DNA of 63,212 nt, counting the filler, from Octopus bimaculoides (lineage: Eukaryota), in NCBI RefSeq assembly GCF_001194135.2. It is 9 parts of 6 records of this genome, joined end to end, with 100 filler letters (N's around TTAATTAATTAA, not from the genome) between each part and the next. Parts side by side here need not be neighbours in the genome. Positions count along the whole stretch, not along the records: positions 16,346 to 22,138 come from NC_068992.1; 8 more parts are not named here. The stretch is one strand, 5' to 3'. A program made the position numbers and the translations under genes. Positions 1 through 63,212 of the stretch are shown here, one piece after another (positions within the stretch are counted from its first letter, which is position 1; each line of letters opens with the position of its first letter). A model generated the notes under the pieces. It was not told where the DNA came from. It did no database searches and worked only from the letters and a program-made list of their open reading frames with translations.

Positions 1-13340: not shown

Positions 13341-15769
13341 AAATCATCTCACAAACGGCTGATCGTTTTCAGCTCTATTTTGACAAATACATGACTGCGC
13401 ATGCGTCCTTATTGTTAGGACAAAACCAAAGAACAACTCCTGAGAGATACGATCAATTCTCTTTCTGCCTCCTCCTCACAAACACACACAATTGTAAACA
13501 TATGTAATGTAGATGTAAATAAATAAAAGATATTGATAATATAATTATTGATTGGTTTCCAGAATGTTCTGTGTTTCATATTTGAAATACACACTGCGCT
13601 TTTTCCCTCCAACTGAGCATTTATTCTTGCGAAAATGCGTAGATCTCCATTTAAGCATACGTCGAACAGTGCAGGAATGTACAACCAATAGTAAGCATGC
13701 GTACGCGCTGTATTGTCTGTGTGTATATGTGCCTTATGTACTGTTATTTGTGTGCGATGATTCTGTGTGATTCTGTGAGTGTGAGTTTCTGTGTACGTGT
13801 GTGCAAGCATGTATGTATAACGATACTACTATATATATATATATATATATATATATNNNNNNNNNNNNNNNNNNNNNNNNNNNNNNNNNNNNNNNNNNNN
13901 NNNNNNNNNNNNNNNNNNNNNNNNNNNNNNNNNNNNNNNNNNNNNNNNNNNNNNNNNNNNNNNNNNNNNNNNNNNNNNNNNNNNNNNNNNNNNNNNNNNN
14001 NNNNNNNNNNNNNNNNNNNNNNNNNNNNNNNNNNNNNNNNNNNNNNNNNNNNNNNNNNNNNNNNNNNNNNNNNNNNNNNNNNNNNNNNNNNNNNNNNNNN
14101 NNNNNNNNNNNNNNNNNNNNNNNNNNNNNNNNNNNNNNNNNNNNNNNNNNNNNNNNNNNNNNNNNNNNNNNNNNNNNNNNNNNNNNNNNNNNNNNNNNNN
14201 NNNNNNNNNNNNNNNNNNNNNNNNNNNNNNNNNNNNNNNNNNNNNNNNNNNNNNNNNNNNNNNNNNNNNNNNNNNNNNNNNNNNNNNNNNNNNNNNNNNN
14301 NNNNNNNNNNNNNNNNNNNNNNNNNNNNNNNNNNNNNNNNNNNNNNNNNNNNNNNNNNNNNNNNNNNNNNNNNNNNNNNNNNNNNNNNNNNNNNNNNNNN
14401 NNNNNNNNNNNNNNNNNNNNNNNNNNNNNNNNNNNNNNNNNNNNNNNNNNNNNNNNNNNNNNNNNNNNNNNNNNNNNNNNNNNNNNNNNNNNNNNNNNNN
14501 NNNNNNNNNNNNNNNNNNNNNNNNNNNNNNNNNNNNNNNNNNNNNNNNNNNNNNNNNNNNNNNNNNNNNNNNNNNNNNNNNNNNNNNNNNNNNNNNNNNN
14601 NNNNNNNNNNNNNNNNNNNNNNNNNNNNNNNNNNNNNNNNNNNNNNNNNNNNNNNNNNNNNNNNNNNNNNNNNNNNNNNNNNNNNNNNNNNNNNNNNNNN
14701 NNNNNNNNNNNNNNNNNNNNNNNNNNNNNNNNNNNNNNNNNNNNNNNNNNNNNNNNNNNNNNNNNNNNNNNNNNNNNNNNNNNNNNNNNNNNNNNNNTAT
14801 ACATATATATATATATATGAATATAAAGACCGTGTATGCAAACACACCGCCATACGTATATGTGTATGTGTGTGTTAGAGAAACGCGTGTGCGAGTATGT
14901 GTGTGTAACTACAGAATGTAATATGAGTAAATACGAAATATATTGAAATAAAGAATTTCTTTATTTTTTCATATTTTTCTTGTTATTCTTTTTCTATATT
15001 TTATGACTTCATTTTCCATTTCAATTATTTATTTCTGTTTTTCCGCGTGTATTTTCGGTTTTTTTTTTTATTTTCCATTGTTGTATTTCGTTTCGTTTAA
15101 AAATAGCGCCAACAAGATATGTGACTTAATGAAAACGTGAATTTACTTTCATTAATATCAGTAATCTTTGTGGGATTTGTTTTGTCGTATTGTCATGGGG
15201 ATATCGAAGAAAGAGGTACTTACAGAATACAATTTAATATATGTAAGGTTTTACAAAGAAATTGGAAGTGTGCCGCACAGAAAGGAAGGGAAATGTTTTT
15301 CTACAATATACCGTCATATAGGCGCAGGTGTGGCGTTGTGTTAACAAGTTTACTTCCAAGCCACATGGCTCGGAGTTCAGTTTCACTGCGTGGCACTCTG
15401 GGTCGATGTTTCAATTATAGGCCCGACCAGACTAAAGACTTATGTGTTTATTTAATAAAAGGAAACTTTATGTAGCCTGTCTTATATATCATATATGTAC
15501 CTTAACATACAGGGTTGTGCAATAGTCATCCGAAAGTAAATCAAAATTACGTAAATACTATCTGTAATTCCGTATTGACTCGAATGAAAAGTGTGTCACT
15601 GAAGAAGGAGTTCAGTTTTAACAATTTCCATGATGTTTCATATTTACATGCCTTTATTTAATTCATTTTGTTGTTAAACATAAATAAAGCTTGGAATTAG
15701 ATGGTTTTTAAAAAATAATGTATTTCTAAATCTCTCAGAGAGGTCTATGCAGTAGTGATACGATGAAGT

Positions 15770-16230
15770 AGTTGTATGCTGTCAACTTAATGTGACAGTC
15801 CCCTCAAGGGAATAATACTACTGTTTGTTAGACCGAGGAAGCTGCACCGAGGTCAACTTTTCCAGTCATCCATTCGGGGTCGATAACATAAGTAGCAGTT
15901 GAGAACTGGAGCTGAATTGATCAAATCGACCTACCTCTCCCCCCTCCCCGGAATTACTAGCCTTGCGCAAAAACCAGAAAGTAATATAATTTACGATGCT
16001 AAAGGCATCCAGCTGGTACGATCTTTGGCACGCCGAACGAAAAACGTAGAGCCGTTTTGTCCGTCTTTACGTTCAGGGTTCGAATATTGCAGAGAGCGAA
16101 TTTTACCATTGAAAATTCTGGGGGTCCATAAAATGAAATACCAGATGAGAACGACGGTCACTGTAATCAACTTCACCACACTCCTTTCCAAAATTTCTGG
16201 CCTTCTACCAAAATTTAAAAACAAAATAAT
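15770..16230 (+). mobile_element. Two degraded SINE family B copies
   Basis: gaggtcaactttccagtcatccattcggggtcgataa and aaaatttctggccttc tail motifs. Confidence 0.65.
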
Positions 16231-16245
16231 TTAAGATGTTTACAT

Positions 16246-16345
16246 NNNNNNNNNNNNNNNNNNNNNNNNNNNNNNNNNNNNNNNNNNNNTTAATTAATTA
16301 ANNNNNNNNNNNNNNNNNNNNNNNNNNNNNNNNNNNNNNNNNNNN
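16246..16345. other. Artificial scaffolding linker 44N-TTAATTAATTAA-44N (12-mers at 16290, 22183, 32300, 36722, 46943, 51487, 57457, 59309)
   Basis: Identical 100-bp structure eight times; TTAATTAATTAA gives a stop codon in all six frames. Confidence 0.95.
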
Positions 16346-16347
16346 GA

Positions 16348-19300
16348 AGTCGATTATCAGAAAGAGAGAGTACTATCAGATCGATATCAGATGGGCGAAG
16401 TCAGATATCGGAAACAATGAGTATTCCCAGTTCAATAACGGACCGTCGGAGTGAAATATCTGAAAGAGAGAGTATTCCCAGTACAATGACGGATCAACGA
16501 AGTCGATTATCAGAAAGAGAGAGTACTATCAGATCGATATCAGATGGGAGAAGTCAGATATCGGGAATAATGAGTGTTCCATCTGTTGAAAAGCTTCACA
16601 CTGTTTCATTCCAAGAACTGCCAGATAAAACGTCAACAGTTATCGAGATTTCTACTCCGGTCACAGAACACCTGGAAATGAGAGACAGAGATCAACAATC
16701 AAGCATAGAGGAAAAACCATACCTGTCAGTAACGGAACTGTTAGATCTAAGACAAAAGAAAAAGAGTTTAGACGATTTATTAGCAAAGTATGGTATTGAA
16801 ACACGCAGCGATGTGATTGACAGTATAAGAGGAAGCTTATCAAGAGAAAGTAGGCATCTACTAACTGCAGAAAGAAAGAGTAAATCTCTATTGGATATAC
16901 AGACTCCGTATTCCACAGAAACTGATGGACAAATGTCTGAGAGAGAATTGCTTGGTTTAGAGAGAGAACAGTCAATTTCTTTAGCTGGAAAAAAGAGTAA
17001 ACACAGTTCAATACCAGAAGATCTAGATAAGTTGTCTGCAAGAGAAAGTGCACATAGTCTTGTGGCAGATAGACTGAGTGAAGTATACAAAAAGGATAGC
17101 ATTCTCAGTTCAATAACAGACCAACGAAGTCCATTATCACGAAGAGAGAGTGTTCTTAGTTTGCTAGATCAGCGGAGTCGTATATCAGGACGAGAGAGTA
17201 TTGCCATTTCAAAGCCATCTGAGCAGAGTCTATTATCAGAAAAAGAGAGTATTCTCAGTCCGGTAGCTGACCAGAGAAGTGAGATATATGGAAAAGAGAG
17301 TATTCCTAGTTCAATAGCTGACCAACAAGAACGATTGTCAGAAAAAGAGAGTAGTCTCAGTTCAGTAGCCGACCAGCAGAGTCAAATTACTGTACGAGAG
17401 AGTATTCGCAGTTCAATCGCAGACCAACGAAGTCAAATATCTGAGCGAGAGAGTATTCCTAGTTCAACAACAAGAGAACAAAGTGAAATATCGGCAAGAG
17501 CAAGTACTCCTAGTTCAATATCAGAACAACAAAAATTATTATCAGAGAGTATTGTTAGTTCGGTTCCATATCAACGAAGTCACATATATGAGAGTGAAAG
17601 TTATGTCAGCTCTGTACCAGACCATCTGAGTCGAATTTCAGCAAGCGAAAGTGTTCCGAGTTCAATAATAAAACAACAAAGTCAGATGTCAGGAAGGGAA
17701 AGTATTCACAGTGCAATACCATCTCATCTAAGCCATATTTTCCTTAGTGAGAGTTCTCGCAGTTCTGTTGCAGATCAGCGGAGTCAGATATCTGGAAGAC
17801 AGAGAACGCCTACATCAATAATTGACCAAAGGAGTCAGATGTCTGGAAGAGAAGGTACTCCGAGTTCCATAATTGACCAACAGAGTCAAATATCCGGAAG
17901 ACAGAGAACTCCTACATCTATCATTGACCAACGAAGCCAGATATCTGGAAAAGAGAGTACTCATAGTACAATAACTGAAAAAGAGAGTCTTATATATGGA
18001 AGAGAAAGTACACCCAGTGTTGTTACTGAGCAGCAGAGCCAGATATCGGGAAGATATATCGCTGGTTCAATGGTAGACCAACGAAGTCAGATATCATCAA
18101 GAGAGACTACACCTAGATATACGCCGGATAAACGTAGTCAAATATCAGGAAAAGAGAGTACTCCTAGTACAACAACTGACAAACTAAGGAGTAGTTCTAG
18201 CTCAGCAAGAAGTACTTCTGGCTCAGCAAGTGACCTGCGGAGTCAGAGATCTGGGAGAGACAGTACTAGAACGCCTAGTTCAATTAGTGACAAGCGGAGT
18301 CAGGTATCTAGCAGAAAGAGTACTCCTAGTTCGGTAAGTGAACAACGGAAAAGGATATTTGGAAGAAAGAGTACTCCTAGTTCGATAACTGACAAACGAA
18401 GTCCAATTTCTAAGAGTGTGAGTACTGAAACTACGAAATCAGACCGGCGGAGTCGAATAAGTGTAAAAAAGAGTACACCTAGCTCAAAGGTTGACCAAAA
18501 GAGTCAGCTGTCACAAAGGGAGAGTATTCCAAGTTCAGCGATAGAACAAAGGAGTAAAAAATCTGAAAGTGGAAGTACAGTTAGTTCAACACATGACCGA
18601 TGGAGTCAGATATCAGAGAAGGAAAGTATTCTAACTTCAATTACAGAACAACAAAGTCAGGTATATGAAAGAGAGAGTATTCCCAGTACAATACAACAGC
18701 AACAAAGTATATCAGAAAGAGAGAGTAGTATTCGGTCGATATCAGATGAACGAAGTCAGATATCTGGAACAACGGGTATTCCCAGTTCAATAACAGACCG
18801 TCCAAGTGATGTTTCTGAAAGAGAGAGTATTCCCAGTACAATAGCAGATCAACGAAGTCGATTATCAGAAAGAGAGAGTACTATCAGATCGATATCAGAT
18901 CAGCGAAGTCAGATATCGAGGACAATGAGTATTCCTAGTTCAATAACAGAGCGGTGGAGTGAAATATCAGAGAGAGAGAGTATTCCCAGTACACTAGCAG
19001 ATCAACGAAGTCGATTATCAGAAAGAGAGAGTACTGTTCGATCGATATCAGATCAGCGAAGTCAGATATCGGGAACAAAGAGTATTCCCAGCTCAATAAC
19101 GGACCGTCGGACCGAAATGTCTGAAAGAGAGAGTATTCCCAGTACAATGACGGATCAACGAAGTCGATTATCAGAAAGAGAGAGTGCTATCAGATCGATA
19201 TCAGATGAACGAAGTCAGATATCGGGAACAATGAGTATTCCCAGTTCAATAACGGACCGTCGGAGTGAAGTATCTGAAAGAGAGAGTATTCCCAGTACAA

Positions 19301-20217
19301 TGACGGATCAACGAAGTCGATTATCAGAAAGAGAGAGTACTATCAGATCGATATCAGATGGGCGAAGTCAGATATCGGGAACAACGAGTATTCCCAGTTC
19401 AATAAGAGACTGGCCAAGTCAAGTATTACAAACACAGAGTGTCGTAAGCTGGATGCCAGACCAACGAAGTCGATTATCAGAAAGGGAGAACATTCTCACG
19501 TCAGCATACGATCGACGAAGTCAGATATCTAAAAAAACGAGTTTTCCAAGTCCAATAACAGATTGGCGGAGTGAAACATCTGAAAGACATAGAATTGTAA
19601 GTTTGACACCAGAACAGCGTAGTCGATTACAAGAAACGGAGAGCATTGTCAGGTCCATATACGATCAGCGAAGTCAGGTATCTGGAATAATGAGTATTCC
19701 AAGTTCAATAACAGACTGGCGGAGTGAAGTATCAGAAAGGGAAGGTATTCCCAGTACAATAACAGATCAACAAAGTCGATTAACAGAAAGAGAGAGTACT
19801 GTAAGCTCGATATCAGATCGGCGAAGTAAGATATCGGAAGCAACAAGTGTCCCCAGTTACATACCGGAACGGTGGAGTGAAGTATCTGAAAGAGAGAGTA
19901 TTTCCAGTAAACTACCAGACGAACGCAGTCGATTATCAGAGAGACAGAGTACTATTAGATCGATATCAGATGAGCGAAGTCAGATATCGGGAACGATGAC
20001 TATTCCCAGTTCAGTAACGGAGCGACTGAGTGAAATATCTGAAAGATGGAGTAGTCCTAGTACAATAGCAGATCAACGAAGTCGATTATCAGAAAGAGAG
20101 AGTACTATCAGGTCGATATCAGATGGGCGAAGTCAGATATCGGGAACAATGAGTATTCCCAGTTCCGTAACGGACCGCTGGAGTGAAGTATCTGAAAGAG
20201 AGAGTATTCCCAGTACA
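16348..20217 (+). CDS. Large internal exon (partial) of a Ser/Arg/Glu-rich tandem-repeat protein: 51-aa repeats, then a ~160-aa unique segment, ~32 diverged 17-aa monomers and ~10 51-aa higher-order repeats
   Basis: 1290 codons without a stop between two N gaps. The frame is already open upstream of the ATG at 16417, so that ATG is not the start. Unit: SERESTIRSISDGRSQI/SGTMSIPSSITDRRSEI/SERESIPSTMTDQRSRL. All length variants seen are in-frame. Confidence 0.85.
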
Positions 20218-20921
20218 NNNNNNNNNNNNNNNNNNNNNNNNNNNNNNNNNNNNNNNNNNNNNNNNNNNNNNNNNNNNNNNNNNNNNNNNNNNNNNNNNNN
20301 NNNNNNNNNNNNNNNNNNNNNNNNNNNNNNNNNNNNNNNNNNNNNNNNNNNNNNNNNNNNNNNNNNNNNNNNNNNNNNNNNNNNNNNNNNNNNNNNNNNN
20401 NNNNNNNNNNNNNNNNNNNNNNNNNNNNNNNNNNNNNNNNNNNNNNNNNNNNNNNNNNNNNNNNNNNNNNNNNNNNNNNNNNNNNNNNNNNNNNNNNNNN
20501 NNNNNNNNNNNNNNNNNNNNNNNNNNNNNNNNNNNNNNNNNNNNNNNNNNNNNNNNNNNNNNNNNNNNNNNNNNNNNNNNNNNNNNNNNNNNNNNNNNNN
20601 NNNNNNNNNNNNNNNNNNNNNNNNNNNNNNNNNNNNNNNNNNNNNNNNNNNNNNNNNNNNNNNNNNNNNNNNNNNNNNNNNNNNNNNNNNNNNNNNNNNN
20701 NNNNNNNNNNNNNNNNNNNNNNNNNNNNNNNNNNNNNNNNNNNNNNNNNNNNNNNNNNNNNNNNNNNNNNNNNNNNNNNNNNNNNNNNNNNNNNNNNNNN
20801 NNNNNNNNNNNNNNNNNNNNNNNNNNNNNNNNNNNNNNNNNNNNNNNNNNNNNNNNNNNNNNNNNNNNNNNNNNNNNNNNNNNNNNNNNNNNNNNNNNNN
20901 NNNNNNNNNNNNNNNNNNNNG

Positions 20922-22136
20922 ACTATTCCCAGTTCAGTAACGGAGCGACTGAGTGAAATATCTGAAAGATGGAGTAGTCCTAGTACAATAGCAGATCAAC
21001 GAAGTCGATTATCCGAAAGAGAGAGTACTATCAGATCGATATCAGATTTACGAAGTCAGATATCGGGAAGAATGAGTATTCCCAGCTCAATAACGGACCG
21101 TCGGACCGATATGTCTGAAAGAGAGAGTATTCCCAGTACAATGACGGATCAACGAAGTCGATTATCAGAAAGAGATAGTACTATCAGATCGATATCAGAT
21201 GGGCGAAGTCAGATATCGGAAACAATGAGTATTCCCAGTTCAATAACGGACCGTCAAAGTGAAATATATGAAAGAGAAAGTATTCCCAGTACAATAGGAG
21301 ATCAACGAAGTCGATTATCAGAAAGAGAGAGTAGGATAAGATCGATATCAGATGGGCTAAGTCAGATATCGGGAACAATGAGTATTCCCAGTTCAATAAC
21401 GGACCGACGGATTGAAATATTTGAAAGGGAGAGTTATCCAAGTACCATAGCAGACCAGCTAAGTCGATTATCAGAAAGAGAGAGTACTATCAGATCGATA
21501 TCCGATGAGAGAAGTAAGATATCCGAAGCAATGAGTATTCCAAGTTCCAGAACAGAAAGCCGAAGTGGATTATCTGAAAGAGAGAGTATTCCCGGTACTA
21601 TAGCTGATCAGCGAAGTCGATTATCAGAAAGAGAGAGTACTATCAGATCGATATCAGATGGGCGAAGTCAGATATCGGCAACAATGAGTATTCCTAGTTC
21701 AATAGCAGACCAGCGAAGTGAAATATATGAACGAGAGAGCATTGCACGTTCGGTGCCAGACCAACGAAGTCCATATTCTGATAGGGAGCGCATAATCAGA
21801 TCGATATCAGATGGGCGAAGTAAAATATCTGAAACAATGAGTATTCCCAGTTCAATAACAGACCGACTGAGTGAAGTATCTGAAGGAGAGAGTATTCCAA
21901 GTACAATGACGGATCAACGCAGTCGATTATCAGAAAGAGAGAGTACTATCAGATCGATATCAGATCAGCGAAGTCGGATATCGGGAACAACGAGTACCCC
22001 CAGGTCTGTAACTGACTGGCGGAGTGAAGTATCAGAAAGAGAGAGTACTCCCGGTACAGACCAACGAAGTCGATTATCAGAAAGAGAGAGTACTATCAGA
22101 TCGATATCAGATCAGCGAAGTCAGATATCGGGAACA
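20922..22136 (+). CDS. Continuation of the same 51-aa repeat exon after an N gap (partial)
   Basis: 405 codons open from the first full codon after the gap to the next gap, with about 8 further 153-bp units. The frame offset relative to 16348-20217 is attributable to the estimated gap length. Confidence 0.85.
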
Positions 22137-22310
22137 ACNNNNNNNNNNNNNNNNNNNNNNNNNNNNNNNNNNNNNNNNNNNNTTAATTAATTAANNNNNN
22201 NNNNNNNNNNNNNNNNNNNNNNNNNNNNNNNNNNNNNNCAATCCAAACATGAACAACTAAATATATGTATATATATATATATATATATAGTCAATCCAAA
22301 CATGAACAAC

Positions 22311-22346
<36 letters not shown>

Positions 22347-22769
22347 GGAGAGAATGTACGAAAAAACAACAACAGACGAGGATATATATATATAGATAGA
22401 TACGTACATACATACGTATGTATGCATGCTTGTATATATGTGTGTATACATATATATGCACGTAGGGTTGTAAGTACATGAGTGTGTGTATGTGCAAAAG
22501 GAGACCGAATTGACGTCAAAGACCACACAACCATGTCAACTACACAGCAGCAATGTTAGGGGCGGAAGGGTATATTTCAGGGGTGGGGAAAGCACACGGG
22601 GTAACGTGACTGTAATTGCTCAACAACTGGCAAACAATGGGTTCGTTCAGTCATATTCTTAATGCAGCCATCAGTGAAAGCAATGTCAAAAGACAGAAGA
22701 AATGTGTCACATCACATGATTGGCTCACATACTCACACACACACACACACACATTCGCACAATCACACA

Positions 22770-22831
<62 letters not shown>

Positions 22832-22956
22832 CATGAATATGTATATAATATATATATGTCTGTGCATATATACACATATCTATATATACATATATATATA
22901 TATATATACATATATTCATACATATATATTTATATAGATGCATACATACATATTTG

Positions 22957-22987
<31 letters not shown>

Positions 22988-23518
22988 GCATGTATATATA
23001 TGCATGTATATATATATGTGTATATAAATATATATATTTTATATATATATATATATAGAAGAAAATGGATGTAATAACAAAGGGAGACTCGTCGTTTTCG
23101 ACACATCATTTATNNNNNNNNNNNNNNNNNNNNNNNNNNNNNNNNNNNNNNNNNNNNNNNNNNNNNNNNNNNNNNNNNNNNNNNNNNNNNNNNNNNNNNN
23201 NNNNNNNNNNNNNNNNNNNNNNNNNNNNNNNNNNNNNNNNNNNNNNNNNNNNNNNNNNNNNNNNNNNNNNNNNNNNNNNNNNNNNNNNNNNNNNNNNNNN
23301 NNNNNNNNNNNNNNNNNNNNNNNNNNNNNNNNNNNNNNNNNNNNNNNNNNNNNNNNNNNNNNNNNNNNNNNNNNNNNNNNNNNNNNNNNNNNNNNNNNNN
23401 NNNNNNNNNNNNNNNNNNNNNNNNNNNNNNNNNNNNNNNNNNNNNNNNNNNNNNNNNNNNNNNNNNNNNNNNNNNNNNNNNNNNNNNNNNNNNNNNNNNN
23501 NNNNNNNNNNNNNNNNNN

Positions 23519-23573
<55 letters not shown>

Positions 23574-24633
23574 ATACATATATCTATCTATCTATATATA
23601 TATATATGTGTGTGTATATATATATATATAGTCACATATACGAACACATACGCATATAGTGATACATAATGGTATACGAGTTTCAAAACAGCCGATTGTA
23701 ATGTGTTGGTGTTGTTATCTGCACGGATTATTATTATTATTGTCATTATGCCTTTCTACTTTCTTATATAGCTTGCGGCACTTTCATACCAATGAAATAC
23801 CGTGGAAGCCGGATGTCTGTCTGAATGACCGTCTGTCCCATTGTTTCTTGACTCTTTTCACTGGTTGTACATGTTGGCCGGCTAGATGGCCGATCGGTCG
23901 GTCGGTCGGTCGTTTGTTTGGTTCGCTGGTCGGTGGGTTAGATTGCTGTGTTTGTTTTTATGTTTGAGTTTGCATCATTCATATATATATGTGTGACATG
24001 TGATCTTCTAGCACATTAGCAGTCCACATAGTGGCATCCTTTATACATATTTTNNNNNNNNNNTTTTTATAAGAATTTATCAAGTAGTCAGCGTGAAAAA
24101 AACCTCATAATGAAAAAAACTCATCATTTTTTTTCATAAATATATATAATTTATATAAGAGCATTAACTATATAGTAACTATATAGTAATGCCTCACGCT
24201 CAGAAGGACTAAATAAGTCAAAAACTACCGAAAAATAAGCAACATATTTACCGAAAGCGTCATACTGGCCATGATGAAATACCACAAGGTATAGAAAATA
24301 CGTATTCGCCTTTATATATTTAATCCTTTATATTGAACACTCAATATTTCATCTATTCAATAAGACATTCCATATATTCAATAAGACATTCAATACTTTA
24401 TTTCATTGTACCATCCATTTTTATTTTATATTATATATTGTATATTATATATTCCATATTCTATATCCCACATTGGTTTTGCAGGAATATAAATAAAACA
24501 TAAAAAACAGACAGTGTTGGAACTCTTTTAAACAAAATAATATATATATATATATATACACACATACACATAGATATATTGACATACATTTATCATATAT
24601 GCAAATATTTATACATATCATTGATATATTGAC

Positions 24634-24811
24634 GTAGGAGTGGCTGTGTGGTAAGTAGCTTGTCTACCAACCACATGGTTCCGGGTTCAGTCCCACTGCG
24701 TGGCATCTTGGGCAAGTGTCTTCTACTATAGCCTCGGGCCGACCAAAGCCTTGTGAGTGGATTTAGGAGACGGAAACTGAAAGAAGCCCGTCGTATGTAT
24801 GTATGTATGTG

Positions 24812-24844
<33 letters not shown>

Positions 24845-25050
24845 TTGTGTGTCTGTGTTTATCCCCCCAACAACGCCTGACAACCGATGCTGGTGTGTTT
24901 ACGTCCCCGTAACTTAGCGGTTCAGCAAAAGAGACCGATAGAATAAGTACTAGGCTTCCAAAGAATAAGTCCTCGGGTCGATTTGCTCGACTAAAGGCGG
25001 TGCTCCAGCATGGCCACAGTCAAAAGACTGAAACAAGTGAAAGAGTAAAG
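24634..25050 (+). mobile_element. Full-length SINE family A with internal (TA/TG)n
   Basis: Head taggagtggctgtgtggtaag...ggttcagtccc, CORE-like segment, microsatellite, and tail ...ccagcatggccacagtcaaaagactgaaacaagt. Confidence 0.9.
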
Positions 25051-25569
25051 ATATATATACAGAGAAAGATAGTCATACGGGCATACATTTGTATACATAC
25101 ATAGCTACATATACACATACACGTTTGTACTTATATGCCCATGGATGCTTGTATGTTTGTGTGCGTATGCGTGTGTAGGTATGTGTATGTATGTATATGT
25201 ATGCGTGTGTCTGTTTCTGTGCATGTGTATATCTGTGCGTGTATGTGTGCGTGTGCGTGTGTGTAACTCTATACCCTACTATTAACTCCTCACCTCCCAA
25301 CTTCAATATTGAGCGCCGCACCGACTTAACATCCGTATTTAACTCCATCTAACAGATAATTAATTGCTTTTTTTTTTTCCTTTTATTATTATCATTGTTA
25401 TCTTTAAGGCTGTGTTAAGCTAGTTTTAATGGTGCGTCGAGAAAACTGCAAAGGGGCATTTCTTCCAGTTTTACGTTCTGAATTCAATGTCACGAAGGTC
25501 GATTTTGACTTTTCTCGGTTAAATAAGTACCTGTTGCCAATCAGAAAGAATTATTATCATTATTTTGGA

Positions 25570-25775
25570 GGCTCGTGGCTTAGAGGTAAGGTGTTGCACT
25601 AATGATCGTAAGATTGTGGTTTCGATTCCAGAACCGTTCGATGCAATGCTTTTCCGCGATACACTTTATTTCACGTTACTCCAGTCCACTCAGCTAGCTA
25701 AAAGAGTAATCCTTCGATGGACTGGCGTCTGAGGAAACCGGCCTTATGAGCCTATGATACGAGAAGGATATTTAA
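25570..25775 (+). mobile_element. SINE family D (CORE-like body) with tail type 2 (gatggactggcgtc...ggaaaccggccttatgagcc)
   Basis: tRNA-like head and acactttatttcacgttactccagtccactcagc body; the tail is shared with 62145-62445. Confidence 0.6.
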
Positions 25776-26161
25776 GACGGTGATGGGCTAGGGTCTATTG
25801 TGTGCGTCGAACAAAATGTCGCGTTCTGGATGTTTACGATCGCACCGAGGTCGTTCTCACCTTTTATCTTTTCGAAGTCGATGAAATGAACTATCCATCA
25901 AGACCTGGGGGTCAAAGTTGTCAAGTGAGACGCTCTCATGCAAATTGCTAGCCTGGGGATTAAACGAGAAACCATTATGAAAAGCTACGAGCAGGCAGAA
26001 TAGGTAGAGTTTGAGTGAAATGCTCCGTGGTATTTATTCCATTTTCTTGACCATCTGACTTCAACTTCAGACAATGTGAACTTTGCCTTTCATTCTTTGA
26101 GTGCGATAAAATAAAATGCCAGTTATGTACTGTAATTCATTAATCGTTCCGCTTATACACA

Positions 26162-26171
26162 GATAGTAGTA

Positions 26172-26210
<39 letters not shown>

Positions 26211-26239
26211 ATAGTAGTAGTAGTGGCGGCGTTGGTGAC

Positions 26240-26281
<42 letters not shown>

Positions 26282-26300
26282 TATAGTAGTAGTAGTATCG
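26162..26300. repeat. (GTA)n microsatellite next to the R4/Dong 3' end
   Basis: Direct reading of the sequence. Confidence 0.95.
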
Positions 26301-26349
26301 TTATTATTATACATACAACAGATTAGACTATTGGAAAAGAAAAAAAATC

Positions 26350-27049
26350 CTAACATCGGGCTGCAACCTTAGATGTCAAAAACACTCTTAAGTATCCTAG
26401 CTGTCCCTAATAGCACTGATTCCTGGAGCTGTACTAAATTGCGTTTTATGCCTTTTTTTCTTCTATTCATCTGTTCAAACCTTTAAGGATAGTTCCTAAT
26501 GCTCTTATAACTACTGGGATATATTTTACCCATACTTTCCATAGTCTCTGTATTTCAGTGGTCAGGTCCTGGTACTTTGCTATTTTCTCTATACCTCTCA
26601 TATTGCTTTTTTCATCATTTGGGACTGTAAAGTCAACTATCTGGAACTTTCTATTCTCTTTATCTACTACTACTAAATCAGTCCTTCTAGCTTCTATTAC
26701 TCTGTCAGTCTGAATGTTCCATATATTTCTTACTTTCTAGTACTCTGCTAGTTTCATGTTCATACCACTTATCAGTATGTTCCAATCCTAGCTTTCTACA
26801 TAACCCCCAGTGGATTACTCTCCCTAGATTGTCATGACCTTCCTTATATTCTTTCTGTGCTAGCATGCTGCATTCACTTACTATATGAGTTACGCTTTCC
26901 TCTTTTGATTTGCATAATCTACATTGAGAATCTATTTTGTTTTTGTCTATGTTAGCTTTCATCAAATAAGTCTTTAATGTTTGATCTTGTGCTGCTACTG
27001 ACAAACTTTCTTCTCCTTTTTCAGCCTTCCCTTCTGCAACTATAACCAT
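26350..27049 (-). mobile_element. 3' remnant of an R4/Dong-type non-LTR retrotransposon (CCHC knuckle plus restriction-like endonuclease)
   Basis: Minus-strand translation CRLCKSKEESVTHIVSEC...YKEGHDN...IHWGLC...WYEHE, then after a frameshift QTDRVIEARRTDLVVVDK...IVDFTVPND...EKIAKYQDL...RLW...IPVVIRALG. Confidence 0.85.
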
Positions 27050-27175
27050 GTCTCACTACTACTATTTGCTGTAACTATCTGTGGGAATCTACCATGCAAA
27101 GCTTTCTCCTACCAATGACATCTAGCTTTACTTTGTAACAGAGAGAGAAACAGACAGACAGACAGACAGACACAC

Positions 27176-27225
<50 letters not shown>

Positions 27226-27834
27226 CGAATATCACGGGGTGAATATCTTACACTCTGTTGCTGACCAGGAAGAAATTGTAGATCAGACAAATAAAATCAT
27301 GATTCATTGCTATTATATTTTGCATATTATTTGATGCAAATAATTTCAAGCCAAAAATTATAACGAAAACATATTTCATTCTTCCCATAGATTGTTAAAT
27401 TGATATTTTTTTTTAAAGGCTCACCAAAAGAAACCGATAAAATAAGCGTCAAGCTTTAAAATATGAATACTGGGGTCGATTTGTTCGACTAAACCCGTCA
27501 AGACGATGCCCCAGCATGGCCGCAGTCCAGTGAGTGAAACAAGTCAAAGACGAGATAAAAGAAAGATACTAGGTTAATTAGAACAATATTGTTCACTAAA
27601 AAACAGCATACATGATTTATAAATAGAATCGTTTTAAAATTGTGAATATTCACTGTTTTGATTTTTATTTTCTCATGCGGATTAATATTTTAACAGATTA
27701 TTTCTTATACCTGTGGTCTTCATAAGGTTAAATTGTAAAATGAATCCAAAACTCCGATCAAAACGTGAAAAATTTCTGGCACGTATACCTCATTGCTATT
27801 TTAACATTTTCGCATAAATTATTCCCCCTTATAA

Positions 27835-28070
27835 GACAGCAATTTGGCAGAGCTGTTAGCATGTCGGTGGGGTGAGCGGAGAATGCTTTACAATATTTCT
27901 TCCGGTTTAAATTCTGGGTTCAAATTGCACCGGGATCAATTTTGCTCTTCATCCCTCTGATGCTAATAAAATAAAGTTTCAGTCAAGTACTGGAGTCGAT
28001 GTAATTCACTTGCACCCCGCAGCCACTAAAATTTGTAGGCCTTATGCCAACATTAGAAAGAATTATTCCC
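27835..28070 (+). mobile_element. SINE family B, degraded
   Basis: ggcagagctgttagcatg head, ttctgggttcaaatt, and aggccttatgccaacattagaaagaattatt tail. Confidence 0.7.
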
Positions 28071-28511
28071 TGATTAACGAAAGAGGCAGCACATAGATAT
28101 TCAAAAAATACTTAACTTGTTTAATTTTCTTTATGCAATTTATGTCAGAGATGTGCCTAAGTAGTGTTTATTCACCGTATTTAATCATCTTATTTGTATA
28201 ACTATTTATTTATTTATTGTTGAAGTTATACGTGTTTGCTATATTTGCGTTCGATACTGATTCATTGTTCTCTACAACCTCGGCATTCATGAAGTATACA
28301 ACACGATTGAAGCAGACGACAGCGACAAAACCAGACGACAGCGACAAAAGCTGGCGACAGTGAGAAATAAAGGTGTGGTTTGTATGTAACAGTAACTATA
28401 TCCGTTTCGAAAAATCCCACCGGAAGTTCCTGTCATGATCATTCCAGATAAAAATACTTTCTCAGCTTGAATATTCAAGTTCAATTTCTTTCCAACATGT
28501 TTATATTGTAG

Positions 28512-28700
28512 CACGCCGGGCGAAATACTTAGCGGTATTTCATTTGTCTTTACGTTCTGAGTTCAAATTCCGCCGAGGTCGATTTTGCCTTTCATCCTTT
28601 CGGGGTCGATAAATTAAGTACTAGCTGCGTAATGGAGTCGATCTAATCGACTGGCCCCCTCCCCCAAAATTTCGGGCCTTGTGCCTAGAGTAGAAAATAA
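28512..28700 (+). mobile_element. SINE family B, well preserved
   Basis: gcacgccgggcgaaatacttagcgg...aaaatttcgggccttgtgcctagagtagaaa. Confidence 0.9.
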
Positions 28701-28849
28701 TTTGTTTACATTGTTCAAGATATCTTTTACTTGCTTCAGTCATTAGATGGGACGCCATTTTCAATAATTTTTAGTCAATTGAATCGACCGCAGTAAATAG
28801 AGAAAAGAGTATAGACCTAACTGACAAATCTTCCCTCACTAATCGTATA

Positions 28850-29224
28850 TCTTTTATTCTTTACTTTGTTTCATTCATTGGACTGTAGCCATAGTGGGAC
28901 ATTGCATTCAAGGCTTCAGTCAAAGAAATCGGCCACAGTGCTTATTGTTTTTTTTTTCTTTCGTAAGCCTGAAACTTATATCGGTCTCTTAGTTACAGAG
29001 ACGTAAATGCTCCAACACCAGTTGTTAAGCGAAGGTGAGAGACAATGACAGATACAAAGACATACACATGTAGATATATATACATATATACGACAGGCTT
29101 GTTTCAATTTCCGTCTACTGTCTTTGGCCGGCCCGAGGCTATTGGAGAAAACACTTGCCCAAGGTGACACACAGTGGGATTGAACCCGGAAGCAAGCTTC
29201 TTACCACACAGCCACGCCTGCGCC
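28850..29224 (-). mobile_element. SINE family A subfamily copy
   Basis: Tail, microsatellite and 5' half ending in gccacgcctgcgcc. Confidence 0.8.
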
Positions 29225-29466
29225 TATATATGCATTTACACGCACACACGCACACATACATACACATATACACACATATCTTTATATGCATACACACACA
29301 ACACACACATATAATTGTATGCTTTGGTGAAATACATATTACCAGAATAATTTGACTTAAGGTCCGGTTAACTATTCCATTCCTACATCTTTGTTCTGGG
29401 TGCGTATATATATATGTGTGTATGTGTGTTTATGTATGTATGTATGTATTTATGTATGTATATGCA

Positions 29467-29775
29467 CGGCTTAACTGCTAGTGTATTCGGCTCTCAATTG
29501 TAAGGGCGTGAGTTTCATTGCCGACGGCACATTGTGTCCTTGAGCAAGACACTTTATTTCTCGTCGCTTTATTGCACTCAACTAGTAGACATGTAGATGT
29601 AATTCAAAAGGCCGTCCTTGTTACATTGTATGTCACGCTGAATCTCCCTGAGAACTAAGTTGAGGGCCCGCGTGTCTGTGAAGTGCTCAACCAATTGCAC
29701 TTTAATTTCACGAACAGGCTGTTCCGTAGGACAGATCAACTAAAATACTCGCCGTCGTAACCGACGGAGGGCCGA
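29467..29775 (+). mobile_element. SINE family D (CORE-like body) with tail type 1 (gtcacgctgaat...cgtcgtaaccgacggag)
   Basis: ttgtgtccttgagcaagacactttatttc body; the tail is shared with 43439-43810 and 55317-55673. Confidence 0.7.
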
Positions 29776-29925
29776 TCTTGTTTGTATGCATGTATCTATG
29801 TATGTACGTGTGTATGTATGCATGCAGATAATTATACATCAATGTTTAATATCGTTAAAACCCCTGCGAGAATCCAGAACATTTTATATATATATATTTT
29901 TTTTTTTTTTACTTTGCTGTAATAG

Positions 29926-29987
29926 ATTTCAGAAATAGAAATTCAGATCAATTGTATTCAGATGAAGAGAGCGAATTTACCTATAAC
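29926..29987 (+). CDS. Candidate small exon (D)FRNRNSDQLYSDEESEFTYN
   Basis: Long T tract plus gctgtaatAG acceptor, an open frame, and a weak GTTTGC donor. Phase-compatible with candidate 30514-30542 (IFSSSDGLN, donor GTATGC). Confidence 0.25.
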
Positions 29988-30602
29988 GTTTGCTTTTTCC
30001 TTTTTTTTATTTATTTTTTTATGTCTGACGTACAATAATCACATGTATTCCTCTATTGAATGTTTATATACACTAAATCGTGTCACTTATAACCACTTCT
30101 AGCCTTGGATCCTACGGTATTCTTTATGCTTCAATAGTTTCATTACTATTTTTCAACACTGTGATCTTGGTTGGATATAGGACAGACTAGACGCACAGAC
30201 TAGGTCAAGTACCATACGTGCGTATATGTAAATGTGCGTGAGCATATGTATGTATGTCATTATTCAGCTTTATTTCAAGATTTCTTGCCAATAGAGTAAG
30301 ACCTGGTTTCTAACCTAGTTCCAAGGCTACTTCACTGGAATTTCCAACATCAACAACATGGTATGTATGTATGTATGTATGTATGTATGTGTGTATGTAT
30401 GTATACGTGCAGATTTGTATGTTTTCTTTTATGTATGTCTTCTCATGCATACACTTGCATATCTAGACATGCTCATATATACTTAAATGATAGACTACTG
30501 GAATGCTTTACAGATTTTTAGTTCCAGTGATGGACTGAATATGTATGCATGTATGTATGTATGTATGTATGTATGTATGTATGTATGTATGCACAAACAG
30601 AC

Positions 30603-30636
<34 letters not shown>

Positions 30637-31454
30637 GACATGAATTGAAAAATCTTTGCGCTCACAAATTCTTCGACAAAGCGGAACGTGCAAACAGAAT
30701 GAGATTTTGTATATAAGGATAGAATGAAAGATAATCTTCGTATATGAGTTGTTTTTGTGTTAAACACGTTTCGCCCTGTTTAATAATGTAAGCATGTATT
30801 CACCGCTCAAACCTATGATAACCAACACATACACACACATGTATATGTATTTGTGTGTGTGAGTGTTTGTTTGTGTGTGAGTCATTATACGCATATATAA
30901 ATGATAGCTGATGCATAGGCTTCTAATAATTAGCTAATCTTATTAGAGTATCATTTAGGTATACATGGAAGAATTTCTGGAAACGCAGTCCTCGGCAAAA
31001 TACTTGATTTATTTTCAAACACATTTTACATTCTTAAAGATATTTTTTTTTAAACCTCTCGTTCCTTGTTATAAATTGATGACTGTAACCAATGGCAATG
31101 GCAATGGTCCTTTGAAATTTCAAAAAAGGGTCTCATGTTTTCACATTTTTTAATTTTCTACTTGTTTCAGTCATTAGATTGCAGCCATGCTGGGGCCGCA
31201 TTCTAATGAAGGCTTTCTCGTACAGTTTTTTTCTAAACCTGGTACTTATTTTATTCGCATCTTTCTGCCGAACTGCTAACTTACGGGAACCTAAACAAAC
31301 TAACACCGGTTGTCATGTGGTAGTAGAAAATAAGCAGAAATGCATACACGCACATATACAGTCATGCCCAAGCGCAAACACCCACACACACACACACTCA
31401 CATACATACATACACACACGCGCGCGCTCAAATTCACACACACACGCACGCACA

Positions 31455-31497
<43 letters not shown>

Positions 31498-32514
31498 NNN
31501 NNNNNNNNNNNNNNNNNNNNNNNNNNNNNNNNNNNNNNNNNNNNNNNNNNNNNNNNNNNNNNNNNNNNNNNNNNNNNNNNNNNNNNNNNNNNNNNNNNNN
31601 NNNNNNNNNNNNNNNNNNNNNNNNNNNNNNNNNNNNNNNNNNNNNNNNNNNNNNNNNNNNNNNNNNNNNNNNNNNNNNNNNNNNNNNNNNNNNNNNNNNN
31701 NNNNNNNNNNNNNNNNNNNNNNNNNNNNNNNNNNNNNNNNNNNNNNNNNNNNNNNNNNNNNNNNNNNNNNNNNNNNNNNNNNNNNNNNNNNNNNNNNNNN
31801 NNNNNNNNNNNNNNNNNNNNNNNNNNNNNNNNNNNNNNNNNNNNNNNNNNNNNNNNNNNNNNNNNNNNNNNNNNNNNNNNNNNNNNNNNNNNNNNNNNNN
31901 NNNNNNNNNNNNNGTGGTTATCTTGAAAAACTATCAAATTGCTGATAGTTAATAAAGACCAATAAAATTCATAATTTCTTTTGAAATTGTGTTTTGTCTG
32001 AAACGGTTGATTTTATAGAAGATATGAAGTCCACATACACATCAGGCGTGGTTAGGAATCTTCCTTTCTAACAATATGGTGTTGGGTTCAATCCCACAGC
32101 GTGACACCTTGCGCAGCTGTCTTCTAGTATAGCTCCAGGCCGACTATGCCCTTGTGAGTAGGTTTGGTAGGCCGAAATTGAAAGCCCTTTGTGTATATAC
32201 AAATGTGTGTGTGTGTGTGCGAGAAAGAGAGAGTGTGTGTGTGTGTGTGTGTGTGNNNNNNNNNNNNNNNNNNNNNNNNNNNNNNNNNNNNNNNNNNNNT
32301 TAATTAATTAANNNNNNNNNNNNNNNNNNNNNNNNNNNNNNNNNNNNNNNNNNNNGTTCTCTATGTGGCCTGTGTGTTTTCTGTACTCCGTTTATTATAT
32401 TTTGTCTACGTTTTGTTTGCAACGTCCTGTACCCAGATATGCATCTATATATACAGGTAGATGTAGGTATGTACATACACGTACATATATATGCATATAC
32501 TCATTTATTATTTG

Positions 32515-32551
<37 letters not shown>

Positions 32552-32557
32552 AATATA

Positions 32558-33389
32558 CATGGCCTGATCAATAAGTATCCGGACTGTTGCCATAGTAACA
32601 AGGCTAAAGGATGCAGAGTGAAGCTGTTTGGCACAGATTGACCTTGAAATCTGCTGTGCATGCACACTAAGTTTTAATGTTCTAGCTCACTTCCACTGTT
32701 TACAGCAGTGCTTGGAAGGAAGGTGTACAGCATGTGATCATTGCATTGGCTATGATAGAGAAAGTTGTGATCGCGATACCTGCTCAGAGGCCTACCCAAA
32801 GTTGCAGAAAGTGTATAGAGAGGAGTGTGTGAATCGCACACAAGTGTCCGAGTGGTTCAGATGTTTCGAAGATGGCTGCAAAAATGTTGATACTGACAAA
32901 CATTCTGGGAGACGTATAACCAGCAGAACTAAGAAAAACATCACAGATGTGCATGCAGCTGTGAGGGGAAATCACTGAATCACCATCCATGAGTTATCAG
33001 AGGATGTGCAGATTAGTTATGGTTGAGTTCAGTTCATTATCAGTGAAGGTTTGGGTATGAGACGCATATCTGCCAAGTTTGTGCCAAAACTCAAAAAGAC
33101 ATTTGAATTTCAGTTGCACAAGATCTCTTTGATTGTGTTGAGGACGATGAAAGCATTTTGAAAACTCTGCAGGTATCGCCAAGCTTTCGGCAAAATTTGA
33201 TGCAGGTTCTTTGTTCAACTTTCTCAGTCATGGTCAATATGATGATCACATGCTACACACCTTCCTTCCAAGTACTGCTGTAAACAGTAAAAGTGAACTA
33301 GAATATTAAAACTTAGTGCACATTAAAATTCTGCATGCTTTAGTTTCATTACTATGGCAACAGTCCAGATACTTAGTGTTCAGACCACA
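32558..33389 (+). mobile_element. Internally deleted mariner element with long (about 160-200 bp) inverted ends and the N-terminal part of the transposase
   Basis: TA|CATGGCCTGATCAATAAGTATCCGGACTGTTGCCATAGTAA is inverted at 33340-33389. Translation TCSEAYPKLQKVYREECVNRTQVSEWFRCFEDG...HSGR...ITIHELSEDVQISYG...LGMRRISAKFVPKL matches the mariner HTH region and linker. Confidence 0.85.
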
Positions 33390-33420
33390 CACACAAACAT
33401 ACTCACACACACACACACAC

Positions 33421-33464
<44 letters not shown>

Positions 33465-35374
33465 NNNNNNNNNNNNNNNNNNNNNNNNNNNNNNNNNNNN
33501 NNNNNNNNNNNNNNNNNNNNNNNNNNNNNNNNNNNNNNNNNNNNNNNNNNNNNNNNNNNNNNNNNNNNNNNNNNNNNNNNNNNNNNNNNNNNNNNNNNNN
33601 NNNNNNNNNNNNNNNNNNNNNNNNNNNNNNNNNNNNNNNNNNNNNNNNNNNNNNNNNNNNNNNNNNNNNNNNNNNNNNNNNNNNNNNNNNNNNNNNNNNN
33701 NNNNNNNNNNNNNNNNNNNNNNNNNNNNNNNNNNNNNNNNNNNNNNNNNNNNNNNNNNNNNNNNNNNNNNNNNNNNNNNNNNNNNNNNNNNNNNNNNNNN
33801 NNNNNNNNNNNNNNNNNNNNNNNNNNNNNNNNNNNNNNNNNNNNNNNNNNNNNNNNNNNNNNNNNNNNNNNNNNNNNNNNNNNNNNNNNNNNNNNNNNNN
33901 NNNNNNNNNNNNNNNNNNNNNNNNNNNNNNNNNNNNNNNNNNNNNNNNNNNNNNNNNNNNNNNNNNNNNNNNNNNNNNNNNNNNNNNNNNNNNNNNNNNN
34001 NNNNNNNNNNNNNNNNNNNNNNNNNNNNNNNNNNNNNNNNNNNNNNNNNNNNNNNNNNNNNNNNNNNNNNNNNNNNNNNNNNNNNNNNNNNNNNNNNNNN
34101 NNNNNNNNNNNNNNNNNNNNNNNNNNNNNNNNNNNNNNNNNNNNNNNNNNNNNNNNNNNNNNNNNNNNNNNNNNNNNNNNNNNNNNNNNNNNNNNNNNNN
34201 NNNNNNNNNNNNNNNNNNNNNNNNNNNNNNNNNNNNNNNNNNNNNNNNNNNNNNNNNNNNNNNNNNNNNNNNNNNNNNNNNNNNNNNNNNNNNNNNNNNN
34301 NNNNNNNNNNNNNNNNNATATATATATATATATATGATGGACTTCTTTCAGTTTCCGTCTATCATATCCACTCACAAGGCTTTAGTCAGTGCAAGACTAT
34401 AGTAGAAGACATTTCCCCAATGAAGACTGAACCCAGAACCTTGTGGTTGGGAAGCAAGCTTCTTACCACACAGCCATGCCTGCACCTGTATATATATATT
34501 GTGATATTGTGTTATGCTGTGAAGCAACGCATGGTACCAGAATTTTCAACTTGAGTCAAATACAACAAACTACTCTACATCATTGTTAGAGTGTCTGTGT
34601 AAGTGAAGTCTAGGCTGGCTATTTTGTCTTAGCATTGAGTCATTTAAGTTGTAATAATGAAGTCAAACCAAATATTGGTATTTTGAAATCATTTAGTATG
34701 CAAGTTTCAGGTTTGTATAATATGTAATACGACATGCCTCTATTACACAAGACCTTCCTCAGTTAAAATATTTCAATATATGTCTTGCATAACGGACGTA
34801 TTTCCTATTATATATTAAGCACATACTTGAAACTTACATATTAAATGATTTCAAAATATCTTGTTTCCACAGAGAGAACCTCATTGAAAGCTATCTCAGT
34901 GAAATTCTAACAAAGGATGTAGTTTAATGTTGTGGAAAGGCTGAAATAATTTGTCTTACATTATTACAATTTATATATATTCACACAAACACACATACAT
35001 GCATGCATTGACATACATAGATACATACATACATATGTACGTATACACATACATATAAACATACATATGTACATATACACATACATACATACATACATAC
35101 ATACATGCATACATACAAACACACAAACAGACAGGCACCAAGGAAGGTAAGCAGGCAAACAGACAGACTGACAGGCAGGCAGGAAGGCAGACAGACAAAA
35201 AGACAGACAGATATCCATATCTGTCACTTCCTTCACAATCAGGTATGATCTGATAGCATATACAGTGCTTTTAATAATTGTTTTAAGGTGCCTATGTAGC
35301 TGCATGCAGATATACACATCTCCTTGAACCAGCAGAGATTCAAGGGTGTGACAGCTGAAGGGAGAAAGAGAGAG

Positions 35375-35423
<49 letters not shown>

Positions 35424-35567
35424 ATTGCACCAGTACTCAACTATTACTTATTTTCAGCTGAGGGCTTTTGAGTAATGTGAGATGAAGTACCTTACTCAAG
35501 TCCACAACATGCCTTTTGTTCCAGACATCAAATCCATAAATTTATGGTAGCAAACCTATCATCTTGT

Positions 35568-35615
35568 TAGGGTTAGGGTTAGATGGTTAGGGTTAGGATT
35601 AGGATTAGGGTTAGA
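35568..35615 (+). repeat. Short interstitial (TTAGGG)n-like tract
   Basis: ttagggttagggttagatggttagggttaggattaggattagggttaga. Confidence 0.8.
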
Positions 35616-35844
35616 TGCACACATTCATGCAGACATACACACACTTATAAAACATACACGCACACACATACACTCACACTCACAGGCAGACACACATGGA
35701 TCTGGGATTCAGTATTTGCTATATAACTTATAAAAGTTTATAGTTTTCAAAGTTTAGAATCTTATTATAGAAAGCACATTACACATAAAGAAAATTAAGG
35801 TTGTAAAAGTTCTTCATACCAGCCCCTATAACTATGTATCTATG

Positions 35845-35928
35845 ACTTTGGGCAAGTGTCTTCTACTATAGCCTCCGGCCAACCAAAGCCTTGTGAGTGG
35901 ATTTGGTAGGCGGAAACTGAAAGAAGCT

Positions 35929-35964
<36 letters not shown>

Positions 35965-36176
35965 GTGTGTGTGTGTGTGTGNNNNNNNNNNCCCCCCACA
36001 TCATCGCTTGTTGGTGTGTTTACATCCCCGTAGCTTAGCGGTTTGTCAAAAACGACTTATACAATAAGTACTAGGCTTACAAAGAATAAGTCCTGGGGTC
36101 AATTTGTTCGACTAAAAGTGGTGCTCCAGCATGGCCACAATCAAACGACTGAAACATATAAAAGAACAAAAGAATA
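35845..36176 (+). mobile_element. 5'-truncated SINE family A
   Basis: CORE-like segment, microsatellite and full tail. Confidence 0.85.
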
Positions 36177-36270
36177 ATAGTTTGAAAGTAGTCCTGGTTT
36201 GAACCACAGAAACTATGGCATGCCTAAAGAGCACATACACATACACACAAACACATACCTATGCATATAT

Positions 36271-36307
<37 letters not shown>

Positions 36308-36630
36308 CACACACAGTCCACAGATGAGATCCAGAGATTCTCAGTATAGAAGATATTTAGTAGTGCTCTTTACTGAGTATTGATTCTGCACAGTAAAAGA
36401 TGGCTGTAAGAGAGATCAAGTTGAGCAGATATAGAGGCAATTATGCAGATAAACAAATCAGATACATTAATTATACTAAATATATTAAATATTTTAAATA
36501 TAATAGTTTGGGTATGAAATACAAAACATGCGAAATGAGAGACAGCAAAAAGTGGAGACATTCAGGTGATGAATTTTTAAGTATAGGTCCAACTTACACA
36601 GAGTACAAATGACAGAGAAAATTAATTATG

Positions 36631-36677
<47 letters not shown>

Positions 36678-36901
36678 NNNNNNNNNNNNNNNNNNNNNNN
36701 NNNNNNNNNNNNNNNNNNNNNTTAATTAATTAANNNNNNNNNNNNNNNNNNNNNNNNNNNNNNNNNNNNNNNNNNNNAAATCGTCCAACCCATGCTAGCA
36801 TGGAAAGCGGACGTTAAACGATGATGATGATGATGATGATATATAATAATAATTCTATCCGAATTATTATTAATTAGGATAAAATAAATACATATAATTA
36901 A

Positions 36902-36941
<40 letters not shown>

Positions 36942-37970
36942 GGAATCTAATGCTCTTAGCTTAGTTTTTCCTTGGGGCTGGCCAGATTGGAGCAATCTCG
37001 AGTATAACCAGCCGAAATTGCAAAGATAATCTGGAACTTGACTGAGGATAGAAAACTCTGAATAACCCGTCCTTGTTTTCTTTGTATCACCTGACTGTCT
37101 GCATGTTTTGTTGTCTCATTTTTGTATCACCTGTCTGTCTGGATATTTTGCGTTCTTGTTCCATTTTTGTATTTTTTATATATAAAAAAATATAGCAGCA
37201 TACGTACAATTTGGTCTCTTATATATAAGTGTATATATATCTAAATTTTGTACGACTCTATTATTCTTTCTATTCTTTCATTCGTTCTTTCCTTCTATCA
37301 GCCCTTTCACACTTACTTCATTCATTCCACTCTTTGTTCTTTCGTTCCCCCTCTCTCACATTTCCTGGCCTTCTCTTCATGCTCACTTTCCCTCCTCTTT
37401 AATTTCACTCTGTCCCTTTCATTCTTTTCTCGCTCCTCCTTAATTCTTCTATCCCTCTGCCTCTACCTCTCTCTCTTCTCTCCCCACATGACCAGTGTTC
37501 AGCCAAGGCTGACCTTTCTTTGTTGGTTCAACTACCATCCGTGCAACATCTATCAAATCTTATGCGCTTATCAAATCTTATGTCTCTGCTGTAAGGCTTC
37601 ACTTCCACACATACCAGCTTAATTTAATTTGTCCTTAGTCAAAAGACACCTGTTGTTAATGTCCTGTTATTTGCATTTGTATTTGTGTAACATTTCTCCG
37701 TTTTTTTTCCGTCCTTGTTTCCGTATACATTTGCTGCTTTCTTCCAAGGAATCTAATGCTCTTAGCTTAGTTTTTCCTTGGGGCTGGCCAGATTGAAGCA
37801 ATCTCGAGTATAACCAGCCGAAATTGAAAAGATAATCTGGAACTCGACTGAGAAAAGAAAACTCTGAATGAATCGTCCTTGTTTTCTTTGTATCGTCTGT
37901 CTGGATGTTTTGTTGTCCCCTTTTTTGTATTTTCTATATATAAAAATATAGCGGCGTATGTACACTTTGG

Positions 37971-37975
<5 letters not shown>
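36942..37975 (+). repeat. Direct repeat of about 230-280 bp (36942-37219 and 37748-37975, offset 806 bp) around a pyrimidine-rich core; possibly a Penelope-type pLTR structure
   Basis: ggaatctaatgctcttagcttagtttttccttggggctggccagatt...ttggtctct occurs twice, nearly identical. Confidence 0.8.
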
Positions 37976-38034
<59 letters not shown>

Positions 38035-38045
38035 NNNNNNNNNNC

Positions 38046-38076
<31 letters not shown>

Positions 38077-38164
38077 CTATACACACACATACACGGACAC
38101 GCACGCACACACACACACACACACATATATACATACACACACACACATATATGCATGCATATAC

Positions 38165-38380
38165 ATATATCATCATCATCATTTAATGTTTGCCTTTCAT
38201 GCAGACATGGGCTGGATCTTTTGGCAGGAGCCTGCCAGGTAGAAGACTACCCCAGGCTACTGTGTCTGTTTTGGCAGGGTTTTTACAGCTGGATGCCCTT
38301 CCTAACATCAACTACTCTACAGAGTGGACTGAATGCCTTTTATGTCGCACCAGCACAGGCGATGAACTTCCACACAGTTT
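38165..38380 (-). mobile_element. SINE family E ((GAT)n tail, aggaagggcatccagctgtagaaa motif)
   Basis: Reverse complement of the motif at 38995-39020; further copies at 36778-36840, 42123-42302, 44725-44830, 52585-52680 and 53744-53895. Confidence 0.75.
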
Positions 38381-38689
38381 CCATCTACCAAATTCACTCA
38401 CAATTCCTTTGGTTAGCCCAGGGCTATAGTAGAAAACTCTTGTACAATGTGCCATGCGGTGGGACTGAACCTAATACCAAATGGTTGCCAAATGAGTTTC
38501 TTAACCACACAACCATGCCGGTGTGCAAAAAAATAAATAAAAAAATAATTAAAAAAATACTCTGTATATGTAAGTGTGTTTTTAACACACAAGGCAAACA
38601 CTTCTCTGGAGTATATATAGGGCTTCTTTCAGTTTCCGTCAACCAAATTCACTTACAAAGTTTTAGTCTGCCCAGGGCTAGGACCTGTT

Positions 38690-39140
38690 GAGCCAAGTGA
38701 AATTGTAGTCGTGGCCAATGCCAGTGTCACCTGACTGGCTCCCCATGCCAGTGGCACATAATAAGCATCATTTGAATGTGTCCGATGCCAGTGCCACCTC
38801 ACTGGCTCCCCGTACTGGTAGCACGTTATAAGCACCATTCGAATGTGGTCGATGCCAGTGCCCCTTGACTACCTCCCTATGCCAGTGGCACATAATAAGC
38901 ACCATTCGTACGTGGTGGATATCAGTGCCCCTGACTGGCTCCCATGCTGGTGGCATGTAAAAAACACCCACTACACTCTCGGAGTTGTTCTTGTTAGGAA
39001 GGGCATCCAGCTGTAGAAACCTTGCCAGATCAGACTGGAACCTGGTGCAGCCTACTGACTTGCCAGTCACTCAATCAAACCGTCCAACCCATACCAGCAT
39101 GGAAAACGAACGTTAAATGATGATGATGATGATGATGATT
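38690..39140 (+). mobile_element. SINE family E with internal 67-bp tandem array (about 3.6 units)
   Basis: Units start at 38720, 38787, 38854 and 38921, followed by the conserved body and (GAT)n tail. Confidence 0.85.
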
Positions 39141-39242
39141 TGCTCATGCTGCTGTGAAGTGAAACTGAATCCAAGGCCTAATGGTTGGAAAGCAGGCTTC
39201 TTAACGATACAGCCGGTTATATATATAATTGTATCTCTTTCT

Positions 39243-39460
39243 CTTTTCTCTCTTTTACTTGTTTCAGTCATTTGACTGCCGCCATGCTGGAGCACCGCCT
39301 TTAGTCGAGAATATCGACCCCAGGACTTATTCTTTGTAAGCCGAGTACTTATTCTATCGGTCTCTTTTTTGCCGAACCGCTAAGTTACGGGGACGTAAAC
39401 ACACCAGCATCGGTTGTCAAGCGATGGTGGGGGAATAAACACAGACACTCAAACACACAC

Positions 39461-39499
<39 letters not shown>

Positions 39500-39659
39500 T
39501 ACGACGGGCTTCTTTCAGTTTCCGTCTACCAAATCCACTCACAAGGCTTTGGTCGGCCCGAGGCTATAGTAGAAGACACTTGCCTAAGGTGCTATGCAGT
39601 GGGACTGAACCCGGAACCATGTGGTTGGTAAGCAGGCTACTTACCACACAGCCACTTCT
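39243..39659 (-). mobile_element. Full-length SINE family A
   Basis: Reverse complement of 24634-25050 with high identity. Confidence 0.9.
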
Positions 39660-40325
39660 TTAAATCAACCCCTTTAAATACAGTTTATTGCAAGTATTTA
39701 AATCTATAAAATTGAACATTTGTCATCTATGGATTTTCCACGGGTATCCCCCCGACACACAATATTTTTTTGAACTATTCTTACATCTTATCAAATACAT
39801 AAGATATCGTTATTCCCAATTATGTGTTGTTTATATCATAATTAAATGAATTAACGATTCACTGTGATCAATAAGCACAACAAAAAAAAAAACATCACTT
39901 TCTCCTCCCCTTCCTCCTCATCATTACCGAGATTATTTTGAACCTTACCATCTTCTAATGTCATCTATTGTTCTCATTCACATTTACTTATCAAACTACA
40001 ATTGTCTATTGAAAAACACATTCAATAATCCTTCATTGATACAACGCTGCCATTTCTGGCAACCAATTTATCTCAGTAAACCAACCAACCCACTAACCAA
40101 CAAACAAACAAACCAACCAACCAGTGAAGCAATCAACAAGATCAATAGATTGACTGGGAAATCATTTGCATCAGCAATTAGCTACTGTTACACTAATGAA
40201 TCAGTTGAGAGTAATTTTAATTTTCGGTTCGATTTCGTTACTGCTAAATATTCATCAGTTATTTAATCAATGTATTATTATTATTATTTTTATTATTATT
40301 ATTATTATCATTATTATTATTATTA

Positions 40326-40361
<36 letters not shown>

Positions 40362-40388
40362 TTAAGTGCATGCCATCANNNNNNNNNN

Positions 40389-40422
<34 letters not shown>

Positions 40423-40423
<1 letters not shown>

Positions 40424-40960
40424 TTAAGTGCATGCCATCAAAGTGACACTGGGGTAAAATATAGGAAGTCCAGTATACCCACCATGACTACCCGTCGGAT
40501 AAGGGTACACCAGGCACAGGCATCACAACCACATGTGTGTGACATGGTGATCTCATATCAAGATAAACAGTGCATGACCTTGCAGGTGGGGCCCAGTTAG
40601 AACTTTCTTCATGATAAGTAGTCCATCCCACTCAAAAGGTCCCTGAATAAGGGTTGTTTAAAGATGTTGAACAAAACACCCATGTTTCCAGAGGTGAATT
40701 ATTCAAATTCCAAAGAATTTCTCTCAACACATGGCTATGATGCTCTCCCACTACTTCTGCTCATGATCAGAGATGCACATATTGTCAGCTACCAAGGGAC
40801 ATGCTCAAGTGGTTAAGGTCAAACAACTGACAAGTAAATCTATGGTATTGAGCAGAATATTTGCTGTAGCCCATCTTTTATACCAAGACAAAACAATGTA
40901 CATGATAGCATTCCAGTCAGCTAAGATCAGAAGCCATGAAAGCGACTGTCTGGTACTGCA
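40423..40960 (-). repeat. Dispersed repeat family F with (AAT)n tail; inverted partial copy at 41850-42115
   Basis: catgccatcaaagtgacactggggtaaaatat...ccttgcaggtggggcccagttagaa matches the reverse complement of 41850-42090. Confidence 0.75.
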
Positions 40961-41044
40961 TCAGGGCAATTGTTATTACTATTATCACTACTACTACTAC
41001 TACTACTACTATTACTACTACTACTACTACTATTACTACTACCA

Positions 41045-41089
<45 letters not shown>

Positions 41090-41184
41090 TGCCAAGGTCA
41101 GCTTTGATGAAATGGGATTGATGAAATCGATGAGTCGCCTCCCACCAAATTTCAGGCCTTGTGCCTTTAGTAGAAACGATTATT

Positions 41185-41450
41185 ATTATAATTATTATTG
41201 TTATTTTTTATTCACCTAACTTCTGATTACTCTATGCCATGTCTTAGCTCTATCCTGCAGATTAGAGATGCAACACTTTCCTCAACACAAGAGCTGTTCT
41301 ACGTATTGCTGCCATCTGAATGCTTCTTAAGAAGTTTGGTATTTGCAGCTTTTGGTACCAGAATATTGCTCTCTTTGACATGACCCCAAGTGCACCAATC
41401 ACAGTAGGTACCGCACTTACTTTTGAAACTCTATAAATTATTTTCACTTC
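41185..41450 (-). mobile_element. Extreme 3' end of an R4/Dong-type retrotransposon followed by (TAA)n
   Basis: VSAVPTVIGALGVMSK...WYQKLQIP...IQMAAIRRTALVLRKVLHL*, then a short UTR and TAA repeats. Confidence 0.7.
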
Positions 41451-41613
41451 CATCATCATCATCATCATCATCATTATTAAGGTGGCGAGCTGGCAGAATC
41501 GTTAGCTCACTGGATGAAATACCTAGTGGTATTTCGCCTGTTGCTACGTTCTGAGTTCAAATTCTGCCGAGGTCAACTTTGCCTTTCATCCATTTAGGGT
41601 CGATAAATTAAGT

Positions 41614-41831
41614 AGGGTCAAGGTTAGGGTTTTAGGGTTAGGGTTAGGGTTTTAGAGTTAGGGTTAGAGTTAGGGTTTTAGGGTTTGGGTTAGGGAATTC
41701 CGTCCCTAACCGTAGCCCTAACCCTAACCCTAAAACCCTAACCCCGACCCTAAAACGCTAACCCTGACCCTAAAACCCTAACCCAAACACCCTATTGAAG
41801 ATCGTGCGGGTGTTAATCTGAAAAATTACCG
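41614..41831. repeat. Inverted telomere-like block (TTAGGG)n-aattccgt-(CCCTAA)n followed by a MITE-like end
   Basis: G-rich arm 41614-41695, C-rich arm 41704-41792, then gaagatcgtgcgggtgttaatctgaaaaattaccg. Confidence 0.85.
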
Positions 41832-42314
41832 TGTTTTCTTCGGTTCCATTGTGAAGACTGTTGTTTCATTCAACATCCTTAAACATACATTATTCAGGGA
41901 CCTTCTGTATGGAATGGGCCACACGACCTGAAGAAAATTCTAACTGGGCCCCACCTGCAAGGTCATGCACTGTTTATCTTGATATGGTTGTGATGCATGT
42001 GCCTGGGGTACCCTTATCAGACAGGTAGTCATGATGGGTATACTGGGCTTCATATATTTTACCCCAGTGTCACTTTGATGGCATGTACTGCTCTCTCACT
42101 CAATAACAATAACAATAAAAGTAATCATCATCATCATCATCATCGTCGTCGTCGTCGTCGTCGTCATCGTCGTCATTTAACATCCACTTTCCATGCTGGC
42201 ATGGGTTGGACGGTTTGACTGAGGACTGGTGAGCCAGAAGGCTGCACCAGGCTCAATCTGATATGGCAAAGTTTCTACAGCTGGATGCCCTTCCTAACGC
42301 CAATAAGAATAAAT

Positions 42315-42364
<50 letters not shown>

Positions 42365-42794
42365 TGCATCTCCTGTATCTACACTCTGTCCTGATTTGCA
42401 TTTATGCAATAATATCAAAATATCAGGATTATTTGCTTATTTATTTGCAAGTAAATAGGTAAAAAGTTGACAGTTAAATATTATCATCAAGTCACGTAGA
42501 GTTATCTGCTCTTGTATAGATGCGATGCTTTGTTTGATTTCTTCACTAAATACAATTCTTGTTTATGATATCTTCCTTTCATCTCATCTGCTCTATTCTC
42601 TCTCTTTCTGACAACCAATCAAATTCTCAGTGAGTGTAACAATCTGAAAAATATTCTCTCAATTTTAGAAAATTGTTTTTTTCTTATTGTGTTAATACTC
42701 AAACTGTGAAATTATTACAGTGAATGAATAAGCTCAGCTTTTAATTAACATACACACATTAATACACACAAATGCACATGTATATAATCAGCAT

Positions 42795-42859
<65 letters not shown>

Positions 42860-43039
42860 CATATGTATTTATATATACATCATATATATACATATGATAC
42901 ACATATATCATATATCACATATATATATATATCGTATATATNNNNNNNNNNNNNNNTATATATATATATATATGTAATATATATATCATATATATATTAT
43001 ATATATATGTATATCACACATATATATATATATATATAT

Positions 43040-43077
<38 letters not shown>

Positions 43078-43159
43078 TATATATATATATACATATATAT
43101 ACATAATCATATATATATATAATCACATATATATACATAATCATATATAATCATATATA

Positions 43160-43390
43160 CAAGGTGGTATCAAAAAGTTCCCGGACTAGTTCTGTAGCAC
43201 ACCAGCAGGTGGCAGCACACAGTTGCAGGCACTGTGAAAACTAGCACTGACCTTCATCAGGAAGTGTGTCGAGTGACATCACTATGTTTACTTTGCAAGT
43301 TGTGAAAATTGCGTTTTTCTGATCACGTGTACACAGTACAAAGAGCCAACGTGAAATTCTGTGTTTAAACTTGAGAAGTCATCGCTGGTG
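43160..43390 (+). mobile_element. Mariner 5' end (TIR plus transposase start)
   Basis: TA|CAAGGTGGTATCAAAAAGTTCCCGGACT; QRANVKFCV(fs)KLEKS at 43339-43381 resembles the mariner N-terminus. Confidence 0.7.
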
Positions 43391-43438
43391 AAGAGAGTTG
43401 GGTCTTCAGAGTATCGGACAGGCTGAGTGTGTAATATA

Positions 43439-43810
43439 GTTTTGTTGGCACTCCGTCGCTTACGACGTCGAGGGTTCCAGTTGATCCGATCAACGGAACA
43501 GCCTGCTCGTGAAATTAACGTGCAAGTGGCTGAGTACTCCACAGACATGTGTACCCTTAACGTAGTTCTCGGGGATATTCAGCGTGACACAGTGTGACAA
43601 GGCTGACCCTTTGAATTACAGGCACAACAGAAACAGGAAGTAAGAGTGAGAGAAAGTTGTGGTGGAAGAGTACAGCAGGGTTCGTCACCATCCCCTGCCG
43701 GAGCCTCGTGGAGCTTTAGGTGTTACTCACAACGCCCGGTCTGGGAATCGAAATCGTAATCCTATGACCGCGAGCCCGCTGCCCTAACCACTGGGCCATT
43801 GCGCCTCCAC
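43439..43810 (-). mobile_element. Full-length SINE family C (tRNA-like head, tail type 1) with 10-bp TSD
   Basis: TSD gtgtaatata at 43429-43438 and 43811-43820; head gtggaggcgcaatggcccagtggttagggcagc. Confidence 0.9.
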
Positions 43811-44162
43811 GTGTAATATATATACATATAACTACATGAATAAACCCCCCCCCACCACCACCACTACCACCACTACATAACCATCGCTTCACAGGAATTA
43901 CCTATCATTAGTATTACAACCAAAGCAATAACAACAGCTAGCAGCTCAAGAACAGCAATAGCTGCATTCAAGTGCACAGTGAGGAAATGCCAAGGCATGT
44001 ATAACGTCAAGTATTAGCAAAGATTAGTAAATATTTCATTGATGTTGCTGTTTGATTTACCAGATTCTGATCAATACTTCGCAGAGAAATGTGAATACAT
44101 TATAGCTCTGTCTTACAATAAACTACATGTATATACACATGTATATACACATGTATATAGGC

Positions 44163-45085
44163 GCGGGAGTAGCTGTGTGGTAAGTAGCTTGCTTACCAAC
44201 CACATGGTTCTGGGTTCAGTCCCACTGCGCGGCACCTTGGGCAAGTGTCTTCTACTATAGCTTCGGGCTGACCAAAGCCTTGTGAGTGGATTTGGTAGAC
44301 GGAAACTGAAAGTGCTTTTTAAGTGGCATCAGCACTGGCAGGGTCACACAAATACATATTTTTTTATGTTTTTTAATGGTTTTAGCTGTAAGACTGCGGC
44401 CATACTGGAACACTGCCTCAATTTATTTTCTGAACATTGGTCTATGATTGAGTTTGTAGCAGCTGATCTTTGCTGAGTGCATCCTTGAATGGTTGACTGG
44501 TCTGATACTTTATTTACATTATTTACAATTGATGGATATTTCTCCTCATCTTGTTTGTTGTTAACTCAACGTTTTGGCTGATATACCCTGTGTCATTGAT
44601 TCTGCTATCGCCTGTGTCATTGATTCTGCTATTATCACTCCAAAAATAATAGAATGGATAAATAATAGAATGGATAATAATAGAATTAATGAAACCTTCG
44701 CAAATTAATTTTTCGTATATATATATCATCGTCGTCGTCATTTAACGTCTGCTTTCCATGCTAGCATGGCTTGGACGATTTGACTGAGGACTGGTGAAAC
44801 CAGATGGCTACACCAGGCTCCAATCTGATATATATATATATAATATATATGTATGTATGTATATGTATGTGTGTGTGTGTGTTTGTGTGTCTGTGTTTGT
44901 TCCCACAACATTGCTTGACAACCAATGCTGGTGTGTTTACATCTTCATAACTTAGCGGTTCAGCAAAAGCGACCGATAGAATAAGTACTAGGCCTACAAA
45001 GAATAAGTCCTGGGGTTGATTTACTCGACTAAAGGCGGTGCTCCAGCATGGCCACGGTCAAATGACTGAAACAAATAAAAGAACA
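44163..45085 (+). mobile_element. SINE family A 5' half (44163-44310) and 3' half (44870-45085), separated by about 560 bp that includes a family E fragment
   Basis: Both halves match 24634-25050. Confidence 0.75.
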
Positions 45086-45399
45086 GAAGAATAAAATTCA
45101 CAGGATTTCCCCTGAATGAGATGCCAATCCATTGCAGGTTTATTCATTTACAGATGAGTGGACTGGGGCAATGTAAAGAAAATGAAGTATATTTTGTTCA
45201 AGAACACAACATTCCAACTGATCCAAGAATCGAAACTATGAACTAGTGATTGTGAGTGAAATACCCTAACCACTAGGCCACTTTGTCCAAATGCAAACCA
45301 TCTGATTCAGCACTGTTTCAATTCTATCTAATTAGTACTCCTCATTCATTGGACAATGAACTTTGCTTGAGGAAAGTGTAAACAAATCAAAATCACTGA

Positions 45400-45882
45400 C
45401 GTGGCTGATGACAGTACCACCTGATTGGCACTTGTGCTGGTGGAATGTTAAAAGCTCATCCGAACATTATCGTTGCCAAGGCTACAAATTGGCTCCTGTT
45501 CCGGTGACACGTGAAAAGTACCATTCAAGTGTGATCATTGCCAGTGTCGCCTTACCAGCACATGTGCCAGTGGCATGTGAAAAACAGCATTCGAGCATGG
45601 TCATTGCTAGTGCCACCAGACTGGCCCCCATGCAGGTAGCACGTAAAAAACACCTTTTGAGCATGGTCGTTGCCAGAACTGCCTGACTGGTCCTCATGCT
45701 GGTGGCACGTAAAAGCACCCACTATACTCTCAGAGTGGTTAGCGTTAGGAAGGGCATCCAGCTGTAGAAACTTTGTCAGATCAGATTGAGCCTGGTGCAG
45801 CCTCTAGCTCACCAGTTCTCAGTCAAACTGTCCAACCCATGCCAGCATGGAAAGTGGATGTTAAACAATGATAATGATGATA
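45400..45882 (+). mobile_element. SINE family E with internal 65-66-bp tandem array (about 4.7 units)
   Basis: Units start at about 45410, 45475, 45540, 45606 and 45672, followed by the conserved body and (GAT)n tail. Confidence 0.85.
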
Positions 45883-46800
45883 TAATACAGATCTCACTGT
45901 TTCTTGGTCTCCCCTTTTGAGAATTTTAACCACCCCTCCCTTGCATGTTCCATTTATGGCATAGTTTCTGTGGTTTGATGTTCTTCCTGATGCCAACCAT
46001 TTTGCAGAGTATACAAGAAATATTTTATTTTGGCACTGGTACTCTTGGCCTCATGGAAACTGAAGAACTATCTCTACCTTCTTCCACTGTCTCTGTTTAT
46101 TCATAAACCACTTCAAAGAGTTCTGCATTGCATTTTACTGTGACACAAATACTAGAGGGGTTGCTTTGCCCCTCACAACACTAAAAGGGTCTTCTCTATG
46201 TTGTCCTTGTTTGTTGAAGATAATATGGCCAAGAGGGTGAACAGAAGAGAGAAAGAGAGAGAGAGAGAGGGGGGGAGAGGGAGAGAGAGTCATAGGCAAC
46301 TACATGTTGGTTGTTGGTAAGGAGATTGAATACAAAAAAAAAATAGTATATCTGGATGAGATAAGAGAGAGTGATAGGAGGAAAACAGAGTGATGGAAGA
46401 GACAGTAACGAAAGTGAAAAAGATTGATGGGTGGCAACAAGGAGTGATGATGGATGGAGTAATATGACAGAGTGATGTATAGAAATAAAGATAGGTAATG
46501 GTGAGAGAGGATGATGCATGTCAGTTATGAATGTTAAGGAAAGGGGGAGAGAACGAGAGAGAGAGAGAGTGAGGGTTAGTAATAAAGGCATGTAACAACG
46601 ATTGGGTATGAACAAATCTAGTGTTATCCTTCATTATAGGGGCAATGAAATGGGAGACAAGTACAGTGATTAAGAAGTGATGCTGTGTAGTGGTTGGATC
46701 CTAGTTCGTCTGTTATTGTTGATGATGGTCAAGAAAATCACATGAGAGAAGAAGGTGGGGCACAATGTAACCAGCTGTGGCCAATCAGTTAGATAGATGC

Positions 46801-46835
<35 letters not shown>

Positions 46836-47195
46836 AGCAGGTAGATTTAAATGGGTGGTTAGGTGCATAGGTAGGGTGGTATGTATATTTATATATATNN
46901 NNNNNNNNNNNNNNNNNNNNNNNNNNNNNNNNNNNNNNNNNNTTAATTAATTAANNNNNNNNNNNNNNNNNNNNNNNNNNNNNNNNNNNNNNNNNNNNGA
47001 CGATTGTGATGGTGGTGATGGTGGTGGTAGCGGTGGTGGTGGCAGCGGCGGTGGTGGTGGTGGTGGTGGTGGTTTTCATGCTAATTGCTGTGATGATGAT
47101 GATGATGATGAGGAGGAGGAGGAGGAGGAGGAGGAGGATGGGGATAGTGGTAGTGGGAAGGTGTGAAATGTCGCGAGGTGATGGAGAGAGAGGGA

Positions 47196-47227
<32 letters not shown>

Positions 47228-47256
47228 AAGACTGAGAGAGGAAGAGAGAGGGAGAA

Positions 47257-47288
<32 letters not shown>

Positions 47289-47437
47289 CAAGCGGTTAAA
47301 AAAAGCACAAAAAAAACAACGAAAAAGATAATAACGTCAAACCGAAAAACCGGAAAAAGAAATAAATAAATACAAACAAAACAAGAGCAGAGTTTACATA
47401 CTTATACATTCTTTGCGTATATTCATCAACAACACAG

Positions 47438-47745
47438 GGTAAACATCAGAAAAAGCTGTGTGCTGTACATAAAGGATGCTGCAAACATATTGAATGAAAG
47501 GTAAGTAGCACACGTTAGCACACGCAAGTCTCCTTGTTTGAGAGGCGCGGTGAAGCAGAAGGGTTGGCTGAAAGCTTTGTATAAAATCCGAACGTTTCCA
47601 ATGGTTGTAAAGTCAGGATGCCATAGAAAAAAATGCTCGGTTTTCTCTCCAATATTTAGCGTGAATGTACTTGAATTATGTAGAGTTTTTCACGATCTTT
47701 ATATACAGGCGCGAGCGCGACTAGAGGCGCCATCATGGCTGCGTG
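47438..47745 (+). CDS. Candidate exon pair 47438-47500 and 47660-(47745): VNIRKSCVLYIKDAANILNE-S-VNVLELCRVFHDLYIQ...
   Basis: AG|GTAAGT donor at 47501 and ttttctctccaatatttAG acceptor at 47658-47659. The phase-2 join is in frame and open. The 3' limit is uncertain because it runs into a SINE head. Confidence 0.3.
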
Positions 47746-48115
47746 TGGTAAGAGGCTTGACTTCCAGCCACAAGGTACCGGGTTNNNNNNNNNNNNNNNN
47801 NNNNNNNNNNNNNNNNNNNNNNNNNNNNNNNNNNNNNNNNNNNNNNNNNNNNNNNNNNNNNNNNNNNNNNNNNNNNNNNNNNNNNNNNNNNNNNNNNNNN
47901 NNNNNNNNNNNNNNNNNNNNNNNNNNNNNNNNNNNNNNNNNNNNNNNNNNNNNNNNNNNNNNNNNNNNNNNNNNNNNNNNNNNNNNNNNNNNNNNNNNNN
48001 NNNNNNNNNNNNNNNNNNNNNNNNNNNNNNNNNNNNNNNNNNNNNNNNNNNNNNNNNNNNNNNNNNNNNNNNNNNNNNNNNNNNNNNNNNNNNNNNNNNN
48101 NNNNNNNNNNNNNNN

Positions 48116-48337
48116 CACCAGCTGGACGGGACGCCAGTCCATCGCAACGTTACTCAAGAAACAGGAAGAAAGAGTGAGAGAATGTTGGGGCGAAAGAGTA
48201 CAACAGGGGTGGTCACCACCCCCTGCCGAAGCCTCGTGGAGCTTTAGGTGTTTTCGTTCAATAAACACACACAACGCCCGGTCTGAGAATCGATTCCGTG
48301 AAACCGTTGCCCTAACCACTGGGCCATTGTGCCTCCA
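48116..48337 (-). mobile_element. SINE family C with tail type 2, cut by a gap
   Basis: Same head and body as 43439-43810, then gcgatggactggcgtcccgtccagc. Confidence 0.8.
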
Positions 48338-48352
48338 TACACACACACACAC

Positions 48353-48406
<54 letters not shown>

Positions 48407-48439
48407 GTGAGAATTTACAATTTCTGTACAGTTTTCCAT

Positions 48440-48700
48440 ACTGTACTAAGTGTTGTTAGGCTATATGAAAATCTTCATCTATTTTAATCTAGAATTTTCG
48501 TTTAGACGGTCCGGTAATAAGCACCTCCACAGTAACAAGACAATTTGTTAACAATGTGTAAAGCGGGGCTTCATCTTGTAACAGATTATAAATATTTAAC
48601 ACTGTCGAATTATTTTTTCTTGATCTAAGCAAGGGCAGCAACGTTGACCACAACATACACTACGCGGTGCTGAAGACACAACTTTCGAAACACGTCTAAA
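48440..48700 (+). pseudogene. Possible highly decayed non-LTR RT fragment
   Basis: By-eye motifs LSVVRLYENL...HLHSNK...Q..KRG.SC...FFLDLSKGSNVDHNI resemble the CR1/L2-type FLDLSKAFDxVDH region; needs frameshifts. Confidence 0.25.
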
Positions 48701-49123
48701 GATAGTGGCAAGAAGTTTTAATACACTTTCTTATATTGAATTCAAATTTCAATATCGATTTAATGTTGGTGTCTAACATAATTACAAAAGCAAAAATTCG
48801 GAGAGTAAATATAACCGAGTAGATTGACACAAGTACTAACATGGTACTTATATTCGATCGATCCCAGACGTATGAAAAGCTAATCGATCTCCACAACATT
48901 TGAACACATGAGCACAAGTTTAATATTGAAAACGAATTGTCTCTACAGCTTGAATATTAAAAAGTATCAGCGCAATATCCTTTTTAGAATATACTGCCAC
49001 ACAAAACTTACTTGTGTGTTTATGTGTGTGTGTGAGTGTGTGTGAGTGTGTGTGTGTGTGTATATCTATATCTATATATATAAATATATACACACATACA
49101 TATATGTATATATTTATATATGC

Positions 49124-49160
<37 letters not shown>

Positions 49161-49542
49161 NNNNNNNNNNNNNNNNNNNNNNNNNNNNNNNNNNNNNNNN
49201 NNNNNNNNNNNNNNNNNNNNNNNNNNNNNNNNNNNNNNNNNNNNNNNNNNNNNNNNNNNNNNNNNNNNNNNNNNNNNNNNNNNNNNNNNNNNNNNNNNNN
49301 NNNNNNNNNNNNNNNNNNNNNNNNNNNNNNNNNNNNNNNNNNNNNNNNNNNNNNNNNNNNNNNNNNNNNNNNNNNNNNNNNNNNNNNNNNNNNNNNNNNN
49401 NNNNNNNNNNNNNNNNNNNNNNNNNNNNNNNNNNNNNNNNNNNNNNNNNNNNNNNNNNNNNNNNNNNNNNNNNNNNNNNNNNNNNNNNNNNNNNNNNNNN
49501 NNNNNNNNNNNNNNNNNNNNNNNNNNNNNNNNNNNNATATAT

Positions 49543-49575
<33 letters not shown>

Positions 49576-49661
49576 CGCATATACATATATATATATGTAT
49601 ATATGCATGTATATATGTATCTATCTTTAAATAAGTGTGAACCTGTATGTACGTATGAATG

Positions 49662-49693
<32 letters not shown>

Positions 49694-49942
49694 AATCTAT
49701 CTATCTATCTATCTATCAATCTATCTATCTATCTATTTATGTGAGCACAGACCATAAACACAGAGTAACACATGATGGTTCACACCTCCATATAGCGTTC
49801 ATGTAGCTATGCCTGTAGGCGTAAATTTCCTTACTTTACACCAAAAAATTGTTTCTCCTACAATGTACGTCCTATAGAATATTCAACAAAACACCTTTGA
49901 AATTTCAATATGTTCCCCTGTTTCTCACTCTGTCTGTCTGTA

Positions 49943-49987
<45 letters not shown>

Positions 49988-50520
49988 ATACATACATACA
50001 TATACACACGCATACACGCACACACGCATACATATATACATCCGTACGTACGTACATACATACGCATATGTCTGTATACAAAAACATATACCTATATAAG
50101 TATACAGACATAAACATATACAAATATATACATTATATATACGTATATACATACACCACGCACACACATACACACGCATGCGCGGAAGTATTTATATGCT
50201 TATTCAATGAATCCGAAGATTTGTTCGTAAACAATATTTACCAAAATTCTAGTAAGTAAAAGAAATTTTAAACTGTCATAAAGAATTGTAAACACAGACG
50301 TCAAGAAATTTAATTAACACTATATCTTTTCTCCATAATTTGCCAAAAATTACGTATGAATCTTATCTCTTCACGTGTGATAACAACAGCAGAAAGCAAG
50401 AACAAAGAAATTCAAATTGACAATGACCTCTGTTGGGAAATTCTTTTTCAAATGTAAATATCTCCGTCAGATGAACATTGTCCTCCCCAAAACACAGATT
50501 AATAGTAATACGAAGAATAG

Positions 50521-50623
<103 letters not shown>

Positions 50624-50714
50624 CTTTTCTACTCTAGGCACAAGGCCCGAAATTCTGGGCGAGGGGACAGTCGATTAGATCGACCCCAGTACGCAACTAG
50701 TAACACAAAGTAAC

Positions 50715-50981
50715 ACAATGAAGTTTTGACAAAGATTTTACCACCAGACGAGAGGTTGCGCCATGGATACTCCTTTGGCGGTTAATTTCGCTAATGCCTT
50801 CGTGACGAAATTCGAAACACAGTTACTGAAGACATTCAAATCCTTTCATGGTCATGAACTAATTCTTTGCTTACGGTTCATTGATGACGTTTTTTTGTTT
50901 TCTTTTTGTCTAGGAAGGCTCACGGATAGTTTAATTGACTTCTTGCATTTCTGTGACGCTTATGCTAAAAACTATGGTTAA
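50715..50981 (+). mobile_element. Penelope-like element reverse transcriptase fragment
   Basis: FYHQTRGCAMDTPLAVNFANAFVTKFETQLL...LRFIDDVF matches the PLE RT pattern YxQxxGxAMGxPxAxxxANxF...RY/FIDD. Confidence 0.75.
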
Positions 50982-51403
50982 ATTAACTACCAGTGAAACA
51001 CTGGGGTCGCCAGTAATCGACAAGTTTCATCCCCACAGATTTCAGGTCTTGAGCCTTCAGCAGAAAGGGTCATCATTATTGTTATTTACTCTAATCGGCA
51101 TAGTAGTTAATTTACCATTATTCTGGAAGCAGTGTGGAATGCAATAGTCTTCGTAGAGCTCGAAACATACAAGCAGTGGTTGTACATGTTTCCGTACACA
51201 CAAGATGCACGATATATATATATATATATATATATGCTTGTATATATAAATATATACATATAAACACATACATAAATAAATGTGTATATAAGTACACATA
51301 TGTACAATATTTATATGTACAGTACATGCGTGTGTGAGTACTGATATGCATATATATTTAAATATATATGTGTGTGTGTCTATACATATGTGTGTATATA
51401 ATG

Positions 51404-51442
<39 letters not shown>

Positions 51443-63212: not shown

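What the first reader, a model, noticed from the sequence alone, without database searches (positions are those of the whole stretch)
16348..22136. Giant exon encoding a hierarchical 17-aa / 51-aa repeat protein
Seen: at least 1695 codons with no stop, made almost entirely of a 17-aa monomer (consensus about S-x-R-E-S-I-P-S-S-I-x-D-Q-R-S-Q-I). In the youngest part, three monomer types alternate as a 153-bp higher-order repeat. There is no recognisable folded domain and no resemblance to a family I know. Both ends run into gaps, so the true size is larger. Inference: a lineage-specific structural or scaffold protein whose coding array evolves like satellite DNA.
Basis: partly seen in the sequence, partly recalled or inferred. 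Interest (0 to 1): 0.85.

Follow-up and report, generated by a model that had tools for sequence, protein, structure and literature searches.

The report
Orphan serine-rich 17-residue repeat protein
This is a real protein-coding stretch made of about 90 copies of a 17-amino-acid, serine-rich unit, with younger copies grouped in threes; it has no detectable relatives or known fold, so it is an ordinary kind of lineage-specific repeat protein whose function is still inferred.

Summary
The left contig (16348-20217) has 1290 stop-free codons and the right contig (20922-22136) has 405. The other five frames carry 14-104 stops. About 90 monomers of 17 aa (consensus D-Q-R-S-Q-I-S-E-R-E-S-I-P-S-S-I-T) fill all but a 164-codon non-repeat segment. 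Three monomer types (A/B/C) alternate as a 153-bp unit, with 10.2 and 8.0 copies on the two sides of the gap.

As written, the 703-N gap puts the two frames out of phase. The repeat register requires a gap of 86+153k bases, which restores the frame; 698 is the nearest such value.

The array is coding, not neutral satellite DNA. pN/pS is about 0.47, differences concentrate at third codon positions, and 11-23 stops are expected under neutral decay against none seen.

No Pfam, PDB or homologue match was found among 1.84 billion representative proteins. AlphaFold gives no globular fold (pTM 0.2), only non-amphipathic helices bounded by prolines.

The best reading is an orphan, non-globular, serine-periodic spacer or scaffold region, probably heavily modified on serine. 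The source organism, exon boundaries, expression and function are untested. Interest is modest.

The parts
16348..20217 (+). Open reading frame of the left contig: 1290 codons, no stop, cut by the piece edge on the 5' side and by the assembly gap on the 3' side
16346..16575 (+). Upstream block of higher-order-repeat type monomers (partial B, then C, A, B, partial C). It is 96% identical to 19160-19394 and 93% to 21154 onwards
16576..17067 (+). Non-repeat segment of 164 codons in the same frame. Its 3' half shows faint x-R-E-S relics by eye. AlphaFold predicts helices, with pLDDT 80-92 for about 16720-16840
   Evidence: 0 of 2000 shuffles give an open + frame
17068..18645 (+). Older, degenerate 17-aa monomers (about 30), differing 23.6% from the consensus, with in-frame indels giving spacings of 45, 48, 57, 102 and 105 nt
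18646..20217 (+). 153-bp (51-aa) A-B-C higher-order repeat array, left part, 10.2 copies
20218..20920 (.). Assembly gap of 703 N. The repeat register predicts a true length of 86+153k bases (698 is the closest), which would join the two frames
20921..22138 (+). 153-bp A-B-C higher-order repeat array, right part, 8.0 copies. The open frame is 20922-22136 (405 codons), cut by the piece edge

Best explanation
The piece is a fragment of a genuine protein-coding gene with no detectable relatives. It is one long uninterrupted reading frame, at least 3.9 kb and about 5.8 kb (about 1928 codons) if the gap keeps the repeat register. It encodes about 90 or more copies of a 17-residue unit, D-[QR]-R-S-x-[IL]-S-[EG]-R-E-S-[IT]-[PI]-S-[ST]-I-[TS]. 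An old, diverged block of monomers (17068-18645) is flanked by arrays in which three monomer types (A DRRSEISERESIPSTIA, B DQRSRLSERESTIRSIS, C DGRSQISGTMSIPSSIT) were amplified together as a 51-residue unit. Unequal recombination or replication slippage in 153-bp register is the inferred mechanism. Purifying selection keeps the frame open and preserves Asp1, Arg3, the serines at 4, 7, 11, 14 and 15, and the aliphatic residues at 6, 12 and 16. The product is charge-balanced: 25% Ser, 12% Arg, 11% Ile, 9% Glu, no Cys and one Asn. It is predicted to have no globular fold. Inferred, not shown: it acts as an extended spacer or scaffold region whose regularly spaced serines (one every 3-4 residues, many in R-x-S, R-S or S-x-x-D/E contexts) are dense sites for modification. 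Phosphorylation is the more likely modification. The number of units sets the length and valency of the region.
For: Open frame: 1290 + 405 codons without a stop, against 14-104 stops in every other frame. Neutral-decay simulations expect 22.7 stops (minimum 10 in 2000 runs) in the 55 full monomers, and 11.0 stops (0 of 3000 runs with none) in the degenerate block. Substitution pattern: pooled pN/pS is 0.47 among 16 higher-order units, and pairwise differences per codon position are 0.17/0.15/0.27. Counting distinct variants gives 56 synonymous against 39 expected, with no such excess in the two control frames. The degenerate block differs from consensus at 59/90/147 sites by codon position. 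Per-position codons show free third bases under a fixed residue: Ser7 is TCA29/TCT24/TCG17/TCC3, Asp1 is GAT37/GAC31, and Pro13 uses CCC/CCT/CCA/CCG. All length changes between monomers are multiples of 3, because the frame survives spacings of 45, 48, 57, 102 and 105 nt. The non-repeat segment is open in the same frame (0 of 2000 shuffles). The higher-order repeat is confirmed. There is no fold or family: Pfam nothing above cut-off, PDB none, AlphaFold pTM 0.20-0.21. Orphan status. Composition and motif counts.
Against: There is no transcript, peptide or orthologue evidence of any kind. The gene's ends, start codon, signal peptide and exon boundaries lie outside the piece. Frame continuity across the gap is inferred from the repeat register, not read. 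The pN/pS and stop tests treat repeat copies as partly independent lineages, and gene conversion could distort them. Selection is only moderate (about 0.5-0.6). Ser4, Ser11 and Ser14 are almost always AGT (72-77 of about 84 at Ser4 and Ser11, 50 of 84 at Ser14), so part of the conservation could be at the DNA level or reflect recent common descent. The modification and scaffold role rests on composition alone. Single-sequence AlphaFold predicts helices with pLDDT up to 90, so 'disordered' is not established. The upstream repeat block could be a chimeric assembly join.
Confidence: 0.7

Rival explanations
1. It is the central tandem-repeat domain of a secreted, mucin-like O-glycoprotein. The conserved Ser/Thr would carry glycans, and copy number would tune glycan load, as in lineage-specific mucins that arise by gain of exonic repeats.
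For: It has a large uninterrupted repeat-coding frame with no conservation outside the lineage, and Ser/Thr are the best-kept residues. Ser+Thr is 34% in the repeats. This pattern is described for novel mucins in PMC9417175. The N-terminus, where a signal peptide would sit, is missing, so secretion cannot be excluded.
Against: Proline is only 4.3%, and Ser greatly exceeds Thr (25% against 8%). About 30% of residues are charged and 10.6% are Ile, which is unlike PTS domains. Only 8 of 151 100-residue windows reach about 40% Ser+Thr with 5% Pro (the thresholds are recalled from memory). No VWD or SEA domain was found in the piece. Serines sit next to Arg/Glu, which from general knowledge is disfavoured by GalNAc-transferases.
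Confidence: 0.15
2. It is a non-coding minisatellite or satellite array whose unit happens to lack stops in one frame. The long open frame would be a by-product of amplification, not a gene.
For: A 51-bp unit is divisible by 3, so amplifying a stop-free unit gives a long open frame automatically. The best database 'hit' (P0001) is exactly such a spurious ORF over a perfect 51-bp minisatellite. No homologue or expression evidence exists.
Against: Copies have diverged 20-38% yet show no stop, against 11-23 expected. Differences are biased to third positions, and the synonymous excess appears only in the open frame. All indels are in frame. The 164-codon non-repeat segment is open in the same frame.
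Confidence: 0.03
3. It is a coding-derived array that is no longer a functional gene, or was never an expressed one. Examples would be a recently pseudogenised copy, or an ORF carried by a repetitive or mobile element.
For: Selection is only moderate (about 0.5-0.6). The protein is absent from all protein collections searched. The locus is fragmented by gaps.
Against: There is no stop in 1695 codons, including an old block at about 24% divergence from consensus. There is no similarity to transposon or viral proteins.
Confidence: 0.07
4. Part of the architecture is an assembly artefact. The repeat block upstream of the non-repeat segment and the order of units around the gap would result from collapsed or chimeric short-read contigs. 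On this reading the true gene has a single array on one side of the unique segment.
For: 16346-16575 is 96% identical to 19160-19394 and switches to unique sequence inside a monomer. The locus contains a gap of estimated length, and both contig ends lie in repeats.
Against: The duplicated blocks are not identical (4-7% different). The join keeps the reading frame. The suffix/prefix test gives no true overlap.
Confidence: 0.2

Closest known systems
Nebulin simple repeats and 7-module super-repeats (from general knowledge)
   Same: The coding array is hierarchical. A short module is repeated, and a fixed set of diverged module types is then amplified together as a higher-order unit. Module number sets the length of the protein.
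   Different: There is no sequence or Pfam match to nebulin repeats. Here the module is 17 aa in triplets, not 35 aa in sevens. There is no SDxxYK actin-binding motif. Nebulin's modules are spread over many exons, whereas here the frame is uninterrupted.
NBPF Olduvai (DUF1220) triplets (from general knowledge)
   Same: Three related coding repeat types are amplified as a three-member higher-order unit in a lineage-specific way.
   Different: Olduvai units are about 65 aa, each encoded by an exon doublet, and belong to a Pfam family. There is no match here.
Lineage-specific mucins formed by exonic repeats (PMC9417175)
   Same: Both show species-restricted tandem repeats in a large coding block, with Ser/Thr retained while other positions drift, and copy number as the evolvable variable.
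   Different: The composition fails PTS character: Pro is 4.3%, about 30% of residues are charged and 10.6% are Ile. Secretion is unknown.
Involucrin and other repeat proteins with an ancestral diverged block plus a 'modern' homogenised block (from general knowledge)
   Same: An old degenerate repeat region lies next to younger, more uniform repeats of the same ancestry, in one open frame.
   Different: The repeat sequence is unrelated (Gln-rich 10-mers in involucrin). There is no homology.
Alpha-satellite-type higher-order repeats
   Same: Diverged monomers (62-64% identical between types) are organised into a higher-order unit that is the unit of amplification.
   Different: This array is under protein-level purifying selection, its units are only 65-96% identical (mean 80%), and it shows no local homogenisation gradient.

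Membership tests
Non-coding satellite DNA with higher-order repeats | Head-to-tail monomers grouped in a higher-order unit | tested here: met
   There are 153-bp units made of three 51-bp monomer types. Identity is 72-86% within a type and 62-64% between types.
Non-coding satellite DNA with higher-order repeats | No protein-coding constraint (neutral substitution pattern, stops accumulate) | tested here: not met
   pN/pS is 0.47, there is third-position bias, and 0 stops are seen against 11-23 expected.
Mucins (PTS-domain proteins) | Repeat domain rich in Pro, Thr and Ser | tested here: not met
   Ser+Thr averages 32% per 100-aa window and Pro is 4.3%. Only 8 of 151 windows reach about 40% Ser+Thr with 5% Pro. 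The thresholds are recalled from memory, not taken from a paper read here.
Mucins (PTS-domain proteins) | Signal peptide, and VWD or SEA domains | not testable with these tools
   The N- and C-termini of the gene lie outside the piece. No such domain is present within it.
SR / RS-domain proteins | Runs of consecutive Arg-Ser dipeptides, usually with an RRM | tested here: not met
   There are 83 RS and 32 SR dipeptides, but they are isolated, about 1-2 per monomer, and not in runs. No RRM is present in the piece.
Proline-punctuated amphipathic helical repeats (apolipoprotein, perilipin or LEA type) | Helices between prolines with a high hydrophobic moment at 100 degrees | tested here: not met
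   AlphaFold places helices between the SIPS prolines. The hydrophobic moment of the 16 long inter-proline segments is 0.01-0.18, at or below the shuffle mean of 0.17-0.20 in every case. There is no dominant 3.6-residue periodicity.
Secretory acidic phosphoproteins (Fam20C substrates: caseins, SIBLINGs, shell-matrix-type) | Abundant S-x-E / S-x-pS motifs and a strongly acidic net charge | tested here: not met
   There are only 10 S-x-E and 1 S-x-D in 1695 residues, and net charge is about 0. S-x-pS was not counted.
Nebulin / Olduvai (known coding higher-order repeat families) | Match to the family's repeat profile | tested here: not met
   No Pfam family reaches its cut-off, and the best hit is 21 bits against a cut-off of 27. 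The similarity is architectural only.

The most novel reading that the evidence does not exclude
It could be the founding member of a new family of serine-periodic repeat proteins in which the 51-residue triplet, not the 17-residue monomer, is the selected structural unit. Type B has lost the proline, so each triplet would give one segment of about 33 residues and one of about 16 residues between prolines (a long helix, a hinge, a short helix and a hinge in the AlphaFold model). This would form a regular, modifiable rod or spring with a lineage-specific cellular role.
Probability: 0.1. Interest if true: 0.55.

Novelty: new member of a known kind. Interest (0 to 1): 0.3.

Why it matters
If expressed, this is a large protein that annotation pipelines and protein databases have missed, and a clean example of satellite-style higher-order amplification operating inside a reading frame under purifying selection. 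Cases like this help in studying how repeat proteins grow and how short-read assemblies break within them. Lineage-specific tandem-repeat, low-complexity proteins encoded by large open frames are common in eukaryotes. Without an organism, expression data or a phenotype, the finding opens no long-standing question.

Tried and rejected
- **Contig overlap at the gap.** The best suffix/prefix overlap (220 nt) has 16 clustered mismatches, so these are paralogous units, not an overlap.
- **Homology searches, all negative.**
  - Pfam.
  - Word-indexed search with the whole left ORF and with the non-repeat segment.
  - Full HMMER scan of 1.84 billion representatives: 13 hits, all repeat-against-repeat matches to unrelated proteins (leucine-rich-repeat-like bacterial surface proteins, a ZP-domain protein and others). 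None touched the non-repeat segment.
  - PDB sequences.
  - Metagenome contigs, twice; GTDB genomes; viral contigs.
- **The single GTDB 'hit' (L001).** It is a 23-residue chance match that ends in a stop.
- **Best HMMER hit, P0001.** It shares the 17-residue period and 34% identity. It is a spurious ORF over a perfect 51-bp minisatellite on a eukaryote-like metagenome contig, has no serine, and has no DNA similarity to the piece. Rejected as chance.
- **Amphipathic-helix (apolipoprotein-like) reading of the AlphaFold helices.** Rejected on hydrophobic moment.
- **Fam20C-type, RS-domain and mucin readings.** Motif counts and composition do not fit.
- **Other negatives.** Exact-product look-ups of the two minus-strand ORFs found nothing. 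Rfam found nothing. Repeat peptides do not occur in the paper library, and literature searches for a matching described protein found none.
- **Not run.** No fold search was run, because a pTM of 0.2 would make any match meaningless.
Full report
**What is there**

The piece consists of two contigs, 16346-20217 and 20921-22138, separated by 703 N.
- The left contig is open in one frame only: 16348-20217, 1290 codons, 0 stops. The other five frames carry 46-104 stops.
- The right contig is also open in one frame only: 20922-22136, 405 codons, 0 stops. The other frames carry 14-31 stops.

The translation has four parts:
- 16346-16575: a short block of well-conserved monomers.
- 16576-17067: a non-repeat segment of 164 codons.
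- 17068-18645: about 30 diverged 17-residue monomers.
- 18646 onwards: a regular 51-residue pattern that continues beyond the gap.

Tandem Repeats Finder reports 51-bp periodicity and two 153-bp arrays, with 10.2 copies at 80% matches and 8.0 copies at 81%, both without indels. A monomer HMM gives 91 hits. The consensus is GATCAACGAAGTCAAATATCTGAAAGAGAGAGTATTCCCAGTTCAATAACA, which translates to DQRSQISERESIPSSIT.

**The gap**

As written, the frames are out of phase: 703 mod 3 = 1, and a gap length of 2 mod 3 is needed.

The left contig ends after residue 15 of a type A monomer, on a codon boundary. The right contig begins with the last base of the Met codon at residue 10 of a type C monomer. 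Its first 93 nt are identical to 19998 onwards, and identity is 92.7% over 220 nt.

Keeping the 153-bp register therefore requires 86+153k missing bases. Every such length is 2 mod 3, so it restores the frame. The value 698 (k=4) is 5 nt from the estimate, and with it the frame would be about 1928 codons.

The contig ends do not truly overlap. The 16 mismatches cluster in the second half of the 220-nt match, so these are paralogous units. Continuity is thus plausible and self-consistent, but it is inferred, not read.

**Higher-order repeat**

The three monomer types are:
- A: DRRSEISERESIPSTIA
- B: DQRSRLSERESTIRSIS
- C: DGRSQISGTMSIPSSIT

Nucleotide identity is 72-86% within a type and 62-64% between types. 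The 16 complete units are 65-96% identical, with a mean of 80%. Neighbouring units are no more alike than distant ones (0.806 against 0.803).

A few blocks are 93-96% identical over long distances:
- 19102 matches 21096.
- 20020 matches 20943.
- 16346-16575 matches 19160-19394.

This fits occasional block duplication or conversion in register. It does not fit the tight homogenisation typical of young satellites.

**Coding or chance**

A 51-bp unit that is open in one frame gives a long open frame for free, so I tested for constraint. All tests point the same way.
- Pooled pN/pS among the 16 units is 0.47. Mean pairwise differences per codon position are 0.17/0.15/0.27.
- Counting each distinct variant once gives 56 synonymous changes against 39 expected. 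The two control frames show no excess (32 against 37, and 29 against 32).
- In the old block, differences from consensus fall 59/90/147 by codon position. Neutral decay to the same divergence predicts 11.0 stops, and 0 of 3000 simulations had none.
- For all 55 full-length monomers the expectation is 22.7 stops, with a minimum of 10 in 2000 runs.
- Codon tables per monomer position show free third bases under a fixed residue. Ser7 is TCA29/TCT24/TCG17/TCC3, Asp1 is GAT37/GAC31, and Pro13 uses all four codons.
- The frame survives spacings of 45, 48, 57, 102 and 105 nt, so all indels are multiples of three.
- The non-repeat segment is open in the same frame, which happened in 0 of 2000 shuffles.

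I conclude that the array has evolved as protein-coding sequence under moderate purifying selection. One caveat applies: repeat copies are not independent lineages, so these figures are indicative rather than exact.

**What the protein looks like**

- Composition: Ser 25%, Arg 12%, Ile 11%, Glu 9%, Thr 8%, Pro 4%. There is no Cys and one Asn. Net charge is near zero in every block.
- Best-conserved positions, in both old and young monomers: Asp1, Arg3, Ser4 (95-96%), Ser7, Ser11, Ser14/15, and the aliphatic residues at 6, 12 and 16. Serine or threonine therefore recurs every 3-4 residues.
- Motif counts: 134 S/T-x-x-D/E, 94 R-x-S/T, 83 R-S, and only 10 S-x-E.
- No Pfam family reaches its cut-off, and no PDB sequence matches the non-repeat segment.
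- Single-sequence AlphaFold gives pTM 0.20-0.21, meaning no compact fold.
  - In the array it draws one helix of about 30 residues and one of about 13 residues per 51-residue unit, bounded by the SIPS prolines of types A and C. pLDDT is 55-90.
  - In the non-repeat segment it draws helices with pLDDT 80-92 around 16720-16840.
- The long inter-proline segments are not amphipathic. Their hydrophobic moment is 0.01-0.18, at or below the shuffle mean of 0.17-0.20. Hydrophobicity shows no dominant 3.6-residue periodicity.
- The safe statement is that the protein is non-globular, extended or flexible, possibly with transient helices.

**Relatives**

None was found.
- The word-indexed search found nothing with the whole left ORF or with the non-repeat segment.
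- A full HMMER scan of 1.84 billion representative proteins gave 13 hits at E ≤ 0.001. All are repeat-against-repeat matches to unrelated proteins, and none lies on the non-repeat segment.
- The best hit, P0001, shares the 17-residue period. It is an ORF call over a perfect 51-bp minisatellite on a eukaryote-like contig, contains no serine, and has no DNA similarity to the piece.
- Scans of metagenome, GTDB genome and viral contigs found no relative. The one GTDB match is a 23-residue chance hit.
- Rfam finds nothing.
- The repeat peptides do not occur in the paper library.

The source organism could not be determined.

**Interpretation**

Shown: a real coding tandem array with 17-aa / 51-aa hierarchy, purifying selection, no known domain, and no detectable homologue.

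Inferred:
- Amplification by unequal exchange in 153-bp register.
- A role as an extended spacer or scaffold whose regularly spaced serines are modified.

I favour phosphorylation over O-glycosylation for three reasons. Proline is low, charged residues flank the serines, and composition mostly fails PTS character (8 of 151 windows pass). The mucin-like alternative, described for lineage-specific mucins in PMC9417175, cannot be excluded without the N-terminus.

The non-coding satellite reading is strongly disfavoured. A chimeric assembly at 16576 remains possible.

**Verdict**

The kind of object is familiar: a lineage-specific tandem-repeat, low-complexity protein with a coding higher-order repeat. 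Architectural parallels include nebulin super-repeats, Olduvai triplets, involucrin and novel mucins. The family itself is new to the databases searched. Interest is modest at 0.3.

Noticed in passing
window 16661-17102, minus strand: The non-repeat segment also has two long open runs on the opposite strand, of 124 and 134 codons in two frames. Only 14 of 2000 mononucleotide shuffles give even one run of 125 codons or more. This is probably a side effect of the purine-rich (60%) codon structure of the sense strand. Neither product is on record.
   Followed up: partly
window 16346-16575 against 19160-19394: The block of repeat units upstream of the non-repeat segment is 96% identical to units 2.8 kb downstream. 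It switches to unique sequence inside a monomer, after S-V-P-S. This is either long-range conversion between two arrays or a chimeric contig join.
   Followed up: partly
monomer positions 4, 11 and 14 throughout 17068-22138: Three conserved serines are almost always AGT (77 of 83, 72 of 85 and 50 of 84), with very little AGC. Ser7 and Ser15 use all TCN codons freely, and Asp1 splits GAT/GAC about evenly. This uneven synonymous freedom is unexplained. Codon preference, mutation bias or a DNA/RNA-level constraint are possible causes.
   Followed up: no
window 18186-18230: A short Ser/Ala-rich micro-repeat (21-bp period, 2.1 copies, partly palindromic) encodes SSSSSARSTSGSAS and interrupts the 17-residue pattern in the old block.
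   Followed up: no
window 16346-22138, many sites: The string GTATTCC[ACT]AG occurs 28 times, once in most type A and type C monomers (GT, then a pyrimidine run, then AG). Donor-like and acceptor-like sites repeated at multiples of 51 nt could allow in-frame removal of whole monomers by splicing. This is pure speculation. The only strong donor-like site is GGTAAGT at 18333, about what chance predicts.
   Followed up: no
L002 6568-7977 (ENA contig ctg34235l, sample ERZ21930236): A perfect 51-bp minisatellite was called as a 469-aa protein (P0001). It has a 17-residue unit, TLIQGLHRTPTLIMDME, that aligns at 34% identity with the RTPTSIID monomers at 17773-17976. It lies on a eukaryote-like contig carrying a lone Cpn60_TCP1 fragment. 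I judged it a chance match.
   Followed up: yes
whole ORF: Asn (1 in 1695) and Cys (0) are almost absent, and Phe is very low (0.3%). There are no N-glycosylation sequons.
   Followed up: no
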